Program-made: the position numbers and the translations under genes
Notes under the pieces: model-generated
Databases searched by the model: none
What the model saw: only the letters and a program-made list of their open reading frames with translations
What the model was told of the DNA's origin: nothing
From: Pseudobacteriovorax antillogorgiicola
GTDB lineage: Bacteria; Bdellovibrionota_B; Oligoflexia; Oligoflexales; RGVZ01
Length of the DNA stretch: 64,000 nucleotides
Reading direction: 5' to 3'
Assembly (NCBI GenBank): GCA_945865565.1
Contig: CAMBEK010000002.1
Location: forward strand, 7,901 to 71,900
Shown here: one piece after another, positions 1-64,000 of the stretch
How the letters are laid out: every line of letters begins with the position of its first letter
How positions within the stretch are numbered: the first letter of the stretch is position 1

Positions 1-379
1 TAAGCTTTGTGCGCAGGACTTGGCAAAAAACACCTCCGGATTCTGAAATGACCCGCGCACCTCGACAAGTGGACGCAACAAGCGCTCCTTCGGTCGTTGC
101 CATCGGCACATAGGTAATATGGTCTCCGTCGCTTCGCCGAATGCGGAGGGGTCCTGCTAAGCCGACGGGTGTCGCAACTGATCCAATATAATTCTCAATA
201 TTGCCGCGCATGTCCTCTGCCGACAGAGAGACTCGTCCGATGTGTTCCAGTTTCTTCCCAAAATGAGCTTCAAGAAAGGATAGCCGCTCAATTCGAGCTT
301 CCTCAGTATACAAGCCCTTCCCAGGAACGGAGGCGTTCGCGGCGGTGGAGCGTTTCGGTTTGCGATCATTGATAGCCAT
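1..379 (-). CDS. hmgA: Class I HMG-CoA reductase, N-terminal part (runs off the left edge)
   Basis: Manual translation of the minus strand from ATG at 379 (AAGGA about 6 nt upstream) gives [10 protein letters not shown]...[19 protein letters not shown]...[20 protein letters not shown] with no stop to base 1. ENxIG and PMATTEGxLVAS are class I HMGR motifs. Absent from the supplied ORF track. Confidence 0.9.
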
Positions 380-457
380 GCTTGATCCTTCGCTTCAGAC
401 CGGATCGGTATAATCTTTCGAGCGGATTAGCGTGTCGTTTTGGAAAAATCAAAAGAT

Positions 458-1372
458 TCAGGAGATAAGGACAGGCACGGAGGTCGTTACGGAACTTGCA
501 ATAAGCTGGAAACCGATCATGGTGACCGCAAGCTTCCGGAATCGGACTTCCTCTGTCTCGTAGTATCGCGACAAAAAAACCAAGCTAGCGAAACCAAAAC
601 AAAGACTTGTGAAGATTCCCATGGACAAATCAAGACCGAGAAAGATCACTACATCAACCGTAGTTGCAGCAGCTGAAAGCAAGCCCGCGAGGATCACGGA
701 CCGCTTGAACCCGAAAACCCTTGAATACGAATCTCCCTCGGTTAGATTCTCCTGTGTGACAAATGCCTTTCTTGTAATCTCCAGTGCCGCGCTTGCCAGC
801 AAGATGTAGAGGGCAACAGAACCTACGGTAGCCGCGTATTGAACCGTCAACGGTGAACATGACAGGGTTGCAGTGATCCATCCAACGATCATGACGGTTA
901 CGAATAAATGGCTAAGAGCATAGAACACTGGTCGTTTACTTGAGAGATTTCCAATATTAAAGTCGAAGGACATAAGTGCTGTCCATACAAGTAGAGCGCA
1001 CAAAGCGGCCAATCCTTCAAATCGACCGCTGGACGATGCAAGGGTAAACAGAGTTATCTGCGTCACGCAGAGAATTCCCACAAGCCTGAGGTCGTGCAAC
1101 GTTATGAGGCCTCTTTGCAAGACTCTCTCTGGGTGAGACAGCGCATCCTTTTTAAAATCTTTGTGCTCGTCTATAATCCTAAGTAGCAGAAAAAACAGTA
1201 CAGTCGAGGCGACGCCGCATAGCGTCAAGGCGATTCCGCGAATCGTCCCGAAGTCGAGATGACGCAGCGTTGCATCGACTTTCATGTAAACAGCGCCCGC
1301 AAGCAGTGCGTGCGGAATTGGAAAACGCTCTTTAATCCATGAGAAAATGTTTTGAAATTTCCTTTGATTCAT
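458..1372 (-). CDS. UbiA prenyltransferase-like membrane protein
   Basis: Multi-TM hydrophobic protein with Asp-rich motif RIIDEHKDFKKDALSHPERVLQRG (UbiA-type DxxxD...P-x-R...G) and an N-terminal WIKERFP segment. Confidence 0.75.
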   Translation of the reverse strand: MNQRKFQNIFSWIKERFPIPHALLAGAVYMKVDATLRHLDFGTIRGIALTLCGVASTVLFFLLLRIIDEHKDFKKDALSHPERVLQRGLITLHDLRLVGILCVTQITLFTLASSSGRFEGLAALCALLVWTALMSFDFNIGNLSSKRPVFYALSHLFVTVMIVGWITATLSCSPLTVQYAATVGSVALYILLASAALEITRKAFVTQENLTEGDSYSRVFGFKRSVILAGLLSAAATTVDVVIFLGLDLSMGIFTSLCFGFASLVFLSRYYETEEVRFRKLAVTMIGFQLIASSVTTSVPVLIS

Positions 1373-1405
1373 AATTCGTCCGCTTTAGAAGATGAGGCGA
1401 TCCAC

Positions 1406-2863
1406 TTGTCGGGATCCGGCCCCAGCATCTTTAACTTGTTTCTCGAAAACTCCCGGCGCGACGCAGATCATGTGGCAATTTTCGGAAGGGAAATTTTTCC
1501 CATTACTTACCGTGAACTCATGCTGTTAACCAAATCTTTTGTCGATCAACTCGAAGATCGCAAAATAGTTAGTGGCGAGCCAGTTGCCGTGGCCCTTCGA
1601 CCATCGGCCAAGTTCTTTGCGACTGTTCTTGCGTTGATGAGCCGAGGTCTGACGGTCGTTTTGGTCGATCCGGCGCTCGGTGCAGGAACGACTGCCCGAC
1701 TCCTTCAGAGCATCAACTGCTGGATTATCCTCACGAGCACGCGACTCAAATTTGTGCTTCGATGCTTTCCATCTCTTTGGCGCTTATCTATTCTTAGCCT
1801 AAATCACAGGCCGATTTGCGAGGAAGGCAAAGGCGAGATTATTCCGCTTCCGCCTAAATGCCACGACGCCATCATCTCATTCACGACCGGTAGCACCGGC
1901 CAAGTCAAGATGGTTCGTCGAGATCACCGCGTCTTATACGCGCAACATGGAATTATTCGGCAGTATTGGCCGCCAAAAGTTGGAAGTCGTGAGCTCAATT
2001 TCTTTCCTGTCTTCGGTTTTCACGCGCTTTGCATCGGTTCTACGGTCATCATTCCCAGGGCCAGGCTTGGTGCTAAGGATTTTGCGGATGTCATTGCCAA
2101 GCAGATCCGAGAAGATGGTGTCACTCGCATTGCGGCGCCCCCGTCTGCACTGCGATCGATCTGCGCACATCTCGATCGCAATCAAGGTGCTCCATTTACT
2201 GCCGTGGAACAGTATACGACGGGTGGATCTGTCGTGACTCCTGGTCTATGTCAAGCGATGGCGCGTCATTTCCCGAGTGCTGATGGTCTTGTCGTTTACG
2301 GCAATACCGAGGCTGAGCCGATTACAGTGACTAAAGCTTCCGAAGTGGCGAGTGATGAAAGTGATTTCGGGTATCTACTCGGAAAGCCAATTCCCGAAAT
2401 ATCTTTTTCAATACGCCCCGTTCCTGACCTTGGTGTGTTCAGCCAAGAGCAGCGGGAACCCATCGGTCGCCTTTTCGTCTCTGGACCTCATGCCGCCGGA
2501 GTTGAGATTGATACTGGAGATATCGTCTGTTTCGATAGGGTTGGGCGACTCTTTCTTATCGGTAGGCATTCTGATCTGCTTCGAAACCGAGCTGGTGCCC
2601 TTGTTGCGCCTCTTCCCATTGAAATCAGGCTGTCACGTATTCTGATGGAAGGGGAACTGGCACTGGTGCAAGTGGGCGATCGGTGCACATTATATGTTGA
2701 GGATTCCTCTGTCCGTCATGTCGCGAAAAATAAATCTGAAATTTCCTCGATCCTAGATGAATATTCCCTTTCCGCCAGGGTCAAAGGAATCCGTTCCCTG
2801 CCTAGAGACTCTCGGCAGCGGAGTAAGATTGATCGAGTGGCCCTTCGAGGTAAAAGACGGTGA
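1406..2863 (+). CDS. AMP-binding (ANL superfamily) enzyme, OleC-like acyl-adenylating ligase
   Basis: P-loop SFTTGSTGQVK, YGNTEAEPI, TGD and GRxxD motifs. Start reassigned from 1352 to in-frame TTG at 1406 (GAGG 8 nt upstream), which avoids overlap with the divergent gene. Confidence 0.8.
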   Translation: MSGSGPSIFNLFLENSRRDADHVAIFGREIFPITYRELMLLTKSFVDQLEDRKIVSGEPVAVALRPSAKFFATVLALMSRGLTVVLVDPALGAGTTARLLQSINCWIILTSTRLKFVLRCFPSLWRLSILSLNHRPICEEGKGEIIPLPPKCHDAIISFTTGSTGQVKMVRRDHRVLYAQHGIIRQYWPPKVGSRELNFFPVFGFHALCIGSTVIIPRARLGAKDFADVIAKQIREDGVTRIAAPPSALRSICAHLDRNQGAPFTAVEQYTTGGSVVTPGLCQAMARHFPSADGLVVYGNTEAEPITVTKASEVASDESDFGYLLGKPIPEISFSIRPVPDLGVFSQEQREPIGRLFVSGPHAAGVEIDTGDIVCFDRVGRLFLIGRHSDLLRNRAGALVAPLPIEIRLSRILMEGELALVQVGDRCTLYVEDSSVRHVAKNKSEISSILDEYSLSARVKGIRSLPRDSRQRSKIDRVALRGKRR

Positions 2864-2866
2864 TCA

Positions 2867-3961
2867 TTGGCTAAATTACACGCTGAGATCAGCGAAAAAA
2901 TGTCTTTTAGCGAGATTCGGTACTCCCAAGTCTGGGAGGACGAAGCGATATTACGCGGAGCACTAAACATTATGCCAAATGATGTAGTGCTGTCGATCAC
3001 TAGCGGTGGCTGTAATGCATTAGCTCTACTTTTAATGAAACCGAGACGCTTAATCTGTCTCGACATCAGCCCGGCGCAAAATGCACTTTTGTCTCTTAAA
3101 ATGGCGGCCATTCAACACTGCTCTTACCAGGCATACCTGGCGATCATGGGTGTCACCGCCGGAGAAAGGCACGAAATCTACTCCGAGCTAAGGCCGAATC
3201 TTTCTCTTGAGGCGCGGCAGTTTTTCGACTCCCACAAGGCAGATATCGACGCCGGACTAATCCACATTGGGCGACTTGAACGATTCATGGCCGGGTTTCG
3301 GCAGGATCCTTTGGTGTCGGCTATTACCCCTTATCTACGAACGCTGACCGGGATCAAATCACTAGATGCCCAGCGCACCGTTGTCTCACAGATCACTGAC
3401 GAGAATTTTAAGAAGGTATTCAAAAAATACTTCTCGCAGGAAAATATAAGCCGGTTGGGTCGGGATCCCGCGCAATTCGCCTTCGTGGTTTCTACCGATG
3501 TTGGTGAACATTTTTGGCAATGCTTCCTGCGTGCTATGAACGAAACGCAATTTTCTACGAATTTCTACATGCAATACTTTCTCCTTGGTGGCTACGAAAA
3601 TCTAGATTACGGACCATTACTCCTTCGTCGCGAATCATTCGATCAACTGAAGCGACTTTGTCATCGGGTCGAACTCGTGACGGACTCTCTTGAGAACTTC
3701 TCGGAAGATAAGAGGATGCTGGGTATTACCAAGGTCAATTTATCAAATGTGTTTGAATACAAATCGGCGGCAAGCAGTCAGGATCTGTTTTTTGAGCTTA
3801 GCCAAAGGCTGCCAGACAATGCGCGCATGGCATTTTGGAACATGCTCGTTGATCGAGCCCCTCAAGGCATCGATTCTCTTGTGAATCTGCCTCCTAAGGC
3901 GAACTGGCGCGACCGATTTTGCCTTTATCAATCTTTCAAATGCTACGAGGTCCGTCGGTGA
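2867..3961 (+). CDS. DUF3419 / BtaA-like SAM-dependent 3-amino-3-carboxypropyl transferase
   Basis: RYSQVWED, VLSITSGGCNALALL and LDISPAQNALLSLK motifs typical of DUF3419/BtaA proteins. Confidence 0.8.
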   Translation: MAKLHAEISEKMSFSEIRYSQVWEDEAILRGALNIMPNDVVLSITSGGCNALALLLMKPRRLICLDISPAQNALLSLKMAAIQHCSYQAYLAIMGVTAGERHEIYSELRPNLSLEARQFFDSHKADIDAGLIHIGRLERFMAGFRQDPLVSAITPYLRTLTGIKSLDAQRTVVSQITDENFKKVFKKYFSQENISRLGRDPAQFAFVVSTDVGEHFWQCFLRAMNETQFSTNFYMQYFLLGGYENLDYGPLLLRRESFDQLKRLCHRVELVTDSLENFSEDKRMLGITKVNLSNVFEYKSAASSQDLFFELSQRLPDNARMAFWNMLVDRAPQGIDSLVNLPPKANWRDRFCLYQSFKCYEVRR

Positions 3962-6270
3962 AATTCCTTGGTCGGCACTACACGGTGATGTCCTTACTGT
4001 TCGTTATTGCGACGATAGCGGCCATTCCAGGTGCCTTGCAGACGTTTCCGCCGGACAACTCTTTGAGAATCTGGTTTCTTGAAACAGAGCCTCTGCTGGA
4101 GAACTATCGACAGTTCCATGAGCACTTCGGAAATGACGAGGTAGTAGTGGTAGCAATCGATTTGGGGAAACCTAGGGGTCAGACCGGCCTAACCGATGCC
4201 GAGCTGCAGATGTTCAGGAAAACCATTACCGACATCGAGTCCATCCCGGGAATCGATCAGGTTGTCTCAGCTCTGACTTTGTATGGCGTACACAACGACG
4301 ACGGCGTCATTAGCCTGCAGAGTTTTTTTGAGCGCGATGCGGTCTCGGGTGTTGATTTTCAGAAGCTTGTCCAATCGCCAAGCTTCCGAGGTAGGCTAAT
4401 AGATGCTCAAGGCCAGGTAATGCTCTGGTTGGTCAAACTCAAGGCGATGGCTGATATTGATTTGAAGCGCGATGGCATAGTTGGAGCCGTTCACGGCGCA
4501 TTGGATAAATCGTTGGGTTCTTTTGCACATCCCACGGGTGGAATTAGTGTTGTTTATGCGGCTCTTAATACCCTTACTCAACGTGATTTTGGTATCTTTA
4601 TTGGCATCAGCTACCTCCTCATCTATCTATGCCTCTTCTTCGTCTTGAGGAGCGTATGGTTGGTCGTTGCAATTGCATCGGCTCTTTTTTGTGCGTCGGC
4701 TATCTCCCTCGGGATATATGGATATCTCGGTAACAAAATCAATATGGTGACGATTGCCGTACCCAGTCTGATCTTTATTCTCGGACTTATAACTCTGATC
4801 CATGTACCGAATGCGGTTGCTGTCGCCAAGGAAGATGGCGACGGCGAAGATGCAGTGGTAAAAGGGATAAAAGCCGTCCTTGGCCCCTGTATCTTGACGT
4901 CGCTGACAACAGTCTTCGGGTTTCTCGCGTTTCTTTCCGCGCCAATGACGATTCTCAGGCAGTTCGGAGCTTATACAGCCCTAGGGGTCTTCCTCGTCTT
5001 GCCAATCGGACTAGCGTTCTTGGCTGTGGCTTTCCGAAAGGAGAAAGTCCGTCTAGATCTGCGCACGCCTGCATTCGTGCGGAGTATGACGTCCTGGATA
5101 GTGAAATTCCAAGTAAAACACTCAAAATGGTTGCTGGTTCCGTTTATCGTTGTAACCGTCTTGGCGATTTGGTTCGCGCGGTCAGTTTCTATCGATACGT
5201 ATACGCTCGGTTACTTGCCTGAGAACAGTCGGGCAGTAATGGATCACGCCTCAATTCAGAAATTGTGGGGAGACTACATGCCCCTCGAGTTCATAGTCGA
5301 GACCGCAAACGCTCAAAAGGTTACATCCGCTGTGGTATTGAGCGCACAGCGAGAGTTTGTCAGGAGAGCCAGCGAAATCGATGAAATTCGGACAGGGTAC
5401 TCAATCGTAGACGTATACGAATCGATGCTGACGACATTACGCGGTACTGGGTTTGGAAAGGAGATCTCGCAGGAGGAAGTTACGCAGTTAGATACTCTAT
5501 TGGAAGCCCAAGAACTGAGGTGGCACGGTACTGAAGCCCAGTTAAGAAAGAATTTTTTACGCCATGTTACTGACGAAGAACGCCACGTCGGGCGCTTGAC
5601 TTTGGTCGCAAAAATGATGAGCGCCAAAGAGGTCAAGGATGTACTGAGGAAACTTGATGGCATTGGCAAGGAAGCCTTTGGGACGATTGGGTCGATCAAA
5701 CCTGCTGGCTATGTACCTTTGTATGTGAAGATCATCGATTATGTCATGGAATCACAGGTCCAGAGCTTTTTTATCGCGCTAATTCCTATCTTCCTTTCAA
5801 TGCTGATTTGGTTGCGCTCTTTACGCCTTGCGATCATAAGTCTCATCCCAAATTTGTTCCCGATTGCGATGATATTTGGTGCCATGGGCTTTTTTGGAAT
5901 TGACCTCGACATTGCCACGGCGACCATTGCAGCTATCGTATTAGGTGTATCCGTAGATGACACCATTCATTTTTTGCACTATTGGCAGCAGGCGGAACGG
6001 CAGGGCATGGAATGGGAGAAAGCTTTGGAGTACACAATGCCGCGCGCAGGGTCGGCGGTAATAATCACGAGTATTATTCTGCTGGTTGGGTATCCAGTTT
6101 TAATGCTTGGTAGTGTCAAAACAGTCATTTACTTTGGCGCATTGATGACATTCGCTGCCTTTACAGGTGTATTAGCTGATCTCTTCCTCCTGCCTCCGCT
6201 GCTAAAATTTGGGTACCCGAATTGTAGGCGGATCACGTCCGAACATGCTCACCACTCACGTCCGGCTTAG
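3958..6270 (+). CDS. MMPL/RND-family lipid transporter
   Basis: Two repeats of a periplasmic loop plus TM bundle; motifs LTSLTTVFGF and IVLGVSVDDTIHF. Probable GTG start at 3958 overlaps the upstream TGA (GTGA). Confidence 0.85.
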   Translation: MKFLGRHYTVMSLLFVIATIAAIPGALQTFPPDNSLRIWFLETEPLLENYRQFHEHFGNDEVVVVAIDLGKPRGQTGLTDAELQMFRKTITDIESIPGIDQVVSALTLYGVHNDDGVISLQSFFERDAVSGVDFQKLVQSPSFRGRLIDAQGQVMLWLVKLKAMADIDLKRDGIVGAVHGALDKSLGSFAHPTGGISVVYAALNTLTQRDFGIFIGISYLLIYLCLFFVLRSVWLVVAIASALFCASAISLGIYGYLGNKINMVTIAVPSLIFILGLITLIHVPNAVAVAKEDGDGEDAVVKGIKAVLGPCILTSLTTVFGFLAFLSAPMTILRQFGAYTALGVFLVLPIGLAFLAVAFRKEKVRLDLRTPAFVRSMTSWIVKFQVKHSKWLLVPFIVVTVLAIWFARSVSIDTYTLGYLPENSRAVMDHASIQKLWGDYMPLEFIVETANAQKVTSAVVLSAQREFVRRASEIDEIRTGYSIVDVYESMLTTLRGTGFGKEISQEEVTQLDTLLEAQELRWHGTEAQLRKNFLRHVTDEERHVGRLTLVAKMMSAKEVKDVLRKLDGIGKEAFGTIGSIKPAGYVPLYVKIIDYVMESQVQSFFIALIPIFLSMLIWLRSLRLAIISLIPNLFPIAMIFGAMGFFGIDLDIATATIAAIVLGVSVDDTIHFLHYWQQAERQGMEWEKALEYTMPRAGSAVIITSIILLVGYPVLMLGSVKTVIYFGALMTFAAFTGVLADLFLLPPLLKFGYPNCRRITSEHAHHSRPA

Positions 6271-6446
6271 AAGAGAGCGCTTATACGAAGTTAAGCACGA
6301 CGGAGGCGACTCAATTAGGACCATAAATTGGGGGGTTGTATTCAGCTTGAGGGTGGAGCGCATTGCGTGCGCCCCAGTTATTTGTGTCCGTTTTGCTACA
6401 TTGTCTGTTTACCAACCTGTCGTGGGCGCTGCACACAGCGAGTAAT

Positions 6447-6518
6447 GGATATTGAGCCGAAGACGAAGAATCCTTTCTTATCCCGTCATCCGGAGCCGAA
6501 GGCGAAGGATACTTGCTT
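6447..6518 (+). repeat. Two REP-like palindromic repeat units
   Basis: TGAGCCGAAGACGAAGAATCCTTTC and CCCGTCATCCGGAGCCGAAGGCGAAGGATAC; same consensus as copies at about 37.3, 49.55 and 63.2 kb. Lies between convergent genes. Confidence 0.6.
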
Positions 6519-6604
6519 CAAATTTTTGAAAAAACCGTAACCGCCATTTTTTCCTGAGAGAAATCGTATGCCAGTAGGCGTGACTATGGCCGACGGATGA
6601 CGGA

Positions 6605-7852
6605 TTAATTTTTATCCAAAGGCAATTGTTCGAAGAATATTGTGGCCGACCTGTCGGACTTGATCTGCCTGGACAGGGCTCCGCTCAGGCGAAATTCGTG
6701 CATGGACTTTAAGTAATCACCGGTTGTGGTGATCGTGATGTTCGACTTTCTACTAGTTCCTAAAATTTGTTTTTCTGAAGATTCATCCATTCCACGCTCA
6801 AGCTGTGCGACTTCTCTTACGTACCAGGTAAATTTCCCAGGCTTTAGGAAATTCAGGACGGTTGATTGTGCCCCTGAGACCCGATGGACTGTTTCTTTTC
6901 TCTGGCCATTTCCTTCCTGCTTTACAACAACTTCAAATTCACTAAGTCCAAGCTGACCTTGTTTGGATAATTCCCATGAAACGGGAATTCTCGTTGGGAA
7001 ATGAGCTCCCGCATAAATGAAGTCTTCAGGCGGGCTGGTGAGAGTAATTTGGTTTTGCCTGGTGGCCTCTCGGGCATGAATGTAGAATCTTCTCACTCCA
7101 GATTTGGCCTTCCAATCGAGAGAGGCTACTTGAAGCAGCCAAGCACCGGGCCGGAAAACCGGAATGGTCTGAACTGAGTTCTTTGTGATGCTGACTGGTG
7201 GTCCACGTTCCTCCCCCTCTGGCCACATTAATATTTGCACCTCAGGATCGGCATCCTTGTTCAAAATTTCCCAAGACACAGGAAGCATCGCAGGCAGTTC
7301 GTTAAGGTGGATGTGATTGTCCCTGCCGGGAAGATTCACTTTGATCCTGTTTTTACCCTTACCTGGTATATCCGCAAAAGCTTCACGGAAATTGGCATTC
7401 ATGATTTTTCCGAAAACAGATGATACGACAGCGTTTGATTCAGAATCCAATTTGTAGTTCTTGAATACCTGCCGGTTGATTTTCGCGCTCCGGATCAAGT
7501 CGCGTTCCAGTCGAAAGACCATTGGTGTGTTGATGTCGGCTTCGAGGCTTTTTCCAGGCCGGTCGGGGAATCCGTTCTGGCTATCGATTCTCAGGATGAG
7601 TTGCGATGCCTCGCCAACCTGGACGAGGGTCTTTTCGGGAATTGGCACACCCTCCCGCACATGCAGCCATCTGCCAGAGGAGGGCGTCCAATAAAGCACA
7701 GTACCGGACACGCTTTGCGGCGTGAAAGTCAAAAATGCCGGAGCGGCCGAGGCACGAAAGCCAAAGAATAAAAAAACAGCGAACCCGAAAAAATTGACGG
7801 AGAACGCCGCCATGGAGAGTATCGAGTAGCGTTGGGTTGATCCAGAACTCAT
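6605..7852 (-). CDS. Exported hypothetical protein, possibly FecR-like N-terminal domain followed by Ig/FN3-like beta domains
   Basis: Hydrophobic N-terminal segment, then SGTVLYW...GVPIPEKTLVQVGEASQLIL resembling the FecR start. ATG at 7852 overlaps the upstream stop (ATGA). Confidence 0.5.
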   Translation of the reverse strand: MSSGSTQRYSILSMAAFSVNFFGFAVFLFFGFRASAAPAFLTFTPQSVSGTVLYWTPSSGRWLHVREGVPIPEKTLVQVGEASQLILRIDSQNGFPDRPGKSLEADINTPMVFRLERDLIRSAKINRQVFKNYKLDSESNAVVSSVFGKIMNANFREAFADIPGKGKNRIKVNLPGRDNHIHLNELPAMLPVSWEILNKDADPEVQILMWPEGEERGPPVSITKNSVQTIPVFRPGAWLLQVASLDWKAKSGVRRFYIHAREATRQNQITLTSPPEDFIYAGAHFPTRIPVSWELSKQGQLGLSEFEVVVKQEGNGQRKETVHRVSGAQSTVLNFLKPGKFTWYVREVAQLERGMDESSEKQILGTSRKSNITITTTGDYLKSMHEFRLSGALSRQIKSDRSATIFFEQLPLDKN

Positions 7853-9660
7853 GCAGTCCTTTGCATGACGATACTGCAAACATCGTCGTCTGGTGGTGCG
7901 CCATCAAGGTGCCTCACCCAGTCGGAAAGAATCTTTTCCAAAAACTGTTTTGGTTGCAGAGAACTGGCGTCCCGGCAGGCTCGGGCGATCCGCCTCTGAC
8001 CGAACTGAGTGCCGTCAATCCTTGCTCCTTCCGATAATCCATCGGTGTAAAGAAATAGTGAATTTCCTTTCGCGAACGGAACCCGCTGCTGTCCGATTTC
8101 AAATTCCGAAGCCAATCCAATAACGTGGGAGGCAGGGGCCACAACCGTGACGTCTACATCGTCTCCCGGGGTTATCATCATGGCCGGTGGATGCCCTGCA
8201 TTATAGATGACAACGTCTCCATCCTTCTTTGACCAGGTTGCCACCTGCATGGTGGCATGCCATCGTTTGTGCCCAAGACTCATGATGAGGTGGTTGCAGC
8301 CTCGGATGAATTCCTCAACTGGGAAAGGACTTCCGCTGGACTTGTTGCGATGGAACTCGAACATGCCAGCGATAATTGCCGTAAACATTGCGGACCCGGC
8401 CCCGTGGCCGGACACATCAGCAATCGCGACGACCGATTCGCCGGCAAGGCTATCATAGTGGTAGCTGTACCAGTCACCGGCGGCCTCAGCGGCAGGCGTA
8501 TAGGAGGTATCGATTTGAACGTGGGATTCAGTCGCCAGCGCACCATGGGGCATAAAATTATCTTGAATGCTTTTGGCGACAGCAAGTTCCGCTTCGAGTC
8601 TGATTTTACCTTTTTGCTCTTCATGCAGTCGGTTGATTGCGTCATCACGTCGCTGTAGGTCAATTGCCATCTGCTCAAAGGCAAGATTTAATACCTCCGT
8701 CTCCCCGATTCCCTTTACCAGCGGCTTCGCAGAGAAGTCGCCTGCGCTGATCCTGCGCGCGACACGAACTAGGTCCGAAATGGGGTCGACTACGGGACGT
8801 AAAGAGAAAATCACGATAGCAACCGTCAATAATAATGTGATTACGGCAATGGTCGCATACTGGTTGCGCAGCTGATAAACAGGCGCCAGAGCACTTCGCT
8901 TCAACGTCTCGCTAAACAAGACGATGTTCGTCGCTGGAATTTGAAAAAAAACACCAAGCATTTGTTTGCCGTTTGGGTCCGTATATTCAAGCTGACCCTG
9001 GCGGAATTGGTTGTTGATAAACCTCTGAACGAGCCTGCGTCTTGCAAAATTTGCCGATGTTATATCGCGAGATGTTGAAACCAGGAGTTGCCCTTCGGTT
9101 GTGACGGCATAGATCACTCCTGGCCCGTCTGCTGTCGCCTCCGCACTAAATAGCCGCATCAAATTGACCGGCCAAAAGAAATAAAATCTACCCTCGCTTC
9201 CGGTCTTCTTTCCGAGGACGTCTATGGCCAAGCGCTGATCGACAAGTTGAGCCACAAAAGTACGGCCCTTGTAGGTCAATAGGTTGTATTGCGAGCGGAG
9301 GGTGTTTCCCTCCAGGTTAAGTGATGATGATTCAATGGAATCGCCTGTTCCGGGGCCATAGACAATCGAGAACCTGTTAGTCGCTTCACTGCGGAGGATC
9401 ATTCCTGGATCGGATCTGGTCTCTGCGTTGTTTACGCCGGTTGCATCCAGAATCAAGCGTGAAATCTGGTTGCTTCTGATCTCCGCACTCATAAAAATAA
9501 GGGCCCAAAAATCACGTCTCTTGTTTTCCGACAAAATCGAGAGTGCAAGGAATCCCAAAGTTGCTGTCGCCAGCATAAAACCAAGAATAACCACGCAGGT
9601 GATCCAGCGCGATATTGTGATTTGCGATGCAATCCAGCGATGAAGTACGCTTATGTTCAA
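7849..9660 (-). CDS. Membrane-bound SpoIIE/PP2C phosphatase with extracellular sensor and HAMP domain
   Basis: Two TM segments, HAMP, then GDWY, ADVSGHG, NAGHPP, YTDGLSE and terminal DD motifs of the RsbU/SpoIIE family. Confidence 0.9.
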   Translation of the reverse strand: MNISVLHRWIASQITISRWITCVVILGFMLATATLGFLALSILSENKRRDFWALIFMSAEIRSNQISRLILDATGVNNAETRSDPGMILRSEATNRFSIVYGPGTGDSIESSSLNLEGNTLRSQYNLLTYKGRTFVAQLVDQRLAIDVLGKKTGSEGRFYFFWPVNLMRLFSAEATADGPGVIYAVTTEGQLLVSTSRDITSANFARRRLVQRFINNQFRQGQLEYTDPNGKQMLGVFFQIPATNIVLFSETLKRSALAPVYQLRNQYATIAVITLLLTVAIVIFSLRPVVDPISDLVRVARRISAGDFSAKPLVKGIGETEVLNLAFEQMAIDLQRRDDAINRLHEEQKGKIRLEAELAVAKSIQDNFMPHGALATESHVQIDTSYTPAAEAAGDWYSYHYDSLAGESVVAIADVSGHGAGSAMFTAIIAGMFEFHRNKSSGSPFPVEEFIRGCNHLIMSLGHKRWHATMQVATWSKKDGDVVIYNAGHPPAMMITPGDDVDVTVVAPASHVIGLASEFEIGQQRVPFAKGNSLFLYTDGLSEGARIDGTQFGQRRIARACRDASSLQPKQFLEKILSDWVRHLDGAPPDDDVCSIVMQRTA

Positions 9661-10451
9661 CGCCTCACCACCGGTCTGTTGTTGAGGGAGGTGATCTCAA
9701 TTTCAATCCTCCGGTTCTTTTTGGAAGCCTCAGAATTCAGGGAACCATCAGGCTGCCTGACCGGAAATAATCCCCGGGTATCTGCCAGACCAGTTGCCCT
9801 TAGCCTGTTTGGTCTCGCCCCCTGTTTAATCAGTTCAGAAACAACTGAAGCGGCACGCGATGCTGAAAAAATCCACGCGTCAATATCACCACTTGAATCA
9901 GTTGATTTACGCTTGGAAAAATCCCCTGGGGCTGTGTGCCCCGTGACCGTCAGGGTAAATTCGTTCCCAAAAGGCTCGATTGTGTGCACAACCTCTTTGA
10001 GTAGGATCTTGGCTGGAGCAGACAGTTTAATTGTCGCTTTCTCGAACATGACCTCAGTCGGAAGTATAATGACTACCGAGTGGCCCGGATGGGATATTTC
10101 TGGACTTGCCAGGCCAATTTGGGCAGCCGTTGTCGTTAATCGCTTTTTCAGGAGGCCTCCTGCATTATCTCTGATTTTTGAGTCCGACTGAAATTTCTCC
10201 AGGGATTCCACCATCGAATCGATTGATTCTCCGGTATTCAAATCTTTTCCGAGAATCTCAAACGCACGCGCTTTTCGTGCGTCACCCGTCAATCCTTCTT
10301 GATTTTCTGAGCGACGCAGCGAATTTTTTTGCGCGATGAAGTAAACTCCGCCGAGCGAAAAAATCACAACCGAAATAATAAATGGAATCGTCCTTCGCAT
10401 GGGCCTTCGGTTCGAATCCTTATTTTCGTTTTGGGATTTCACTTGATGCAC
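9657..10451 (-). CDS. OmpA/MotB-family peptidoglycan-binding membrane protein
   Basis: Single TM, then MFEKATIKL, VTGHT, SASRAASV and KNRRIEIEI OmpA-like C-domain motifs. Confidence 0.8.
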   Translation of the reverse strand: MHQVKSQNENKDSNRRPMRRTIPFIISVVIFSLGGVYFIAQKNSLRRSENQEGLTGDARKARAFEILGKDLNTGESIDSMVESLEKFQSDSKIRDNAGGLLKKRLTTTAAQIGLASPEISHPGHSVVIILPTEVMFEKATIKLSAPAKILLKEVVHTIEPFGNEFTLTVTGHTAPGDFSKRKSTDSSGDIDAWIFSASRAASVVSELIKQGARPNRLRATGLADTRGLFPVRQPDGSLNSEASKKNRRIEIEITSLNNRPVVRR

Positions 10452-10918
10452 CCAAAGTATTTTTCTTCGATTCCGTCAAATTCCATGGGTTTTAGGCACT
10501 TGGGGCAATTCTGTTCAGGGGATTTGGCCTTCCCGGGTCCGGATCTGAGGGCATCCTCGCGGGTTAATAAGTTGTTGAATGACCCGTCACATCGGGCGCA
10601 GAAATAGGCTGCATAGAAACTCTCGACGATAACGTTTCGCTCGCCAATAAATCCGGGGAAGAGGTTCATCTGATTTACAATCCGGAGGGGACATTTGGTG
10701 AAGTAAATGGTCACATCAGCCGGTAAGCCTTTCATAAATGATACCCAGTTCTGAAGTCCCATTGAGTTGATCAATTCAACTTTATCGAAGTCAAATTCCA
10801 ACTTGATTTTGCCATTGAGGTTGATCGAACCATAGGCGGCATTTTCATCAATTTTTCCAGCAAACGCGATGCAGATCCGGTCTGCTCTTGTGGTCGTGGT
10901 CAAGTTTATGCTGGACAT
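10439..10918 (-). CDS. STAS-like anti-anti-sigma protein with C-terminal CxxC...CxxC
   Basis: STAS core FDFDKVELINSMGLQNW with a putative phosphoacceptor Ser; CARC and CPKC Cys pairs. Confidence 0.75.
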   Translation of the reverse strand: MSSINLTTTTRADRICIAFAGKIDENAAYGSINLNGKIKLEFDFDKVELINSMGLQNWVSFMKGLPADVTIYFTKCPLRIVNQMNLFPGFIGERNVIVESFYAAYFCARCDGSFNNLLTREDALRSGPGKAKSPEQNCPKCLKPMEFDGIEEKYFGCIK

Positions 10919-10921
10919 ACG

Positions 10922-11869
10922 TCAGTTCCTCGGCTCAAAAAAATGAATGGAGGGGACCCGGGTCATGAACGAGCGGTTTGAACGTTCAATTGGAATGCTG
11001 AAAATCACTTCAGTAGAAGTGCCGTGGTGTATGTTGAAAATCAGTTGGGCTGCTTCATGAAGGACCATGTAAAGTCCCACCCCGGCACCTCCATGGTCGC
11101 CCTTGATCTGATTTGATGACCTGGCGTCTGCACGCCTCCAGTTTTCTATGACCATCGATGGCGTCAATCGCCCCAGATGGTCCTGAATTCGGACTGCAAT
11201 TTTATGGGCGTCGTGCCTTATCTCCAGATCAACCAATTGACTGGCAAACCTTTGATCAGTCGGAATCGGCGTTTGCACATTCCTTGGCAACTCGATATCT
11301 GTCCCCCGCCGTGCATCGTAGATGGCGTTGGTGAGAAGCTCCCAGACACAAGTTGCAACGTAGTTTTCAAAGTCGGAGTAAGTGTCCAAGGTTCCGGCTA
11401 CGATCCGCGCCTGGTCGACAGAATGACCGATCATGCTGCCATCCCAGTGCTGTGCAGTGAAGAGGAGGTCTGTCCCATGACACATCAGAGTCCAGGGATC
11501 CATGCCTGGGGCCGTTAACACCCTAAGGGGTATGATCTCGTGAGGAAGAACCAGTTCATTGCGCCCCAGAGCATGATTGCTGCCCGGAGTAGTAAATATG
11601 TTATTGATCAAATCAGAGCGAGACCCTCCAAACAGTAGCACTAACGGCGTGTCGAGGGATTTTTCTCGCAGGGAGGAAATCTTCTTTGGGCCGAGGGAAA
11701 AATCAGCCACCACGACATGGGATCCAGGGCGATCCAAGAGTAATTGGGTTGGGTCTGCTTCGCACACCTCGTATGGTATCCCTGTTGCCGCCAATTCTTT
11801 TTCAATAGGCCGCCAGACAGAGCTATCGTCTGCCCAAAGAATCAGTGATTTTACTTCAGGTTTAGCCAT
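10922..11869 (-). CDS. GHKL/HATPase_c-like protein, putative anti-sigma factor/Ser kinase with degenerate receiver-like N-terminus
   Basis: N-box-like WELLTNAIYD, IQDHLG and G-rich GGAGVGLY; no obvious His phosphoacceptor helix. Confidence 0.6.
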   Translation of the reverse strand: MAKPEVKSLILWADDSSVWRPIEKELAATGIPYEVCEADPTQLLLDRPGSHVVVADFSLGPKKISSLREKSLDTPLVLLFGGSRSDLINNIFTTPGSNHALGRNELVLPHEIIPLRVLTAPGMDPWTLMCHGTDLLFTAQHWDGSMIGHSVDQARIVAGTLDTYSDFENYVATCVWELLTNAIYDARRGTDIELPRNVQTPIPTDQRFASQLVDLEIRHDAHKIAVRIQDHLGRLTPSMVIENWRRADARSSNQIKGDHGGAGVGLYMVLHEAAQLIFNIHHGTSTEVIFSIPIERSNRSFMTRVPSIHFFEPRN

Positions 11870-11889
11870 CCGGTGATCGCGTTCCCTTC

Positions 11890-13839
11890 TTAACGTTTTG
11901 GCTGAGATGAGTAGGCAGCAACGAAAAACTTTTCACCCTTGCTTGCAAACGGAATGACGACGACATCAGACCACATCTTCTCAAGTTCGCTCGGCCTAAA
12001 ATTGGACTCCGCTGTCGCTGCCTTGATTTCGTATTCTTCTGTTCCCGTTGCCACAGCAATAAACTGTGATTTTCCGAAAATCTGGTCCGCGATTTCGACC
12101 GCAACCTGATTTCTCGCTTGTTCATCCTTCTGAGCGACAGATCGTGACGCTCCGGTGACGCGGGGCGCCAATTGGATCATTAGCTCCGGGCGACAGACAA
12201 ACATGAATTGACCCTCAACATGGGGTCCTTTCATTGGTATGCGGACCGCCATCATTCCGCTGATTGGAATCCTTTTGATACCGATTCCAATTTCGTAGGA
12301 TGGCGGCAAGTCGCCTGTGTAGTATTCCATAACTTCGTTAATGGATTGCCGCAGAATTCCGGCCAATCGCTGTGATTTTGGTGATAGGCTCGTGTCGTTA
12401 GTATCAAGGAAAAAGCATTCATCCAGCGTTGGGAGTCTTGGGACAGATTCTTTGAGAAATCGCCAACGGACCAAAGGCGCTTCAATCTTTGATTGGTAAT
12501 TTGAACGGTATTGATACGTAGTGGAATCACTTTTTACCAAATAGCCCCTGTCGATCTTAATCGAGGAAGTGGTGGTGAACATCTTGCTCAGGAGTTCATG
12601 TTTAAACTCCAACGTTAGGCCCCGCGTAAGAGGGCGTTGTGATTCGATGATCACTCCATCTTCGTCCACCAGACTGACTTTGAAATCGAGGCGGGCATTA
12701 AGGGGCCCATCATGAAATCCCTCAGGAGGAGTCTCGTCGTTGAGCCTCTCCATAATTGATGCGACGTCCAGACTTGAATCAGTAATCGCACTCGCCACGG
12801 TGCCAACAGTCATCGGCGGGTGAATGTAGCGCAGGTTCCCAAAGTCAGTCGCTGCTGGGTTTCGACTCGCAACAAGCAGTCGTGTAAGGCCGGTTATGAG
12901 ATTTTGTCCAAGTGATTTGACGAGGGCCGCAGAGAGTTTAGCGTCCGGGGTTTCGTGTAAATAGAGGCAAAGTGGAGCGCTGTCCTTCGCCTCGCATTTC
13001 ATGATCATACTTTCAAAGTCAGGTGCGTGTTCCGGTCTTAAACCAGCCTTTTCAAGGGCGGGTCGGAGCTTGTCAAATACATCAAATACGGGGTGAAAAA
13101 TGATCACTCGATTTCGATTGCTGTCGCTTTTTTTAAAGCCATGAATTCGAGCCGTGTGCTGCACGAGCTTTTCGAACCCTTCATTGCTGCCTTTGACCTT
13201 TTCCATCGAGAATGATGCGAAAATTCGGGATCCGATTGTGAAGGTTGATCCGCCTATGAGCGTCGCCCTGACAAAGTCGCCGTGAAACGATCCATCGATG
13301 TAGTAGTCGGCCCGGTGATCGATATTGAAGTCCGTGCGAAAAATTATGTTGGTATCGTTCGCCGCGACCAGATTCATGCTGAACCGGCTGCTGATCCTGT
13401 TGTCGACACCTGCCCGGAGCGGGTCGAACGCAAAAGGTGACGCGATCAGGCGTGACGCGAGAATCTCCTCGATTTTGGCGTGAAATGCCTTTGGTTGGAT
13501 GTCCCCGATAAAAATCGCTTCAAACTTTTTTCCAGCAAGGGGCACGAGGGCTTCCCTCGTCCGCGATTCGACGCAAACTATTAACGGGATACGCCGGATC
13601 GGCTCTTCCTTTGCGAGAAGGTCATGCACCATGACGGCATTTCCATCCCGCAGAACAGACTCAACAATCATGACGTGTGGCAGGGATCTTTTTAGTTCGG
13701 TCATTGCGGCGTTAACACTGTCAGTTCTCACACAAGGGATTCCGCATTTTTCAAATGCGGCCGCAAGGATGTCTGCCTTCTCCGTGTTGCGCATGCAAAG
13801 GAGGGCTTTATGTTTGGTAAGTTCTCGGGCAATTCGCAT
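11890..13839 (-). CDS. Multidomain signalling protein: degenerate receiver domain(s) and CheX-like C-terminus
   Basis: N-terminal REC-like fold (PHVMIVE...IPLIV); C-terminal ISGMMAV...EIADQIFG resembles the CheX/CheC E-xx-N-xx-xG motif in degenerate form. Confidence 0.55.
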   Translation of the reverse strand: MRIARELTKHKALLCMRNTEKADILAAAFEKCGIPCVRTDSVNAAMTELKRSLPHVMIVESVLRDGNAVMVHDLLAKEEPIRRIPLIVCVESRTREALVPLAGKKFEAIFIGDIQPKAFHAKIEEILASRLIASPFAFDPLRAGVDNRISSRFSMNLVAANDTNIIFRTDFNIDHRADYYIDGSFHGDFVRATLIGGSTFTIGSRIFASFSMEKVKGSNEGFEKLVQHTARIHGFKKSDSNRNRVIIFHPVFDVFDKLRPALEKAGLRPEHAPDFESMIMKCEAKDSAPLCLYLHETPDAKLSAALVKSLGQNLITGLTRLLVASRNPAATDFGNLRYIHPPMTVGTVASAITDSSLDVASIMERLNDETPPEGFHDGPLNARLDFKVSLVDEDGVIIESQRPLTRGLTLEFKHELLSKMFTTTSSIKIDRGYLVKSDSTTYQYRSNYQSKIEAPLVRWRFLKESVPRLPTLDECFFLDTNDTSLSPKSQRLAGILRQSINEVMEYYTGDLPPSYEIGIGIKRIPISGMMAVRIPMKGPHVEGQFMFVCRPELMIQLAPRVTGASRSVAQKDEQARNQVAVEIADQIFGKSQFIAVATGTEEYEIKAATAESNFRPSELEKMWSDVVVIPFASKGEKFFVAAYSSQPKR

Positions 13840-13947
13840 CAGCGTGGCACCCTTCGGGACGCTACCTTGTTGATGCTTTAAGTCTATATTGGATGTGTAC
13901 GGCCTGACAAAGGAGGCAAATACTACCCGGCAGTTTTTGCTGTGGGT

Positions 13948-14490
13948 CTATATGGAGTCAGCGCGTGGGATGCCCCCTACTCCAACGAGTCTCGCAACCC
14001 ACTCGTTGTTATCCGGGGACGGTACAATCAGTTGCTGCAGGTGCTCATAGACCCTGCGTGCTGCTGAAAATCCATGCAATAATCCAGTCCGGACGAAGCC
14101 GCCAAGATCGCTCACGGCATGAATGCAATTGATTGCTCCGCCAGATTCTCTTACATAGACCGCGTTTCGGTAGAAAGTATCTTGGACAATGTAATCTGCT
14201 GCCCCAGATTCCAGAAAATCGATTCGGTCAAGTGCGCCGAAATAAAGTGAATCAGTGATTTCAAATGGGCCCCAGCGCATCTGGGAAAGTTCACGGGATT
14301 CCGCCAGTTGAAGGGTTTCATCCAGTGAAAAGTTTCGCCCTGGCTCTGGCCGAAGGCGTAGAAACCGGTTGTCTACCATGACGGGGAGCCAGCTTAAGGT
14401 GTGGGCTTCAAAGCGTGCCAAGTCGCGTCCTGGGGGGGATGCATCCGATTCTACAAATGTCGCGAAAACGTGAGACCCGTGGGGGGTCAT
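13948..14490 (-). CDS. Hypothetical protein
   Basis: 180-aa ORF filling the gap between same-strand genes; no recognisable motif. Confidence 0.5.
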   Translation of the reverse strand: MTPHGSHVFATFVESDASPPGRDLARFEAHTLSWLPVMVDNRFLRLRPEPGRNFSLDETLQLAESRELSQMRWGPFEITDSLYFGALDRIDFLESGAADYIVQDTFYRNAVYVRESGGAINCIHAVSDLGGFVRTGLLHGFSAARRVYEHLQQLIVPSPDNNEWVARLVGVGGIPRADSI

Positions 14491-14551
14491 GAACTTTACC
14501 CCGGAACTTTCTGGACTAATGCGGTCTCAGTCGAATTGTTTTCCTAGAAAG

Positions 14552-15634
14552 CTAGTCTGCGGCTAAGAACCTCAAGATTCTTTTGCGCAGGAAAACGCTG
14601 TTAGGGCTTTGATAAAAGTAGTCAAATCCATGTGTCGCCCAACGCAGTTCTTCGACCTCAACGGGTCGTCCCAGTTCCCTCAAACGGGCGGCGAGGGTGC
14701 GTGTGTGATAGACGGAGACCAATTCATCTCCAGTCCCATGAACGAGCAGGTGCCTTGGGGTTTGCTGATCAACCTGAAAAACTGGTGAGGCGGCTTTGTA
14801 TACTTCGCGAGTTTTATCTTGAAGCGGAACTCCAATATATGTTCCGATTGAAATCTCGCCGTTGATGATTTGCCAAGGATTTGTGGTTTCAACCCCCCAG
14901 ATGAGGTCCGCGGGAGCATAGAGGCCGATGATTCCTTTCACTGGCCGTCCCGTTTTCAGCGTGGCCAGGGCAGAAATTTCAGCAATCTGCCCACCCGCGG
15001 AGCGGCCCATAAAATAAACTCGGCTCGGGTCGATATTCCAAGATGATGGGGTATTCAGTAAGAATTTGGCGGCAGCAACGACGTCATCCACTGGACCCGG
15101 GAAATTGGTTTCCGGTGCAAGTCGATACGTGACCGCTGCGACATTAAATCCGGCATTGGCAAGAAAATAATTGAGTTCCGCGAGGTCGGTTCGTTGTCCC
15201 TTGGTCCAGCTTCCCCCGTAAACCATAATCACCAGAGGGCGTGGGGAACCAACTGGAAGCCCGCTGTAGAAATCGATCGGAAGACTAACGCCAGATTTCT
15301 CAAAAGGAATCGTGACAACGTGCGCCGAGGGTATCTTGTCGGGAAAAAATACCTCAAGAAGTCGCGTGCCCTCGTTTGAGGGGACATCTCGCCGCATAAT
15401 GTCGGCTAACGGCATGAAGAAAAAGAATGACCCAGCCAGATACAGGAGCGCATGGGACAGAGGTGGCTTGCGTAACAGCATCGATATCGCTGCAAATGCA
15501 ATACCGCCAAGTCCCAGCCAATGCCCCCATTCCACGAGCGCGATCTTGGTCATCCATCCCCAGGTAAAAAAAGCCGGAGTGACGACAAGGAGTGAGAGTG
15601 CAAAAAATATAATCGCAAAGATATTGGACGGCAT
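14552..15634 (-). CDS. Alpha/beta hydrolase (HSL-like lipase/esterase) with N-terminal membrane segments
   Basis: YGGSW oxyanion region, GRSAGG nucleophile elbow, HGTGDELV and HGFD. Confidence 0.9.
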   Translation of the reverse strand: MPSNIFAIIFFALSLLVVTPAFFTWGWMTKIALVEWGHWLGLGGIAFAAISMLLRKPPLSHALLYLAGSFFFFMPLADIMRRDVPSNEGTRLLEVFFPDKIPSAHVVTIPFEKSGVSLPIDFYSGLPVGSPRPLVIMVYGGSWTKGQRTDLAELNYFLANAGFNVAAVTYRLAPETNFPGPVDDVVAAAKFLLNTPSSWNIDPSRVYFMGRSAGGQIAEISALATLKTGRPVKGIIGLYAPADLIWGVETTNPWQIINGEISIGTYIGVPLQDKTREVYKAASPVFQVDQQTPRHLLVHGTGDELVSVYHTRTLAARLRELGRPVEVEELRWATHGFDYFYQSPNSVFLRKRILRFLAAD

Positions 15635-15993
15635 GGATCACCAAGGTTGTAGAAGATGGTTCAAGTAACCTCTTCAATATAACCGATTCTCAACCTCAGT
15701 TCGCTGGCTTTGCAGTCAAATCCCTCATTTTTTTTACAGTCGATGTTTTTACAAGCCCCGACTCCTCCAATTCAGCAGCACTGCTTGCGACTGCCGGGAT
15801 ATCCATGATCATTCGCATGTCAAAATTCTCCCGTTTCTAAAAAGCGTTTGAGAACCCCCGCCGTTTTCCGTGATTTTCCTGAAAGCATATTTGATGCCAC
15901 CGTTTTTTAGGCTGAGGATTTGCATTCATTGGTAGGGAAGCCGAAGAATTAGGGATGTGATCGGACTTATTGATTGGATAGAAGGGTCAAGCT

Positions 15994-17886
15994 TTGACGG
16001 TCAAACCAGCAAAATCTTGGCTTACTTCCCAGGTCGCTGTCGTCCGGAAATTTTTGGTCGCGGATATTTCAAAGTTGACTCTTAAGGCTCTGATTTCGGC
16101 TGGTATTCTGCTGCCGGCCGCAACGGTGTTTCTGGGTTTGCCTGTGTTTGGTGTTGCTCTGGATGGACGTCAATGGGTACTTCTGAGTGTCTTCCCCATT
16201 CTGACCGGAATCGTTTCTTTGTCTATTTGGTGGATCGCGTCCGATATGTTGCCGGACTGTGGGAGCTGTAGCCTTCACGATTTGAACTCGGCCTTGGAAA
16301 AGGCCCGAGCGGTGTCTGAAAAAGGTGCCAGGCATTTGAGAGATGTTTTGGATTCAATGACGAGTTTCATTGGTGTCTTGACTCCCGAAGGAGTTGTTTT
16401 GGAGATCAATCGGTCGGCCCTCTCCGTAGCTAGTCTCAGTATGATCGATGTCGTTGGACGGAAGTTTGAGGACACCCGATGGTGGGCTTTTTCTGAAGAA
16501 TTGAAGAATCAAGTCCGGGGGATCATCCGTCGCGCAGCTGCCGGTGAACGGGTAGAAGTAGAACTAAAATACCAGACAGGAACGGGTGAGATTCGGGCTG
16601 TCGAGTTTGTCATGACTCCTTTGGTCGATCGGGAGGGCAAGGTTGAATTTTTGATTCCATCGGGAGTCGACGTGCAGTTTCGAAAATCATTTGAGGAGCA
16701 GCTTATTAAATCCCGCCTGGATGCTGAGATCGCGAATCAAGCGAAATCATCCTTTCTTGCCCACATGAGCCACGAACTCAGATCACCTTTGGGAATCATT
16801 CTTGGGTTTGTGGATCTTGCACTGGAGGAGGGCGACTGTAATAAAAAAAATCTGCATCTGGAGACAATTCATCGCAACGCCTGCCAGGTCCTCTCTCTGG
16901 TTGATGAGGTGTTGGACTTGGGGAAAATTGAGTCGGGTCACGTCAGCGTCGATATTGTTGATTTGAACGTAGAAAAATTTATATCTGAGATTGAGGTATC
17001 ACTTGGTTTAAAGGCCCGGGAGCGCGGGCTGAAATTGCAGTTTGTATTGAGTCCGGGGACGCCAAGGCAGGTGCGAACAGACCCCCTGCGCGTCAAGCAA
17101 ATACTGCTGAATCTGATCGGTAACGCAATCAAATATTCCGAAGTGGGCACGGTAGAATGCAAAGTCAGTTGGATTCCTGGAAGGGAGGGGGAGCTGTCGA
17201 AGTTGGAGTTTCAAATAACTGATACTGGGATAGGGATTTCGGCGGAAGATGCCTCAAGAATCTTTGAACCGTTCGCCAGGGGGCTTGAAGCCGAGCAGAG
17301 AAAATACCCTGGAACCGGACTTGGATTATCCCTTTCGAAACGGTTGGCTTTGCTTTTAGGTGGTGATGTTGTTTTGACTAGAAGTCAGCTAGGGGTTGGG
17401 AGCACTTTCACGTTCACCATTGAAGAGGGGAGCAAGGGTGAAGGCTTAAATTTGCCAGTTTCCGTTCCTCCGAAACGTGTAATAGGTGGGCCGGGGCGCC
17501 TATCCGGGGTGCGCGTTCTAGTCGTGGATGATGTGATTGATAACCGGATTTTGATCTCGAAATACCTTCAATCCGAGGGGGCTTCTGTGGTGACGGCATC
17601 GGGTGGCCAGGAGGCGGTCACCTTGGGGCTTGAAGATGGCTTTGATGCCATTTTGATGGACCTGTCGATGCCGGACATGTCCGGTCAGGAGGCAACGGCA
17701 GCCTTGCGGCAGAGGGGCTATAAAAAGCCGATCGTGGCTCTTACTGCCCATGCAATGAGAGAAGAAAAGGAGAAGGCACTGCAGCGCGGTTTCAACGACT
17801 ATTTAACTAAACCTGTGGTGCGTGATGTACTGGTCGAGGCTTTAAAGAAGGTTCATGAGGCGGACAGGCATTTTAGAGTGATCTAA
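15994..17886 (+). CDS. PAS-domain hybrid sensor histidine kinase/receiver
   Basis: Two TM segments, PAS, H-box FLAHMSHELRSPL, NLIGNAIKY, DTGIGI, GTGLGL and a receiver with LMDLSMP and KP. Confidence 0.95.
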   Translation: MTVKPAKSWLTSQVAVVRKFLVADISKLTLKALISAGILLPAATVFLGLPVFGVALDGRQWVLLSVFPILTGIVSLSIWWIASDMLPDCGSCSLHDLNSALEKARAVSEKGARHLRDVLDSMTSFIGVLTPEGVVLEINRSALSVASLSMIDVVGRKFEDTRWWAFSEELKNQVRGIIRRAAAGERVEVELKYQTGTGEIRAVEFVMTPLVDREGKVEFLIPSGVDVQFRKSFEEQLIKSRLDAEIANQAKSSFLAHMSHELRSPLGIILGFVDLALEEGDCNKKNLHLETIHRNACQVLSLVDEVLDLGKIESGHVSVDIVDLNVEKFISEIEVSLGLKARERGLKLQFVLSPGTPRQVRTDPLRVKQILLNLIGNAIKYSEVGTVECKVSWIPGREGELSKLEFQITDTGIGISAEDASRIFEPFARGLEAEQRKYPGTGLGLSLSKRLALLLGGDVVLTRSQLGVGSTFTFTIEEGSKGEGLNLPVSVPPKRVIGGPGRLSGVRVLVVDDVIDNRILISKYLQSEGASVVTASGGQEAVTLGLEDGFDAILMDLSMPDMSGQEATAALRQRGYKKPIVALTAHAMREEKEKALQRGFNDYLTKPVVRDVLVEALKKVHEADRHFRVI

Positions 17887-17955
17887 AACGGTAAGGGGTG
17901 TTCAGGGACATTTTTGCCTTGTGGCAAAGGCCTCAGGTGTTATCCTCGACAAACT

Positions 17956-18798
17956 ATGTGGCTACTCTTTGCAATCAACGCCGTGCTCATTTTTGGATAC
18001 GCGACTTTTTCGCTGCATTCAGACTGGATTTCCGCTTTTCCTGCATTCTCTGCAGTTTATGCTAGCGCATTTCCTTTCTTTACCCGCCTTCAGATTTTGA
18101 TCGGATTTTGGCTTTGCGTTAGAGCTTGCCAGAGGGCCATGGGCTTCCGCTGGATTTTGTTTCTGGTTGCGGCTTTTGGTATCAGCTTGACGACAGCATT
18201 CCTTGGGACTGCCTACGGCATTCCGTTCGGAAAGTATTCGTATACCGGTCTTCTCGGTTGGCGGATCGCGGGAATGGTTCCACTGTTGATTCCGGTGGGA
18301 TGGTTCAGTATGTCCGTAGGTTCTTACGTGTTGGCGCTCCAGCTTCTTGGTCCCGCCAGCATGCAGATTTTTAGGCGCACCACCAACCACTGGTACCGTT
18401 CGGCCCAAAGGGTTGCTTTGGCATCTCTTCTGTTGCTTGCTTTGGGGATCACGCTTGAACCTGTCATGAGCACTTTGGTGCCTTGCTGGATTTGGGAGGG
18501 CTCTGGTGCATTTTTCTTCCCTCCTGCAGTACGCAACCTCTTGGCCTGGATGGTCACCGGCGTTTTCATCTTTGTCAGTTTTGAGTTTTTTCGTATGCGC
18601 GATGGGAGCCATCGTTTTGAGCTCTCGTGGGCCCCGAAATTCTACATGCTTTATTTTTCAATGCCGCTGGGTTTGCTGATTGTGGGTGCAGTTTGGCTGC
18701 CGGTTGCCCTGGCTCTGGCAATCTTATTGGGTTGTGATTTGTTTGCCCGAAAGAAGGGTGCGATGAAACGTGGCATATTCATCCGCACAAGATCCTAG
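17956..18798 (+). CDS. Carotenoid biosynthesis membrane protein (CruF-like hydratase family)
   Basis: GIPFGKYSYTGLLG...VPLLIPVGW and NLLAW motifs in a multi-TM protein. The conserved acidic residues of the family look partly altered. Confidence 0.7.
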   Translation: MWLLFAINAVLIFGYATFSLHSDWISAFPAFSAVYASAFPFFTRLQILIGFWLCVRACQRAMGFRWILFLVAAFGISLTTAFLGTAYGIPFGKYSYTGLLGWRIAGMVPLLIPVGWFSMSVGSYVLALQLLGPASMQIFRRTTNHWYRSAQRVALASLLLLALGITLEPVMSTLVPCWIWEGSGAFFFPPAVRNLLAWMVTGVFIFVSFEFFRMRDGSHRFELSWAPKFYMLYFSMPLGLLIVGAVWLPVALALAILLGCDLFARKKGAMKRGIFIRTRS

Positions 18799-19421
18799 TT
18801 CGCTTCCATCGGAATTGAGTCTTCCGATTTCGAATTGATGCGCGCGATCCAATAGATCAAAATGCCGTAGAAAACCTTGGTGGCAATGTCCGAGGTGGCG
18901 TAGCCAATCTGAATGCTGGTCATGTGCAGCTCTGGATTTATGCCAAAGAGCGGTAGCAAAAAGGAAATCGGGTAGAGCACCAGAGTCACAATGAGCAGAA
19001 GACAGAGGATTATTTTGCAGGCTTTTGTTTTATCTGGCTGCGTGTCAACCGCTTGGCCGATTTTTCCCCAGAATGCCTCGCGCAAATTTTTCCCAATGAC
19101 GCCAACGAATGCTATCAACGCCAAGGGGGCGGTGAGCATCCAGTCAAACATGTGAAGGGCATTGTTGAACGGTCTGCCTGATGGAACATAGGTGGTGCTG
19201 CCAGACATGATGAATGCATCTTTCCAGCTGCTCGTGATGCAAAAGTAGTTGTAGCAGGTGATTGCGACAATTGCCGAGGCCACCAGCAAGGCCACGCGGT
19301 ATTTTGGACCTACTTGAGAGCGAGCGCCGAATAAGAAAAGAAACGCTGCTCCCGTTGCGGCGATGGTAAGGGAAAAAAAATTACAAACTAACGCGAATTG
19401 GCCAGCGCTTAGTTCTGTCAT
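18795..19421 (-). CDS. Xanthorhodopsin/Gloeobacter-rhodopsin-like opsin with internal deletion of about two helices (208 aa)
   Basis: MTELSAGQF...KYRVAL...FNNALHMFDWMLTAP (helix C)...LYPI (helix F)...QIGYATSDIATKVFYG (helix G, DxxxK). GGAG 8 nt upstream of ATG 19421. Confidence 0.85.
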   Translation of the reverse strand: MTELSAGQFALVCNFFSLTIAATGAAFLFLFGARSQVGPKYRVALLVASAIVAITCYNYFCITSSWKDAFIMSGSTTYVPSGRPFNNALHMFDWMLTAPLALIAFVGVIGKNLREAFWGKIGQAVDTQPDKTKACKIILCLLLIVTLVLYPISFLLPLFGINPELHMTSIQIGYATSDIATKVFYGILIYWIARINSKSEDSIPMEAN

Positions 19422-19497
19422 CCTTGACACTCCAAGTCATGGTTTTTGAAACAACTTTGTTTGCTTCAATAATGTTGCCATAACTAATTTACACCAA

Positions 19498-20700
19498 TCA
19501 CCACTCGGAGTCGTCGATCACTTTTGGCAGTGCAGAGTTTCGGTGTCCCGAAGCCTTGCCGGTCGCGTGAGCTTTGTGGGGAGATTTGTTTTTGCTCTGC
19601 GCAGCCACATGATGCTCAAGCTCCTCGTGCGTCAATAGTTTGGCGCTAAGTCCGTCTCGTTGATTCTCAGTGCTCTTGTGACGGGCCACTGCAGTCCCAC
19701 CATCAGCACTGCAATCGACTAAAAAAGTAAACACATCAAGCTGCCCAGGGATATTCCCTTTGCGTACGAGATGGCATTCGCGGTGACCGCCAATAGCGGT
19801 GTTGCCGCCCTCGCTACGAACAAGTTCTCCGCCGTCGTGGCAATGCGCCTGGACGATGCCGTCGGCATTGTTTTGGTCGTCAGCCCAGCAGGCATCGTGG
19901 CCACCGTGTCCGCCGCTGATGTGGGATGAGTTTTCGGTGCCCGTCGTCTTTCCGCTCGGATTCCAAATTCCCGCTGATGCAGCAGTTTGCAGTGGCAGGG
20001 TACACAAGGACCCCTTCAGCTCCTTGCGGCTAGCCACCTCGTTGCAAACCTTGAAATTGACCTGTGGATCTTTACCGTCTGCAATCCTTTGAGGTAGCAA
20101 AGGGCGCCCCGTCAAGCGGCCTCCTTCACAACAACTGCCAGCATTCCCACAGGTAGGTACGTAGGCCAAGAGGTTGCACGCGCCGCCTTCCTTTCCCCCG
20201 CTATCAGCAAGGTAGCCAGGGATCAGTGCAAAGGCTTCTCGAGTCTTCGATTTATTGAGAGGCCAACCACACTCTTCCGCGCCGCTCATTGCGACCTTGG
20301 AAATCCCTTCGATGCGTTTTTTGCTTTCATGGAACATTCCCAACAGGGCCGGATGGCCATAGGCATCACATCTGTTGGAAGGGCACGGGCAGTATTCTTT
20401 CCGCTGACCTGGCCCGTCCTTGATCAGTACTAACGATCCGGGGGTCAGGGCGGTTGTGCGGCAAAATTCGCCGACGCCAACTCCAGATGGCACCAACGGC
20501 GGGCTTTCCCGGCTGGCTGTGTCTCTCTCCGGGAGAAATCCGGGGCAATATGGTGTGTCCTCGAGCGCCAAATCGGCATTTTTTGGGCTGACAAGACCGG
20601 CTACCGGTGTTTTTGCGGCAAAACGTTGCACCTCCACGCAAGAAACCAAGCTAAGCGCGGTCATCCCGACCAAGATTGCAACTACCGGTTCGCGACCCAT
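19498..20700 (-). CDS. Cys-rich, His-rich-tailed hypothetical lipoprotein
   Basis: Lipobox-like LSLVSC after a hydrophobic stretch from ATG 20700; many Cys; no recognised domain. Confidence 0.6.
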   Translation of the reverse strand: MGREPVVAILVGMTALSLVSCVEVQRFAAKTPVAGLVSPKNADLALEDTPYCPGFLPERDTASRESPPLVPSGVGVGEFCRTTALTPGSLVLIKDGPGQRKEYCPCPSNRCDAYGHPALLGMFHESKKRIEGISKVAMSGAEECGWPLNKSKTREAFALIPGYLADSGGKEGGACNLLAYVPTCGNAGSCCEGGRLTGRPLLPQRIADGKDPQVNFKVCNEVASRKELKGSLCTLPLQTAASAGIWNPSGKTTGTENSSHISGGHGGHDACWADDQNNADGIVQAHCHDGGELVRSEGGNTAIGGHRECHLVRKGNIPGQLDVFTFLVDCSADGGTAVARHKSTENQRDGLSAKLLTHEELEHHVAAQSKNKSPHKAHATGKASGHRNSALPKVIDDSEW

Positions 20701-20771
20701 CTTCACCCCCAACAGTGTTAAACACTTAAACGGGATCAAGAGGGTTTCGGTTGTTTTGTGGAAAACTTAAT

Positions 20772-21218
20772 TTATGCTGATTTCGCGGTCATTTCGGGCG
20801 CTTGCTGAAGAACGAATCTAACAAAGTCAGCCTCCGTCAGGATTCCGCTCAATTGTCCGGCCTCCATCACGGGCAGGCAGCCAAATTTATTTTCGAGCAA
20901 GATCGTGGCGGCATCCTGGATGTCAGTATCAATATCGATGGTCTCAACATCACGAATCATGACGAAGCTGACTTTGGTCTTGGCAAGCAAATCGTCCTCG
21001 GCATATGCGGGCAATTCATCTGTTGCGAATAATCCGTGGCGCACGAGGTCGCGATGAGAGATCACGCCGACGAGACTGCCATCATCGCGATCGATCACGG
21101 GCAGATGACGGATTTGATTTTCAAACATGATCTGGTTGACGATCTGGAGATTGTCTTCTGGGTAAACGGTTTGAAGCTCATGATGGCTGATGAGATCTCT
21201 GACGACGATATTTTTCAT
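20772..21218 (-). CDS. CBS-pair domain protein
   Basis: IRHLPVID...GVISHRDL and FGCLPV...GILTEADF; GAGG RBS before ATG 21218. Confidence 0.9.
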   Translation of the reverse strand: MKNIVVRDLISHHELQTVYPEDNLQIVNQIMFENQIRHLPVIDRDDGSLVGVISHRDLVRHGLFATDELPAYAEDDLLAKTKVSFVMIRDVETIDIDTDIQDAATILLENKFGCLPVMEAGQLSGILTEADFVRFVLQQAPEMTAKSA

Positions 21219-21293
21219 GTTGGACACCTCCCTGATGGAAGGTTCAATGCAAATCCAATGCAAGTCCAAGGAACCATCGGAGGCGAAAATAAA

Positions 21294-22361
21294 TCAGTTG
21301 TCTAAAATATCAATTTCCAGACGGATCCATTCTCCAATCGAGTTCAAGTGCTCCTCGCGTAGCTCGAGCAACGAATCGGGGATGTTCGTCGACGGATTCC
21401 CTTCGAGGTAAAGATGCTTGAGATCGTTAAGGCCGGCGAGGTCGGAAAAATCCTGGATCTGGTTATCCCTCAGATCAAGCCAACGCAGTTTCTTAAGTCC
21501 GGCCAACCCGGCTGTTGTCGCAATCTCATTGCCGCGCAAGTCGAGGGCGTCAATCTGGGTCATCGCCTCGATTCCCGCCAAAGAGTTGATGCGGTTGCGG
21601 GTCAGGGTCAGGTTTTTCATGTTTGCCATGGCAGCGAGTGGTTGAAGATTTTGGATTCTGTTCCCTGGCAGATGCAGGTAGGTAATGGCGCTCAGCGCCG
21701 TCAAAGGTTCCAGTGATTCAATCTGATTGTGCCCCAGGAACAGACTGTCGATTTGCGTTAATTTACGGAGAGGTTCGAGCGACTTGATCTGATTCTCTTC
21801 AGCAGCAAATTCGCGCATTCTGGAAAGGCCCCTGACTGGGCCGAGGTCGGTGATCTGGTTCTTGGTCAAGGTTACGCGGGACAGGTGTTTTAGCTTTGCC
21901 AAGACCGTAATGTCCGTGATCCGGTTGTCCCACATGATCAAGGTTCGCAAGTCCCGGAGCCAGTCAAGGGGGCTTAGGTCAACGATTTCATTGTGAGATG
22001 CGGAGAGGATGCTCAAGTGAGGTTGGGTCGCAACCGGGCCCAAGCTCGAGAGTAACCACCAGGGGTCAAACGGATCCCGGTGAAGTTTAAGGTAGGAAAT
22101 CTTTTTGAGGGTTTCTTCCGCTCCCCCACAGATCCGTTCGTCCCTGCTTTTTAAGTCAAAGCCAGCCCGCCATGCCATGACTTCAACCGTCTGGCGATCA
22201 GCGTCAGTGGGCGGATTCAGGCAGGTCTCCTTGAAGGAGGGTGCTGTCCGCAAATGGTCATCGTGGGGGCTTGGTATTCTGGCGACGGCAGGCACCGGAA
22301 AAATTCCAGAAACGGCACAAAATACTGTGAAAATTTGAATTTTAAAGGTTTCGATTTTCAT
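21294..22361 (-). CDS. Secreted leucine-rich repeat protein (internalin-like)
   Basis: Signal-like N-terminus, then about ten 22-aa LxxLxLxxNxIxDLxxL repeats. Confidence 0.9.
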   Translation of the reverse strand: MKIETFKIQIFTVFCAVSGIFPVPAVARIPSPHDDHLRTAPSFKETCLNPPTDADRQTVEVMAWRAGFDLKSRDERICGGAEETLKKISYLKLHRDPFDPWWLLSSLGPVATQPHLSILSASHNEIVDLSPLDWLRDLRTLIMWDNRITDITVLAKLKHLSRVTLTKNQITDLGPVRGLSRMREFAAEENQIKSLEPLRKLTQIDSLFLGHNQIESLEPLTALSAITYLHLPGNRIQNLQPLAAMANMKNLTLTRNRINSLAGIEAMTQIDALDLRGNEIATTAGLAGLKKLRWLDLRDNQIQDFSDLAGLNDLKHLYLEGNPSTNIPDSLLELREEHLNSIGEWIRLEIDILDN

Positions 22362-22388
22362 TCGGTGATTGTATCATCCGCGACCACC

Positions 22389-24026
22389 ATGATCCACTTG
22401 TCCAACATCACTAAACGTTTCGGGGACCGCGTCCTTTACCAGAACGCAACCTTCATGGTCCGTCCGAATGACAAAATCGGCCTGGTTGGACCCAACGGTG
22501 CCGGCAAGACCACAATTTTTGAACTGGTTGCTGGGCTTGATAGCCCGGACGACGGCACCATTGCGATCGATCCAGGGGTCCTCATCGGATATTTTTCCCA
22601 AGATGTCGGAGAGATGTCTGGGCGTACGGCTTTGGAAGAAACCCTGGCCGGGGCCGGACGGGTCTCTGAACTTGGTCGTGAAATTGCGGTCATGGAAAAG
22701 CAGCTCGAAGACTCCGCGGTAAATCCCCTGAGCGACGATGAAATGAACCGCCTGATGGAACGTTTTGGCGAAGTCCAAATGGAGTTTCAGCAACGGGGTG
22801 GATACGATCTTGAGGCCCGTGCCCAGGAAGTTCTCACAGGTCTTGGCATCGATGCGACGAAGTGGAACCGCCCGGTGGAATCATTCTCTGGTGGTTGGAA
22901 AATGCGCATTGCCTTGGCGCAGATTCTGCTTTTGAACCCTGATGTTCTTTTGATGGACGAGCCCACCAACCACTTGGATCTCGAATCCATCATGTGGGTT
23001 GAAAAGTGGCTTAAGGAATTCAAGGGCAGTCTGGTCATGACCTCCCATGACCGGGAATTCATGAACCGGATTTGCAAGCGAACGGTAGAGATTGCGAACA
23101 AATCAATCACGACCTACAGCGGAAACTACGACTTTTACCTGAAAGAACGGGAAATCCGTCGGCAGCAACTCGAGGCTGCTGCAAAGCGCCAGGCCGATAT
23201 GCTGGCCAAGGAAGAAGAATTCATCGCGAGATTTGCGGCCCGGGCGTCCCACGCAGCCCAGGTGCAGTCGCGCGTTAAAAAGCTCGACAAGATAGACCGC
23301 ATCGAGCTGCCGCCTGAACTTAGAAAAATGAAGTTTGAGTTTGCTCCAGGTACGCGCAGCGGCAACGACGTCGTGCGCATGGCAGACCTCGGCAAACACT
23401 GGCCGACGCCGGAAGGCTCAGTTCAGCCAGTTTTCAGTGGACTGACGGGAGTCGTTCAGCGGCTCAATAAAATCGCAGTTACTGGAGTCAACGGGGCCGG
23501 AAAAAGCACTCTCCTCAAAATCATCACGGGCCAGACCGCTCCATCAGAAGGTGTTTGCACATTGGGTGCGAGTCTCAACGTCGGATATTTTAGCCAATAT
23601 TCCTGTGACCTCTTGAATCCCGAAAATACGATTTTTGACGAGGTTTCAAGCCGTCTTCCAAAGGCCTCTGTCGGTTGGGTGAAGAACCTGCTTGGTTCGT
23701 TTTTGTTTTCTGGCGATGACGCAGACAAGAAGATTAGAAATCTGTCTGGTGGCGAGAAAAGTCGCGTCATGTTGGCGTGCATCTTGGCGCAGCCCGTTAA
23801 CTTTTTAGTACTCGATGAACCAACCAACCATCTTGATATCGATAGCCGCGAAGTGCTGCTGAGCGCGCTTCAGGAGTTTGAAGGCACCGTCATGATTGTC
23901 AGTCATGACCGGTACTTTCTACGCGCCATTGCCAACCGTGTTTTCGAGATTGATCACGGGCACTTGCGTGTTTACGAAGGGCATTACGACGAGTACCTGG
24001 AACACGTCGAGTCCCTGAGAAAATAA
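22389..24026 (+). CDS. ABC-F family ATPase
   Basis: Two ABC cassettes (GPNGAGKT/FSGGW/LLMDEPTNHLD and GVNGAGKS/LSGGE/VLDEPTNHLD), no TM domain. Start moved to ATG 22389. Confidence 0.95.
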   Translation: MIHLSNITKRFGDRVLYQNATFMVRPNDKIGLVGPNGAGKTTIFELVAGLDSPDDGTIAIDPGVLIGYFSQDVGEMSGRTALEETLAGAGRVSELGREIAVMEKQLEDSAVNPLSDDEMNRLMERFGEVQMEFQQRGGYDLEARAQEVLTGLGIDATKWNRPVESFSGGWKMRIALAQILLLNPDVLLMDEPTNHLDLESIMWVEKWLKEFKGSLVMTSHDREFMNRICKRTVEIANKSITTYSGNYDFYLKEREIRRQQLEAAAKRQADMLAKEEEFIARFAARASHAAQVQSRVKKLDKIDRIELPPELRKMKFEFAPGTRSGNDVVRMADLGKHWPTPEGSVQPVFSGLTGVVQRLNKIAVTGVNGAGKSTLLKIITGQTAPSEGVCTLGASLNVGYFSQYSCDLLNPENTIFDEVSSRLPKASVGWVKNLLGSFLFSGDDADKKIRNLSGGEKSRVMLACILAQPVNFLVLDEPTNHLDIDSREVLLSALQEFEGTVMIVSHDRYFLRAIANRVFEIDHGHLRVYEGHYDEYLEHVESLRK

Positions 24027-24083
24027 CGGTCCCCCATCAAGCATTTCATTTTTATGGCGAAGCCTCCGGCGGAGGTGTTTGTC

Positions 24084-24563
24084 ATGAAAGAATACATTGC
24101 AGACCTGGGTATCGCAGCTCAGTTGGAGCAGGCCTCCAGCCGCGGCCAGAAATTATTTGAACGCCTTGGAGGGCGTCCCACGCTGGACCGTGTTCATAAG
24201 ATTTTTTATGAAAAGCTCTATGCGCACAGCTGGATCGGAAAATATTTCGAAGGCATCGACAGGGAACTGATCACAAATCAGCAATCTGATTTTATGGGCA
24301 TGCTGTTCGGGGGGCCAAAGATTTTCAGTGGTCGCATGCCGATCGATGCGCACATGCATATGATGATCACCGCAGAGCTTTTTGAAGTCCGCCATGGGCT
24401 GTTGCGCGAATCCCTCGCAGAATCAAAAATCAACGAGCCTGAATTCTCCGAGTGGCTTGCGGTTGACGCTGCATTCAAGAGGATCTTGATCAAAAAAAGC
24501 GTGGATGACTGCAAAAAACGATTCAACACCGACGATATCGTGAATCATCTCAAAGCATGTTGA
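24084..24563 (+). CDS. Group I truncated hemoglobin
   Basis: LFERLGG...IFY...QQSDFM...GGP...AH pattern with B10 Tyr and F8 His; GGAGGT RBS. Confidence 0.85.
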   Translation: MKEYIADLGIAAQLEQASSRGQKLFERLGGRPTLDRVHKIFYEKLYAHSWIGKYFEGIDRELITNQQSDFMGMLFGGPKIFSGRMPIDAHMHMMITAELFEVRHGLLRESLAESKINEPEFSEWLAVDAAFKRILIKKSVDDCKKRFNTDDIVNHLKAC

Positions 24564-24571
24564 ACGACGAT

Positions 24572-26008
24572 TTATCTGAGCAACATTACCTTGAACGTCC
24601 GGCCCTTGATCTTGCCTTCAATCAGGCTTTTCAGGGCGTGCTGGGCGACATCCTTGCGAACCGCGACGTAAGAAATCCGGTCATGGATTTCGATCTTGCC
24701 GACGTCGTCACCCTTCAGGCCGCCAGATTCGCCAGTCAGCGCGCCCAGAATATCTCCTGGGCGAAGCTTGTCCTTGCGACCTGCCGAAATTGAAATGGTT
24801 TCCATCCGTGCCGCCTTGATTACGGATTCCGTATTGTCGCGGCCGCCAGTAATTACATCTGATTTTTCGGCCTGGGGTTTGCCTCGCGGCAAAGGAGAAA
24901 TGACAGGTTTGGTCGAGGTGTATTCCCCAATCAACGCGAGTTTGAATTTTTCCCTCGGGGTAACGATGGAGACAGCCAGTCCAGTTTTGCCAGCCCTTCC
25001 CGTCCGCCCGATCCGATGCACATACGTGTCAGGTTTGCTTGGGCAATCAAAATTGACGACTAAATCAAGGCTTTCGACGTCAATTCCCCGCGCAGCAACA
25101 TCTGTGGCGACCAGGATCCGTGTGCTTTGGTTGCGAAACCTTGCCATCACGCGGTCTCGTTCAAACTGCTCAAGATCTCCGTGCAGGCTTGCAGCGCTGA
25201 TGCCGGTATTGTTTAAGGCGTCAGAAACTTCCCGTGCCACCGCCTTCATGTTCGTGAAGACAATCGCAGATTGCGGGGCGTGATGTTCCAGAATTTTGAT
25301 CAGGGCAGTGGTTTTCTCGCCAAGTCCCGCCTCGTAGAATTTTTCTTCTATGGCAGCTTCTTCACCGGCGGCGTCCTTGATGGTCACTGTAACTGGATTC
25401 TGCTGGTACTTCGCACTTAGGTCCGTGATGGATTGGGGAAAGGTCGCAGAGAAAAAAACGGATTGGCATTTTCGCGGGAGTGCCGCCAAAATCTGTTCCA
25501 TGTCTTCTTCGAAACCCATGTCCAACATGCGGTCGGCTTCGTCGAGAACCAGAGTTGTGGTTTTGCTGAGGATCAGGCTTTTACGTTGGATCAAATCGAG
25601 AACGCGCCCGGGTGTCCCGACCACGATGTGAGCGCCTTTTTCCAGGGCTCCAACCTGAGGGGCGATAAACTGCCCGCCCGACCCGACGAGGACTTGAAGC
25701 CCTGCATGACGTCGACCCAGACGCCGCACTTCACGCGCAACCTGAGCACAAAGTTCTCTCGTGGGGCACAGGATCAGCGCCTGAACCGCCCGCGTTTTCA
25801 TATTGATGTTGCGCAGGATAGGGATTGAAAAGGCGGCTGTTTTTCCACTACCCGTCTTAGATTGGCCGACCAGATCCCGGCCACTCAGCAGCACTGGAAT
25901 GCTCTCGGCCTGGATTGGCGTCATTTTGGTGTAGCCAAGCTCTGCGATCACTTCCAGGAGAAGCGGCGGCAAATCCAGGTCACTGAAATGTTCCAATTTA
26001 TTTTTCAT
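24572..26008 (-). CDS. dbpA: ATP-dependent RNA helicase DbpA
   Basis: Q-motif, [26 protein letters not shown] and C-terminal DbpA RBD (GRKDKLRPGDILGALTGE). Confidence 0.92.
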   Translation of the reverse strand: MKNKLEHFSDLDLPPLLLEVIAELGYTKMTPIQAESIPVLLSGRDLVGQSKTGSGKTAAFSIPILRNINMKTRAVQALILCPTRELCAQVAREVRRLGRRHAGLQVLVGSGGQFIAPQVGALEKGAHIVVGTPGRVLDLIQRKSLILSKTTTLVLDEADRMLDMGFEEDMEQILAALPRKCQSVFFSATFPQSITDLSAKYQQNPVTVTIKDAAGEEAAIEEKFYEAGLGEKTTALIKILEHHAPQSAIVFTNMKAVAREVSDALNNTGISAASLHGDLEQFERDRVMARFRNQSTRILVATDVAARGIDVESLDLVVNFDCPSKPDTYVHRIGRTGRAGKTGLAVSIVTPREKFKLALIGEYTSTKPVISPLPRGKPQAEKSDVITGGRDNTESVIKAARMETISISAGRKDKLRPGDILGALTGESGGLKGDDVGKIEIHDRISYVAVRKDVAQHALKSLIEGKIKGRTFKVMLLR

Positions 26009-26049
26009 TCGTAATCCGTGATTCGTAAATTACCGGGTGGATATTTGCG

Positions 26050-27489
26050 TTAAGAGCGGCGCGAGCGGTTTGCAGAACTGCCCGCGCGGGCTGGTGAACT
26101 TGAGTGTCCGCTGCTATTTCCTGCGCCGCTTCTGCCGCGCGGGCCACCTTGGCTGCGGCCTTGGCGTTGACCCCTGCCACCGCCAGAACCTCGGCGACCA
26201 TCTTGACGCGGAGGCACCGGTGCATTGGCCCCGGCCGTGAACGGATGATCGGTGACAACCGGGATATCTTTGCGGGTCATTCGTTCAATGGTGGCTACGT
26301 ACCTTTGTTCTTCGTAATCACAGAAGGACATGGCGACACCGCGGGCTTCTGCCCTGCCCGTGCGACCAATACGGTGTACGTAGGTCTCGGGCTCGTTTGG
26401 CATTTCAAAGTTGATGACGTGGGAAATGGCATCGACGTCAATTCCCCGCGCCGCGATATCGCTGGCGACAAGGATACGAATCTTACCGGCCTTGAATCCG
26501 TCCAGAGCCCTCTGGCGGGCGCTTTGGGATTTGTTACCATGGATCGCCGCGGCCTGGACTCCCGATTCGCTCAGGAACTGTTCCAGTTTATTGGCGTTGT
26601 GTTTGGTTCGCGTGAAGACCAGTGCTCTTGTCACGTTTTCCGTATCGAGAATGTGCAGCAGGAGTTGTTTTTTGTCGGCCCGACCAACATGGTAAACACG
26701 CTGTTCGACCTGGTCGCTGGTGGATGACACCGGCGTTACTTTCACTGTGACCGGGTTGTGCAGGATTGAATCAATCAGACCCTGAACTTCCTTTGGGATT
26801 GTTGCCGAGAACAGCAAGTTTTGGCGCTTGAGGGGAAGAACTTTCAGGATGCGTTTGATGTCGTGGATGAAACCCATGTCCAGCATCCGGTCGGCTTCGT
26901 CCAAGACAAGAATTTCCAGATTTTGAAAAGTCACTACGCGGCGTTCCATCAGGTCAATCAGGCGGCCTGGGGTTGCGACAAGGATATCGATGCCGCGCCG
27001 AATGGTTGTGATCTGAGGTTCGATGCCAACGCCACCGAAAACGACTGCGGTTTTGAGCGGCAAGTGTTTGCCGTATGTTTTGAAGCTATCGCTGATTTGC
27101 AGCGCGAGTTCACGGGTCGGTGCCAAAATCAGAGCCCGTACTAGAGGAGCCTGTTTTGGGGCTGACTTGTTGCCCTCGTGTGAAAGGGCTTCCAGTCCGT
27201 CTGGGCCGAGAAGTCTCTGTAGCATCGGCAAAGCAAAGGCAGCCGTTTTGCCAGTTCCTGTTTGGGCGCAGCCGAGCATATCCCTGCCGTCCAGGATGGA
27301 TGCGATGGACTGCTCTTGAATAGGGGTTGGATTTTCGTAGCCTTCAGATTTTACGGCGCGAAGGATAGGCTCAATCAAGCCGAGGCTTTCAAATCCGCCG
27401 GTTGACCGGGGCGCTGTTTTTACTGCGGAAGTAGAGGCGGATGACGGTGTCGATGATGAAGTCAGTTTCTGGATCAGTTTGAAAACCAC
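26050..27489 (-). CDS. rhlE: DEAD-box RNA helicase, RhlE-like
   Basis: [34 protein letters not shown] and a basic Gly/Arg-rich tail. Confidence 0.85.
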
Positions 27490-27654
27490 TTAGTTAGAGC
27501 CTTTTTTTCTGTTTATAGAGTCTTTTTAATAACCATTTTGATGATGCCGGAATTAATCTGGCAGGAGAATCGTATGGCAGGTAAGGTGCCATGTATTAGA
27601 AATTAAGCGAAACAACAATGATTTTATTCAAGTTGCCGCTTTCACAGTGGTTTC

Positions 27655-28149
27655 TTGAGATCTGGGGCTCTTCTGAAAATCTGGATCGACAATGACGGCT
27701 GTCCCCGCTTGGTCCGGGACCTTGTTTTTGCGGCAGCGACGAGACGGGGCCTTGAGACTGTGGTGGTTGGGAATACCTATGCCAAAGTCCCGTTGGGTAA
27801 GTTGTTTTCCTCGGTTTGTGTCCCCGGCGGGTTTGACGCAGCGGATGACTATATTGCGGATCATGTCGGGTCTGGCGACCTGGTGATCACGTCCGATGTA
27901 CCTTTGGCAGGACGTATCGTCGCAAAAGATGCCGTCGCGCTGAATTCCCACGGGACGATCTTCAATGCGGCATCGATCGGGGAACAGCTGTCCTCGCGGA
28001 ACCTGATGCAAGAATTGCGCGGCGGCGGCATGCTCAGCGGCGGCGGCCCACCGCCTTTTGGCGATGGTGAAAAAAAACGCTTTGCGAATGCCCTTGAAAA
28101 AATCTTGGATCAACTTCGTCCCAAGCTCGGTTCTTCCTCGCCAAGGTAA
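27655..28149 (+). CDS. YaiI/YqxD family protein (DUF188)
   Basis: KIWIDNDGCP...DAADDYI...DLVITSDVPLA...GGPPP pattern. Confidence 0.9.
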   Translation: MRSGALLKIWIDNDGCPRLVRDLVFAAATRRGLETVVVGNTYAKVPLGKLFSSVCVPGGFDAADDYIADHVGSGDLVITSDVPLAGRIVAKDAVALNSHGTIFNAASIGEQLSSRNLMQELRGGGMLSGGGPPPFGDGEKKRFANALEKILDQLRPKLGSSSPR

Positions 28150-28245
28150 CTGGAGTCCTTCTTTTGGGCTTTGGCGTGGCCTGGAGCTTGCAGTTGCACC
28201 TTTCGTCGGCAATTCCGCTGTGAACCAGAGAAACATCAGCGAACC

Positions 28246-28971
28246 ATGGATCATCATCGGCAGGTTCATTCCTTTTCATTATTATCAACCGCTGCTTTTT
28301 TAATGCTCATTTTTGGGATTGACTCCCATGGCTTTGCCGAGGGAGTCGAACTGCCTCGCTTTCCCCCGTTGCCCCGCGAGGGTGAATATCTCAAAGCTGC
28401 AGAAGCGACTGGCGTTACCCTCCAAGAAGACATCTTCATTCGCCGCGAGTTGCTTGAAGATTTTCTTGGAACCGGTCGTGCATCTGCCATAATCAGCGAC
28501 GATTTTGATCGGCTTCTGAACATTTACGGTGAGGTGTCTTCAACCATTAGCAGAGAGGATCTGCTGCGCATGGAATGGCGAGTTGCGAAAAATCAGGTTG
28601 AAGGCGACATGGCCAGGTGCGGCGCACAAATCGTGTTGAAGTATGAGGAAATCGATCTGGTGGAATTGCGTGTTCTCGCCGGTGAAAAAATCCGGTCGAA
28701 GGATTTAAGCAAGATGCAGCTTGAGGTTCGCGGTCTGGCTGTCGTTCTGGCAGAAACCCGGGTTCGAAGGGCAATCCTCGATCAGAATTATTTCCAGGTT
28801 TTGTTTGACAACATCAGCCGTATGAATCGCATTGAATTTGCCAGTCGCGAAAATTATCTCGAGGATTTAATTCAGCTGAAACGGGCCAATGAGACGCTGG
28901 AGGCGGATCGACGGCGCCTCGCGATGGCCCAGCAGGCCCTTGATATTGTTAGGAAGCAGTCCATTTTATGA
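28246..28971 (+). CDS. Exported alpha-helical hypothetical protein
   Basis: Signal-like segment, coiled-coil composition and an internal SREDLL/SRENYL repeat; start uncertain. Confidence 0.5.
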   Translation: MDHHRQVHSFSLLSTAAFLMLIFGIDSHGFAEGVELPRFPPLPREGEYLKAAEATGVTLQEDIFIRRELLEDFLGTGRASAIISDDFDRLLNIYGEVSSTISREDLLRMEWRVAKNQVEGDMARCGAQIVLKYEEIDLVELRVLAGEKIRSKDLSKMQLEVRGLAVVLAETRVRRAILDQNYFQVLFDNISRMNRIEFASRENYLEDLIQLKRANETLEADRRRLAMAQQALDIVRKQSIL

Positions 28972-29035
28972 TTATACGGCTTGAATTTATATTAAAATCA
29001 CATATAAATCTCCGAAGTTAAAAGGAGACGATTAG

Positions 29036-30037
29036 ATGAAAAGCGCACTCAATTTCCCTCGTGCAATCCGTTTTGCTCGCAGCAACCTCGCTGTGGCCAT
29101 GTTGGCTTTAGTCACCGTCGCTTGTGGAGACGGATCAAATCGGGTTTCCAGCCTTCGGGACTTTCGCGAAGTTATAAAGTTCGACCTGCTCGAGCGTGCC
29201 GGCTACCCAATATCAAATTATCAGATTGGGCCAGAGTGGGGCCGCTTTGAAATTACCGACGAGGCCATGGCCAAGGAGACTCCTGAATTTAACAAACTCG
29301 TCAATGCAACGGCTTCCGTTGGCGGAGCGACGGGCTTTTATCTTGGCGTTCACAATGGCATCCATGTCATGGCAACCAACAATCATGTGATCAAGGACGA
29401 GAGCGGCTGTTACATGGCCACCGTTGGTTTTCAAGATCGCTCGGGTCAAATATTTGAGGGGTTCTGCCACCATGTGATCGGAACATGGAAGGACGTAGAT
29501 TTCACCTTGTTTGAAGTGCGGTTCACCCCGCAAAATGCGGCGAAAATGTCCGGCCGTGAATCCTTGATGCGTTTTGATGCTCCAATCCAAAAGGGGCGAG
29601 ATCTGATGATGGCCGGTTTTGGAATCGCAGGGGCAAACACCCGCCGACTCTACCGCGGTACCCATGATTCGGATTGCAAAGTTTATTCAAAGGACAACGA
29701 GTTCCGTTACATGCCCGATCCAGATCAAGTCAATCCAGGCGAAGGAAAAGTCTGGTTGTTTGCCCTTGGTTGCGACATCTCCCACGGCGATTCGGGTTCA
29801 GCCATTGCGGCACGCGACAACGGTGATTTGATCGGGATCATTTCGACAGGCCGTATTCCCAAAAATCCAAAGGTTCGCGAGTCGGCGTACCTTGATCAGA
29901 TTTACGCCGATGGATCGGAAGATGTTTGGGGGGAACTAGGTTACGCAGTGCCTGCGGCCAAGATTGCCGAATACATGCGCCGGCAGGTCTCTGATCCGGT
30001 GATTGAATCTGTACTGCGGGCGGGTAACGGCCTTTAA
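29036..30037 (+). CDS. Trypsin-like (S1) serine protease lipoprotein
   Basis: Lipobox LVTVAC; ATGF, TNNHV, DFTL and GDSGS catalytic motifs. Confidence 0.88.
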   Translation: MKSALNFPRAIRFARSNLAVAMLALVTVACGDGSNRVSSLRDFREVIKFDLLERAGYPISNYQIGPEWGRFEITDEAMAKETPEFNKLVNATASVGGATGFYLGVHNGIHVMATNNHVIKDESGCYMATVGFQDRSGQIFEGFCHHVIGTWKDVDFTLFEVRFTPQNAAKMSGRESLMRFDAPIQKGRDLMMAGFGIAGANTRRLYRGTHDSDCKVYSKDNEFRYMPDPDQVNPGEGKVWLFALGCDISHGDSGSAIAARDNGDLIGIISTGRIPKNPKVRESAYLDQIYADGSEDVWGELGYAVPAAKIAEYMRRQVSDPVIESVLRAGNGL

Positions 30038-30123
30038 TACAAGCTCCTGAAATTACAGGTGGCGGCTAAAAAAAGTTAAGTGTTTTCGATAGATTGGCGA
30101 TGACTGGATCCGGGGGCCGGAGC

Positions 30124-30870
30124 ATGTCATCGCTTTTGTTTTTAGCCATGATCGGCGGACTATTCTCACTGGTCAGCACCTCGGTCGGGGCCTTTGCGAC
30201 TCCATGGCTGAGTCGAGCGACCTTTATGGGCGATCTTCGCGCTGGTGTGGATTTTGCGCTCGGCGTCATGTTGTCGGCGGTTGCCTTCAGTCTGATTGGG
30301 CCAAATCTTGTAGACGCCTTTGCCCATCCAGACCGCCTTGAACTGGTGATCGGTGGATTCGTTACCGGTGTCTTGTTCCTTGGAGTTGGGCATGGCCTTG
30401 CCGAGCGCTCTGCACGACTCAAGGCCGGTCCCGGGAGTGCCTCGCGGTGGATGTTTGCCGCCGCCATCTTCTTGCATAATTTTCCGGAAGGTATGGGCGC
30501 AGGATCGTCTTTGGCTGGAACAAAATTGTCTGAAGCCCTTGTTTTGCAAATCGGACTTGCGATCCAAAATGTTGCCGAAGGGGCGTTGCTGGTCATTTGC
30601 TTTCAGGCGATTGGATGGTCGCTGCGCCGGGCAATCATCGCCAGTGTCCTTTCAGGTGTGGTTGAATTCAGCGGAGCCCTCACGGGAGGTATTGCCCTGG
30701 AGTGGACCCTTCGTTCCCTGCCCTTTTCTCTGGCCTTGGCTGGTGGAGCCATGCTGATGAGCGTCGTGCTGGAATACCGCGAACGCAAAAGAGAGGGTAT
30801 TCCGGTGGCTCCGCTCCGGTTCTTATTGGGGATGGCTTCAATTCCGCTGTTAAATTTATTGATCCCCTAA
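30124..30870 (+). CDS. ZIP family divalent metal transporter
   Basis: LHNFPEG and IQNVAEG signature helices in a multi-TM protein. Confidence 0.88.
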   Translation: MSSLLFLAMIGGLFSLVSTSVGAFATPWLSRATFMGDLRAGVDFALGVMLSAVAFSLIGPNLVDAFAHPDRLELVIGGFVTGVLFLGVGHGLAERSARLKAGPGSASRWMFAAAIFLHNFPEGMGAGSSLAGTKLSEALVLQIGLAIQNVAEGALLVICFQAIGWSLRRAIIASVLSGVVEFSGALTGGIALEWTLRSLPFSLALAGGAMLMSVVLEYRERKREGIPVAPLRFLLGMASIPLLNLLIP

Positions 30871-30876
30871 GCCCGG

Positions 30877-32313
30877 CTATTTACAACGCACGCCGGGAAT
30901 TCCTAGGCGGGCAAGGTTTGCGCGCTTCTCTTCTGCTGGCATACGAGGGTGGCTGCAAACGGCGGTGATGAATAGCTGGATTGGCTTTTCCCTTCCCGGC
31001 GATAGTTCAAGGAGGCGCCCGGCGCGGGCCAGGGCCTCGTCATATTCTCCCATGTTGAGCAGATCTCCTGCTGTGAAGTAAAGGCTGTCAGGAGTCTCTT
31101 CCACGGATTGACTGCGGGACCACAAGGCTTCAGCCGAAGTCCATGCACGTGCAATAAAAACCGACTGGGCCAATGCAAGGCTGCACACCGCGGCGAAAAA
31201 CCATCTCATTCCTTTGGCTGCCGACGTGAGTTCCTTGAGCATTACGGCAGCCGCAAGCATCGTTCCCGGCAGTGCGGCGAGTGCATAACTATCCGCAACA
31301 AAAATATCGCTCAATTGCAGTGTGACGACCAGAATGGGAAGGGCAGCGTAAAGGGACCACAGCCAAAATTCCTTGCGCCTTTCGTGCAGATGAAATCCCG
31401 CCCATCCCGCAAGTGGAATCATGAGCAGCCCAACTAGATTTGCGAGAGCGCCGGTGGAATATCGGTGGGCGATGTTGAAGGGGATCAAGAGATTGAAGAA
31501 ATATCGTCCGGCTGCCAGCATCGAAATATCGATTTCATCCCAGCGAAAGCCACTTAATTTTTTCCCGTAGATTTCTGCGTGTGGCGTCAGTTGGAATCCG
31601 AACCACGTGACGCCCTGATAGACCGTCATGTTCAAGGCGATGGTACTCAGTGAAACTAAAGCCAGACCCGCCGTGAGGATCACGATGGTTGGGCGGTGTT
31701 GTCGCATCCAGTCAGTATTTTTGCTGGTGGCGAGAAAGGTGATCGCCCAGATTGGCCACAAAACATTGATCGGTTGAGAAAGTGCCCCTGCGGCAAAGGC
31801 AGTCAATATCAAGAGCGCGCGAACGGGGTTCAAGTGCCCAAGGATGAGCCTCGTGGCAATCAAGGTAAACAGAAGGCTCAGCAAGTGCTTGCGGCCGGAA
31901 ACCCATGCCACGGGTTCAACAGCCACGGGATGGATCGCCATCAAGATCACCACGATGGCAGCCGTGGAAAATCCTTTCTTCTGGTGGCCTTCGGGAAACA
32001 CCTTCTGGGCAATCTGCCAGACCAGAGCCAAGACGGCCCACCAGATCAGGATGTTGGACAGGTGAAAATGGGGTTCTGTGCCCAGAGCCCGGGCCAGCTG
32101 CCAATCAATCCAGTAACTTAGGTCACGAACCGGCTGAAAGTCCGGCAGGGATCCGGATCGGATGAGGGTCCACCAATCAGCCAAATTGTGGACCTCTTTG
32201 AGGGGCGCCGTTAGCCAGCGGTCATCTCGCGCCAGAAGCTCGGTGCTGAGCGTCAAAGGCCCCTGGATGATCAGGGTCAGGGCCACAACTGCGAGGAGAA
32301 TCCATATTTGCAT
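30877..32313 (-). CDS. TMTC-like GT-C membrane glycosyltransferase with C-terminal TPR
   Basis: FQPVRDLSY, FHLSNIL, HPVAVEPVAWVSGRKHLL, RAW...LW and a TPR-like helix pair. Confidence 0.7.
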   Translation of the reverse strand: MQIWILLAVVALTLIIQGPLTLSTELLARDDRWLTAPLKEVHNLADWWTLIRSGSLPDFQPVRDLSYWIDWQLARALGTEPHFHLSNILIWWAVLALVWQIAQKVFPEGHQKKGFSTAAIVVILMAIHPVAVEPVAWVSGRKHLLSLLFTLIATRLILGHLNPVRALLILTAFAAGALSQPINVLWPIWAITFLATSKNTDWMRQHRPTIVILTAGLALVSLSTIALNMTVYQGVTWFGFQLTPHAEIYGKKLSGFRWDEIDISMLAAGRYFFNLLIPFNIAHRYSTGALANLVGLLMIPLAGWAGFHLHERRKEFWLWSLYAALPILVVTLQLSDIFVADSYALAALPGTMLAAAVMLKELTSAAKGMRWFFAAVCSLALAQSVFIARAWTSAEALWSRSQSVEETPDSLYFTAGDLLNMGEYDEALARAGRLLELSPGREKPIQLFITAVCSHPRMPAEEKRANLARLGIPGVRCK

Positions 32314-32381
32314 AACAACTTCTATTGATATTTTATAATTTTAATATAAATTACCTGAACTTTATGAACTCAGGGGGTTCC

Positions 32382-33701
32382 ATGCCAGTTCTTTTGTCTG
32401 GGCCATCCGCAAGGGCTGTCTGCCTGTCAGTTGGGTTTTCTTTCTTCCTGGCCTCTTGTGGTCGGTCAGATGACGGGTCAGGCAATGGGTCAGACTTAAA
32501 GCACCAGTTTGGCAGGACATCCGTGGCGCGCACGAATCCCCCAATTGCATGCCGCGACGGCAACACCCACAAGAATATCATCACGTACATCAAAAGCCTC
32601 GTCCGGTATTTGACCAAGGCAAACCCAAAGACCTTTAAAGGCGACCTGGATGGCAGCAAGATCTGCGTCATGATCGAAGACGACGATCGAATTGGTGCGT
32701 CGATGGAACCGAACTCGGGTCAGATGCGGATTAATACGGGCCTCTTCTTGAAAAAAAACGGCTTTGATTCTGATGCTGCCATCGCCACGGTGATCGCCCA
32801 CGAACTTGCGCATTTCACCATGGATCATGCCCATGCCCGGCCAACGGCACTGGATCTTCCGTCCGACTACGACGACGCGGCTTACAAGAAAAAATTGGCT
32901 GAATACAAGGCCATTGAAACAAAGGCCTCCGTCATGATTGGTGAGGCTTTTGATCGCGTGGCAAAGCAATATGGAGAAGGCCTTGTCATTTCAATGACGC
33001 CGGTATTTGACGAAATACGCGCACTCAAGGGAGTGGATTCGAGGCAGCAGCGAGATATCGAATGGACGGTCACTCTATTCGATGAATTCAAAGCAGACGT
33101 CGATTCCCTGCGCAAGTCCGGCGATGAAAAAGAATATTCGAGAAGGATGTCGGGGTACTTGTTAAGGCACGTGGAGCAGGCCCAGACCTACCGGCCAAAG
33201 ATTTCTCCGGTGCTTCGTGATGCGGCTGAGCCATGGGCGACCATGTTGACTGCCCTTGAATTAAAAAACCGCCTCGTTGCGGCGGCTAAGAAATACGAGC
33301 TGAGCAAAGAGGATCTTGTTCCCGAGTTGAAAAGGCTTCGGGCTCCGCACTTCCAGTGGGATGAAGAGCAGGCGGATGAAGTCGGTTTTGAGTTATTCAT
33401 TCGCGGCGGATTTGAACCCCGGGTCTATCCCGAAGTTTTTAATCAAGTAGCACAAAATCTCGAGGGTGCCGCAGACTGTGCGAAGGAAGTTAATCCGAAT
33501 TTGATGCCGCCACGGATTCATCCTGACCGGGAACCCCGCGGAAATCATCCGGACGCGTGCTGGCGTTATTGGAACTTGCGTTTCAATGAGCCGAAAATTC
33601 ATGATGCCGAATATACGCGGATCATGCCGAGCGTAACATTGATGGACTTGCCGCAACTTTCAGGTCAGCGTGAGGCAATCGAGCTGGAAGTTTCGCGTTA
33701 A
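32382..33701 (+). CDS. M48-family zinc metallopeptidase lipoprotein
   Basis: Lipobox FLASC, HELAH and EEQADEVG. Confidence 0.85.
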   Translation: MPVLLSGPSARAVCLSVGFSFFLASCGRSDDGSGNGSDLKHQFGRTSVARTNPPIACRDGNTHKNIITYIKSLVRYLTKANPKTFKGDLDGSKICVMIEDDDRIGASMEPNSGQMRINTGLFLKKNGFDSDAAIATVIAHELAHFTMDHAHARPTALDLPSDYDDAAYKKKLAEYKAIETKASVMIGEAFDRVAKQYGEGLVISMTPVFDEIRALKGVDSRQQRDIEWTVTLFDEFKADVDSLRKSGDEKEYSRRMSGYLLRHVEQAQTYRPKISPVLRDAAEPWATMLTALELKNRLVAAAKKYELSKEDLVPELKRLRAPHFQWDEEQADEVGFELFIRGGFEPRVYPEVFNQVAQNLEGAADCAKEVNPNLMPPRIHPDREPRGNHPDACWRYWNLRFNEPKIHDAEYTRIMPSVTLMDLPQLSGQREAIELEVSR

Positions 33702-33735
33702 TGCCAAACGGCCACTTGCACGGCACGATCGTATC

Positions 33736-34275
33736 TTAGTCAGGACAAGGCTCGTGCTGTGCATTTTTTACCGCCGCGCCTTGCTCATAAACAAGTTTTC
33801 CGCCCAGGTGGCCTGTCCAAGTCAGACACGCGATGCCTGCGATAAAACCAAGAGACGCAATGGTTCGAATTGGGTTCAGTGAGGACTTAAATCGTCCAAT
33901 CATTGAAATCAATTCACCACCCGCCGCGGTGGCAAGTCCGCTGGAAAAAATTACCATGGCCCAGTCAGCCCATTCTTCGTGATCTTTTGTGATGGTCGGA
34001 TCACAGATGATTTGATTGACGGTGTCCTCTGCCAGCTCACCGGTTTTCAGTGCGACGAGACCAGCAATCAAACCCAGTCCCATCAAAAGGCAAGATCCCC
34101 GACGCATGGATTTTGCGAAAGCGTCCCGGTGGAAGCCGTCTGCAACAATTGCCAGAAACCAAATCCCAGTTGCGGTCATCAACAGGGCCACGGGGAAATG
34201 AACGACAAGCGGGTGGAAGAGTTCCACCCGCGCAGGAATCAAGGATTTCACGGCGTCCAAGATTCCGTTTAGCAT
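33736..34275 (-). CDS. DUF2231-like membrane protein
   Basis: HPLVVHFPVALL and TGHLGGKLVYEQG motifs. Confidence 0.8.
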   Translation of the reverse strand: MLNGILDAVKSLIPARVELFHPLVVHFPVALLMTATGIWFLAIVADGFHRDAFAKSMRRGSCLLMGLGLIAGLVALKTGELAEDTVNQIICDPTITKDHEEWADWAMVIFSSGLATAAGGELISMIGRFKSSLNPIRTIASLGFIAGIACLTWTGHLGGKLVYEQGAAVKNAQHEPCPD

Positions 34276-34276
34276 A

Positions 34277-34636
34277 TCAGCGAATCTCAACGGCAATTGG
34301 TGTCAAACGACGGCCATGCTTTTCCGCTGAAACCTTCACGTTCGTGCCTTCTTTTAAAGCACTGAAGTCAGCCGGCGCTCCGCCCGATGTCACGGTCGTG
34401 GCGTCCGTGAAGTAGAACTCGTGCTTTTTGCCAGCAGCGTCTTTGACATAGATTTCTTTTTTCTTGGTGACAACCTTCACGACACTGCCTTCGATCTCCA
34501 CGATCGCAGCAGATTTTTTGATGGTCGTCGTCATTTCAGCAGCTGCCGCTGGCTTGGCTTCATTTGAAGCCGGCTGAGCAAAAGCTCCGGAACTCAAACC
34601 CGCAACGAACACCGATGTCATAATCAATTTACGCAT
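34277..34636 (-). CDS. Small periplasmic beta-barrel (OB-fold-like) protein
   Basis: Signal peptide ending AFA; IEGSV...FTDATTV...LKEGTNVKV pattern. Confidence 0.65.
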   Translation of the reverse strand: MRKLIMTSVFVAGLSSGAFAQPASNEAKPAAAAEMTTTIKKSAAIVEIEGSVVKVVTKKKEIYVKDAAGKKHEFYFTDATTVTSGGAPADFSALKEGTNVKVSAEKHGRRLTPIAVEIR

Positions 34637-34695
34637 TGTTAGATCCTCCTAAAGATTATTTGTACGCCCACTGAGGGGCGTTGTCCTCATTCGTT

Positions 34696-35244
34696 TCAAA
34701 CCTTGGTGGTCAAGAGGTCTTCTAGGAACCAGGCAGTGAACTCGTTGCGACCGGCAATGCTGGATTTTCGGTAGATATCTTGAGCCTGCTGGCGCACGGT
34801 CCGCTCACTTGCCTTTCGGATTTCGGCGGCTTCTTTGAACGACAGTCCTTTTAAAATGAGGAATCCGACCTCTTTTTCAGCGGGTGACAGGCCCCACCGC
34901 ATGAACTGGTGATCGATTTCGTTTGCGAGCCCCTCGGTGTGAAGGCGCGCTTTTTCCCGCCATTCCTGAAGGTCCTTTCTGGTCTCATCCAGCCGGCTTT
35001 CCAGGCGCGTGGCCTTTTTAAGGGTTGAAAGGACTAGAAGGACAAATGACGTGGTGCCAAGGCCGATCATCACGGTCTCCCACGCAAGGTGCAGGCTGGG
35101 TGCGCCGTTCGCCAGGTCCTGCCATAAATCAAATCCATGCATCGCCACGATGATCGCGACGATGATGGTCGCAATTTTTTTTGCATGACCAGCGCGATGA
35201 TTTTTTTTAGCTTCGCTCATGCCTCGACTATAGTTGAAGGCCAT
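34696..35244 (-). CDS. Membrane-anchored LuxR-type HTH regulator
   Basis: Two TM segments, then LSPAEKEVGFLILKGLSFKEAAEIRKASERTVRQQAQDIYRK. Confidence 0.85.
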   Translation of the reverse strand: MAFNYSRGMSEAKKNHRAGHAKKIATIIVAIIVAMHGFDLWQDLANGAPSLHLAWETVMIGLGTTSFVLLVLSTLKKATRLESRLDETRKDLQEWREKARLHTEGLANEIDHQFMRWGLSPAEKEVGFLILKGLSFKEAAEIRKASERTVRQQAQDIYRKSSIAGRNEFTAWFLEDLLTTKV

Positions 35245-35262
35245 AGGGTGCTGCCACCTGAA

Positions 35263-35904
35263 TTAGGGTGCTGGTGGAGGCATGAAAAAAGGTGGAATGA
35301 TTCTGAGTCCGGCATCCTTGTCTAAGGCTAACAGGGCAGCCCTGTCGTCGCCCGCCAAGGTTAATTTGTCCACCTGGTTTTTAAAGTTGGCCTCTTCTTG
35401 CACTTGCTCCGTGATGAAAAAGAGCAAGAATGTTGCTGCATCCCGAGAATTCATGGCTGTGGCCAGATCGTGAAGTTTATTGATTCGCTCTGTTTGGATT
35501 TCTTCCAGGGCCAAGGATTTGGATGCGGCATCCAGCGGCGTGGTGAAAGTGATCGTTGGCACGTCAATCCCGTCAATGGCTGGTGTCTCGTCCTTGTCTG
35601 TCAGGAAAAACATCATCATCCGGGCATGGTTTAGTTCCTCAACGTACTGTGCCGTGTACCATGAACCAAATCCGTTGAGGTTGATTGCGTAGAAATTACT
35701 GGCGAGACTCAGATATTCTTGGGCTCCGTTGAGTTCGTCCTTAATTTGTTGATTGATGGCGGTCGTTACGTCCGGCGGGAGCTTGCGCAACATGGCCGTG
35801 TCGGTTGCCCCGTATCCTGCGGTTGAAAAAGTCAGAGCTGAAGCAGCCGCCAAGCTCAGCGCGGGTATGGCGATCACTGTCTTGATCCAATGGTAAACCC
35901 TCAT
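35263..35904 (-). CDS. Non-heme ferritin (FtnA-like) with N-terminal signal-peptide-like extension
   Basis: DELN...Y, EELNHA, LEE and TEQVQEE ferroxidase residues; AGGAG RBS 6 nt before ATG 35904. Confidence 0.88.
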   Translation of the reverse strand: MRVYHWIKTVIAIPALSLAAASALTFSTAGYGATDTAMLRKLPPDVTTAINQQIKDELNGAQEYLSLASNFYAINLNGFGSWYTAQYVEELNHARMMMFFLTDKDETPAIDGIDVPTITFTTPLDAASKSLALEEIQTERINKLHDLATAMNSRDAATFLLFFITEQVQEEANFKNQVDKLTLAGDDRAALLALDKDAGLRIIPPFFMPPPAP

Positions 35905-36186
35905 TTGATTCTCCTTTTGTGCTGGATCCCGAACCCAGCTGATTTGCTTCCTTGCCAGAAGAAACGTGATGCAACTTTCGGGCTGTAGAAAATTATCTCG
36001 TTCACGCCTCAATTCGCCATCCGTCAAATGACGGATAGTGAGTCTCTAATTAAAAATTCGGATCTCAAATTTTCCCCTGTTTTATTGGTTATTTATCAAT
36101 TGCTTATTTTTCATCTAAAGATCTCAATTCGGTAACCCGTTAACTCAAGGATGTTTTTTAAAATGTAATATGAGTAGCGGGGCTTT

Positions 36187-37236
36187 ATGCAAACTGATGC
36201 CGATCGGACATGTGTCCAAGTCCTTTCCTTTTGGGCGTCTGGTTTTGGCGTTGTGCTAATGCTGTTTGGTGCGTCTGCATGTTCTGGCAACGAAGAGACC
36301 CGGTCGCCTTCGGCCCTTGGCTCCGCAGTGACTGGCCATATCGAGCACTCCAGCGGTCAGGGAAAAAGTTTTTCTGTTTCTGCGACTGATGCCCCATGCC
36401 CCGGGGCGCAATCCGGCAGTCCAGCCTGCAGCACCGCCAGCGATTACGGCATGAGTGGTTCGGGTTCGAGCGCTAGCAGCGGGACTTCCAGCTCCAGCAG
36501 TAGCGGCGGGACTTCCAGCTCTAGCAGTAGCGGTGGGAGTGTGGTGAACACGCCATCGGTAGTTAATCTACAGCCAAGTGGAGCGCCAACCTGTGTGACG
36601 CCTAGTATTTGCGAGGAAGTTCTTGATGAGACCTGTCGTGTTCCTTATACAGCGAACTATTCTTGCCAAAATTTCGCTTATAATTTTTATAATCGCTGTA
36701 AGTGTGCCGGCGCGAGCGTTGTTCGCATTGACATTCAATGTCAGGGTGGTGCTCATGCGATAAACGGTGTTTATATGCCGCCGAAGCCACCAGATACGGT
36801 CGCAAAATTATGTGCGGTCGAACCTCAGGCTCCCTATGGGCCAGGTAAAAAACTTCAAGTGAAGCAGTGCGGTAATGTAAAGGAATTTTATACTTTCAAA
36901 GGGAAGAAATTTTACCGTTGGGTCACTAAATGCAAATTGGTGGATGGCCCCAATTGGGAAGTGCCGCCAAATCCCGATTGCAATTTTACCTATGAAAGGC
37001 TCTGCCGGAACATGGGGATGAAGCCAATACCCACCCCTGGCATTGGTGGCCTGACAATAATGCCCGATAACCCGGAACCAACTTTGATTCCCCAATGGTG
37101 CAGTGATACGAGAGTGCCTTTCACCCTTGCGGGTTGCATGACTTGTTGTGCCTCGATGTGGCCGCGTAGCACCCTTCTGGGAGATGAATGGAGAGACGCG
37201 TGTTCTGCGGCGTGTCGCAGTCGCGCTAATCCCTAG
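36187..37236 (+). CDS. Cys-rich secreted/lipoprotein hypothetical protein with Ser/Gly linker
   Basis: GASAC lipobox-like motif, SSGTSSSSSSGGTSSSSSSGG linker and many paired Cys. Confidence 0.6.
   Translation: MQTDADRTCVQVLSFWASGFGVVLMLFGASACSGNEETRSPSALGSAVTGHIEHSSGQGKSFSVSATDAPCPGAQSGSPACSTASDYGMSGSGSSASSGTSSSSSSGGTSSSSSSGGSVVNTPSVVNLQPSGAPTCVTPSICEEVLDETCRVPYTANYSCQNFAYNFYNRCKCAGASVVRIDIQCQGGAHAINGVYMPPKPPDTVAKLCAVEPQAPYGPGKKLQVKQCGNVKEFYTFKGKKFYRWVTKCKLVDGPNWEVPPNPDCNFTYERLCRNMGMKPIPTPGIGGLTIMPDNPEPTLIPQWCSDTRVPFTLAGCMTCCASMWPRSTLLGDEWRDACSAACRSRANP
36478..36540 (+). repeat. Coding tandem repeat (27-nt unit, GGTSSSSSS)
   Basis: GGGACTTCCAGCTCCAGCAGTAGC followed by GGGACTTCCAGCTCTAGCAGTAGC. 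Confidence 0.8.
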
Positions 37237-37277
37237 CCCGATTTTCGACCTGCGCGGGGCGATGGGTCTAGGATAGG

Positions 37278-37344
37278 AAAGGATCCTTCGCTAACGCTCA
37301 GGATGACGGGGCTTCGCTCAGGATGACGAGGGCGAGGGATGACG
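37278..37344 (-). repeat. REP-like repeat cluster (one full and two partial units)
   Basis: Reverse complement reads CCCGTCATCCTGAGCGTTAGCGAAGGATCCTTT, plus CGTCATCCTGAGCGAAGC and CGTCATCCC. Confidence 0.75.
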
Positions 37345-37347
37345 AGG

Positions 37348-37387
37348 GAAAAAAGAATCCCCCGCTGCGCTAGCGCAGCGGGGGATT
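37348..37387 (-). terminator. Rho-independent terminator downstream of the deaD-like gene
   Basis: Perfect 32-bp palindrome AATCCCCCGCTGCGCTAGCGCAGCGGGGGATT (37356-37387) followed on the minus strand by a U-tract. Confidence 0.8.
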
Positions 37388-37397
37388 GGGGGTCTAA

Positions 37398-39218
37398 TCA
37401 GGCCCGGTTGTCTGGGCGCTTGGGTTTGAAGTCGCGCTGGGGACGGTCTGCATAACTGCGCGGGGCTTGTGGTCCGCTGCTGCGGGCGTCGTCGCGGTTG
37501 CCGCCGCGGTATCCGCCGCCGTTACTTCCGCCGCGGTATCCACCGCCACTGCTACTGCCGCCGTTGCTTCCGCCACGGTATCCGCCGCCGCTGCTGCCGC
37601 TGTTGCTTCCGCCACGGTATCCACCGCCGCTGCTGCCGCCGTTGCTTCCGCCGCGGTATCCGCCGCCGCTGCTGCCGCCGTTACTTCCACCGCGGTATCC
37701 ACCGCCGTCGCGGCTATCCCCGGGGCGCCGGCCTTGGCCGTAGCTTGGACGCTGGTTGCCAAAGGCTCCGCCATTTCGTTTGCGATCGATCAGACGCTTA
37801 AGGCGTTCATCGTCGAAGCCGATTCTTTGTGGTCCGCGTGCCTTGCGGCTGGCCTGCAGCAAACCAATCAAGCGGCATGCAATCTGTGACACATCCATCG
37901 TGGTTTCGAGTTGCGCCAGAAGTTCAAGGGCGTCGCTCGTGGATTCCTGGCTGTTGATGGATTCCATCAGCAGCTGGTCCAATTTCTTTTGGACGGCATG
38001 AACCCGCGGAACTTCGCGTGCCTGGAAGTTTGCTTTTACGGCGTCTTGAATCCGCTTCAGCTTGAAGTATTCGGAAGGGGTGACCAGGGTCATGGCCTTG
38101 CCCTTTTGTCCTGCCCGTCCTGTGCGGCCGATCCGGTGGATGTAGGCCTCGCGGTGAAACGGCATGTGGTAGTTGAAAACGTGAGTCACACCAACCACGC
38201 CAAGGCCGCGGGCAGCGACGTCGGTTGCAATCATGAAGCGCGTCTCGCCGGCACGAAAGCGGCGGATGATTTCCTGGCGCATGCTCTGGTCCATATCGCC
38301 ATGGAGTGCCTTGACGTTGTAGTTGCATGCCGCCAGGGCAGTCTGCAATTCGTCGACTTCAATTTTCGTGCGGCAGAAAACGATCGCGCGCTCTGGTTCT
38401 TCGGTATCAATCAACCGAATGAGGGCATCGCGACGCTCGGATTCTTCGACCACGTAAAACGACTGTTCGATGTCTTTGGGGATGCGTTCTTCTGTGGTGA
38501 TGTCGATGTATTCAGGATCCCGCAAAATATCATTGGCCAGCTTCCGGATAAGCGGCGGCATGGTGGCCGAGAACATCAAAGTCTGACGTTCTGCCGGCAT
38601 CATCGAGAATATTTTTTGGATGTCTTCAAGAAATCCCGTGTCGAGCATTTCGTCGGCTTCGTCGAGGACGACAATGCTGGGCTCAAACTTTTTCAAACGG
38701 CCAGATTCAAGAAGGTCGATCAGACGGCCTGGAGTTGCAACGACGATGGGGCATCCCTGGTTGATCAGCTCGACCTGACGCATGGATGACTGGCCACCGT
38801 AAACAGCAACGCTGCTCATACCAGCATTGCGACCTAATTTTGAAAGTTCGTCGCTGACCTGCAGGGCGAGTTCCCGGGTTGGTGCCATGACCAGGATTTT
38901 TACGCCGGATGATTTAGATGGCTTGAAACCACTGAGCAGCAAACGGCTCATGGCTGGCAATCCAAAGGCTGCGGTTTTGCCTGTTCCGGTCCGGGCCTGG
39001 GCGATAAGATCACGTCCCGCCATGGCGAGCGGAATTGCCAGACTCTGGATTGGACTGGGGGTCACAAAACCAGCGTCGCGGACGCCCCTTAGAATTTCCG
39101 GCGGAAGGCCGAATTGTTCAAATGTGTCGCTGCTGGTTTGATTGATTGGTTCACTGAGGGCCTCAGTGACCGTGTCATTAACCGTTTCGATGATGATGTC
39201 GTTGGTCTCGTTGCTCAT
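37398..39218 (-). CDS. DEAD-box RNA helicase, DeaD/CsdA-like, with Gly-rich RGG repeat tail
   Basis: [29 protein letters not shown]; tail with GGYRGGSNGGSSG repeats. Confidence 0.92.
   Translation of the reverse strand: MSNETNDIIIETVNDTVTEALSEPINQTSSDTFEQFGLPPEILRGVRDAGFVTPSPIQSLAIPLAMAGRDLIAQARTGTGKTAAFGLPAMSRLLLSGFKPSKSSGVKILVMAPTRELALQVSDELSKLGRNAGMSSVAVYGGQSSMRQVELINQGCPIVVATPGRLIDLLESGRLKKFEPSIVVLDEADEMLDTGFLEDIQKIFSMMPAERQTLMFSATMPPLIRKLANDILRDPEYIDITTEERIPKDIEQSFYVVEESERRDALIRLIDTEEPERAIVFCRTKIEVDELQTALAACNYNVKALHGDMDQSMRQEIIRRFRAGETRFMIATDVAARGLGVVGVTHVFNYHMPFHREAYIHRIGRTGRAGQKGKAMTLVTPSEYFKLKRIQDAVKANFQAREVPRVHAVQKKLDQLLMESINSQESTSDALELLAQLETTMDVSQIACRLIGLLQASRKARGPQRIGFDDERLKRLIDRKRNGGAFGNQRPSYGQGRRPGDSRDGGGYRGGSNGGSSGGGYRGGSNGGSSGGGYRGGSNSGSSGGGYRGGSNGGSSSGGGYRGGSNGGGYRGGNRDDARSSGPQAPRSYADRPQRDFKPKRPDNRA
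37498..37712 (-). repeat. Coding tandem repeat, about 39-nt unit (GGYRGGSN(G/S)GSSG)
   Basis: Six GGYRGG cores in the translated helicase tail. Confidence 0.9.
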
Positions 39219-39340
39219 TGCCTTGCCGTGCTTTCTGGCTTGTTAGCCTGCGTGGGGTTCGCGGTCTTGATTTGCTCAAGTGCTGGTTGGTGCCTAATTG
39301 CACCTGCACCCCGGGCAAAGCCAATAACCTAAATTCTCTT

Positions 39341-39376
39341 CTCAATCTCAATCTCAGTCTCTATCTCTATCTCAAT
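39341..39376. repeat. Imperfect hexamer microsatellite (CTCAAT/CTCTAT)x6
   Basis: ctcaat ctcaat ctcagt ctctat ctctat ctcaat in the intergenic region upstream of the helicase. Confidence 0.7.
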
Positions 39377-39393
39377 TTCTCACAATGCGACCT

Positions 39394-40212
39394 TCATCCT
39401 CCACCAAAGGAGAGCCAAGACAGTGTTCGTTGACCAACTTGGCTCGGATGAAAGCAATCTATTTGCGAAACGTCTTCGGCTTGGAACTGGTGGTTGGCCG
39501 CGTTCCAGGAAACGGTGGTGTTGTTTGGGTAAGCCTGCGCAATGACGTTCAACTGCGCGTTGTAGGCATCAACCAGTTGAAAAAATTCCTCGCGAGATTC
39601 CTGACTGCGAAGTGGACTTAGCATGGGGCGGCATACTGGCGAAAGGCTCCATTTGAGGCGGCAATGGGCTTTTGAAACGCCGAGCTCATGGAGTCTGCGG
39701 ATGTTTGGTACGGGGATCAACCGGATCTGAACCGATGGGTTTGATTGAATGAGGGTGTTGATCGCGCCTGCCATATTATTCACGTAGCGCTGCAGGTCGT
39801 AGGCCCGACCGTCAAAGAAACTGCAGGCGTCGTTGGCACCCATCAAGATCGTTGCATAGTCGGGAATGTGCCTTGCAGCCTCTGCTGCCTGACGCGCCAA
39901 GTCGTCCGACTTGGCCCCGGAGCGCGCAAGATTCACCGCGCGAACTTGCAGGTGAGGCATCAACTGCTGCAGGCGTGCGGCATGGCTTCCTACAAAAGGG
40001 TCACTGCCGGTGACGAAACTGACGTTGTGATCCTCGCCAATGCGAATTGCATCCATTGCGGCTGTGATGCTGTCGCCCAAGGCTGCGACCACGAAGATTC
40101 CTGGGTGTCGTGGCGATTCTTGTGCCAGGGCTCTGTTTGGAGTCGCAGCGTATGTTATTGTAAAAAAATACAATAATAATAGGTATTTGAAATTTTTAGG
40201 TCGAAAAGTCAT
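39394..40212 (-). CDS. Secreted SGNH/GDSL hydrolase
   Basis: ALGDSITA, ARSGA, MGAND and DCFHPS blocks; signal peptide ending ALA. Confidence 0.9.
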   Translation of the reverse strand: MTFRPKNFKYLLLLYFFTITYAATPNRALAQESPRHPGIFVVAALGDSITAAMDAIRIGEDHNVSFVTGSDPFVGSHAARLQQLMPHLQVRAVNLARSGAKSDDLARQAAEAARHIPDYATILMGANDACSFFDGRAYDLQRYVNNMAGAINTLIQSNPSVQIRLIPVPNIRRLHELGVSKAHCRLKWSLSPVCRPMLSPLRSQESREEFFQLVDAYNAQLNVIAQAYPNNTTVSWNAANHQFQAEDVSQIDCFHPSQVGQRTLSWLSFGGG

Positions 40213-40266
40213 AGTGGGCGTTAATTACTATGACATTGCATTAAAATCAATAAAATAATTGCAGTT

Positions 40267-41121
40267 CTATTGATTAGCGATCTGCTCGCTCCAGAAACCG
40301 AGATCGTTGACCAGCCCATTCATCTGGAGCCGAAAGTGACTCCGCTGGTCCGGTTGGATGCTGGCAAAAAGTGCTGACGTCAGGGTGTTGCGGCGATCCC
40401 GCATCCGGACGCGCATCTGGCGCCCTGCATCAGTAAGAAATGGATCCTGATTTTCGCCGAAGCGACGGCATTGCTGCCCAAAAAGAGAGTGATTGCCGCG
40501 GCCCGCGATGATCAATCTAAGGAACGCCCCCTGGGCGTCAGCGCGATAGGCCAAATAGTCCCGCTCCCATTGCCCCTCGTCGTCTCGTTCAAGGCTTGCA
40601 CCATCGAGAAGTTCCTCCTGCCGGGAGGTCAGCGTCCCCAGCCACCTTGTGGCCATTTCGCGGGATTCATCCGACTGACGTTTGCGCAGGGCTGCAACCC
40701 CGCCATTGGCGGTAGGATCGTATTTTTCTTCTCGTTCCGCCAATTTGCCCTTCAGGTGCTCAAGTTGAGCTGGACTTAGGCTGGCCACGAGGGGCGCAAA
40801 TTCGTCGCACGCGTCCGCCACGACAAGGCGAAATCGGACTTCAAGACGTTGCAGGGCCGGAATTGGGTCCGTAGCGTCTGCCATGGATTGAAGGATCGCG
40901 ATGGTGTCCGGAAGATGTCGTTCCCGGATTTTTTCACTTATTTTAGGAAGAGTCGTTTTGAAGGTCTCTTTTTGTGCGCCGTCCAGATCCAGGTAGCTCA
41001 CGGCAAGACGGGTTGAAAACCACCCGTAATTTTCCAAGGCAAAGCGCCGCATCGAACAACCGGCGGCCAGCAGGGCCACAATTGCCAATAAACCGTATTT
41101 CCCTGCGCTGAGAGCTTTCAC
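40267..41121 (-). CDS. Hypothetical lipoprotein (DUF6279-like)
   Basis: Lipobox LAAGC followed by an alpha-helical body (YLDLDGAQK...WLGTLTSRQEEL). Confidence 0.6.
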   Translation of the reverse strand: MKALSAGKYGLLAIVALLAAGCSMRRFALENYGWFSTRLAVSYLDLDGAQKETFKTTLPKISEKIRERHLPDTIAILQSMADATDPIPALQRLEVRFRLVVADACDEFAPLVASLSPAQLEHLKGKLAEREEKYDPTANGGVAALRKRQSDESREMATRWLGTLTSRQEELLDGASLERDDEGQWERDYLAYRADAQGAFLRLIIAGRGNHSLFGQQCRRFGENQDPFLTDAGRQMRVRMRDRRNTLTSALFASIQPDQRSHFRLQMNGLVNDLGFWSEQIANQ

Positions 41122-42771
41122 AATGCCCCCTTCATTGATACAAGGATCGGAATGTTTTCGTTTTTTCTTGAACTTGAATGTTATTAGGCGGTTGCATCTG
41201 AACTATGGGTAAATCCTTGAATCCATTTTCACATTCATCCAAAGACATTGCAGCCGGTTTTGTTGTGTTTCTTGTCGCCCTACCCCTCTGTCTTGGAATT
41301 GCCTTGGCATCCGATGCGCCACTGGCATCGGGTATTGTAAGCGGAGCCATCGCCGGGCTGATCGTGGCATGGCTTTCGGGATCTCGATTAAGCGTGAGTG
41401 GACCGTCTGCTGGTCTGACCCTGACCCTGGCGGCAGCGATCAAGCAGTTGGGCTCCTTTCAGGCTGTGCTTGTATCGATCTTTCTTGCTGGCCTGCTGCA
41501 GCTTATTTTCGGTTTGCTGCGAGTTGGTGTTTTGGCCTCTTTTTTCCCCCACAGTGTGATCAAGGGGATGTTGGCCGCCATTGGCCTGATCATTATCCTC
41601 AAGCAAATTCCGCATGCTCTGGGATGGGATGCTGACTTTCTTGGTGATGAAAAATTCCTGCAATCTACGGATAAAGAAACAACCTTCACTGAAATTTTGA
41701 GGGCTTGCGAACGACTTGAGCCAGGTGCCATTTTAGTTTCCATTGCCGCATTCTGTGCGATTTTTCTTTGGAACCGGAAGTCGATACGAGGGAATAAGTA
41801 TTTGTCGCCGATTCCGGCACCGCTGATGGCCGTTCTTGCCGGGATCTTTCTGAACGAGATACTAGCTTATGTCGCACCCTCAATGGCGCTCTCGGACACT
41901 GGCGGGCATCTGGTGGCTATCCCCGCTTTAGGTGGGCCGCTGGGTTTTTTCTCTCAGCTGCCAACTCCGGACTGGTCATTTCTTTCGAAGCGCGAGGCGT
42001 GGGAGGTGGCGATCTCGATTGCCCTGATTGCCAGCATAGAATCCCTGTTGTCACTGGAGGCAACCGATCGCCTGGACCCGGAGCGCCGTGTGTCTGACGC
42101 CAACCGGGAACTTCTGGCTCAGGGGGTGGGCAATTTTCTGAGCGGTCTTGTTGGTGGGCTACCGATGACGTCCGCGATTGTCCGGAGTTCGGCGAATGTT
42201 TATGCGGGTGCCAAAACTCGATTAGCATGTTTTGTTCATAGTGTGTTTTTGATCTCCGCGGTTCTGATGTTGCCATCAATCCTCAATCGAATCCCTTTGT
42301 CCGCATTGGCAGCCGTTCTTATTACGCTCGGGTTCAAACTTGTCAGCTGGGGTGTCCTGAAAAAAGTATGGAAAACTGGATTTGAACAGACGCTGCCGTT
42401 TTTTGTGACTCTTATCGCCATCGTCGCGACGGATTTGTTGACGGGGGTCGCTTTTGGTCTGGTTTTCGGTCTTATGATTGTAATCCGGATGAATCACCAG
42501 TCGGCGATCACGGTTGTGTCCGAGGGCGACACCTATTTGATTCGTTTTGCCAAAGATGTAAGCTTTGCGCATAAACCCTCCCTCAAACGGATTCTTGGAC
42601 AGATGCCTCCCGACAGTAAGGTCATCATCGACGGGACAGGGGCTCATTTTATTGATCATGATATTTTGGAAACGGTTTCGGACTTTTACGGCGCTGCGGG
42701 TCAGAGAAGCATCATAGTGACGTTAAAAAATTTACGAACAAAACGAATGTCTGCATGGGGCGGAGTGCAAC

Positions 42772-45137
<2,366 letters not shown>

Positions 45138-45141
<4 letters not shown>

Positions 45142-45926
45142 ACGCCGCGCGTGAGTCCGCCGTCGACCGCAATTTGTTGGCCAGTGATGTAACTGGCTTT
45201 CGTTGAAGCAAGAAACGCAACCAGGTGGGCCAGTTCTTCGGGGCGGCCCATGCGTTGGGCTGGAATTTCCCGCGCGGTTTTTTCCATTTCAATTTGTAGA
45301 GACGTACCATCGCGGTCCGCTTTGGCGGCACGCAGCGACTCGATGCGTCCCGTGTGGATCACGCCCGGCAAAACCGTGTTCACCGTGATGTTGTCGCGAG
45401 CGACTTCGCGGGCCAAAGTTTTAGAGAAAGCCGTTACTGCAGATCGCATGGAGGACGACACAGCAAGATGATCGATTGGTTCGATCACGCTAGTGGAAGT
45501 GATGGTGATGATGCGCCCCCACTTTCGTTCACGCATGGCTGGCAGAAGATTCTGGGTCAACTGGGCCGTGCTCATGAATAGCTGCTCAAAACCCGCCCGC
45601 CAAGATTCCGGAGATGTCTGTGCGGCTGAAGAGGGTGCAGGTCCACCAACGTTATTGACCAAGACATCAACTGGTCCAAATTGCGAGTTGACGTGAGCCG
45701 TCAGCGCAGCAACTCCAGCAGTGGTTCCCAAATCACATTCAAAAATTGCAGGGGCCGTTCCCGATAGTGATCTGATCTTGTCTGCAGCATCACAAAGTTT
45801 TGCTGACGACCTCGAAGCAATCAGGACTTGGGCACCCTCTTTAACAAGAGCTTCTGCCACAGCGAGGCCAAGTCCGGATGATCCACCACACACCAAGGCT
45901 TTTTTTCCAAGGAGTTCGAAATTCAT
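45138..45926 (-). CDS. Short-chain dehydrogenase/reductase
   Basis: ALVCGGSSGLG, LVNNVGGP, VNTVLPG and ITGQQIAVDGG. Real start ATG 45926 overlaps the ALDH stop. Confidence 0.9.
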
Positions 45927-47488
45927 GATTCCACCGATGCGGATTGAGAAGATCCCGTTGCTGCCGTTGTGATCGTTTTGTATTCGGAGAAGAAATCCAA
46001 ACTGTGACGTCCGCCTTCCCGGCCGATGCCGCTGCGCTTCATCCCGCCAAAGGCTGTATGCAAGTCGCGAATGAACCAGCCGTTGATCCACACCATGCCC
46101 ATGCGGACCGATCTGGCAAACTTTTGGGCCAGGGCGCCATCCCGGGTGTAGACGCTGCACGACAGGCCGTACGGAACGCCGCTGGTGAGGGCAATGGCCT
46201 CCTCGGCGGTCTTGAAGGTTTGCACTGTTAATACTGGCCCAAATATTTCTTCCTGGATCAGGCGCGAATTTTGCGCAACGCCTGCGATCACGGTGGGCTC
46301 ATAAAAAGCACCGTTGGCCAGTTGTTCCCCCAAGGATGCCGGAATCTTTCCGCCGCAGAGTATTTCTCCTGCGCCGGAAGTGCGCGCATGGTCAACAAAA
46401 GCGGCGACCTTGTCGCGATGATCATTGGCGATCAAAGCCCCCATCGTGGTGGCATCGTCGAGAGGGTCTCCGATCTTTATTTTTTTGACACAGGCCAGAA
46501 GGCGGTCAATCACTTGTGGAGCAATTTTTTCGTGAACGATGAGTCGGGATCCAGCCAGGCAAATTTGGCCTTGGTTCCGGAATGCAGCACGGCATGCCGT
46601 TGGCACTGCCAAATCCAAGTCTGCGTCTTCAAATATGACGCTGGCTCCTTTGCCGCCGAGTTCAAAAGACAACTTCTTCAGGCTGTCTGCCGCATCGCGC
46701 ATGATCGCGGATCCGGTGGTAGTTTCCCCGGTGAACGAGATGGCTTTTACGCCGGGATGACGGACCAACGCCTCTCCGGCACTTTTTGCGCCAAATCCGT
46801 GAACGACATTGACCACGCCCTCGGGGACTCCTGCCTCATTGAGAAGTTCACAAAGAAGCGTGGCGGAAAGCGGCGTGAGTTCCGCTGGTTTTAAAATGAT
46901 GGTGTTGCCTTGGGCGATGGCCGGCGCAAGTTTCCAAGTCGCCAGATAAAGTGGCAGGTTCCAGGGGGTGATCAGCCCAGTAACCCCAAGCGGCTCACGA
47001 ATGCTCGTGTGGTGTGATCCGTCGTCACCAATCCAGGTTTCAAAAGATTGATGCGCGGCGAGATCGCCGAAAAAGTGGAAATTTTGTGCGGAACGCGGAA
47101 TATCGCCGTTTCTGGTTTCAGAATAGGGTTTGCCAGTGTCCAGGGATTCGGCGAGGGCAAAGGTCTCGACGTTGGCCTCGATCAGGTCGCCAATCCGGTG
47201 CAGCAATTTGGCGCGGTCGGTCGCCGTGGCCCGACTCCATGGCCCAGCCGCCGCTTTTTCAGCGGCCTTTACTGCGAGGTCAATTTCCGGGGCTCCGCCG
47301 ACTGCAACTTCAAACCAACTTTCGTTGTAGGCGGACAAAGTTTTTTTGAAAGACTCGCCGCTGCTGCTGTCCAAATAGCGACCACCGATGAAATGCTGAC
47401 ACCGCTCCGGCAGAACCTGAGACTTTAAAAACTGTTTGCGATCAGATTTGTTGTGTTCGCAGCCGTGCTTCAATGGTGTCTCCTTCAT
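45923..47488 (-). CDS. Aldehyde dehydrogenase, 2-aminomuconate/2-hydroxymuconate semialdehyde dehydrogenase-like
   Basis: ITPWNLP, FTGETTTG, ELGGK, NQGQICLAGSR, EEIFGP and GREGGRHSLDFFSE; the FTGET and GREGG.HSLDF motifs are typical of the ALDH8/DmpC group. Confidence 0.85.
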   Translation of the reverse strand: MKETPLKHGCEHNKSDRKQFLKSQVLPERCQHFIGGRYLDSSSGESFKKTLSAYNESWFEVAVGGAPEIDLAVKAAEKAAAGPWSRATATDRAKLLHRIGDLIEANVETFALAESLDTGKPYSETRNGDIPRSAQNFHFFGDLAAHQSFETWIGDDGSHHTSIREPLGVTGLITPWNLPLYLATWKLAPAIAQGNTIILKPAELTPLSATLLCELLNEAGVPEGVVNVVHGFGAKSAGEALVRHPGVKAISFTGETTTGSAIMRDAADSLKKLSFELGGKGASVIFEDADLDLAVPTACRAAFRNQGQICLAGSRLIVHEKIAPQVIDRLLACVKKIKIGDPLDDATTMGALIANDHRDKVAAFVDHARTSGAGEILCGGKIPASLGEQLANGAFYEPTVIAGVAQNSRLIQEEIFGPVLTVQTFKTAEEAIALTSGVPYGLSCSVYTRDGALAQKFARSVRMGMVWINGWFIRDLHTAFGGMKRSGIGREGGRHSLDFFSEYKTITTAATGSSQSASVES

Positions 47489-47531
47489 TTTACAATTCGA
47501 CGGACTTGCCGCAGATTTTTCTCAAAAGTCC

Positions 47532-47930
47532 TCAGGGTGTAATTGCGACGGCCTTCATCTCAATGAAGTTGAGGCCTGGCAACTGTCGGACTGCGACCGT
47601 CGTCCGGGTCGGTCCTGAATGGCCTTCAAAAAATTTGTTCCAGATTTCATTCATCGCCTGAAAGTCCTTCATGTCCGTCAAGAAAACGTTGACGTCGATG
47701 ATGTGGCTGCGGTTGGCGCCCTCGGCCTGCAGGGCGCGCTCGATATTGGTCAGGACTCCCAGAGCTTGGGCACGAATGTCGTAGGATGCGACGGTTCCAT
47801 CGGGGTTCATCGTCAAGCCCGTATAAGTATTGGTTTGGGGGTCACGGCAGCCTTGGCCAGCGACGAAAATCAGGCCACCTGCGCGGCGCGTGTGGACATA
47901 GCTGGCAAGGGGTTTGGTCAGTTGGCTCAT
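47532..47930 (-). CDS. RidA-family protein, 2-aminomuconate deaminase-like
   Basis: YVHTRRAGGLIFVAGQG, FLTDMKDF and PTRTTVAVRQLP...IEMKA. Confidence 0.85.
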   Translation of the reverse strand: MSQLTKPLASYVHTRRAGGLIFVAGQGCRDPQTNTYTGLTMNPDGTVASYDIRAQALGVLTNIERALQAEGANRSHIIDVNVFLTDMKDFQAMNEIWNKFFEGHSGPTRTTVAVRQLPGLNFIEMKAVAITP

Positions 47931-47988
47931 GTCTATTGCCTCCAGAAAAAAACTTCTTCAAAAACTGCAAATTTGTAGACCCTTGTGA

Positions 47989-48732
47989 CTAACACGGGAG
48001 CAGATCGCGGACTAGCGCGTCTTCCAGATTCAAAACCTGTTTCAGGGCTGCCTCACGGCTGATTTTGGAGAAGGCGATTTGATCGCCGGGGAGCTGCCAG
48101 GCAAGGTTGCGCAGGCTGGTGTTGGCAACAGTTGCAATGCGCTGGTAACCACCAGTTAGGGGTCCATCAGGCCCGACAATGATGGGGTTGCCTGAAGGGG
48201 GTAATTGGACCGCGCCGTAAGTCATTGGTTCAGGCGGGATTTCCCGTCCTCCCTTGACTTGAGTGGCCGCCGCATAGCGTAGCCCCCGGCGATCTGATGC
48301 GGCCAGAAGTTGAAAGGCGGCATCGGAAAACAGGGCGTCATCTGCCACCCATGAAAGTTCAATGGACCCTGATTTGCTTGCCCGCAATGGACTTCCAGCT
48401 GCGACCCTGCACATGGGGGCTGAAGGCCGTGAAGTGGAGTCCGATGCCAAAGCCAGGTAAATCCGGCTGCAGCCGCCGAGCTTTCGCAAATCGAGTTCCT
48501 CACCGGCAGATAAGTGAATCGGCTCCCAAACCGGGTAAGGCAAGGCTCCTTCGGGAGCGCCGATCGCAAGGATTGTGCGTGCAGTGGCGCGGAGTATGGG
48601 GCCGGTTAGGGTGCACTCCAAAATGTCAGCGTTGTATCCCAGAACGAGATGTAAAATTCGTCCGGCCCAAGGGTCCATCGGGTGGCGTTGAGGCAGCATA
48701 GATGCCGCTGGCTTGATTATTTCGATGGTCAT
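47989..48732 (-). CDS. PxpC-like carboxyltransferase-domain protein (AHS2), short and divergent
   Basis: LECTLTGP, RIYLAL, SDRRGLR, GAVQLPPSGNPII and GGYQRIATV. Confidence 0.8.
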   Translation of the reverse strand: MTIEIIKPAASMLPQRHPMDPWAGRILHLVLGYNADILECTLTGPILRATARTILAIGAPEGALPYPVWEPIHLSAGEELDLRKLGGCSRIYLALASDSTSRPSAPMCRVAAGSPLRASKSGSIELSWVADDALFSDAAFQLLAASDRRGLRYAAATQVKGGREIPPEPMTYGAVQLPPSGNPIIVGPDGPLTGGYQRIATVANTSLRNLAWQLPGDQIAFSKISREAALKQVLNLEDALVRDLLPC

Positions 48733-49490
48733 TTGATTTCCTCGACAAACTGGACGAGGTCACCGGGCTGCCAAGTATCTCGGCCATTTGTGGGGTCAAG
48801 AAAGCGCATCGCCGTCAGGCCGATGATGTTCCAGCCGCCGGGCCCGTCTGCTGGATAGATGCCGCAATAAGGTCCGCCAAGGGCAACCGCCCCGGCAGGA
48901 ACCTTGGCGCGCGGGGTCTCGTGGCGCGGGGCTTTTATCTTCGGCGAACCCTCCAAGGGCTCCAGGTAGGCAAAGCCGGGTTGGAATCCGGGAAAGGCGA
49001 CGACATAAGTGGTGGCCAGATGGCGTTGCAGAATTTCTGCGGTGGTCAGTTGGTTCTCGCGGGCGATTTTTTCAAGGTCGTGAGAAATCTCGGCAGCGTC
49101 ACCATATTTTGTGGTGATCAGGATTTTTTTGGCGATGAGATCATTAGCAGAGGAGTCGGAGCTTTTATTGGCTTCTTCTTGAAGCAACGCACCGAGCCAT
49201 TGGATGGCTTGGTCGAGGATCGTTTGGCTTTCACGTGCCAGCTTTCGGGCGCTTGATTCAATGTCCCAAGTGATATGGACGCAGTTTGCGCCAAGGACGA
49301 CTTTCGCGTCATCGGGATGTCGGGACTGGGAGATATTTCGCCGGACTCTTGCGTTCAAGATGCGGGGCATGCCTTCGGTGGCAAGGTCTTGATCGAGAGC
49401 TTGATTAAAGGTCAGAGCCAGCTCTCGTTCTGAGATCCAACAGGCGGAAATTTTATTGAGGATGTTGTTTTTCACTGGTTCAAACTTCAT
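48729..49490 (-). CDS. PxpB-like carboxyltransferase-domain protein (AHS1/KipI)
   Basis: YVVAFPGFQPGFAYL, VPAGAVALGG and YPADGPGGWNIIG. Confidence 0.85.
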   Translation of the reverse strand: MKFEPVKNNILNKISACWISERELALTFNQALDQDLATEGMPRILNARVRRNISQSRHPDDAKVVLGANCVHITWDIESSARKLARESQTILDQAIQWLGALLQEEANKSSDSSANDLIAKKILITTKYGDAAEISHDLEKIARENQLTTAEILQRHLATTYVVAFPGFQPGFAYLEPLEGSPKIKAPRHETPRAKVPAGAVALGGPYCGIYPADGPGGWNIIGLTAMRFLDPTNGRDTWQPGDLVQFVEEIK

Positions 49491-49518
49491 ATGCTGTTGC
49501 CGTGGCGTTTCGTTTTTG

Positions 49519-49591
49519 CATCACCCTGACCCTGACGTGACGTCGCCGTCATCCTGACCCTGAGTGAAACGAAGGGGAAGGATCCTTTCTT
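49519..49591 (+). repeat. REP-like repeat (one full and one partial unit)
   Basis: CGTCATCCTGACCCTGAGTGAAACGAAGGGGAAGGATCCTTTC preceded by CATCACCCTGACCCTGA. Confidence 0.7.
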
Positions 49592-49593
49592 CT

Positions 49594-49631
49594 AAAAAAA
49601 AAGCCCCGGCTTTCGCCAGGGCTTTTTTTTT
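49594..49631 (-). terminator. Rho-independent (potentially bidirectional) terminator after the porin gene
   Basis: A9-GCCCCGGC-TTTC-GCCAGGGC-T9; on the minus strand a GAAA loop with one G-U pair. Confidence 0.88.
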
Positions 49632-49649
49632 GATTCAGTAAGCAGTTAC

Positions 49650-50717
49650 TTAGAAGCTGCCGGTAACGCCAAGGCCAAGCTCGCCTTCGCTGCCAGTCTT
49701 CTCGGTCGTTGCTGGCATGAACTTGCCAGACGTCATGCGGTAAGCCACATACGGCGTCCAGTTGTCGCCAAAGTTCTTGAAGGAAGAACCAACGCTGATC
49801 TGGGTCGCGTTGTCATCCCAATCACCAGTGGTGTTGGTCTTGTTCTCGGTTCCGCCATTCACGTCCTTGTCGACGACGTTGAAGGAGTTGAACCATACGA
49901 ACGGTACCATCGATCCAACTTCATGCTCAGCGCGCAGCGTCATGTTGTTGGCAACAGCGGCCTTGTCAGACGTGCCAACTTTCTGGAACGCAGAGTGCGA
50001 ACCGTAGTCGAACGTGACAGCCGTAGCACCGAACTTGGCGCGAGCACCGACGTTAAAGAACGACGAGTGATTCGAATCATACTGGCCGTACTGGATCATT
50101 GGCTTGATCGAGCCAAACTCACCCGTGTACTCAAGGAGAGCAGCCGGCTGCTTGTGCGACGTATTGTACTGGGCTTCTTTAACATCAGTCGTAGCCGCAT
50201 CGTCCATCACGTCGTTAACGAGCTGAACGGTGACGTTGTGGGTCGAATTCGGGCTGTAATGAAAGCTCAGTGAGGTTTCGTTGCGGCCGAATGCGAGAGC
50301 CTGCTTGCGCTCGCCCCAGATGTTGGTAAAGCTGTTGTCCCAGTTGCTGTAGCCACCCTGACGAACGTAGTCACGACCGATGGTCACGCCGACCATTTCA
50401 GAAGCCTTCCAAGTAGCATTCGCCACATCGACGAGGCTATCAGTGGAGGTCGTGTCGAAGCGCAGGTTGAACGACGTTTTCTCGTTGAACTTGCCTTTGA
50501 AGCCGAACTTCACGTCGCTCAGACCGAGAACGGTCATGGCAGACGATTTGCCCCCTTCGTTAAGCGTTGCTAAGCCGTCGTCGTTACGGGTGAGTTCCGA
50601 GCGGAATTCACCGTAAACTTCAGCTTTTGCGCTGCTGTTGCCTTCAGCCATAGCAGAGGTCGCAACCGCGACACCAGCCACAGAAACCATAATGTTACGA
50701 ATGTTCTTATTAAGCAC
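49650..50717 (-). CDS. Outer-membrane porin (beta-barrel)
   Basis: Signal peptide ending AMA, alternating amphipathic beta pattern and C-terminal Phe (LGLGVTGSF); GGAGG RBS before GTG 50717. Confidence 0.8.
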   Translation of the reverse strand: MLNKNIRNIMVSVAGVAVATSAMAEGNSSAKAEVYGEFRSELTRNDDGLATLNEGGKSSAMTVLGLSDVKFGFKGKFNEKTSFNLRFDTTSTDSLVDVANATWKASEMVGVTIGRDYVRQGGYSNWDNSFTNIWGERKQALAFGRNETSLSFHYSPNSTHNVTVQLVNDVMDDAATTDVKEAQYNTSHKQPAALLEYTGEFGSIKPMIQYGQYDSNHSSFFNVGARAKFGATAVTFDYGSHSAFQKVGTSDKAAVANNMTLRAEHEVGSMVPFVWFNSFNVVDKDVNGGTENKTNTTGDWDDNATQISVGSSFKNFGDNWTPYVAYRMTSGKFMPATTEKTGSEGELGLGVTGSF

Positions 50718-50854
50718 AGTTGAACCCTCCAATAAAATTTAGGACCTATGCTTTATAAAAAAGTCTAAACTAAACTTCTTCAGATTCCAAGACTTACAGA
50801 TGAGTTTGTTTAGATTGTGTCAAATGTGACTCTTTTTTAATGCTGCTTAAAAAT

Positions 50855-52645
50855 TCATCTTTCGATCCGCTCAATCCTGAAAAGTCCTTTTTTGTTTACG
50901 ATGAGCCTGATGCTTTCGAAGGTCGAGCGTTCATCGGTTTTTGTCCGTCCGATTTGCGAGTACTTTAAAATTAGGTCCAAGTGATAGACCTTCGGCATTT
51001 TCATCTCGACCAGACGTCCCTCCGTGTCCAACATTTCCGTTCCATGCAAAGGATCATCCAACTTTGAAAGAAAGGCTTCGATGTTCAAGCGCAGAATATC
51101 GTGCACTGCTCGTAACGGATAGATGTGGCTGCGTAGTATATTCGCGTTAAGGTCGATGACCTTCCGGTAATGCACAGCATCGCCAGAGTCTTCCTCCGAC
51201 TCAAGGCCCTCGGGGTCAAATTGTTTGTGCAGCTCACGAATTTCGTCAGGCAATTTTGCTGGAGATATGAATCGCGTGTATTCGGAGATCGAACCGATGC
51301 TCCACTTCTGGCCGTCTGAATTCGAGTACTGGATCCGTTCACTGTTGTCCGGGATAGACCTCATCAGGCTGGATCGGAAGTAGCTACGGCCCAGTTCTTT
51401 GATCCGGTCTTTCAAGATGTAGGCGATAATCAGCGCCACGACGATGACCATGGTGCCACTGCCAAGAGAATTGAAAGGGCTTTGGGCCTGGTTGGCAGCC
51501 TTGTTCCTTATGAAGATTTCCATACTGACGGCCCAAAAGGCCGCAAGTCCAGCAGCAATCATGGCACCAAGTTGCTGCTGAAAGGCAAACAGGGGGCGTG
51601 TCCGGACGTCCAAGTAAAGCACCTGCCAAACGCGTCTTTTCAGGACCCCTCGACGAAAAACGTAGCGTTCAACGGTGAGGTCATCACTGGCACGGGTGAT
51701 CCAACCGTAAGATTTTTTGACGCTATACCAGTGGTCAAATCTCGCGAGTGCTCCCAGTTTTCGTTGCAGACCGTCGAGTTGGGAAATATCCCCGTTGCGT
51801 TGGAGATTGCTCAGGGTCTTTGATAGTTTGGTCAGGCCATCGCGGATTCGATAGGTGCAGTATTCGTCGACCACCTTGAGTTCACGATGAACGCGGTTTG
51901 TACCGTCGTGGTCGACCCGGGCGGCATGCTCGATCAACCGGTGCCATGTACGCATAATAGTGTGGATCCGATCCAGAAACTGCGCAGAGTCCAAACAAGC
52001 TTGCTCTAACGCTTCCAGATTTGAGTCCGACGGTTCACGGCTGAATTTCTTCACGGCCTTGCGCAGCTGCTTGGACCGTCGCTCAACTCGACGGAGATAA
52101 TATCCAGCCAGTGCACAAGCGAAAATTCGCGCTTCATCGATTACTTCGCGTTCGGGAAAGGATGTCTTTCCGTCGCCAGTCTCCTGCAAGTAGGTCGCAA
52201 TCACAGTTATCGGTGAACGTGAGCCGTACGAGTCTTCTCCGACCAATTGTTCGTAGGTCAGCCGGGGTTCTCGCAGGCGGATCAGTGGACGCAGGTCACT
52301 GTAGAACCGCTCTTTTGGATACGAGGCTGGGGTGATGCCCATCTGGCGTGGAAAAAAGATATAGGCCTCGACCTGGTAGCGCAGGTTCTGGCGTGCAAAT
52401 TGCCTCAGCGGCAATAGTGGATAATCAAATACGGTCTCCAACTGGGTGCGATCGTGTACCGCAACCGATGACTTGATGAAGCTGCTACCGTAAAAATTTG
52501 AGTCTTTTGCTGGACGTTCTTCCGGCGGGAGAGCCACGTCTGCATGATGCAGGCTCAATTGGTCTTCATTACGAAAATTATTGGCTGCCTTGAGTTTGCT
52601 AAAGCCCATCCTGTTCCCAGCCCTTTGAGCCGTTCGCTTCGACAT
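50855..52645 (-). CDS. Large hypothetical protein with two TM segments
   Basis: 596-aa ORF overlapping the ruvB end; no recognised domain. Confidence 0.7.
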   Translation of the reverse strand: MSKRTAQRAGNRMGFSKLKAANNFRNEDQLSLHHADVALPPEERPAKDSNFYGSSFIKSSVAVHDRTQLETVFDYPLLPLRQFARQNLRYQVEAYIFFPRQMGITPASYPKERFYSDLRPLIRLREPRLTYEQLVGEDSYGSRSPITVIATYLQETGDGKTSFPEREVIDEARIFACALAGYYLRRVERRSKQLRKAVKKFSREPSDSNLEALEQACLDSAQFLDRIHTIMRTWHRLIEHAARVDHDGTNRVHRELKVVDEYCTYRIRDGLTKLSKTLSNLQRNGDISQLDGLQRKLGALARFDHWYSVKKSYGWITRASDDLTVERYVFRRGVLKRRVWQVLYLDVRTRPLFAFQQQLGAMIAAGLAAFWAVSMEIFIRNKAANQAQSPFNSLGSGTMVIVVALIIAYILKDRIKELGRSYFRSSLMRSIPDNSERIQYSNSDGQKWSIGSISEYTRFISPAKLPDEIRELHKQFDPEGLESEEDSGDAVHYRKVIDLNANILRSHIYPLRAVHDILRLNIEAFLSKLDDPLHGTEMLDTEGRLVEMKMPKVYHLDLILKYSQIGRTKTDERSTFESIRLIVNKKGLFRIERIER

Positions 52646-53666
52646 GCTTACGGCCAGTATCGGTCAAGTATCGACCTCGGGGGCCACGGGCGAGGTATCC
52701 ACGGTGAACCAAATATGGCTCGTAAACCTCTTCCAGCGTACACCGGTCTTCATTCAATGTTGCAGCCAAGGTTTCAATTCCAACCGGCCCACCATCATAT
52801 TGATGATACACGGTTTTAAGGATCATGCGGTCGATGCGGTCCAATCCATGAGGATCCATCCCCTGGCGTTGCAGGGCGTCGCCTGCAAGTTTGCTCGTCA
52901 CCACCCCAGAGCCGTGTACCTCGGCGAAATCCCATACTCGCCTCAGTAAACGATTGGCAAGGCGAGGAGTTCCCCGTGAACGGTCGGCAATCTCCCGGGC
53001 TCCGGCTTCTTCGATTTTGATGCCGAGGATTCGGGCGCTGCGTAGCAGGATCTGGCACAGAGCCGCTTCCGTGTAAAACTCAAGGCGTTCTTGAATTCCA
53101 AAACGCCCCAGCAACGGTCGCGACAGCAACGACACACGAGTGGTCGCTCCGGCCAGCGTGAACGGTGCAACATCCATGCGCACGCTGCGTGCGGACGGTC
53201 CTTGTCCAATCATCATGTCGATCGCAAAATCTTCCATGGCTGAATAAAGGATTTCTTCGACTTTGATCGAAAGGCGATGAATTTCATCGATGAAGAGCAA
53301 GGTCCCAGGTTGAAGGCTACTAAGTATTCCGGCGAGATCACCCGGCTTGTCGATGGCAGGCCCGCTGGTGCTGACAAAAGGAACGCCAAGTTCGTTGGCG
53401 ACAATTTGCGTCAGAGTCGTCTTTCCCAGGCCCGGTGGGCCATGGAGGAGGATGTGGTCGAGGGGTTCCCCGCGGCGTTTGGCAGCCGTCACATAGATAT
53501 TCAGGTTCTGCTTTACGGAATCTTGGCCGGGGTAGTCGGAAAAGGTTTGAGGGCGAATGCCGGGGGTCTGAGTTTCAATGCGCTCGTCGTCATCGTGTTT
53601 TTTAGTGGTGGCCAAACGTTCAATCAGGACATTTGCCGCTGGTTCTCGCGATGACAGGTCACCCAT
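52599..53666 (-). CDS. ruvB: Holliday junction branch migration helicase RuvB
   Basis: LHGPPGLGKTTL, LFIDEIHRL, GATTR, RGTPRLANRLLRRV and RGPRGR. Confidence 0.97.
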   Translation of the reverse strand: MGDLSSREPAANVLIERLATTKKHDDDERIETQTPGIRPQTFSDYPGQDSVKQNLNIYVTAAKRRGEPLDHILLHGPPGLGKTTLTQIVANELGVPFVSTSGPAIDKPGDLAGILSSLQPGTLLFIDEIHRLSIKVEEILYSAMEDFAIDMMIGQGPSARSVRMDVAPFTLAGATTRVSLLSRPLLGRFGIQERLEFYTEAALCQILLRSARILGIKIEEAGAREIADRSRGTPRLANRLLRRVWDFAEVHGSGVVTSKLAGDALQRQGMDPHGLDRIDRMILKTVYHQYDGGPVGIETLAATLNEDRCTLEEVYEPYLVHRGYLARGPRGRYLTDTGRKHVEANGSKGWEQDGL

Positions 53667-53670
53667 GATT

Positions 53671-54366
53671 TTACCATCCCCTTAATTCGGCCAGCGCTCC
53701 ACGAATGAGGTCGGTCAGGCCGTCTTTGTTGGCCAATCCCATCGCCCCATCCTGATCTTTCCAGATCTTGCTTAATACCTGAGCTACATCTTTATCCTTG
53801 AACCCGAGGTTTTCAAGGGCTGACTGGGCATCCGACAACAATTGCGTCCCAAGGTCCATTGAGGCCCCGGATGAGCCAAAAAGATCCCCGGGGGCTGCCG
53901 AACGCGGACCGGCTGCGGCCCCACTGCGTGCCGCTGCAAGAGCCGCAGGGCGTGATTTAATGTATTTTTCAATTTTGGGTTTGAGCTCCAAGGCGAGCCG
54001 TTCTGCGAGTCGTTTTCCGACGCCAGGGACCGATTCCAGGAGTTCCTTGTGGCCGTCGAGGACTGCCGAGAAAATTTGTGCGGGTTGCAAGGCGCCAAGA
54101 ATCGCGAGCCCGATTTTTGGACCAACACCGGAAACAGCACAAACTATATTGAACAGTTCTTTTTCCTCAATGCTGGCGAATCCAAAAAGTTTAATGGCAT
54201 CTTCGCGGACGTGGGTTTCAATCCAGGCCGTGACCGTTTGACCAGGGCCACCAATGGCGCAAATGGAGGATAAGGGCATATCGACCCCATAACCAACCCC
54301 GTTGACGTCAATCACAATGCGTGAGGCATCCTTCTGGATGACGGTGCCAGTCAAGCGGTCAATCAT
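53671..54366 (-). CDS. ruvA: Holliday junction branch migration protein RuvA
   Basis: VIDVNGVGY, THVRED, VSGVGPK, VPGVGKRLAERL and SALENLGF. Confidence 0.96.
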   Translation of the reverse strand: MIDRLTGTVIQKDASRIVIDVNGVGYGVDMPLSSICAIGGPGQTVTAWIETHVREDAIKLFGFASIEEKELFNIVCAVSGVGPKIGLAILGALQPAQIFSAVLDGHKELLESVPGVGKRLAERLALELKPKIEKYIKSRPAALAAARSGAAAGPRSAAPGDLFGSSGASMDLGTQLLSDAQSALENLGFKDKDVAQVLSKIWKDQDGAMGLANKDGLTDLIRGALAELRGW

Positions 54367-54992
54367 TGATCGTCCCCTTCTTTGAGAGGTGCTTCCACCC
54401 TCGTATTCAAACGGATTTTGAATTCCTGCAAGTCCTTCATCAGGTGAAGAACCACTTGAGCATTTTCCTGCTGCTCCGGTTCACTGCCAAAGCGATTGTG
54501 CAATTCATTTACATTTTTGATCAGCGTATCGACGACTTCCATATCATCCTTCGTCATTCGCGAAAGAGAGGCAGTCATATCGTTGAAGTGCCGAACCACA
54601 TATTTCAAGTCATCGGTACTGCGGACGGCGAGGTGTGCGTTGAAGTCCCCGCGGCCGGTTGTGCGCATAGCCCGAATTAACGCATAAAGAGGTCCGGCGA
54701 TGCGGTTGGTCATGATGAGGCCAAGGATGAATACGCTGAAGATATTCATCACCAGCGCCAATCCCATCACAAGCAGGATTGGCCAAGGCAGAAACCGGGG
54801 AATGACCAGAATTTTAAAGACATAAAGGGGGAGCAGGATAAAAAAAGTCGTCAAAGCCGTTGTCATAGTTCCGACAAGCACTGCGGCTCCGGTGTAACGC
54901 AGCTGCAGATCCCGGTTGACCACGATCAATCTCGTGGCCCGCGCGGTCGGGCGGATATTTGAAATAGGCCTTGTATCGCCTGTGGCTGGCAT
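54363..54992 (-). CDS. Small membrane protein with HAMP domain
   Basis: Two TM segments, then NRIAGPLY...GDF...RSTDDL HAMP pattern. Confidence 0.7.
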   Translation of the reverse strand: MPATGDTRPISNIRPTARATRLIVVNRDLQLRYTGAAVLVGTMTTALTTFFILLPLYVFKILVIPRFLPWPILLVMGLALVMNIFSVFILGLIMTNRIAGPLYALIRAMRTTGRGDFNAHLAVRSTDDLKYVVRHFNDMTASLSRMTKDDMEVVDTLIKNVNELHNRFGSEPEQQENAQVVLHLMKDLQEFKIRLNTRVEAPLKEGDDQ

Positions 54993-55054
54993 GACGCGCT
55001 CCTTGCGTGCTGACGTGGCAACTGGCTTGACGGACTAGAGACGTTGCACTCCAA

Positions 55055-56209
55055 TTAGGAACGCAACGCATCCACCTTGTCCGTTTTTTCCCATGGAAAT
55101 TCACTGCGACCAAAGTGGCCGTAGGAAGCCGTCGGCAGATAAATCGGGCGTAGCAAGTCGAAATGATCCGTGATGGCGCGTGGGCGCAACGGGAACACCT
55201 TGCGAACGAGATCCGCCAGATCTTTGCCGGAATACTTGGAGGTGCCATAGGTATCAATAAAAACACTGACTGGATCGGCAACGCCAATCGCGTAGGCGAC
55301 CTGAACCAAACATTTTTTTGCCAAGCCTGCCGCAACGAGGTTCTTTGCGATATAGCGCGAAGCATAGGCGGCCGAGCGGTCGACTTTGCTTGGGTCTTTG
55401 CCCGAGAATGCGCCGCCGCCGTGTGCACCGTGGCCGCCGTAAGTATCCACAATGATTTTGCGTCCGGTCAGGCCACAGTCACCCTGTGGGCCACCGACAA
55501 TAAAACGACCGGTTGGATTGATGTGGTACGTGGTGTCTTGGAGGAGCTCCTTCGGGATGACCTTCTTTACCACCGACTCGATTACGTATTCTTTTAGTTG
55601 GTCGTGGGAGACATCAGGCGAATGCTGCGTGGAGACGACAACAGTGTCAACGCGATGAAGTTTTCCGGCGCGGTATTCAACCGTGACCTGACTTTTGGCA
55701 TCTGGACGGAGGAACTTGACGTCCAGGGTACGGCGTAGATGTGAAAGTTTTTTGAGAAGCTGATGCGAGTAGCTAATCGTTGCGGGCATCAGTTCCGGCG
55801 TTTCGTCGCAGGCAAATCCGAACATCATGCCCTGGTCGCCAGCGCCCTGTTCGTGGTGCAGTCCTTGGCCTTCGCTGACGCCGATGCTGATGTCTTCCGA
55901 TTGTTGGCCAACGGCCATGATGACACCACAGCTTTTGGCATCAAATCCCAATTCGCCATCGGTATAACCAATGTCGGCAATGACTTTGCGAGCAATGGCA
56001 TCGTAATCGACCCGTGCGTTGGTGGTAACTTCGCCCGCAACCACAACCAGTCCAGTTTTAACAAGAGTTTCGCAAGCAACGCGCGCGCGTTTGTCTTGAG
56101 CGAGAATTGCGTCAAGAACGGCATCACTTATTTGATCGGCAACTTTATCAGGGTGGCCTTCGCTGACAGATTCAGAAGTAAACAGATAGTCTTGTGGAGA
56201 ATGGCTCAT
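55055..56209 (-). CDS. metK: S-adenosylmethionine synthetase
   Basis: [33 protein letters not shown] and [15 protein letters not shown]. Confidence 0.98.
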
Positions 56210-57207
56210 GAAAGTCCTCTTTTCATAGTAATCAGGAATCTTCCGCCCTCGATCATTTTAGATTCGCCCAGCCCGAACGCTTGACCCCGGTCGTCCAGCA
56301 ACATCACTTGCAATGGATTTTCATTGCCTGGAGTTCCTTTGGAGAATCCGCTTTTCATATTTGCCAGCCAGGAATCAGCATTGACCGAAACCGTCTGACC
56401 TTTTTGCAAGCGTGACAAGCAATCAAGATGCATAGCCTGCCAAACAGGTAGGCCAAGTGCAAGTTGTTCCGGGGGCTGGATCATTTTCGCAAAGTTTTCA
56501 GGGCTTTCAGCAAGCGCCTTTTCCATGTCATCGAGGGTCACGCACGTCGCCAGGGTCGCGCCAGAGGCTTCCGTTCTGACTAGCCTGTTCAGTGTTGCTA
56601 TGGTGCCGGCCGCATATGCCATGTCCCGAATCAGTGATCGAATGTAAGTTCCTTTGGAGCAGCGTGCCCGAAGGGTTGCGATTCCTGAATCAAAGTTAAG
56701 GAGTTCAAGGGACTGGATCACAACAGAGCGTTCCAGTTCGGCAATGGGTACCTGGTCGCCCTGATTTTTGCGGGCGTACTCGTAGAGTGGCTTTCCCTTG
56801 TATTTTACGGCTGAAAATACCGGCGGAACCTGCTTGATCGGGCCACGAAAGCGGTCAAGGACGCCTTCGATGTCGGCACGAGTGATACCAGAAGCATCGG
56901 TTTCGGCAGTGATGGTTCCATCGGTGTCATAGGTGTCAGTTTCGACCCCGAGTTTCATGTCAAATTCGTAGGTTTTTGGCATTTCCAGCAAGTGGTCTTG
57001 AAGGCGCGTCGCACTTCCAAACAGCAGGCACAGGACGCCTTCTGCCATTGGGTCCAGTGTTCCAACATGTCCGAGCTTTTGGCGTCCGATTCGCTTTTCG
57101 ATCCAGCGCGAGAGGTCTTTTGAAATCATGCCCTTGGGCTTATGGGCCGCAAGCATTCCCCGGAGAGGCCGCTCAAATCGGATAGATTTTTTCTGATTTT
57201 GTTCCAA
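56206..57207 (-). CDS. truB: tRNA pseudouridine(55) synthase
   Basis: [36 protein letters not shown] and [10 protein letters not shown]. Confidence 0.95.
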
Positions 57208-57221
57208 AGATCTGCGCCTGC

Positions 57222-57554
57222 TTAAATCTTGTTCAACAGATCTTCGATGCGGGCACCGTGCTCGATGCTTTCGTCATAAAAGAATTTGAGTACGGGAACG
57301 CGGCGGACGTCCAGTGCTTCGGCAAGTCGCGCACGGAAAAAGCCCGCGGCGCGATCAAGGCCACGCTTTGCCGTGTCGATGTCTTCGCCCGGCATGGTTC
57401 GAAAGTACACCGTGGCATATTGAAGGTCAGGACTAATTTTGACGGCAGTGATGGTGACATGCTGTAGTCGGGGATCTTGCATCTGGCCCCCTGCGAAGCA
57501 GGAGGCCACGATGTCACGAATCTCATCAGCCATGCGGTCTTGGCGTATGCTCAT
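57222..57554 (-). CDS. rbfA: Ribosome-binding factor A
   Basis: DPRL...TITAVKISPDLQYATVY...RRVPVLKFFYDESIE. Confidence 0.95.
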   Translation of the reverse strand: MSIRQDRMADEIRDIVASCFAGGQMQDPRLQHVTITAVKISPDLQYATVYFRTMPGEDIDTAKRGLDRAAGFFRARLAEALDVRRVPVLKFFYDESIEHGARIEDLLNKI

Positions 57555-57560
57555 AAATCC

Positions 57561-60458
57561 TCAGAGTGTCGCGGCGGTTTCTTCAAGAATGTAGGCTTCG
57601 ATCACATCGCCCTCGCGCAGATCCTGATAACCTTGAATTCCGATGCCGCATTCGTAGCCGTTGGCGACTTCACGGACGTCGTCCTTAAATCTGCGCAGCG
57701 AGCCAAGCTTGCCCGTGTAAATGACGATGTCGTTGCGAACAAGGCGTACATTGGCATTTCTGGTGATTTTTCCATCAGTAACCGCAGAGCCGCCAACGAC
57801 GCCGATTTTTGGCACATTGATCAGCTGGCGAACCTGAGCGTGTCCGATGACAACTTCACTGACCACTGGTGGCAACTTGCCGGCCATGATCGCCTTAACG
57901 GCGTCAACAAGCTCATAAATAATGCTGAAGTACTTGATCGGGATGCCTGCCTTGTCCGCGCCTTCTTGAAGTCCGCGCCCAGCACGAACATTGAATCCGA
58001 GGATGATCGCCTTTGATGCCGACGCCAAGGTGATATCGGATTCGGTAATTCCACCAGCAGCCTTGTGGATGATGCGGTTCTCGACCCTTGGGGTGCTGAG
58101 TTTCAATACGGCTTCGGATACAGCCTCGACAGACCCTTGGGTGTCGCCCTTGATGATTAAAGGTACTTCATACTTGTCGGCGGATTGAATCTTGCCAAGA
58201 AGATCCTCAATGCTTGCGGCACTTGATTTCACGCTGGAAGATTTACGGGCCTGATCCTGGCGGAATGCCATGATTTCTCGCGCCTGGCGATCATCGATAA
58301 CAGAATCGACCTGATCGCCGGCTTCAGGAACACCATCAAGTCCGATGACCTGGACCGGGGTGGCTGGTCCGGCTTCCTTGACCAGAGCGCCACGATGATC
58401 TGCCATCGCGCGGACCCGGCCTGAACGCATACCTGCAACAATAAAGTCACCGGTTTTCAGGAGGCCTTCGCGAACCATGACCGTTGCAACTGGGCCGCGT
58501 CCTTTATCGAGGTGTGCTTCTACCACCGTTCCGGTGGCGATACCTGTCGCCCGGGCCTTGAGGTCCAAGACTTCAGCTTGCAGCAGAATGGCTTCGAGTA
58601 ATTCGTCGAGACCGACTTTCTGTAGGGCAGAAACCTTAACAAACTGATTTTCTCCGCCCCACTCTTCGGACTGGATGCCGTGCTCGGCAAGTTCCGAATT
58701 GATGCGATCGAAATTCCTGTTTGGCTTATCAATTTTATTGATGGCAACAATGACAGGAACATTGGCAGCGCGTGCGTGATTCACAGCCTCAATCGTCTGA
58801 GGCATGACGCCGTCGTCTGCAGCAACGACCAAGATTACAATGTCTGTCAAACTCGCACCCCTGGCACGCATGGACGAGAATGCTTCGTGACCGGGCGTGT
58901 CCAGGAAAGTGATCTTTTTGCCGTTCTTTTCGATTTGGTAGGCACCGATGTGCTGGGTGATGCCACCGGCTTCGCCGCTCGCAACCTTTGATTCCCGGAT
59001 TGCGTCCAAGATGCTGGTCTTGCCGTGGTCAACGTGACCCATGATGGTCACAATTGGTGCCCGGTGTATCAACTCCACCGACTCATCACGGCTACGGGCC
59101 AGGATGTCGCCGATGGTTGGGATTTTAACCTTCACTTCGAAGCCATAATCAGCTGCCAAAAGGGATGCGGTATCGCTGTCCACGTCGGCATTGATGGTCA
59201 TCATCGTGCCCTGAGCCATCAGCTTCTTGATCAGGTCACCGGCCTTGATGCTCATCTGCTTGGCCAAGTCGCCCAGCTGAATGGATTCACTCATTTCAAC
59301 CACGCGGTAGGCTGCCCGCGGCGTGGTCATCTGAGTGCGTTTCAGGTCTTTGCGGCGTCTTGCGTCGCGGCGGCTTCTAGGGCCACCGGGCGTAAACACG
59401 CGTGGCTGCACTTCGCCGACCGATGGTGCGGCAACTGGATCCATGTCAGTATCGGGTTCTTCAGCCTGATTCAAAAGAGCGCGAACATTGAGGGATGCGT
59501 TCGCGCGGCGATTTTTTGCCGCCTTGATACGGGCAATTTCTTCTTCTTCTTCGGCACGGCGATCGCGAACTTCGCCTACTGGACGACGGCGGACTCCAAA
59601 GGCATCCACATCCGGCGTGGTGCCTGCTGCGCTAGGGGCAGCTGCTGCGCCTGGGGCTCTCGGTACAGAAGGGGTTCTGGGGGCAGTGCCAGGTGCGGTA
59701 GCTGCCGCTGCGGCCTGCTGCTGCTGAGCCCGATCGTGCAAGAGGCCCATGCCAGTGACGCGGGTTCCACGGCTGTCTTCGCGACGCATCGTCCGTGTCC
59801 GGGTGGATGCCGCCTGCTGTTCCCGTGCAGCGCTTGCTGCGGCGACCTCTTCCGGGCTTGCGCGTCGAATGATGGTAGCGCTTGCAGCCACTGCGATCGA
59901 GCGCCGACGCTGGTCGACTGGTGATTCAGGTGGCGGAGCCTCCGGTGTTGATTGTGGTAGGGCTTCGCCTTCGGGCTCGACCTCCGCAATCATCTCGGGG
60001 ACTGATGCAGGTTCTTCGTCGACAGGTGCGCTGGCTGCGATTTCGGTCACTGTTTCTTCTGCCGGGGGCGGAATTTTGATGACGGGCTGGGGCGCTTCTA
60101 CCGGTTCGTCTGCTTTTGCTTCTATGATTTCTTTTTCGGCGAGGATTGGCGCCGTTTGTTCTTCCTGATCAGTCGCCTCGGGTGCTTCGGCGGTTGCCGC
60201 TTCAACTAAGGTTTCTGGGGCTGCTTCTGCCTTGCGCCGACGAATCACTACAGGGCGTGCTCCGCTCGAAGCAACTGGGGCTGCGACTTTGCTTTCCTCG
60301 CCCCGAAGCACTGCACGGAGACGCTCGGCTTCTTCGCCAGAAAGCGTGCTCTGGTGGCTTGCGACTTCGATACCCATGGATTTGAGCTTGGTCACTGCCA
60401 CCTTGTTGTCGATGCTGAGCTCTTTAGCGAGCTCATAGACTCTAATTTTTACACTCAT
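57561..60458 (-). CDS. infB: Translation initiation factor IF-2
   Basis: [10 protein letters not shown]-terminus; [27 protein letters not shown] and NKID. Confidence 0.98.
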
Positions 60459-60460
60459 TT

Positions 60461-62047
60461 TTAGCCTTTTAGCTCCGACTGCAGGTGACGGTCAGCCGCC
60501 ATTTGGACGGTCCTTGCGATACCAAGTGACAGGCCCGTTTTTTGGGCTACTTCTTCGGCGGAGTCGGCAACAATGTCGCCGATCGTGCCATAACCTGCAT
60601 CGGCCAATGCGTGCGCCGTTGCTTCGCCAACGCCACTTAACTTCGCAAAAACAGCGATACGATCGTTTCTGGCGGTGTCAGCAACGGACGGACCCCGCTG
60701 TTCTTCGGGGGTAGCCGACGAGCTGGCAAAAAGCTCCTCGCGGTCGCCTTCTGGAGTTCCGATTTTGGCTGAATGTCTAATGGTTGGCTGCTGTGCAGCC
60801 ATCTCAGCTGCCGCATTGATGACTTTTTCCGACTCAGCTTCATCCATATTCAAGAGGCGAACAAGATTGCGGGGGCTGAGTTCGGCGATTTCGGCTGCGG
60901 TCTTGATTCCTTCGTTGACCAGAATCTCGGCCTGCATGATGCCGAGGCCAGGAATCGTCGCGATGAAGGCCTTGGTGCCAGCCAGTTCTTCTTCCAGTTT
61001 TTTCTCGCTTTTGATGTCCAGTTTCCAGCCGGTCAACTGGGCGGCAAGGCGTACGTTTTGCCCGCGCTTGCCGATTGCCAGCGAGAGTTGGTCTTCAGCG
61101 GCGATGACATCCATGCTGTGGTTTTGTTCATCGACGATGACCTTGGAAACCACTGCCGGCGATAAGGCGTTGCAAACCAAACGCGCTGGGTCCTTGTCCC
61201 ATGGAATGATGTCGATTTTTTCACCGTTGAGCTCTTGAACGATTGCTTGAACCCGGGATCCCTTCATGCCGACGCAAGCGCCGACGGGGTCCACAGAAGA
61301 ATCGCGTGAGTAAACGGCAATCTTGGAGCGGTAGCCCGGATCACGAGCCGCGCTTTCGATGGTAACGATGCCGTCATAAATTTCCGTGACAGTTTGTTCA
61401 AACAAACGGATCAGGAAGCCGGGATGTGCTCGTGAAAGGACGATTTGTGGCCCTCTGGAGGAGCGCTTCACTTCGGTCACGTAACCCTGAACGCGATCTT
61501 TGATCCGGTAGCGTTCGGTTGGAACCTGCTCCCGGTAAGGAATGATGGCTTCGGTCCGGCCGAGGTCGACGATGATGTCATTGCGTTCAATGCGGCGCAC
61601 GTGGCCACTTAGAACTTCGCCGGCGCGATCCTTGAATTCTTCGTAAACTTGAGCGCGTTCCGCATCACGAACCTTTTGAACGATGATCTGTTTTGCGGAC
61701 TGGGCGGCAATGCGACCAAACTGGGTTGTGTTGATTTTCATGCCGAGCGCATCGCCGATTTCAGTTCCGGGATCCAATTTCTTGGCTTCCGTCACTTCAA
61801 TTTCAAGGCTTTCGTCGTCAATTTCTTCCACGACGGTGCGAAACTGGAATAATTCGATTTCGTCGAGTTCTTCGTTGTAGTGAGCTTCCAGGTCCGCGGT
61901 AAGGCCCAGTGTGCGGCGGGCCGCATGGATCACGGCCTGCTCCAAGGCGTCAACAATCACAGCGCGATCAAGATTTTTGTCGCGGCTGACGGTGGTGATT
62001 ACCTTGCGGAGTTCACTGTCTACTTCGGTTGCGTCGATGAGAGTCAT
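60461..62047 (-). CDS. nusA: Transcription termination factor NusA with C-terminal HhH repeats
   Basis: FGRIAAQSAKQ, S1 domain, ARDPGYRSKIAV, GACVGMKGSRV and IGKRGQNVRLA. Confidence 0.97.
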   Translation of the reverse strand: MTLIDATEVDSELRKVITTVSRDKNLDRAVIVDALEQAVIHAARRTLGLTADLEAHYNEELDEIELFQFRTVVEEIDDESLEIEVTEAKKLDPGTEIGDALGMKINTTQFGRIAAQSAKQIIVQKVRDAERAQVYEEFKDRAGEVLSGHVRRIERNDIIVDLGRTEAIIPYREQVPTERYRIKDRVQGYVTEVKRSSRGPQIVLSRAHPGFLIRLFEQTVTEIYDGIVTIESAARDPGYRSKIAVYSRDSSVDPVGACVGMKGSRVQAIVQELNGEKIDIIPWDKDPARLVCNALSPAVVSKVIVDEQNHSMDVIAAEDQLSLAIGKRGQNVRLAAQLTGWKLDIKSEKKLEEELAGTKAFIATIPGLGIMQAEILVNEGIKTAAEIAELSPRNLVRLLNMDEAESEKVINAAAEMAAQQPTIRHSAKIGTPEGDREELFASSSATPEEQRGPSVADTARNDRIAVFAKLSGVGEATAHALADAGYGTIGDIVADSAEEVAQKTGLSLGIARTVQMAADRHLQSELKG

Positions 62048-62538
62048 GTTGATTGGCTCCTTTCCCAGTCAAAAACAATATTGGCGCGGTGCAGCTTTGC
62101 AACCGGGAAGGACCAGTGTCCTTCGTCGGTTTCAAGTGTCACCAGCTCGTCAGATGAAACATCCAGCAGCTTGCCTTTGGCTTGCCGCCGCTCACTTATT
62201 TTCTCGGTCAAGTTGACGTTGATCGTTGCCCCGATGAACTTACGGAAATGCTCTGTCCGTCGCAGTGGCCTTTCCAGACCTGGCGAACTGACTTCGAGGC
62301 TCCAGTCACCGGTAAACATTGCATCTAGTTGTTCACAGGTGTTCAAAGTGCGGCTCACAGCGGCACAGGTGTCCAGGTTGACCCCTTCCGGACCGTCGAC
62401 AAAAACGCGGAGCGTTTTCTCGTAGGCGAGCCATTCGGCTTCAATGCACTCCAGCCCCATTGAGGCCATTTCAGCGCTCTGGAGCTGGGTTTGAATCAAT
62501 TCGATGGCACGATTCAGTAGAATGCGGTTCATGATCAC
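62044..62538 (-). CDS. rimP: Ribosome maturation factor RimP
   Basis: LRVFVD...VNLDTCAAVSR...LEVSSPGLERPL. Confidence 0.95.
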   Translation of the reverse strand: MIMNRILLNRAIELIQTQLQSAEMASMGLECIEAEWLAYEKTLRVFVDGPEGVNLDTCAAVSRTLNTCEQLDAMFTGDWSLEVSSPGLERPLRRTEHFRKFIGATINVNLTEKISERRQAKGKLLDVSSDELVTLETDEGHWSFPVAKLHRANIVFDWERSQST

Positions 62539-62746
62539 CTTTTAAAGACAGCAACAGGCAGCAACACACAGCAAAACTTCCGTGTGCCGACAACCTAACT
62601 TCATGAAATTTCAGAATATTCTGTCATTTCAGGGCGGCTGCTGTGTGGCGAGCGACTTCTATCTAACCGCTTTCTATGAAAAAATCAATGAATCCATGAC
62701 TAAAATTGCACATCTGACCAGCATCCTTACTCAAATGGAGCTTCAA

Positions 62747-63547
62747 ATGAACAGCCCTGGCCACCCAAAAAGCGAGCGTCGTCGCCACGAACGCCATCCG
62801 TTAATTTCGCAGCTTGCGGCTGGTCCGTTGCTGAGCCTGAAGACCGAAGGTGGTGTTCTTTTGCCTGTTTTGAACTGGAGTTACGGTGGTTTGAAAATTG
62901 CGGTCACAGGAGTGGGTCAGTCGGCGCTAGGTCGTCTGGACGGGCCGGAGGCGATGCACGGCACATTAAAGATGGCTGTGGCTTCAGAGTTGTCGCAATC
63001 CGTTGAATTCAAAGTGATCTCGGTAACTGAAAATACAGTTTCCTGCGCCTTTGTTCACGATTCTCCCGATGCGTTGCTTTTCATGCGGCCTTGGATGGAA
63101 TGCCTTCGCAGGGGATCAGGCATGACGGAGCTGGCTTCCAATGCCATCAAGCCAGAGCTGGCTGCGGCCGGCTGGAAAATATGGCGCGGCGAAGGTCCTC
63201 TGACACTGTCTGCCCGTCATTCTGAGCCCCGTCATTCTGAGCGTAGCGAAGAATCCTCTCTTCAGCCCCGTCATTCTGAGCGCCGCGAAGAATCCTCTCT
63301 TCCCGACTGGCAACTGGTCTTCCCTCTCGGCGAAGGCTACGCCGAAGTTGGTTCCACCGACGGCAAGCTTTATTCCCGCAAATCTGTCGACAACGACGGG
63401 ATGGCCAGCACACGGATGCAGGCTCCCAACGCAAAAGATGTTGGATTACTGAACCTTGCCCTGATGTACTTGGCTGGATGTGCCGCAGGTGGTGTACCGG
63501 AAACCTTGTGCGCAAAGATCATTGATCAGTTGCGAAGGGATGCTTGA
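62747..63547 (+). CDS. PilZ-like domain protein carrying an in-frame REP insertion
   Basis: ERRRHER and NWSYGG resemble PilZ RxxxR and (D/N)xSxxG; GGAG 6 nt before ATG 62747. Confidence 0.7.
   Translation: MNSPGHPKSERRRHERHPLISQLAAGPLLSLKTEGGVLLPVLNWSYGGLKIAVTGVGQSALGRLDGPEAMHGTLKMAVASELSQSVEFKVISVTENTVSCAFVHDSPDALLFMRPWMECLRRGSGMTELASNAIKPELAAAGWKIWRGEGPLTLSARHSEPRHSERSEESSLQPRHSERREESSLPDWQLVFPLGEGYAEVGSTDGKLYSRKSVDNDGMASTRMQAPNAKDVGLLNLALMYLAGCAAGGVPETLCAKIIDQLRRDA
63213..63302 (+). repeat. REP-like units (one partial, two full) inside a CDS
   Basis: GTCATTCTGAG at 63216, 63231 and 63270; full unit CCCCGTCATTCTGAGCGYMGCGAAGAATCCTCTCTTC. Confidence 0.9.
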
Positions 63548-63570
63548 CGGCCCCCGCGGTGACACCTCAA

Positions 63571-64000
63571 TCATCGGCAAAGGATCGCAAAGCAGAGGTT
63601 CGCAATGCTTTCGCACGTCTGGTAGCGGCTATTGATGTTTGATTGGTTGAAGTTAAGGGTATCGGGTGAGGTGGGTCCCAGCCTTCTCAAATTAAACGCC
63701 CTTCCTGTACCAAGGGTGCTGCTGCATTCGCTGGTTTGCGTGAAGAGCCGCATCGTGCATCGCACATTGTCGGCGGTGTCGCGTTGGAATTGGATGGTGG
63801 ACAGAAGTTGCGACAGGGTCCCAGCTGTCAGGCTCGCGCCCCGATTCGGGAGAACGGTGTGGAAGTTTTGTGCTTGACCGAAAGCCCTGAAATCAGTGGT
63901 CAGCGCCATTGAACCAAGGTTGCTTTCAAAGGTTTTTACAACCGGTGGAGAGGCCCCCATCGTAAACGAGTATGAAACTGTGATTTTTGGGTTCAGGCGA
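63571..64000 (-). CDS. 3' part of a hypothetical protein (open to the right edge)
   Basis: The frame of the 63571..63960 ORF has no stop up to base 64000; Cys/Ser/Thr-rich. Confidence 0.55.
   Translation of the reverse strand, partial: RLNPKITVSYSFTMGASPPVVKTFESNLGSMALTTDFRAFGQAQNFHTVLPNRGASLTAGTLSQLLSTIQFQRDTADNVRCTMRLFTQTSECSSTLGTGRAFNLRRLGPTSPDTLNFNQSNINSRYQTCESIANLCFAILCR

Follow-up and report, generated by a model that had tools for sequence, protein, structure and literature searches.

The window, the whole 64,000 nt stretch of Pseudobacteriovorax antillogorgiicola DNA that was analysed, begins with five open reading frames at positions 1-6270. All five were present at the coordinates given in an initial annotation, and the identities proposed there (an HMG-CoA reductase (HMGR), a UbiA-like enzyme, an ANL adenylating enzyme, a BtaA-like DUF3419 protein and an MMPL exporter) were right as judged from Pfam, NCBIfam and structure matches. 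The cluster had been predicted to continue past the left edge of the window, and the genome contig (C2) confirmed this, extending the cluster about 7.6 kb leftward with four more genes and the rest of the HMGR gene. The complete cassette comprises nine genes in about 13.8 kb (G000:C2:331-14170, G000 being the genome of the window), with window 1-6270 as its right-hand half, and is arranged as two divergent operons. The minus strand carries the HMGR and UbiA-like genes, with the four genes outside the window in the same operon as HMGR, and the plus strand carries the ANL, DUF3419 and RND transporter genes. In a 93%-identical relative the genes form a tight operon and overlap or abut.

Among the genes anticipated upstream was a PEP-utilising kinase, and an Rph-like PEP-utilising phosphotransferase was found there (C2 3395-5935, minus strand). 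It combines a PPDK_N ATP-grasp domain, an Rph_4th domain and a mobile His domain, carries the Rph-like His motif TLSHSAIIARELGIP as read from the sequence, and had Listeria Rph (5fbs/5hv1) as its best PDB matches. The other three left-hand genes, also on the minus strand, encode a protein assigned a tandem GNAT fold (C2 2314-3414), a LolA-like protein (C2 1546-2313) and an exported 402-aa protein (C2 331-1539) with a signal peptide and a C-terminal Phe, for which no family was detected. A cytidylyltransferase/phytol-kinase-like domain had also been predicted; this was borne out by CarS-like domains in sister cassettes but not in G000.

The HMGR gene (C2 5895-8279, minus strand, 794 aa) crosses the left window edge and runs 2 kb beyond it, its N-terminal 126 aa lying at window 2-379 (PF00368 E=1.7e-26). 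The full ORF encodes a class-I-type HMG-CoA-reductase-like domain (PF00368, 328 bits) fused to an APH/choline-kinase-type kinase domain (PF01636 APH, 47.6 bits; PF01633 weak). This fusion architecture was seen in 120/120 best homologues (the best 120 of 3050 matches, which also take in plain reductases). An N-terminal PilZ-like extension on the reductase is present in most relatives and absent from the G000 fusion. The kinase motifs HNDxxxRN and DWE were invariant in the fusion family, as were the positions equivalent to human E559, K691, D767, H866, N755 and R590 among 122 family members. Catalytic residues were intact and HMG-carboxylate contact residues altered in the fused reductases; the S684 position was E/D in 122 of 122, the H752 position was N in 119 of 122 and K735 was lost or not conserved. 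The pocket keeps the polar residues D690, K691, K692 and R590, and the TIGR00533 score was 243 bits, below the cut-off of 441.8. Because the class I fold and the catalytic residues are kept, the domain very likely carries out a four-electron thioester reduction with NAD(P)H. The conserved acidic pocket residue argues against a plain fatty acyl substrate.

The 304-aa polytopic UbiA-like protein (window 458-1372, minus strand) had no Pfam match and a weak NCBIfam 'prenyltransferase' match (E=8.5e-13). Its UbiA fold was recognised in an AlphaFold (AF2) model (pLDDT 94.5), which Foldseek matched to DGGGP synthase (6m31/7bpu) and ApUbiA (4od4) at TM 0.64-0.73. The sole PDB match of the family profile was 6m31 (E=1.7e-8), and Pfam recognises UbiA in the L030 and L052 orthologues. 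Judged from the predicted structure, archaeal digeranylgeranylglyceryl phosphate (DGGGP) synthase is the nearest protein of solved structure. The family comprises 2174 clusters at 50% identity; its first Asp-rich motif (D68xxxD72xxxD76) is invariant and its second is degenerate, with ExxRK...PEEE instead.

Divergently transcribed from the UbiA-like gene is the ANL gene, a 503-aa ORF (window 1352-2863, plus strand; AMP-binding PF00501 E=3.3e-30) in which translation probably begins at the TTG at 1406, after a GAGG. Its sequence shows the A3, A5, A7 and A8 motifs and the A10 Lys, but no A4 Asp. Its top NCBIfam match was 'fatty acid CoA ligase family' PRK09274 (177.6 bits, cut-off 478) and its best PDB relatives reached an E of only ~1e-9. 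Its initial description as OleC-like was correct as to an adenylating enzyme, but the similarity to OleC itself was weak (75 bits; cut-off 900). The DUF3419 protein (window 2867-3961, plus strand; PF11899 E=2.9e-56, 191.7 bits) had no NCBIfam match and no PDB relative. BtaA, the SAM:diacylglycerol 3-amino-3-carboxypropyl transferase, is a member of the DUF3419 family and matches DUF3419 strongly (PMC6642084). The RND transporter, of HAE3/HpnN/MMPL type (783-aa ORF, window 3919-6270, plus strand), matched Pfam MMPL, Sterol-sensing and Patched above their cut-offs and TIGR00921 HAE3 (E=5.4e-35) and HpnN (E=7e-20) below theirs. Its start is likely at 3958, which would give a 4-nt overlap with the DUF3419 stop, as in the gene calls of the 93%-identical relative (L026).

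Many distant genomes carry the same gene set, with proteins 30-40% identical, and its recurrence indicates that the adjacency is not due to chance. The cassette block occurs in Gammaproteobacteria, Acidobacteriota, Myxococcota, Desulfobacterota and Bacteroidota as well as in the window's own phylum, which holds twelve cassette loci. Carriers include gamma proteobacterium HdN1, Endozoicomonas, Vicinamibacterales, Myxococcota, Desulfobacterales, Hymenobacter fodinae and a genome of a different family with the genes in the same order (G035), and in Atopomonas sediminilitoris the cassette forms an operon of ten genes with translational coupling. Nearly all cassette versions include an MMPL gene. 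The HMGR-APH fusion was absent from all 6 same-genus and ~15 same-family genomes, and in one same-genus genome the neighbouring PP2C operon is retained but the cluster is missing.

Fusions of ANL to UbiA were common in other genomes, and ANL-CDP-OH_P_transf, ANL-CarS-like and ANL-CDP-OH_P_transf-CarS-like fusions were also found. In sister cassettes CDP-OH_P_transf and CarS-like domains stand in for DUF3419; the replacement by a CarS-like cytidylyltransferase and a CDP-alcohol phosphotransferase therefore points to a phosphodiester head group there and not a homoserine-type ether. A two-gene minimal system, HMGR-APH and ANL-CDP-OH_PT-CarS, contains each domain once, and its predicted order is acid, thioester, alcohol, phosphate, CDP-alcohol and phosphodiester. 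Another sister cassette, in four genomes of the same phylum (G010, G036, G107 and G109), combines ANL-UbiA with Rph-like and tandem GNAT proteins, and both the reductase and the APH kinase are absent from it. The Rph-like enzyme therefore need not follow APH, and ANL need not feed a reductase. An AurF-like diiron oxygenase was present in sister cassettes and in G033.

No published characterisation of this gene combination was found in a literature search. We are highly confident that the genes are genuinely linked in function, as an uncharacterised pathway of lipid type that lies outside the mevalonate route. On balance, and with more reserve, we favour the reading that window 1-6270 belongs to a cassette that makes and exports a cell-envelope lipid and supplies no mevalonate. 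In the proposed scheme a carboxylic acid would be activated by ANL, probably as a CoA thioester, reduced to a primary alcohol by the HMGR-like domain in a four-electron step and phosphorylated by the fused APH-type kinase. The Rph-like His-phosphotransferase would add a further phosphate to give a diphosphate, or phosphorylate another hydroxyl. The DGGGP-synthase-like UbiA-fold enzyme would then join the group so activated by phosphate to an acceptor in the membrane, probably by forming an ether, although a non-allylic alkyl diphosphate is not known as a UbiA donor and the degenerate second Asp-rich motif also speaks against this scheme. DUF3419 would modify a free hydroxyl with 3-amino-3-carboxypropyl taken from SAM, the tandem GNAT would acylate an amine or hydroxyl, and the HAE3-type RND pump, LolA-like periplasmic protein and exported 402-aa protein would carry the product to the outer membrane. 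A reasonable guess for this product is an ether-linked or alkylated lipid bearing 3-amino-3-carboxypropyl. The order of reactions is tentative and rather doubtful as a whole; the Hymenobacter fodinae cassette, in which the kinase is kept and a reductase domain is missing, speaks against a fixed order. The cassette is experimentally tractable.

It is extremely improbable that the genes are neighbours by chance or through loose 'lipid-theme' clustering with no shared pathway. The fusion genes in L035, L041 and L043, with no further cassette gene in the surrounding 10 kb, would fit such a reading, but gene order is conserved, reading frames overlap and components are fused to one another across at least six phyla, and the block is gained or lost as a whole within the genus. 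The initial annotation had named a lack of co-conservation across genomes as grounds for rejecting its proposal, and the genes proved to be co-conserved across phyla. That annotation had HMGR supplying mevalonate, in which case mevalonate would be made for isoprenoid chains that the UbiA enzyme attaches, as the class I HMGR fold and its full set of catalytic residues, the adjoining UbiA-fold gene and the dependence of G000 on the mevalonate pathway (IspH was not found in this genome) might suggest. However, G000 already has a class II HMGR (360 bits, cut-off 260), encoded together with IDI-2, GHMP kinases and MVD in a separate housekeeping mevalonate operon on contig C9 that is complete for the lower pathway. 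The reductase in the cluster is a second paralogue, which has diverged and is fused to a kinase; its HMG-carboxylate-binding positions are changed family-wide and its TIGR00533 score is below the cut-off. No MVK, PMK, MVD, IDI or prenyl-diphosphate synthase was found in the G000 cluster, and the mevalonate genes expected upstream of the window were not found in the contig. The same fusion is present in HdN1 and Atopomonas, MEP-pathway gammaproteobacteria that have IspH and in which mevalonate diphosphate decarboxylase (MVD) was not found, and the Hymenobacter cassette lacks the reductase. Because of the C9 operon, these IspH-positive, MVD-negative hosts and the changed HMG-carboxylate contacts, the cassette is probably not a mevalonate-supply cluster, and a relative of HMG-CoA reductase, the statin target, is probably used outside the mevalonate pathway; we consider mevalonate supply with prenylation quite improbable.

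Two other readings of the product were weighed. In a Kennedy-type pathway the acid-derived phosphorylated alcohol would be a new polar head group and not a tail, and membrane transferases would place it on common lipids of the diacylglycerol or CDP-diacylglycerol type. In favour of this, the kinase domain is similar to choline/ethanolamine kinases (the weak PF01633 match), CarS-like and CDP-alcohol phosphotransferase domains are fused to ANL in sister cassettes, and an acyl group that is small and polar or bears an amine fits the polar reductase pocket with its gained acidic residue. We nevertheless think this unlikely, as CarS-type enzymes use lipid phosphates and not soluble alcohol phosphates, cassette-type CarS or CDP-OH_PT was not found in G000, and no clear role is left for its UbiA-like and Rph-like enzymes. 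A prenylated aromatic or meroterpenoid-type metabolite is a distinctly improbable product. Here UbiA would prenylate an aromatic acid with the cell's own polyprenyl diphosphate, ANL would activate the same acid, the Rph-like enzyme would phosphorylate a phenolic hydroxyl, and GNAT and DUF3419 would decorate the product. Classical UbiA enzymes do prenylate 4-hydroxybenzoate, phenylphosphate synthase is a PEP-synthase-type enzyme, and both the common ANL-UbiA fusions and the AurF-like diiron oxygenases, a family known for p-aminobenzoate N-oxygenation, are compatible with it. However, the UbiA-like protein is nearest to the O-alkylating DGGGP synthase and not to an aromatic prenyltransferase, the BtaA-family, CarS-like and CDP-OH_PT partners are lipid-assembly enzymes, and the dedicated RND, LolA-like and exported protein set suggests an envelope lipid.

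The lipid cassette that we favour shares parts with several known systems. Its reductase has the fold and family of class I HMGR (6hr7 from Methanothermococcus thermolithotrophicus, E=9e-61; 8ecg from Arabidopsis; human 1dq8) and keeps the catalytic Glu, Lys, Asp and His, N755, R590 and GxxGGGT. It departs from class I HMGR (EC 1.1.1.34) in its fusion to an APH-type kinase, its setting away from any mevalonate genes, its score below the TIGR00533 cut-off and its SAAGQN (DAAGQN in most relatives) in place of DAMGMN. Archaeal ether-phospholipid assembly supplies the best fold match of the UbiA-like protein (DGGGP synthase, UbiA family, 6m31), and CarS (CDP-archaeol synthase) and CDP-alcohol phosphatidyltransferase, which act after DGGGP synthase in archaea, recur in sister cassettes as CarS-like and CDP-OH_P_transf types. 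However, identity to DGGGP synthase is ~12% and the second Asp-rich motif is replaced; GGGP synthase, G1P dehydrogenase and GGPP synthase are absent from the G000 cluster, and the ANL, reductase-kinase, Rph-like and GNAT proteins have no archaeal counterpart.

As a member of the BtaA family, the DUF3419 protein could, by analogy with the BtaA/BtaB betaine-lipid (DGTS) pathway, form a homoserine-type ether at a hydroxyl of a lipid, but no BtaB-type methyltransferase was found in the cluster, the surrounding enzymes differ, and CDP-OH_PT and CarS-like domains can replace DUF3419. Lipid-exporting RND systems include HpnN for hopanoids and mycobacterial MmpL; like these, the cassette RND is encoded within a lipid-biosynthesis locus, together with a LolA_like (PF17131) periplasmic protein, but it falls below every subfamily cut-off and is joined by the 402-aa third component. 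Rifampin phosphotransferase Rph and PigC/RedH (PEP-synthase-like, without the PEP/pyruvate domain) share the three-part architecture of the cassette protein, which scores far below their cut-offs and has a biosynthetic context, not one of resistance or prodiginine synthesis. The proposed logic itself, alcohol to monophosphate to diphosphate to UbiA-type transfer, is that of alcohol-salvage routes, in which plant phytol kinase VTE5 and phytyl-phosphate kinase VTE6 feed VTE2/ChlG and the engineered isopentenol utilisation pathway uses choline kinase. As proposed for the cassette, a choline-kinase-fold enzyme does the first phosphorylation there; in contrast, the cassette alcohol would arise in situ from a thioester via the HMGR-like domain and the second kinase would be of the PEP-synthase type.

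The initial annotation had listed an HMG-CoA reductase, a UbiA-like enzyme, an adenylating enzyme, a DUF3419 (BtaA-like) protein and an MMPL exporter in window 1-6270, and open reading frame and domain searches recovered all five. The genes are arranged as two divergent operons in DNA of unremarkable base composition. The minus strand encodes the first 126 residues of the HMG-CoA_red protein (Pfam; window 2-379) and a 304-aa polytopic UbiA-like protein (window 458-1372) that carries a weak 'prenyltransferase' match alone. The plus strand encodes an AMP-binding/ANL enzyme (PF00501; window 1352-2863), the DUF3419 protein (PF11899; window 2867-3961) and an RND transporter (window 3919-6270) with HAE3, HpnN, MMPL and sterol-sensing similarities. 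The listed ANL start, a TTG at window 1352, overlaps by 21 nt the start of the minus-strand UbiA-like gene, whose ATG is at 1372; the in-frame TTG at 1406, which has GAGG before it, appears the more plausible start. A start at 1406 would leave about 33 nt between the divergent start codons, placing both promoters within coding sequence.

The cluster had been expected to run past the left edge of the window, and when contig C2 of the source genome (G000), of which the window is C2:7901-71900, was read from its start the cluster proved to be part of a nine-gene cassette at C2:331-14170. The added genes lie on the strand of the reductase gene and encode an 846-aa PEP-utilising protein of the Rph/PigC/RedH type (C2:3395-5935), which is the PEP-utilising kinase predicted upstream, a GNAT-like protein of 366-387 aa (C2:2314-3414/3477), a LolA_like protein (C2:1546-2313) and a 402-aa protein that has a signal peptide and ends in Phe (C2:331-1539). 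Mevalonate genes, which had also been looked for in the contig left of the window, were not found there. In a 93%-identical metagenomic relative the genes that follow the one for the 402-aa protein lie on the opposite strand and are unrelated, and we therefore place the end of the cassette at this gene.

The start of C2 is the same 149 nt as the end of contig C1. A dispersed short repeat family (dozens of sites, matches of ~40-330 nt) flanks the cassette on both sides, with copies at window 6469-6580, between the RND stop codon and a FecR-like gene, and at G000:C1:439700-440344. The matches often form tandem-like clusters and often sit at contig ends. Further copies lie in the tail of C1, where it meets C2, and the repeat probably caused the C1/C2 contig break. 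On the other side, window 6605-13839 (minus strand) holds an operon for a FecR-like protein, a HAMP-PP2C/SpoIIE protein, an OmpA/MotB-like protein, a small protein, a GHKL-like protein and a 649-aa protein. The 93% relative and the same-genus genome G003 both have this operon in synteny, whether the cassette is present or not, and it is a neighbour outside the cassette. G003 keeps the PP2C partner-switching operon with no cassette beside it, and its other flank matches a different contig of the source genome, C37, so that no clean insertion boundary can be drawn from G003.

The reductase gene comprises 794 codons and encodes a class-I-type HMG-CoA reductase domain joined to an APH/choline-kinase-type kinase. 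A search of 5.8 billion proteins with this fusion gave 3050 matches, and each of the best 120 was a reductase-kinase fusion over its full length (E < 1e-148); the sources that carry a name include Pseudomonadales, Marinobacter, Endozoicomonas, HdN1, Myxococcota, Desulfobacterales, Bradymonadaceae and Vicinamibacterales. Neither the other six species of the genus nor about 15 more genomes of the family have the fusion protein, which reappears in other families of the order at 36-37% identity. The same partner genes were found near the fusion in HdN1, a 7.8-Mb metagenomic contig, Myxococcota, Desulfobacterales, Vicinamibacterales, Atopomonas sediminilitoris and Endozoicomonas, and twelve loci in the window's own phylum share cassette partners. 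The whole set is syntenic in comparison genome G035, where the DUF3419 and ANL genes diverge from those for the UbiA-like, HMGR-APH, Rph-like and GNAT proteins, followed by RND. Atopomonas carries ten genes with 4-nt overlaps in the order LolA-like, 427-aa protein, MMPL, UbiA, HMGR-APH, Rph-like, GNAT, ANL, CDP-OH_P_transf and 183-aa protein.

Two variants of the cassette were distinguished. In variant A, found in G000, G035, Vicinamibacterales, Myxococcota and Hymenobacter, a free-standing ANL gene is followed by the DUF3419 and then the RND gene. Variant B, found in HdN1, Atopomonas, Endozoicomonas, the 7.8-Mb contig and Desulfobacterales, has no DUF3419 and carries a CDP-alcohol phosphotransferase and a small CarS-like membrane protein (CTP-transferase family), often fused to the ANL enzyme as ANL-CDP-OH_P_transf, ANL-CarS-like or ANL-CDP-OH_P_transf-CarS-like. 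Neither a cassette-type CarS nor a cassette-type CDP-OH_PT was found in G000. Fusion of the ANL enzyme to the UbiA-like domain is seen in G033 and many more genomes of the phylum. One sister cassette lacks both reductase and APH and combines ANL-UbiA, an Rph-like protein, a tandem GNAT, an AurF-like diiron oxygenase and sometimes DUF3419. It was found in G010, which belongs to the same family as the window, and in G036, G107 and G109 (loci L055 on G010:C49, L054, L056 and L057); DUF3419 is present in G010, and G010 and G033 share a conserved 490-560-aa protein of no known family. Hymenobacter fodinae has the kinase and lacks the reductase domain. These sister cassettes, together with the Hymenobacter kinase, indicate from gene content that the deepest core is ANL, UbiA-like, Rph-like and tandem GNAT, with the reductase-kinase fusion a frequent added module.

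The reductase domain belongs to the HMG-CoA_red family and fold (PF00368, 328 bits; 6hr7, E=9e-61), and scores 243.3 bits against the 441.8 cut-off of TIGR00533, the curated class I HMGR model. We aligned 122 fusion proteins with one archaeal and one plant class I enzyme; positions are given in what we take to be the human numbering, compared with the archaeal and plant chains of the alignment. The catalytic Glu, Lys, Asp and His (E559, K691, D767, H866) are invariant in 122/122, the G000 protein included, and the equivalents of N755, D690, K692 and R590 vary little or not at all. The position of S684 is D in G000 and E or D in every one of the 122 fusions, that of H752 is Asn in 119/122, that of K735 is unconserved (Q/H/N in most), and DAMGMN of HMGR has become DAAGQN in most of the fusions and SAAGQN in G000. 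Because the catalytic residues are kept and the HMG-carboxylate-binding positions are changed, the domain appears to be a thioester reductase that is active and whose acyl pocket differs. In the kinase half, which has no useful sequence relatives in the PDB, the HNDxxxRN and DWE motifs are invariant across the fusion family.

In most fusions the N-terminus is extended by 100-150 aa that match PilZ weakly (for example L022:3453-6203 in G035, and most of the homologues P0003-P0120), which suggests c-di-GMP control. The 794-aa protein of G000 is the shortest in the set and is without this PilZ-like extension. The locus search with the fusion protein gave, from other phyla, only free-standing class-I-like HMGR homologues (L003-L008; Nitrospinota, Acidobacteriota and Omnitrophota MAGs), whose pockets are altered in another way (I for R590, E for D690, R for K692 and H for K735). 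They apparently form another non-canonical HMGR-like family and are thus unfit as canonical controls.

The AlphaFold (AF2) model of the UbiA-like protein (pLDDT 94.5) predicts the UbiA fold, which has about nine TM helices and a central cavity. Foldseek matched it to 6m31, 7bpu, 4od4, 4tq3/4 and UBIAD1 (TM 0.5-0.73), and the DGGGP synthase of M. jannaschii and the UbiA homologue of Aeropyrum superpose best on it. Of the two Asp-rich motifs the first is kept, reading DEHKDxxxD...PxRxLxxG against the expected (N/D)DxxDxxxD then RPLxxG; D68, D72 and D76, which line up with the motif of 6m31, do not vary across 65 sequences. The second motif, DxxDxxxD, is missing and in its place are ExxRK and an acidic PEEE loop (QEN...EGD in G000). 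Pfam PF01040 does not match the G000 protein; it matches the L030 orthologue at 44.9 bits (cut-off 34.2) and falls under the cut-off for L033, and the L052 orthologue has an unmarked Pfam UbiA match on record. A UbiA-like match was found in 48/131 genomes of the phylum, many within open reading frames of 750-870 aa.

The ANL enzyme had been called OleC-like. Its ANL membership holds (PF00501, 105.6 bits), with the core motifs TGSTGQVK, YGNTE, TGD and GRHSD and the A10 Lys read from the translation, and the OleC label does not, as the OleC equivalog scored 75 bits against a cut-off of 900 and no oleA, oleB or oleD was found in the cluster. The enzyme is remote from all solved enzymes, and its motifs are fatty-acid-ligase-like and not of the amino-acid type. 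The 846-aa protein has the Rph architecture of PPDK_N (ATP-grasp) and PEP-utilizers (mobile His) without the PEP/pyruvate TIM barrel, and keeps the phospho-histidine motif; Rph_4th, the central domain of this architecture, is recorded on an 86%-identical orthologue. Its best PDB matches are Rph 5fbs/5hv1 (Listeria rifampin phosphotransferase), and it reaches 221.8 bits on the Rph equivalog NF041857 against a cut-off of 999.

The GNAT-like protein is predicted to be a tandem GNAT with two folds in one chain (AF2 pLDDT 87.9) and has an R-x-x-G-L motif in its C-terminal half. Foldseek hits (7q3a, 1ozp, 5kgh; E 4e-11 to 3e-9, TM 0.5-0.58) and fold matches covered acyl-CoA enzymes (MshD, MAB_4324) and aminoacyl-tRNA enzymes (Sbb17, MprF, FemX), so that either kind of donor may be used. 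The RND transporter is over the Pfam cut-offs for MMPL (32.9 vs 20.5) and Sterol-sensing (36.7 vs 22.3) and under those of the subfamilies TIGR00921 (120.6 vs 351.9) and HpnN (70.6 vs 751.9). The 402-aa exported protein does not resemble the 427-431-aa proteins that occupy the equivalent position in gammaproteobacterial cassettes.

Several readings of the cassette compete. That the genes are chance neighbours is opposed by the gene-neighbourhood comparison, in which the same partners recur in several phyla; co-conservation across genomes had been suggested as the check, and by this comparison the association is real. That the reductase supplies mevalonate, as first annotated, fits its family and fold and is contradicted on three counts. 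G000 has a mevalonate operon on another contig (C9:47100-53700; MVK, MVD, a second GHMP kinase, class II HMGR and a type 2 IPP isomerase, IDI-2) whose class II HMGR scores 360 bits against a cut-off of 260, so the genome already owns a housekeeping reductase; the fusion hosts HdN1 and Atopomonas have IspH and lack diphosphomevalonate decarboxylase (MVD); and the contacts to the HMG carboxylate are changed in the fusion. A whole-genome search of G000 gave no match to IspH. Further readings, both judged unlikely, are a prenylated aromatic metabolite and a new head group. The UbiA-like family profile had DGGGP synthase as its sole match in the PDB, and the swap between a BtaA-like enzyme and a CarS-like protein with a CDP-alcohol transferase suggests phosphorus-free and phosphorus-containing versions of one lipid. 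The cassette is real, conserved and uncharacterised, and its predicted role is lipid-type biosynthesis and export.

The C9 operon had some features of its own. The IDI-2 open reading frame has an N-terminal extension of ~130 aa, and the adjoining MqnE frame of 694 aa has ~300 extra C-terminal residues. HMG-CoA synthase (TIGR01835) had no match in G000, of which ~10% is missing, though the pathway's remaining genes are present; this could be due to genome incompleteness, a divergent synthase or the model or search filter.

The minimal two-gene system of Desulfobacterales, in which each domain is usable once, suggests an order of enzymes from acid to phosphodiester. In this system an acid would be converted to a thioester by ANL, to a primary alcohol by the HMGR-like domain and to an alcohol phosphate by APH, which would then yield a CDP-alcohol through the CarS-like protein and a phosphodiester through CDP-OH_PT. 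The order is not forced, since cassettes without reductase or without APH exist, and the acidic pocket residue makes a plain fatty acyl group ill-suited as the substrate. The first three steps would be the same in G000, where the Rph-like enzyme may then carry out a second phosphorylation after APH and the DGGGP-synthase-like UbiA enzyme the transfer step that follows. DUF3419 would add an amino-acid-type head, the tandem GNAT would acylate it, and the RND, LolA-like and exported proteins would carry out export. To our knowledge a non-allylic diphosphate is an unusual donor for a UbiA enzyme. That APH and Rph necessarily act in series was rejected, as sister cassettes have Rph without APH; APH then Rph in series is the likeliest order for the G000 variant.

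Taken as a whole, the scheme would be an isoprenoid-independent route to an activated alkyl donor, from a carboxylic acid, adenylated or turned into a thioester, through an alcohol made by a repurposed HMGR and phosphates of the APH and Rph type, to a UbiA-made ether lipid given a homoserine-type (DUF3419) or phosphodiester (CarS-like plus CDP-alcohol transferase) head and delivered to the outer membrane. We put this forward tentatively and regard it as rather unlikely to be correct in full. If true, the pathway would possibly be under c-di-GMP control in many hosts through the PilZ-like domain.

HMG-CoA reductase is the target of statins, and the cassette would place its fold outside the mevalonate pathway. 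The fusion has at least 120 full-length homologues, six named lineages included, and the UbiA-like family numbers about 2,200 clusters at 50% identity. The fusion genes are presently annotated 'HMG-CoA reductase' or 'phosphotransferase', which matters for annotation and for genome-based inference of isoprenoid pathways. So widespread a cassette would point to bacterial envelope lipids that lipidomics has either not yet assigned to genes or not seen. Carriers are available in culture (Atopomonas sediminilitoris, Endozoicomonas sp. YOMI1, gamma proteobacterium HdN1 and Hymenobacter fodinae), so the question can be tested directly.

Full-text literature searches found no description of this gene combination, and the lipocone paper (PMC12419801) brings up UbiA and HMGR in unrelated contexts only. 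BtaA has been linked to DUF3419 (PMC6642084). The cassette protein, which has no useful sequence relatives in the PDB, is a member of this family (PF11899, 191.7 bits over 312 residues) and so shares it with the BtaA of DGTS synthesis, whereas the partner of BtaA, a BtaB-type N-methyltransferase, is absent from the nine cluster genes. If the proposed route to an ether lipid is true, it would give bacteria a counterpart to the ether-lipid assembly of archaea, starting from different precursors.

Follow-up and report, generated by a model that had tools for sequence, protein, structure and literature searches.

The window analysed here, a stretch of 64,000 nucleotides from a freshwater Oligoflexales bacterium, encodes a short opsin with five transmembrane helices, which by sequence descends from a xanthorhodopsin (XR) through loss of helices D and E, is under purifying selection, combines an intact retinal lysine with fixed replacements at pump positions and is linked tail-to-tail to CruF2, a paralog of a carotenoid hydratase. 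The explanation of the whole that we consider best, and probable to a limited degree, is that of a maintained XR paralog, repurposed as a non-pumping five-helix opsin that would serve as a sensor or regulatory partner of CruF2. The features concerned are listed below; opsin sequences are named P0001 to P0005, the opsin of the window being P0001, and lineages carry L numbers.

15994..17886, plus strand: hybrid histidine kinase (two TM, PAS, HisKA, HATPase, REC; domain matches), 69 nt 5′ of CruF2 and co-directional with it
17956..18798, plus strand: CruF2, CruF-like carotenoid 1′,2′-hydratase paralog, 280 aa from the ATG at 17956 (PF04240, 3.2e-34)
18795..19421, minus strand: coding sequence of the five-helix opsin P0001, 208 aa, stop included (ORF, Pfam, PDB match, XR alignment, model)
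18876..18878, minus strand: codon of K182, the helix-G Schiff-base lysine (alignments)
19035..19094, minus strand: C-to-F linker, residues 110–129, GKNLREAFWGKIGQAVDTQP, a scar left where the 45 D-E codons were deleted (alignment, model, dN/dS)
19143..19154, minus strand: codons of H90-M91-F92-D93, where the helix-C Arg has become an invariant His beside the retained counterion Asp (alignments)
19430..19433, minus strand: Shine-Dalgarno-like GGAG, 8 nt 5′ of the ATG at 19421 (read from sequence)
19498..20700, minus strand: 400-aa Cys/His-rich predicted lipoprotein, directly 5′ of the opsin and co-directional with it (no family match)

Architecture of the short opsin

Running on the minus strand from 19421 down to 18795, the opsin ORF begins with MTELSAGQ and, as the initial annotation had it, comprises 208 aa behind a ribosome-binding site of its own, the GGAG; a scan for promoters and terminators gave nothing exceeding chance. 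The product passes the family threshold of Pfam Bac_rhodopsin (PF01036) in two stretches (47.3 bits, cut-off 24.6), and no NCBIfam model matches it. Searching the PDB with phmmer likewise aligned the opsin with XR 3ddl in two blocks (E=6.8e-34), residues 3–122 with XR 7–127 and residues 119–200 with XR 172–258, in agreement with the XR-like pattern that had been read through helices A to C and then F to G. Aligned with the canonical seven-helix XR (253 aa) that the same genome encodes on contig C6, at a locus other than its own, the short opsin is interrupted by a single gap, exactly 45 residues long, from AIAAF to ILWGKL, that is, helices D and E, with neither a frameshift nor a D-E remnant; the clean loss described earlier thus stands, while its size, given as about 50 residues, does not. 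As judged from this gap, relative to 50 full-length relatives, and from the structural model, the opsin has five helices as opposed to the seven of type-1 rhodopsins, with the Schiff-base lysine of that family (K182) in its last helix. Helix C ends on the same, cytoplasmic side where helix F starts, so F and G retain their topology, again as initially proposed.

The break is flanked by the near-repeats CTCTTTGGCAAACT and CTCTGGGGCAAGCT, which code for ..FGKL and ..WGKL. At the scar, the linker differs between lineages in both sequence and length (by 10 and 22 codons, both in frame) with the frame always kept, has a dN/dS of roughly 0.3–1, which is not significantly below 1, and reaches a pLDDT of 54–63 in the AF2 model. 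Two candidates for the missing helices were rejected: (i) a split gene with D-E encoded in trans, since the 64-aa D-E segment of the genome's own XR matched only the full-length gene on C6 by tblastn within that genome; (ii) a D-E remnant in the sister genome G004, where a 47-aa match (G004:C127) turned out to be the N-terminus of a full-length XR at a contig end. Other rhodopsin lineages contain singleton forms that lack D-E, retain the pump motifs and look like recent deletions.

The AF2 monomer predicted from a deep alignment (pLDDT 88, pTM 0.84) contains five helices, A 6–36, B 39–69, C 88–109, F 130–159 and G 167–199, with a B-C β-hairpin at 70–80, and superimposes on XR 3ddl with a query-normalised TM-score of 0.85 and an rmsd of 2.4 Å; from the five short sequences alone the pLDDT was 45, such that the confident model depends on full-length homologs. 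The predicted fold, with its five-helix packing, is compatible with that of XR.

Spread of the short form and selection on it

At least five diverged lineages (64–92% identity) have the short architecture, which P0001 shares with P0002–P0005 and 11 further cluster members; these 16 members form four 90%-identity clusters and come from NCBI, JGI, ENA and Logan assemblies. P0003 is carried by 19 contigs, P0001 by 5, and the short form overall by dozens of independently assembled contigs. A first scan of GTDB representative genomes yielded no short form elsewhere, among 40 relatives only the bacterium's own genome had it, the other representative genomes of the genus carry the full-length XR only, and HMMER, run exhaustively on 1.84 billion representatives, gave a single 50%-identity cluster for the short family. 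In the tree, the short clade (support 100/100, stem 0.77) is nested with the full-length XRs of the genus and family (support 100/100) and hence belongs to the XR clade; identity to the genome's own XR is 50% over aligned residues and 43% across the whole alignment. The deletion is thus lineage-wide, and not private to one strain as had been considered, and an assembly artefact, also raised at the outset, is contradicted by the many contigs from several assemblers and by a full-length gene that lies at another locus.

Between lineages, at a dS of 0.44–0.92, dN/dS of the short form is 0.19–0.37. Either side of the linker the ratio is significantly lower than 1, with 0.12–0.23 for the A–C half, the best-conserved part, and 0.17–0.6 for the F–G half (p between 1e-4 and 1e-8 where the pairs are more diverged); the closest pair, the window and L005, differs by few changes and gives 0.63. 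Full-length XRs (about 0.01–0.12) are constrained five to ten times more strongly, and the neighbouring genes show values of 0.03–0.2. In a neutral-drift simulation run to 0.4 substitutions per site, no more than 0.2% of replicates kept the ORF open. The decaying pump gene that the initial annotation offered as one reading does not fit a frame that is open in five lineages, a dN/dS well under the value of about 1 expected of a pseudogene and linker indels that are all in frame. From these comparisons, it is well supported that the short opsin is a selectively maintained gene, neither a pseudogene nor an assembly artefact. An allele from an NCBI MAG, L121, bears an extra 113-bp deletion that removes helix G including the lysine, and so the gene is dispensable in at least one population or the L121 assembly is faulty.

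Linkage to CruF2

The opsin and CruF2 genes are convergent, and their TAG stops overlap in CTAG at 18795–18798. CruF2, which might alternatively start at an upstream TTG (17914), scores 119 bits against PF04240, above the cut-off; its best matches are the NCBIfam CruF equivalogs, but it stays below the equivalog cut-offs (109.5 versus 400). It is 53% identical to canonical CruF, has a dN/dS of about 0.1 and lies tail-to-tail with the short opsin in every lineage. The CruF2 sequences form one clade (stem 0.68) nested with the CruFs of the genus and family, a long-stem pattern akin to that of the opsin. In the six same-genus genomes searched, CruF is single in four and absent from two.

Beside the XR, contig C6 also holds a CrtY-Blh fusion, GT2, CruF, CrtB, CrtI and GGPP synthase, a cluster that would supply both retinal and carotenoid. 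By the evidence of trees and gene order, the opsin and the CruF-like gene are co-duplicated and form a cassette. Neither this duplication, nor the canonical XR with its pigment cluster, nor the lineage-wide extent of the deletion figured in the initial annotation. In the origin that we propose, the canonical cluster (XR -> <- crtY-blh <- GT2 <- CruF) would have been duplicated, with the copy losing its middle to leave opsin -> <- CruF2, and the pair would have been inserted as a cassette between the lipoprotein gene and the histidine-kinase gene. An in-frame deletion of 135 bp between the near-repeats took helices D and E from the opsin copy, and both genes then underwent a burst of change followed by purifying selection. 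The adjacency to CruF2 could also be plain inheritance from the ancestral cluster.

The flanking genes have a different history. The lipoprotein gene, whose product matches no NCBIfam model, is present in relatives without the opsin as well, and the histidine kinase occupies the same locus in such relatives, so its position predates the cassette. Sister species are without the opsin-CruF2 cassette, and in G003 and G006, two genomes of the same genus, its slot between the same flanks is taken by ppa and a 316-aa gene, which weakens a functional link drawn from synteny with the lipoprotein, a CBS protein or the kinase. There is likewise no co-inherited transducer gene of the kind dedicated to sensory rhodopsins: no Htr/MCP was found, and the kinase is older than the opsin at this site.

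Retained residues, candidate function and known systems

K182 varies neither among the five short representatives nor among the 50 full-length XRs with which they were compared, and relative to these XRs the short family has also kept D93, W94, T97, P99, Y150, P151 and D178. The retention of the Asp in MFDW (D93), the Asp in SDIATK (D178, together with K182), the helix-C Thr and the retinal lysine had been noted from the letters, and so had four replacements, Arg to His, donor Glu to Ala, helix-B His to Asn and helix-F Trp to Leu, which the alignments confirm as H90, A104, N58 and L147. Altogether 13 positions at which the 50 full-length XRs are invariant or at least 92% conserved have a single different residue throughout the short family: Y13C, A55T, R61C, D87N, R90H, V92F, E104A, L111K, W147L, G148V, Y154F, A177S and A181T. 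In place of the DTE pump motif, all five short representatives have DTA (D93-T97-A104), the Glu being invariant in the 50 XRs, and the helix-B His and helix-C Arg typical of XR pumps, both 100% conserved in full-length XRs, are replaced at H58 (Asn, or Ser in one lineage) and at R90 (His), a site which we take to be the R82 position of BR. Helices D and E wall in the retinal ionone ring and, in XRs, provide half of the carotenoid antenna site. In the retinal pocket of the short opsin L101A/G, W147L and Y154F are altered, and with these positions changed and the ionone-ring helices gone, stable retinal binding is not assured. The carotenoid antenna site lies on helices E and F and has an essential helix-E Gly (PMC9151804), and helix E is missing from the short opsin.

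The product is an opsin of helices A, B, C, F and G, which keeps A-B-C and the B-C hairpin (the pentamer-interface elements). Helix E is gone and with it half of the antenna site, and the proton donor, helix-C Arg, helix-B His and helix-F Trp have been lost too. From the loss of donor, Arg, His and Trp we infer that it is no longer an XR-type proton pump, and the 13 fixed replacements around a conserved Lys/Asp/Thr/Tyr/Pro core lend support to the repurposed non-pumping opsin that had been the second of the two original readings. Most likely the short opsin continues to bind retinal, in a site that would be open to the membrane on the side of the ionone ring. It may be a sensor for the membrane enzyme CruF2, or a partner that regulates it in dependence on chromophore or light, and so control a carotenoid branch. 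Retinal binding, the loss of pumping and the partnership with CruF2 are all deduced here from sequence, whereas the comparisons show the architecture, the origin, the selection, the residue pattern and the linkage to CruF2. A more specific version is tentative: a five-helix rhodopsin with a retinal Schiff base, its D-E face filled by CruF2, a carotenoid or a neighbouring protomer, in an opsin-enzyme complex, gated by light or retinal, that would control carotenoid hydration.

It is rather unlikely, though worth weighing first among the alternatives, that the short opsin is a putative modulatory subunit of the XR pentamer, which would assemble into homo-pentamers or into hetero-pentamers with full-length XR and tune pump activity, stability or antenna loading instead of acting on CruF2. 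The interfaces of XR-type pentamers are formed by helices A, B and C and the B-C loop, with D and E at the rim (PMC6677831), the A–C part with its hairpin is what selection has best preserved in the short opsin, and the same genome supplies a full-length XR of 50% identity; yet the helix-B His, a residue directed at the adjacent protomer, has been substituted (H58N/S), and the strict co-inheritance and parallel divergence of CruF2 would go unexplained. Slightly less probable still is a membrane protein independent of retinal, be it a carotenoid or lipid binder or a structural partner of CruF2, in which the Lys and Asp residues would owe their retention to structure only. Such a role would suit the loss of the ionone-ring helices, the pocket changes at positions 147, 154 and 101 and the linked carotenoid enzyme gene, but K182, D93, D178, T97, Y150 and P151 do not vary among the five representatives despite relaxed constraint, and the retinal-free rhodopsin relatives known to us have lost the lysine that the short opsin retains. 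We think it very improbable that the protein remains a light-driven ion transporter, possibly an oligomer whose open face is shielded by adjacent protomers or by another protein: in type-1 pumps, helices B, C, F and G provide most of the lining of the proton path, and both Asp, the Thr and the Lys are present, but the donor Glu, Arg, helix-B His and helix-F Trp are all replaced, the genome has no D-E fragment elsewhere and the cell already possesses a canonical pump under very strong constraint. Last, and strongly disfavoured, come a dead deletion derivative and a mis-assembled full-length gene, to which the relaxed constraint relative to XR, the L121 allele and the recent-looking singletons elsewhere might point, against open frames with only in-frame indels in five lineages at a dS of up to 0.9, dN/dS significantly below 1 either side of the deletion, dozens of independent contigs from different assemblers and a full-length gene elsewhere that is only 43% identical across the whole alignment.

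To our knowledge, all characterised microbial rhodopsins have seven helices. Our literature search returned no description of five-helix or truncated microbial rhodopsins save passing mentions of 'truncated' genes in strains R-8282 and RQ-24, and a naturally maintained five-helix opsin would be an architecture that we have not found described. If the five-helix protein does form a retinal Schiff base, the seven-helix rule can be broken in nature, and D-E deletions that arose independently elsewhere among the rhodopsins hint that this may have happened repeatedly. A five-helix opsin with an intact lysine, long kept by selection, raises the question of the minimal retinal-binding fold, of how opsin paralogs gain roles other than pumping and of whether bacteria regulate pigment synthesis by dedicated opsins. 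Protein engineering would also gain a compact scaffold of natural origin, and the opsin-CruF2 pair consists of two small genes that are directly testable in E. coli.

The direct evolutionary parents of the short opsin are the XR/Gloeobacter rhodopsin-type proton pumps (PDB 3ddl, 6nwd, and the genome's own XR), within whose clade in this lineage it is nested. It shares with them the MTEL.. N-terminus, the B-C β-hairpin, the helix-C D/T, the helix-F Y-P and the helix-G D...K, and departs from them in its five TM, DTA instead of DTE, R to H, helix-B H to N, helix-F W to L, the missing helix-E antenna half and a dN/dS five- to ten-fold higher. The bacterio-opsin of Halobacterium salinarum inhibits lycopene elongase (Dummer et al., 2011, as cited in PMC6212597), and by analogy an opsin acting on a membrane carotenoid enzyme may serve as a model for opsin and CruF2. 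The Halobacterium regulator, however, is the apoprotein of a normal seven-helix pump, whereas here a dedicated five-helix paralog is paired with an enzyme paralog of its own, and their putative interaction is suggested by linkage and parallel evolution. Flotillin-associated rhodopsin (FArhodopsin) is a paralog of proteorhodopsin in which key residues are altered and whose gene has a fixed partner (PMC10308929; PDB 9r21, 9r23). Like it, the short opsin is a second rhodopsin beside a genuine pump, with diverged functional residues and a conserved link to a non-rhodopsin gene, but FArhodopsin keeps seven helices and its partner is flotillin, not a carotenoid enzyme. Sensory rhodopsins such as SRII-HtrII are non-pumping seven-helix proteins that signal through helices F and G; unlike them, the short opsin comes without an Htr/MCP-type transducer, the adjacent histidine kinase having been in place before the cassette. 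The short-opsin change A181T, in which the Ala before the lysine has become Thr, is presumably equivalent to T204 of pSRII.

The short opsin gene and its family

Features of the opsin locus (window coordinates)
17956-18798, + strand: CruF2, a PF04240 protein convergent with the opsin (Pfam)
18795-19421, - strand: short opsin ORF of 208 codons, protein start MTELSAGQ (ORF reading)
19498-20700, - strand: Cys/His-rich predicted lipoprotein of 400 aa, lipobox LVSC

The short opsin ORF, read from the sequence with a GGAG 8 nt upstream of its ATG, scores 47.3 bits against Pfam Bac_rhodopsin over two stretches, above the cut-off of 24.6. Its match to the xanthorhodopsin (XR) structure 3ddl (E=6.8e-34) likewise falls into two blocks, pairing query 3-122 with XR 7-127 and query 119-200 with XR 172-258 and leaving ~45 XR residues without counterpart. 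The initial annotation had put the loss of helices D and E at about 50 residues; both helices are indeed gone, and alignment with the genome's own full-length XR (50% identity over aligned residues) sets the single gap at exactly 45. Around it the full-length protein reads ..PKNQREGLFGKL[AIAAF...YILMILWGKL]GTAIESQPGEAK.., the bracketed stretch holding the lost residues, and across the same junction the short form reads ..GKNLREAFWGKIGQAVDTQPDKTK... Because near-repeats (CTCTTTGGCAAACT and CTCTGGGGCAAGCT) mark the two ends of the lost 135 bp in the full-length DNA, the sequence suggests a microhomology deletion between them. As the end of helix C and the start of helix F both lie on the cytoplasmic side, the loss leaves F and G with unchanged topology. 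A whole-genome search found no separately encoded D-E fragment.

A word-indexed search returned four more short proteins with 92%, 73%, 74% and 64% identity to the window's protein (BLASTP local alignment) and lengths of 208, 208, 198 and 186 aa, respectively. By exact look-up the family numbers 16 proteins, which fall into four clusters at 90% identity and come from NCBI, JGI, ENA and Logan assemblies; one representative (P0003) is present on 19 contigs, and the member NBQ52260.1 was deposited as 'hypothetical protein'. An exhaustive HMMER search of 1.84 billion representatives yielded a single 50%-identity cluster that combines this architecture with this set of residues. Among GTDB species representatives the short form occurs in the window's genome only, and in the five other genomes of the genus where a rhodopsin was matched, all matches are full-length XRs. 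A maximum-likelihood tree unites all five short sequences in one clade with 100/100 support, sets it on a long stem of 0.77 changes per site and nests it inside the genus/family full-length XRs (100/100), among which branches are mostly 0.07 or less. The family therefore arose once, out of the lineage's own XR, and then went through a burst of change.

At least three other, unrelated metagenome rhodopsin lineages also jump from helix C to the E-F loop (L119 83-829, P0028; L120 about 6340-6990, P0144, whose open frame reaches upstream of the called start; and P0051/P0167/P0168). Two are singletons and the third a small cluster, and the canonical DTE, Arg and Trp are still present in each. The D-E deletion seems to recur, with long persistence and remodelling seen in the Oligoflexales family alone. 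Our full-text literature search turned up no account of a microbial rhodopsin with five helices, the sole hits being passing mentions of 'truncated' rhodopsin genes (PMC3587595).

A cassette with a second CruF

The genome (2.5 Mb, 44 contigs with the window as contig C2, about 90% complete), whose rhodopsin has as closest named relatives freshwater MAGs labelled Oligoflexales (phylum Bdellovibrionota), carries on contig C6 a canonical 253-aa XR with all pump residues (DTE, Arg, helix-B His, helix-F Trp). Beside it lie genes for a GT2 glycosyltransferase, a CruF-like hydratase, CrtB, CrtI and GGPP synthase, and adjoining it is a single 696-aa ORF (L112 8053-10143) joining a lycopene cyclase (PF05834) to a beta-carotene 15,15'-dioxygenase (PF15461). 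Judged by these genes, the cell can make retinal and probably also a hydroxylated or glycosylated carotenoid.

CruF2, whose TAG stop overlaps that of the opsin in CTAG, is a second copy with 53% identity to the canonical CruF; its best NCBIfam matches are CruF carotenoid 1'-hydroxylase/hydratase models, at scores below the equivalog cut-offs. Its dN/dS is about 0.1, and its tree mirrors that of the opsin, with one clade (stem 0.68) nested with genus/family CruFs. The order lipoprotein -> opsin -> <- CruF2 holds in every short-opsin lineage, the most divergent included. Since the canonical cluster is also convergent (XR -> <- blh <- GT2 <- CruF), the pair looks like what remains of a duplicate cluster after loss of the genes in between. 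In two same-genus genomes without the short opsin, the slot between lipoprotein and kinase instead holds an inorganic pyrophosphatase and a 316-aa gene (L117 5519-7047 in G003; L118 514-2008 in G006), which makes opsin-CruF2 a cassette that was added to a site already occupied by the lipoprotein, CBS protein and kinase.

In G006 the 316-aa gene is broken up between two frames. The kinase of these relatives has a multi-TM N-terminus that is much longer, the protein measuring 852 aa in G003 and at least 758 aa in G006, where the contig ends, against 630 aa here. The hybrid histidine kinase itself (15994-17886) is 99.7% identical to that of another lineage (L001 9536-11428; dS 0.004), and the genes flanking it differ between the two lineages at dS 0.25-0.67, suggesting recent recombination of the kinase gene. 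The lipoprotein, without a Pfam or NCBIfam match, is conserved (77-96% identity, dN/dS about 0.15) and occurs also in relatives lacking the opsin.

Residues, predicted fold and possible function

We compared the five short representatives at those columns where conservation among 50 full-length XRs reaches 90% or more. Thirteen of these columns are fixed to a new residue in all five (Y13C, A55T, R61C, D87N, R90H, V92F, E104A, L111K, W147L, G148V, Y154F, A177S, A181T), and H58 is N, or S in one lineage. D93, W94, T97, P99, Y150, P151, D178 and K182 are retained, and so, for the most part, are helices A-B and the B-C hairpin. In what we take to be the bacteriorhodopsin numbering, R82, D96, W182 and W189 are replaced and A215 is Thr, while D85, T89, Y185, P186, D212 and K216 remain. 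Every residue call of the initial annotation is borne out. The end of helix B and the B-C hairpin (residues 59-97) were also matched in 15 separate stretches of P0129, a 2502-aa protein of the representative library.

AlphaFold2, given the five short and 50 full-length sequences, returned a confident five-helix model (pLDDT 88.3, pTM 0.84; helices 6-36, 39-69, 88-109, 130-159 and 167-199, with a low-confidence linker) that overlays on 3ddl (query-normalised TM 0.85, rmsd 2.4 A) with A, B, C, F and G predicted at their native places and the D-E slot empty. When the alignment was restricted to the five short sequences, pLDDT collapsed to 45, so the model speaks for compatibility and is no independent evidence for packing.

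Because the pump-specific residues are gone and the Schiff-base core is conserved, the pattern fits the repurposed, non-pumping opsin that had been proposed, and we infer that it still binds retinal. On slightly better than even terms, we favour a non-pumping five-helix opsin, probably retinal-binding, that works with CruF2: it would sense chromophore or light and control the carotenoid branch catalysed by CruF2. The precedent for this proposal is the inhibition of lycopene elongase by bacterio-opsin (Dummer 2011, as cited in PMC6212597), in which an opsin acts on a carotenoid-pathway enzyme.

Helices A, B and C, with the B-C loop, hold XR-type pentamers together (PMC6677831), and they are exactly the best-conserved part of the short opsin. 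A modulatory subunit of XR pentamers would suit this conservation; set against the constant pairing with CruF2, we consider it rather unlikely. The carotenoid antenna site is shared by helices E and F and requires a Gly of helix E (PMC9151804); by alignment, half of this site is gone. A retinal-independent partner binding pigment or lipid would agree with the carotenoid neighbourhood, and is unlikely given the intact Schiff-base core, which fits poorly with a retinal-free scaffold. A residual five-helix pump, for which the retained D93 and K182 might speak, is very improbable with the pump-specific residues replaced.

Selection on the short opsin

Pairwise Nei-Gojobori dN/dS estimates
Short form, diverged pairs (dS 0.44-0.92): 0.19-0.37
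Helices A-C of the short form: 0.12-0.23 (p ≤ 1e-6)
Helices F-G of the short form: 0.17-0.6 (diverged pairs, p 1e-4 to 1e-8)
Linker of the short form: roughly 0.3-1 (no significant departure below 1)
Full-length XR across the genus: about 0.01-0.12
Flanking genes: 0.03-0.2

Linker length comes in three variants (proteins of 208, 198 and 186 aa), all of them whole codons apart. Simulated neutral change left the ORF open in 2.5% of replicates after 0.2 substitutions per site, and in 0.2% and 0.06% after 0.4 and 0.8, respectively. Together with the low dN/dS, these results indicate that the short opsin is maintained by selection, under constraint five to ten times looser than on the pump. They contradict the decaying pump gene offered earlier as one of two readings; nor is the deletion private to one strain with dN/dS near 1, as had been considered, given four clusters and values of 0.19-0.37 between diverged pairs. 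A pseudogene or artefact, to which the looser constraint might lend itself, is thus the least probable explanation. A rhodopsin-derived protein is therefore under selection and yet breaks the seven-helix architecture that defines its family.

In one allele (L121; NCBI GCA_009919565.1, RGBO01000046.1), otherwise 98% identical to L122, a second deletion, of 113 bp, takes helix G and the Lys out of the short opsin, and the neighbouring histidine kinase carries a 76-bp deletion, with CruF2 intact; either opsin and kinase are decaying together locally, within one population, or the assembly is at fault.

Follow-up and report, generated by a model that had tools for sequence, protein, structure and literature searches.

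Iron storage in bacteria, whether by Ftn, Bfr or Dps, is described in textbooks as cytoplasmic, and to our knowledge every known Ftn protein resides in that compartment. Ferritin cages outside the cytosol are well established in eukaryotes, where the secreted ferritins of insects, ticks and molluscs and the organelle-targeted ferritins of plants and diatoms are made with a cleavable targeting peptide. Other four-helix di-iron bundles also lie outside the free cytoplasm, namely the Tat/Sec-exported ferritin-like domain proteins (Pfam Ferritin_2/DUF4439-type) and the encapsulated ferritins. The closest bacterial system is Dps2 of D. radiodurans (DR_B0092), which has a predicted signal peptide and experimental evidence of extracytoplasmic localisation, is proposed to act in iron sequestration and against ROS outside the cytoplasm, and adjoins a divergent sensor/regulator two-component system (PMC6300522). 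In the full-text literature that we searched, no bacterial Ftn maxi-ferritin with a signal peptide is described; the searches returned just eukaryotic secreted ferritins and Dps2, and Dps2 is the only bacterial precedent for an exported ferritin-superfamily cage in that literature. None of 8.4 million full texts contains the words 'periplasmic ferritin'; that collection leaves subscription literature outside its coverage, so that absence from it is not proof.

Here we analyse a ferritin gene from a freshwater Oligoflexales MAG (2.5 Mb genome, 90% complete, with rhodopsins). The gene lies in a 64,000-nucleotide stretch of DNA, referred to below as the window, for which a first-pass annotation had proposed a ferritin with a Sec signal peptide.

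The window gene encodes a ferritin of the Ftn type

The open reading frame lies on the minus strand (Table 1), and its translation agrees exactly with the product and leader first quoted: it begins MRVYHWIKTVIAIPALSLAAASALTFSTAGYGATDTAMLRKL from an ATG at 35902-35904 (ATG1) and runs to 213 aa. The same 213-aa product is given by 27 near-identical public sequences. Public annotations label these proteins plainly as 'ferritin'.

Pfam PF00210 matches residues 49-183 with positions 3-141 of its 142 (E 8.9e-26), and the score of 91 bits exceeds the family cut-off of 24.5. Against NF007638 ('non-heme ferritin'), the model that NCBIfam provides for FtnA equivalogs, the protein scores 57.2 bits, under the cut-off of 178, and we therefore regard the protein as a ferritin and not as an FtnA equivalog or orthologue. 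Its best solved relative in a PDB sequence search is the A. fulgidus ferritin (1s3q/3kx9, E 4e-26), with other Ftn proteins from Pyrococcus, Thermotoga, Helicobacter, Campylobacter and E. coli also among the best. The top 60 PDB matches are all of the Ftn type save for Mtb BfrB, which its depositors likewise label a ferritin. Neither the Bfr nor the Dps models of NCBIfam match the window protein and, taken with these PDB matches, this led us to reject membership of either family.

An AlphaFold2 monomer model was built from a 44-sequence alignment. Helices A-D make up a four-helix bundle in which a long loop joins B to C, and a short helix E follows as the fifth; the five span residues 44-73, 77-103, 123-150, 154-184 and 188-198, with pLDDT values of 97-98 over residues 44-~200. 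Superposition on the A. fulgidus ferritin (3kx9/1s3q) in Foldseek gives a TM-score of 0.97 and an rmsd of 0.9 Å. Residues 1-35, which take in the leader, have no structure in the model (pLDDT < 50).

The ferroxidase ligands, which the first-pass annotation had described as apparently intact, are indeed so: E57, Y64, E89, E90, H93, E134, E166, Q167, E170 and E171 are invariant in the 44-sequence alignment. With an offset of 40, we take the window ligands to be the counterparts of E17, Y24, E49/E50, H53, E94, E126/Q127 and E130 in EcFtnA. At site C, E89, E166 and E170 are retained; at the position equivalent to Ec E129 the core branch of relatives defined below has Gln169, and outer members have Glu. 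This Gln, constant across the core branch, is the sole deviation from the iron ligands of EcFtnA.

Table 1 Features of the ferritin locus in the window
Feature	Position	Strand	Description	Basis or context
Ferritin precursor gene	35263..35904	-	213-aa Ftn-type ferritin with N-terminal leader; stop TAA 35263-35265	Translation, Pfam, PDB matches
Leader	35806..35904	-	Residues 1-32/33; predicted Sec/signal peptidase I signal; n-region MRVYHWIK, h-region TVIAIPALSLAAASALTF, c-region STAGYG↓A (↓, predicted cleavage)	Classical rules, branch comparison
Mature ferritin domain	35305..35805	-	Helices A-E, residues 44-198; ligands E57, Y64, E90, H93, E134, Q167, E170	Alignment, AlphaFold2, Foldseek
C-terminal tail	35266..35304	-	Branch-specific, hydrophobic, Pro-rich; R201-IIPPFFMPPPAP-213	Kept through the branch
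Shine-Dalgarno sequence	35911..35916	-	AAGGAG, 6 nt 5' of ATG1	Also in homologues
Candidate operator	36016..36036	-	7-2-7 inverted repeat TCCGTCA-TT-TGACGGA, then TGGC; ~115-130 nt 5' of ATG1	Upstream alignment
Membrane-tethered one-component regulator	34696..35244	-	182 aa; two N-terminal TM helices, coiled coil, NarL/GerE-type HTH	18 nt 3' of the ferritin stop
Small secreted protein	34277..34636	-	119 aa, beta-rich; leader MRKLIMTSVFVAGLSSGAFA↓Q	Conserved in g1
DUF2231 membrane protein	33736..34296	-	Four-helix; probable start M8 at 34275	Family match, AlphaFold2

Leader-bearing ferritins form a branch centred on Oligoflexales

When 1.84 billion cluster representatives were searched with a profile, ten relatives scored high, at ≥165 bits. 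In nine of them the protein is extended at the N-terminus by a segment that includes a hydrophobic stretch, and in the tenth, P0005, the N-terminus is divergent and probably miscalled. These relatives outrank the mass of canonical ferritins of 160-175 aa, whose start falls at residue 2-5. A maximum-likelihood tree of 161 sequences, computed on the mature domain only, places the window ferritin within a branch of 22 representatives (50% clustering) with an SH-aLRT of 99. A signal-like leader is present in 21 of these 22, and the remaining one, P0019 (MILFSLPAFA↓TIP...), looks truncated at its N-terminus.

About five more leader-bearing ferritins are scattered elsewhere in the tree. The leaders found outside the branch include those of P0046 (…SAPVDA↓QPR), P0102 (…LMAFA↓SSN) and P0134 (…SASRA↓DTS), together with P0036, which has a lipobox-like LIAC. 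The tree requires at least two changes of leader state, and six is the most parsimonious number. As classical leaders are thus found in separate lineages of ferritins, export of Ftn proteins seems to have arisen several times. The gene for P0102, which is unrelated to the branch, immediately follows a T2SS-like E/F/pseudopilin cluster.

Among named genomes, those with a member of the branch are Oligoflexales MAGs and two MAGs labelled 'Proteobacteria' (loci L002-L004, L015, L019 and L033). It is present in 8 of the 131 Bdellovibrionota genomes sampled, all eight of them Oligoflexales, from three families. The window genome contains one PF00210 gene, namely this ferritin, and the same holds for its congeners G001 and G005 (MAGs ~90% complete); if the product is exported, these cells would therefore have no cytoplasmic store of the ferritin type. 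Many other Oligoflexales have other PF00210 genes or a canonical Ftn. Long open PF00210 frames in G004, G007, G013 and others give no match to the branch profile at E ≤ 1e-5 and are for that reason not counted as branch members; we take them to be of the Dps/Bfr type, without further classification.

Translation starts at the leader ATG

The strong ribosome-binding site reported ahead of the leader is present (Table 1) and is shared by its relatives. At all five loci compared (window, L002, L003, L004 and L015), an AAGGAG or AGGAG lies 6-8 nt 5' of the leader ATG, and at these loci no comparable Shine-Dalgarno sequence precedes codon 38, the internal Met codon of the window gene. That codon is ATG solely in the window and in the 96%-identical L002, is CTG in L003 and CTC in L004, and is replaced by Phe, Val or Ile codons in more distant members of the branch. 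L015 lacks any ATG, GTG or TTG between its leader ATG and helix A.

The pattern of substitution was compared between the window and L003. The 33 leader codons differ by 17 nonsynonymous and 8 synonymous substitutions, free of indels and stops, and the 180 mature codons by 24 nonsynonymous and 74 synonymous ones. The leader is thus a fast-changing coding segment that is always open in the same register, which fits the usual behaviour of signal peptides. Taken together, the Shine-Dalgarno sequence, the codon-38 comparison and the retention of the leader throughout the branch indicate that the leader is translated from ATG1. The internal start at Met38, which the first-pass annotation had set against export, is rejected on the variability of the codon, the missing Shine-Dalgarno sequence and the want of any alternative start in L015.

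The leader has the layout of a Sec signal peptide

Signal peptides were called by hand from the classical rules for n-, h- and c-regions and the -3/-1 site. The window leader follows the succession of basic, hydrophobic and small residues noted at first sight: it has a basic n-region (R2 and K8; net charge is +1 to +4 in the branch members examined), a 17-aa hydrophobic core, VIAIPALSLAAASALTF, whose best 10-residue KD is 2.4, and small residues at the predicted site, which may be read as GYG↓ATD or as YGA↓TDT. This site, with Tyr at -3 in the second reading, is weaker than the AxA of the relatives. The uncharged run is also long, at 26 residues (T9-T34), leaving some doubt as to the h-region.

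Across the branch, 1-4 basic residues are followed by 12-21 uncharged, mostly hydrophobic residues and then by a small-x-small site (ANA↓NTR, ASA↓KSA, ARA↓NTR, VMA↓EST, AFA↓ESE, ALA↓EST, AQA↓STI, AQA↓TTV and SFA↓RIP in relatives, with no Pro at +1), which lies 3-4 residues ahead of the conserved mature start L(V/L)RKLP. The leader sequence itself turns over from relative to relative, yet the basic/hydrophobic/AxA layout is retained. As a negative control we inspected the in-frame stretch upstream of 17 canonical ferritin loci, and 16 of them show no such leader; the seventeenth (L074) was set aside, since its match sits within an 800-codon open frame. Conservation of the leader in homologues, a check that the first-pass annotation had called for, stands at 21 of 22 branch members against 0 of 16 canonical loci, so that the pattern exceeds what chance would give.

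A Tat or lipoprotein signal was rejected for the window leader, which has neither an RR pair nor a lipobox Cys. The distant branch member P0016 carries LRRLGF.

Neighbouring genes include a membrane-tethered regulator

Within the genus of the window genome (g1) the gene order DEAD-box helicase, ferritin, 182-aa regulator, 119-aa secreted protein and DUF2231 membrane protein is conserved, at 65-96% protein identity. The ferritin stop is separated from the regulator by 18 nt and the next gap is 59 nt, after which the genes overlap or nearly abut; these short distances suggest an operon.

The HTH domain of the regulator was assigned from PDB profile matches at E ~1e-3, together with a weak match to Pfam GerE. 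Among homologues of 31-84% identity the protein keeps D39, D43, G47, H52 and E56, which lie within its two membrane helices and in the segment joining them, and this Asp/Asp/His/Glu cluster could plausibly form a periplasmic metal- or redox-sensing site. Linkage of the regulator to a ferritin of the leader-bearing type is found on the same strand in g1 and in divergent orientation in g25, where the ferritin is 35-42% identical; in the g15, L033 and L137 members the two genes do not adjoin.

The 119-aa protein gave no significant family or PDB match. Its gene always lies ahead of the DUF2231 gene, also at loci with no ferritin (L158 and L159), and because the pair occurs without ferritin we regard it as an independent module that has been joined to the ferritin in g1 only. 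In the DUF2231 protein H28, H33 and H106 are invariant and H163 is kept in close relatives; the protein also has C98 and C184, and we infer that these His and Cys residues are on the periplasmic face. A Foldseek search with its AlphaFold2 model (pLDDT 89) returned generic helical bundles only (E > 0.1), and the literature searched held nothing on a DUF2231 partner.

A conserved palindrome lies upstream of the ferritin gene

The candidate operator has the halves ATCCGTCA-TT-TGACGGAT (36019-36036), the palindrome site also being written TCCGTCATTTGACGGA. The 20 nt TCCGTCATTTGACGGATGGC are 100% identical across the window, L003, L004 and L138 amid upstream regions that have otherwise diverged. 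The palindrome is also found in L002, and the g25 ferritin-regulator intergenic region conserves the related CATTTGTCCAATG. The exact 16-mer has one copy in the genome, and the lone copy with one mismatch falls inside a coding region; a search of the genome for a regulon by operator copies found none, and a reversed-pattern control gave a similar background.

A 7-2-7 inverted repeat is the arrangement bound by dimers of NarL-family HTH domains, which makes the operon's own regulator the obvious candidate to bind it. Judged from gene position, the regulator probably sets ferritin expression and would do so by binding the palindrome. A sigma-70 promoter scan of the upstream region produced nothing useful. 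Fur is encoded in the genome, and a repeat scan of the window upstream region showed no Fur-box-like repeat; a Fur-like repeat in L015 was dismissed, as it lies within the regulator coding sequence.

A periplasmic ferritin cage is the favoured interpretation

Because a secretion leader precedes an otherwise normal ferritin, here and through the related branch, assembly of the iron cage most likely takes place outside the cytoplasm. We consider it likely that the gene encodes a Sec-exported, probably periplasmic, iron-oxidising and iron-storing ferritin cage, made as a precursor from ATG1. The exported ferritin of the first-pass annotation is in this sense upheld as a prediction, with the leader design kept across the branch and the mature fold and ligands normal. 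Its further idea, that a predator might use the protein for prey iron, finds no backing in a small-genome, rhodopsin-bearing freshwater MAG whose locus bears no sign of predation.

In the scheme that we propose, the precursor would cross the inner membrane unfolded via Sec, and signal peptidase I would trim ~32-33 residues around GYG↓ATD. The mature 180-aa subunits, which would fold free of cofactor, would then come together as a ferritin cage in the periplasm, presumably a 24-mer, and a cage of 12 nm is plausible within that compartment. There the intact di-iron ferroxidase centre would oxidise periplasmic Fe(II) with O2 or H2O2 to a ferric mineral, providing an extracytoplasmic buffer or store of iron and a shield from Fenton chemistry. 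The membrane-tethered NarL/GerE-type regulator may sense periplasmic metal or redox state and bind the 7-2-7 palindrome ahead of the ferritin gene.

The genome encodes an FTR1/EfeU-type iron permease. Known relatives of this permease (EfeUOB, FtrABCD) import periplasmic iron, and its presence fits periplasmic Fe(II) as a physiological species here. A search of the genome for FeoB gave generic GTPase matches only, and FeoB is probably absent. Export of the sole ferritin would leave the cytoplasm without an iron store, which speaks against the proposal and would be unusual yet possible. We may speculate that capture in the envelope of photochemically produced Fe(II) and H2O2 is an advantage to a rhodopsin-bearing bacterium of fresh surface waters.

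A more elaborate form of the proposal, which we put forward tentatively and regard as doubtful, treats the four genes from ferritin to DUF2231 as a self-contained extracytoplasmic iron module. The cage would be the only store, the NarL-type sensor with its Asp/Asp/His/Glu cluster would read periplasmic iron or redox state and drive the operon via the 7-2-7 operator, and the 119-aa protein and the DUF2231 protein, the latter by a His cluster facing the periplasm, would relay iron or electrons from cage to inner membrane or back, a hand-over that can be likened to Bfd-mediated release from bacterioferritin. If this were so, iron storage would have shifted wholesale from cytoplasm to periplasm in this lineage.

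The ferritin might instead, in line with the secreted option of the first-pass annotation, leave the periplasm, into the medium or in outer-membrane vesicles, and act there as a scavenging or protective cage. The C-terminal tail gives this idea some substance, for it could be a sorting or binding element. It follows helix E with the consensus R-x-(I/V/A)-P-x-hydrophobic-hydrophobic-x-P-P/G-x-x-P and is conserved in the branch, and the match of most aligned canonical ferritins to the branch profile ends near residue 201-205. The T2SS-like cluster beside the unrelated, leader-bearing P0102 points the same way. Against this, the tail has no recognisable known C-terminal sorting signal, and no secretion-system genes lie near the window ferritin locus. 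An assembled 24-mer of 12 nm is larger than known secretin channels. We judge release beyond the periplasm to be unlikely.

Equally, the leader might stay uncleaved and act as a signal-anchor that tethers the subunits to the periplasmic face of the inner membrane. The length of the uncharged run in the window protein and the weakness of its -3/-1 pattern beside those of its relatives would suit such an anchor, but most relatives have h-regions of 12-19 residues followed by a textbook AxA, and Pro, Ser and Ala occur in the hydrophobic core, a composition seen in signal peptides. Moreover, ferritin N-termini face outward all round the cage, so that 24 anchors could not reach one membrane in a cage of normal build. 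A permanent tether is thus distinctly unlikely.

The protein could also be exported without serving storage, for example as a periplasmic ferroxidase that scavenges peroxide or oxygen, or as a store for another metal. The replacement of the third-site ligand Ec E129 by Gln169 in the core branch would accord with such a role, and the Dps2 precedent has been discussed mainly in terms of ROS protection (PMC6300522). The A/B-site ligands, the equivalents of Tyr24 and Gln127, the E-helix and the cage-forming fold are nevertheless all retained, and we find a role that leaves out iron storage highly improbable; storage and detoxification as such are not separable, since one chemistry serves both.

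Finally, an ordinary cytoplasmic ferritin started at Met38 (AMLRKL) would have a canonical N-terminus just 3 residues longer than that of EcFtnA and would suit the genome's sole ferritin, but it is hardly credible, as the frame upstream, on this reading an untranslated accident, is open with a start, a Shine-Dalgarno sequence and a signal-like make-up in 21 of 22 branch members of 35-95% identity, in addition to the changes at codon 38 and the lack of a second start in L015 described above.

Implications of a probable periplasmic ferritin

A conserved branch of leader-bearing Ftn proteins, which in some genomes are the sole ferritin, together with a regulator and operator of its own and independent look-alikes elsewhere, suggests that periplasmic iron storage or detoxification is a recurrent strategy that has been overlooked. 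Bacteria with small genomes may profit from it in sunlit oxic waters, where Fe(II) and H2O2 are produced by photochemistry. The candidate sensor-operator pair offers an opening onto periplasmic iron sensing, and the predicted Sec-compatible, self-assembling 24-mer cage might find use in the periplasmic or surface display of ferritin nanoparticles.

Comparison with known ferritins

The window protein resembles Ftn proteins (AfFtn 1s3q/3kx9, those of P. furiosus and T. maritima, and E. coli FtnA 1eum) in Pfam family, in the bundle with its E-helix and in the di-iron ligands, and is 35-36% identical to AfFtn. Unlike known Ftn proteins, it has a predicted Sec-type leader of 33 residues, a Pro-rich hydrophobic tail of 13 residues, Gln in place of Glu129 at site C (in the core branch) and a linked membrane-tethered regulator. 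The secreted and organelle-targeted eukaryotic ferritins are of the H/L type and travel via the ER or into plastids, and their evolutionary link to the window protein is membership of a shared family only. Ferritin-like domain proteins and encapsulated ferritins are not PF00210 cage formers, whereas the window protein gives a full-length match to PF00210 and shows no evident motif for targeting to an encapsulin. The nearest likeness is to Dps2, with which it shares a leader and an adjacent regulator, its own export being predicted from sequence and the localisation of Dps2 being experimental. Dps2 belongs to the 12-mer mini-ferritins, has its ferroxidase sites between subunits and is confined to two Deinococcus species. 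The window protein, in contrast, is a maxi-ferritin (Ftn) with a one-component membrane regulator, and belongs to a deep branch of its own in the Oligoflexales.

A putative operator and a candidate sensor at the ferritin operon

Upstream of the operon encoding the predicted exported ferritin lies a 7-2-7 inverted repeat that is perfect in both arms. In an alignment of the upstream regions it is 100% identical in four species while its flanks have diverged, and its exact form occurs once in the genome. We regard this repeat as the putative, and likely, operator of a NarL/GerE-type dimer. Within the membrane hairpin of the 182-aa regulator, residues D39, D43, G47, H52 and E56 are invariant, and two genera pair a regulator of this type with predicted exported ferritins, in differing gene orientation. 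As a candidate sensor of periplasmic metal or redox state, the protein would represent an undescribed type.

Features of the ferritin locus, related loci and iron genes elsewhere
Feature	Location	Strand	Remarks
Inverted repeat TCCGTCA-TT-TGACGGA, then TGGC	window 36016-36036		upstream of ferritin operon
182-aa one-component regulator	window 34696-35244	-	two TM helices, coiled coil, NarL/GerE HTH
Small secreted protein, then DUF2231 gene	window 33736-34636	-	also L158:615-1546, L159:4629-5498
Large M48-like (HExxH) predicted lipoprotein peptidase	window 32325-33701	+	
HExxH proteins in other loci	L004:3549-4991; L137:1541-2686		
349-aa predicted lipoprotein	window 36187-37236	+	divergent transcription
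DEAD-box helicase	window 37398-39218	-	
FTR1/EfeU-type iron permease domain	G000:C1:322783-323400		outside window
P0102 ferritin and T2SS-like cluster	L161/L162:1-4591		

Neighbouring genes

A conserved gene pair in the cluster encodes a small beta-rich protein of ~118 aa, secreted or a lipoprotein, followed by a four-helix DUF2231 membrane protein in which H28, H33 and H106 are invariant; the pair is found without a ferritin too. A Foldseek search with the AF2 model of the DUF2231 protein (pLDDT 89) found no solved structural relative.

The M48-like peptidase adjoins the ferritin cluster both here and in the related locus L004, and a similar HExxH protein adjoins ferritin P0012, a distant member of the branch; this adjacency may be a loose association. 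The 349-aa predicted lipoprotein, which combines a Cys-rich domain at the C-terminus with a long Ser/Gly linker and has no Pfam match, is encoded in the related locus L003 and is missing from L004 and L138, and is therefore placed outside the ferritin module. In genus g1 the DEAD-box helicase gene keeps its place next to and upstream of the ferritin gene. C-terminally the helicase carries an extended RGG/YG low-complexity region built of GGYRGGSNGGSSGG-type repeats, and the length of this tail differs among species.

Iron genes elsewhere and an unrelated leader-bearing ferritin

No Dps, bacterioferritin or second ferritin was found in this genome (G000) or two congeners (three genomes, ~90% complete), and one to three other PF00210 genes are present in many related Oligoflexales. 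A true FeoB seems to be absent from G000. Its FTR1/EfeU-type domain lies in an open frame of 828 codons, much above the usual length, which suggests a fusion protein.

The unrelated ferritin P0102 has a classical leader (MKKKLTLLISLFLPLMAFA followed by SS) and is encoded, in a 2.9-Mb genome, directly behind a T2SS-like cluster of E/F ATPase-platform and pseudopilin genes. P0102 may represent an independent instance of ferritin export or secretion.

Follow-up and report, generated by a model that had tools for sequence, protein, structure and literature searches.

The window analysed here, a stretch of 64,000 nt of Pseudobacteriovorax antillogorgiicola DNA, contains a gene for a PilZ-like protein with an array of short repeats inside its reading frame. 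The gene, the array and a second repeat cluster in the window are located as follows.

62737-62740, + strand: Shine-Dalgarno sequence GGAG, 7 nt before the ATG at 62747 and kept in six of seven genus genomes in the intergenic alignment
62747-63547, + strand: PilZ-domain protein gene, 266 aa with the insert (orthologues without the insert, approximately 236-241 aa)
62777-63055, + strand: PilZ-fold beta-barrel domain, with RxxxR at 62780-62794 and NxSxxG at 62873-62890
63215-63229, + strand: partial repeat unit, head only, CGTCATTCTGAGCCC, encoding RHSEP
63230-63268, + strand: full 39 nt repeat unit 1, RHSERSEESSLQP, with a predicted hairpin at 63234-63254 around GCGTAGC
63269-63304, + strand: full repeat unit 2, RHSERREESSLP
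63305-63544, + strand: 80 conserved codons after the insert, modelled as three strands and two helices of the C-terminal domain, with pLDDT mostly ~85-93
37297-37345, - strand: second cluster of the head repeat, with two one-mismatch heads and decayed heads, between two convergent genes

Judging from the sequence, the ATG at 62747 is most likely the start of the PilZ-like gene. Starts at 62582, 62603 and 62696 were rejected, as the upstream frame holds stop codons in orthologues G002, G003, G005 and G006. The upstream extension of the ORF (gene-caller start MKFQNILSF...) corresponds to a non-coding block of ~150 nt between rimP and the PilZ-like gene (window 62545-62700), which varies less across the genus than the adjoining genes do. 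Within this block, CACACAGCA and TGCTGTGTG are complementary to each other; its folding equalled that of shuffled sequences on both strands, and an Rfam scan of 62400-64000 returned only a chance sR45 match (20.8 bits against a 40-bit threshold). The block may serve as a leader or as a shared promoter region; for annotation purposes, it appears to be a conserved leader miscalled as an N-terminal extension of the PilZ-like ORF.

The sequence-only reading of this DNA had called the host protein PilZ-like and a putative c-di-GMP effector. Pfam and NCBIfam searches gave no match for the protein (Pfam at E≤1), and its identity was therefore taken from motifs, fold and orthologues; a PDB profile search with the homologue alignment returned nothing useful. 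In an alignment of 15 sequences (14 homologues were found), the RRRHER and NWSYGG motifs are invariant and lie 27 residues apart, including R29, R33, N60, S62 and G65. Pfam PilZ (PF07238) matches three of the 15 orthologues, with a best E value of 3.2e-4, the window protein not being one of them. The AlphaFold2 model (pLDDT 74.5) retrieved c-di-GMP-bound PilZ domains as its top Foldseek matches (4xrn_B, E=1.7e-4, target TM 0.71), with further PilZ matches to MapZ, PA0012, BcsA and MrkH. Like the characterized PilZ c-di-GMP receptors (PA2989-type 4xrn, MapZ 5xly, MrkH 5kgo), the protein combines a beta-barrel with RxxxR and (D/N)xSxxG motifs 27 residues apart; unlike them, it is too divergent for the Pfam model and has an uncharacterized C-terminal strand-helix domain, inside which the insert lies. 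The assignment thus holds at the level of motifs and modelled fold, and the protein is a putative c-di-GMP receptor. A 56 aa fragment with 93 % identity to the PilZ-like C-terminus is encoded at G001:C40:17230-17397, and may be a duplicate or a strain variant.

Three exact copies of the head sequence GTCATTCTGAG stand on the + strand, at 63216, 63231 and 63270, with spacings of 15 and 39 nt that are both multiples of three, as had been described for a 90 nt block. With up to one mismatch allowed, the window contains five matches against 1.19 expected, a number reached by 0/100 shuffles. The block had been placed at 63213-63302; the block itself stood, with a 2 nt offset to 63215-63304 in codon register, in which it forms 30 codons composed of a 15 nt head-only unit, a 39 nt full unit and a 36 nt full unit. 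The 39 nt units taken as 63225-63263 and 63264-63302 are 95 % identical. At 63284 in unit 2 the loop A has become C (GCGCCGC), breaking the GNA loop and replacing Ser with Arg, and RSEESS is still present at this point in P0002, a 99 %-identical protein. The + strand ORF reads ...LTLSA-RHSEPRHSERSEESSLQPRHSERREESSLP-DWQLVF... and remains open for 80 further codons to the TGA at 63545-63547, which bears out the proposed in-frame addition of residues; the predicted tryptic junction peptide across the insert is EESSLPDWQLVFPLGEGYAEVGSTDGK. A palindromic insertion is not supported as worded: each inserted unit is a single arm, all of them point the same way, and no complete palindrome is formed.

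The second cluster, at 37297-37345, is in a typical extragenic REP position. A G+C-rich, terminator-like inverted repeat (cccccgctgcgctagcgcagcggggg) follows the extragenic head cluster (37297-37390), just downstream of a DEAD-box RNA helicase gene (37398-39218, - strand); the C-terminal tail of the helicase consists of approximately five GGGYRGGSNGGSS repeats and is an RGG-like low-complexity sequence.

The repeat family within and outside genes

The block in the PilZ-like gene proved to consist of arrayed copies of a REP-type repeat found throughout the genome. Exact heads occur 206 times in the genome against ~2.4 expected, in 72 clusters of which 48 contain several heads, and are mostly extragenic. 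The host genome, a 2.5 Mb MAG of 44 contigs, contains 45 copies of the full unit GTCATYCTGAGCGNNGCGAAGRATC with up to two mismatches, and the reversed control gave 0. Intergenic elements are imperfect palindromes, with a left arm GTCATCCTGAGCGCAGCGAAGGATCCTCTCTT, a short loop and a right arm AAGAAAGGATTCTTCGGCCTACGGCCTCAGAATGAC; in these dimers the tags point outward, the tails face each other and head-only units lie on the outside. The arms are tandemly multiplied, with periods of ~18-23 nt for heads and 36-41 nt for full units.

All units read C-CGTC-AT..., and the pattern CCGTCATYCTGAG... is exact both in the window and genome-wide. The predicted hairpin of the 21-mer ATCCTGAGCGCAGCGAAGGAT pairs A4-T24, T5-A23, Y6-R22, C7-G21, T8-A20, G9.A19, A10.G18, G11-C17 and C12-G16 around the loop G13-N14-A15, giving nine stem positions with two G.A mismatches, a 3 nt GNA loop and a CCT tail. 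In 166 copies from other phyla, collected with a pattern in which Y6 and R22 were unconstrained, these two positions covary (CG 85, TA 78, CA 3, TG 0) and N14 is represented by all four bases; the in-gene copies all keep the T..A stem variant. In nearest-neighbour calculations, neither a single unit (z ~0) nor the whole array folded better than shuffles on either strand; the method was set aside as a test because its parameters take no account of GNA triloops or tandem G.A pairs. The GCGNAGC core is a published 'extraordinarily stable' DNA mini-hairpin (PMC13037366). The hairpin is predicted from the covariation and from the stability published for GCGNAGC and for tandem G.A pairs.

The repeat is widely and unevenly distributed. 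At least 118 stretches, drawn from over ten bacterial phyla, contain the exact 28-mer CCGTCATYCTGAGCGNAGCGAAGRATCC (loci L065-L182); among the matches listed are Acidobacteriota, Patescibacteria, Clostridia, Bacteroidota, Verrucomicrobiota and Campylobacterota, as well as Alpha- and Gammaproteobacteria, Chloroflexota, Gemmatimonadota, Planctomycetota and others. In the phylum sample, 27/131 genomes were positive, with 0-93 full copies each. By our own reading of the unit, four of its six frames are open, encoding RHPERSEGS, VILSEAKDP, KRGSFAALRMT and AQDD-type peptides, and these open frames explain many spurious hypothetical proteins in annotation.

In-frame repeat sequence also occurs in three further genes.

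C14:33357-35228 (locus L057): MutL, with ~65 in-frame residues from the reverse-strand reading of the repeat, KRGFFAPLRMT three times plus (P)RMT-type heads
C1:375987-377261: CinA-like gene, with in-frame repeat-derived PRHSEQPRHPEQPRHSE
C15:2-2425: UvrD-like helicase gene, with in-frame repeat-derived LALRMTGKAKDD

In MutL the repeat stretch falls precisely in the linker that separates the DNA_mis_repair domain (231-347) from MutL_C (445-582). Clear units in this linker are common to G000 and G001, decayed units are present in G005 and G002 (RRFFAPI..., GRGFFATPRKTT...), and G004 has none; one MutL linker in the genus is largely built from the repeat found in the PilZ-like gene. Head spacings inside genes (15, 18, 18, 24, 39, 45 and 45 nt) are multiples of three in 7/7 cases, against 31/102 intergenic spacings (Fisher p=4e-4, indicative only, as the spacings are not fully independent). 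ORFs across the clusters at C9:41630, C1:323825, C1:99777, C26 and the 5′ end of C3:169141 were judged by their sequences to be non-coding or upstream of the true start, and were not counted.

The insertion site among relatives and the fate of the loop

The gene rimP lies divergently upstream of the PilZ-like gene in 7/7 genus genomes and in more distant relatives, with the rimP-nusA pair kept alongside; this shared neighbour makes the PilZ-like genes positional orthologues. The insertion site can therefore be compared between them.

G002, G003, G004, G006 and P0010-P0015: empty site, LTLS(A/I), 5-7 residues, (P/I)(D/E)W; in G003 it reads LTLSA-RNMDSTD-PDW
G000: head and two units
G001: head, unit, head, unit
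P0005: head and three units
P0006: two heads and one unit
P0007 and P0008: head and one unit
G005: one decayed unit CGTGATTCTGCGCGCAACGACGAATCCTCTC, with 27/31 nt equal to the consensus

Every site variant is in frame, and the arrays of G001 and P0005-P0008 are REP-like at the DNA level. The orthologue gap expected from the earlier reading lies exactly between TLSA and (P)DW, and the gene does not end before the insert in orthologues, which keep the 80-codon downstream part. The filled state is limited to one subclade, comprising G000, G001, G005 and metagenomic relatives, which argues for one insertion followed by change in copy number. Replacement of the ancestral linker has blurred the exact boundaries of the insertion, and with them any duplication of the target. 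One site seen empty, with one to three units, and decaying in relatives represents a natural experiment in the conversion of a selfish hairpin repeat into protein sequence.

The AlphaFold2 model places the insert beyond the PilZ domain, within the C-terminal one, and leaves the PilZ barrel undisturbed. In P0001 (numbered from 62696), residues 179-199 have a pLDDT below 50 and lie between strands 170-174 and 204-211. The insert is therefore probably a disordered, Arg/His/Ser/Glu/Pro-rich surface loop, 11-47 residues long among close relatives. Comparison of G000, G001 and G005 gave a dN/dS of 0.12-0.14 for the 80 post-insert codons and 0.21-0.26 for the pre-insert part. Purifying selection on the downstream codons indicates that translation runs through the insert, the point on which the earlier reading had staked its proposal, and we infer from these sequence comparisons that the gene is translated across the array.

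Of the explanations that we weighed, it is very probable that a one-arm REP array occupies a loop-coding site and is translated through, the loop most likely being tolerated rather than useful. Were the gene instead dead or split by the repeat, with the downstream part no longer made, the absence of a Pfam match for the window protein would find an explanation; but the frame is open in every variant, the downstream dN/dS is low, and the C-terminal strands and helices are confidently modelled and packed as one domain with the pre-insert strands, making this a very improbable outcome. An assembly artefact, either a mis-join caused by the repeat or a collapsed array, deserves consideration in a 44-contig MAG, as repeats confuse assemblers. 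Both flanks, however, belong to one orthologous gene, and related arrays stand at the site in independent assemblies (G001, the ENA contigs of P0005 and P0008, and JGI and Logan members), so that an artefact is scarcely credible; the exact copy number in the window strain is the only part at real risk from assembly.

The earlier reading had spoken of repeats domesticated in the gene. True domestication, in which the charged loop or a DNA or mRNA hairpin would be selected for a function such as the tuning of partner binding or a pause or processing site, could draw on three observations. The insert has been kept in frame across a dS of ~0.3-0.7; all in-gene copies have retained the T..A stem variant; and the insert DNA has diverged less than its flanks between G000 and G001, by ~5 % (hand count, four differences in ~84 aligned nt) against 9-22 % for flanking coding DNA. 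This low divergence could reflect constraint at the DNA level or homogenization against other copies, and hints at either rather than pure neutrality. Set against domestication, however, are a loop length that varies freely from 11 to 47 residues among close relatives, the low confidence with which the loop is modelled, the mutated loop A of unit 2, the same peptides in unrelated proteins, and decay of the sequence in G005, a genome that has almost lost the family (three copies). Di Nocera et al. argue likewise against domestication (PMC3733652). We consider domestication unlikely. Variable length, predicted disorder and decay with family loss fit neutral tolerance, and 'tolerated' is most likely a better word than 'domesticated'. 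What survives of the proposed new charged loop is its place between strands of a protein with PilZ motifs and fold, and not a gained function.

A history consistent with a tolerated array would begin in the ancestor shared by G000, G001 and G005, with entry of the array into the loop-coding part of the PilZ gene and replacement of the 5-7-residue linker between two beta-strands. Slippage, or unequal recombination among its 15, 18 and 39 nt units, would then have lengthened and shortened the array. Since the downstream 80 codons are needed, only stop-free variants with a length that is a multiple of three would have survived, leaving the PilZ domain intact and the loop presumably neutral.

Relation to published repeat families

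Rickettsia palindromic elements (RPEs) had been named as an analogous case. RPEs are selfish palindromic repeats that have entered numerous unrelated genes in frame, where they contribute surface loops while function is kept; RPE-1 is a full palindrome of ~100-150 bp in an obligate intracellular alphaproteobacterium. The work on these elements is reportedly that of Ogata et al. 2000 and Claverie and Ogata 2003, as cited in PMC3733652 and PMC1779305. The present repeat is likewise a selfish repeat found in frame in unrelated genes and adding a surface loop, but only single 39 nt arms and 15-18 nt heads occur in genes, the hosts are free-living Oligoflexales, and copy number varies in near relatives.

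The comparison was apt, and closer than an analogy, since RPE-4 and RPE-6 of Rickettsia conorii have been equated with families of the CGTC-tagged REP superfamily (PMC3733652), which the present repeat fits. As described by Di Nocera, De Gregorio and Rocco (2013, BMC Genomics 14:522), CGTC-tagged REPs include RPE-4, RPE-6 and the Neisseria dRS3 element (PMC3733652). One end of the hairpin bears an unpaired tag, CGTC or else TGTC or CCTC; the stem is 8-9 bp long and opens with A-T and T-A, the loop is 4-5 nt and the 3 nt tail is CCA; intragenic copies usually contribute 20-30 and sometimes 43-82 residues, many lie in replication and repair genes, and a Sulfurovum CGTC-2 unit reads RHSELVSGS (PMC3733652). 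Shared with these elements are the unpaired 5′ CGTC tag, the A-T/T-A stem opening, approximately nine stem positions and a short CC-type tail, together with tens of dispersed, mainly extragenic copies, a patchy distribution among species, the lack of a tyrosine transposase and in-frame intragenic units. The repeat described here differs in the tandem G.A mismatch of its stem, its 3 nt GNA loop (published loops being 4-5 nt) and its CCT tail. It also differs in its frequent same-strand tandem arrays with head-only partials, published clusters being rare, and in its tail-to-tail dimers with outward tags, where the head-to-head arrangement predominates in published families. The RHPE and LRMT peptides, the exact family and the phylum are absent from the lists of Di Nocera et al., including the supplementary ones (PMC3733652), and a search of papers for the literal repeat sequence gave chance primer matches only. 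The repeat family is thus a new example of a known behaviour, in-frame REPs having already been published.

The short hairpins, inverted doublets and an enclosed enzyme gene in a REPtron layout recall the REP/REPIN-RAYT systems (Nunvar 2010, PMC2817692; Bertels and Rainey 2011, PMC3116915). Here, in contrast, there is no RAYT and no GTAG tag, and the enclosed gene encodes a ~97 aa GIY-YIG nuclease. The Y1 (RAYT) transposase domain PF01797 is absent from 7/7 genus genomes and from G060, which has 76 copies of the repeat, and its presence in other genomes does not track the repeat; a RAYT was consequently rejected as the mover. With MAG completeness of 77-100 %, assembly gaps are unlikely to account for its absence from all seven.

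A GIY-YIG gene enclosed by the repeat

One gene does follow the repeat between genomes, and in G000 it lies within a cassette bounded by repeat heads.

C1:18849-19145 of G000, - strand: ORF of ~97 aa with a GIY-YIG domain (Pfam E=1.2e-14)
C1:18617-19371 of G000 (locus L197/L193): GIY-YIG cassette with inward-facing head arrays

Head clusters flank the G000 ORF at 65-232 nt on the left and 98-216 nt on the right. An orthologue with the same flanks is present in exactly the four repeat-rich genomes of the genus (G000, G001, G003 and G006, with 38-63 copies) and absent from G002 and G005, with three copies each, and G004, with none. Across 131 genomes, a GIY-YIG homologue (E≤1e-8) was found in 12/14 repeat-rich genomes (at least ten copies) against 14/117 others (Fisher p=2e-8), and several of the 14 homologues in repeat-poor genomes have internal stop codons. 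G035 and G048 are repeat-rich with no homologue detected. Head arrays lie on both sides of the gene in ten repeat-rich genomes from six families, mostly with + heads on the left and - heads on the right regardless of gene direction. In at least three of the at least 118 cross-phylum stretches, a GIY-YIG homologue (41-48 % identity) is hemmed in by heads; among the matches listed, these hosts are Cyclobacteriaceae, Oleiharenicola and Gracilibacteria genomes, which adds three other phyla to the range of the cassette. The genes beside the cassette are common to G000 and G001 and differ in G003 and G006. By sequence, the GIY-YIG protein has no relative in the PDB. No paper joining 'GIY-YIG' and 'repetitive extragenic palindromic' was found in the literature searched, which does not prove the link unpublished.

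The association between the GIY-YIG gene and the repeat is solid. Whether the repeat family, including the copies in the PilZ-like, MutL, CinA-like and UvrD-like genes, is the non-autonomous partner of the ~97 aa GIY-YIG nuclease is a tentative proposal, to which we would give a real though not quite an even chance. Under such a partnership, the nuclease would cut extruded hairpins, and repair would then copy, multiply and homogenize the units, the cassette being REPtron-like with the GIY-YIG enzyme in the place of RAYT. Loss of the GIY-YIG gene in G002 and G005 would explain both the shrinkage to three copies and the decay of the in-gene units there. The relationship may also run in reverse, the GIY-YIG gene being a homing element that lands in REP clusters.

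With the array in the PilZ-like gene, the range of in-frame CGTC REPs now takes in a free-living Oligoflexales lineage and a protein resembling a c-di-GMP receptor. The GIY-YIG gene represents a more novel lead than the PilZ insert itself, as a concrete candidate for the enzyme behind CGTC REPs. If the proposed partnership is true, it would answer what moves the CGTC REPs, the superfamily of RPE-4, RPE-6 and dRS3.
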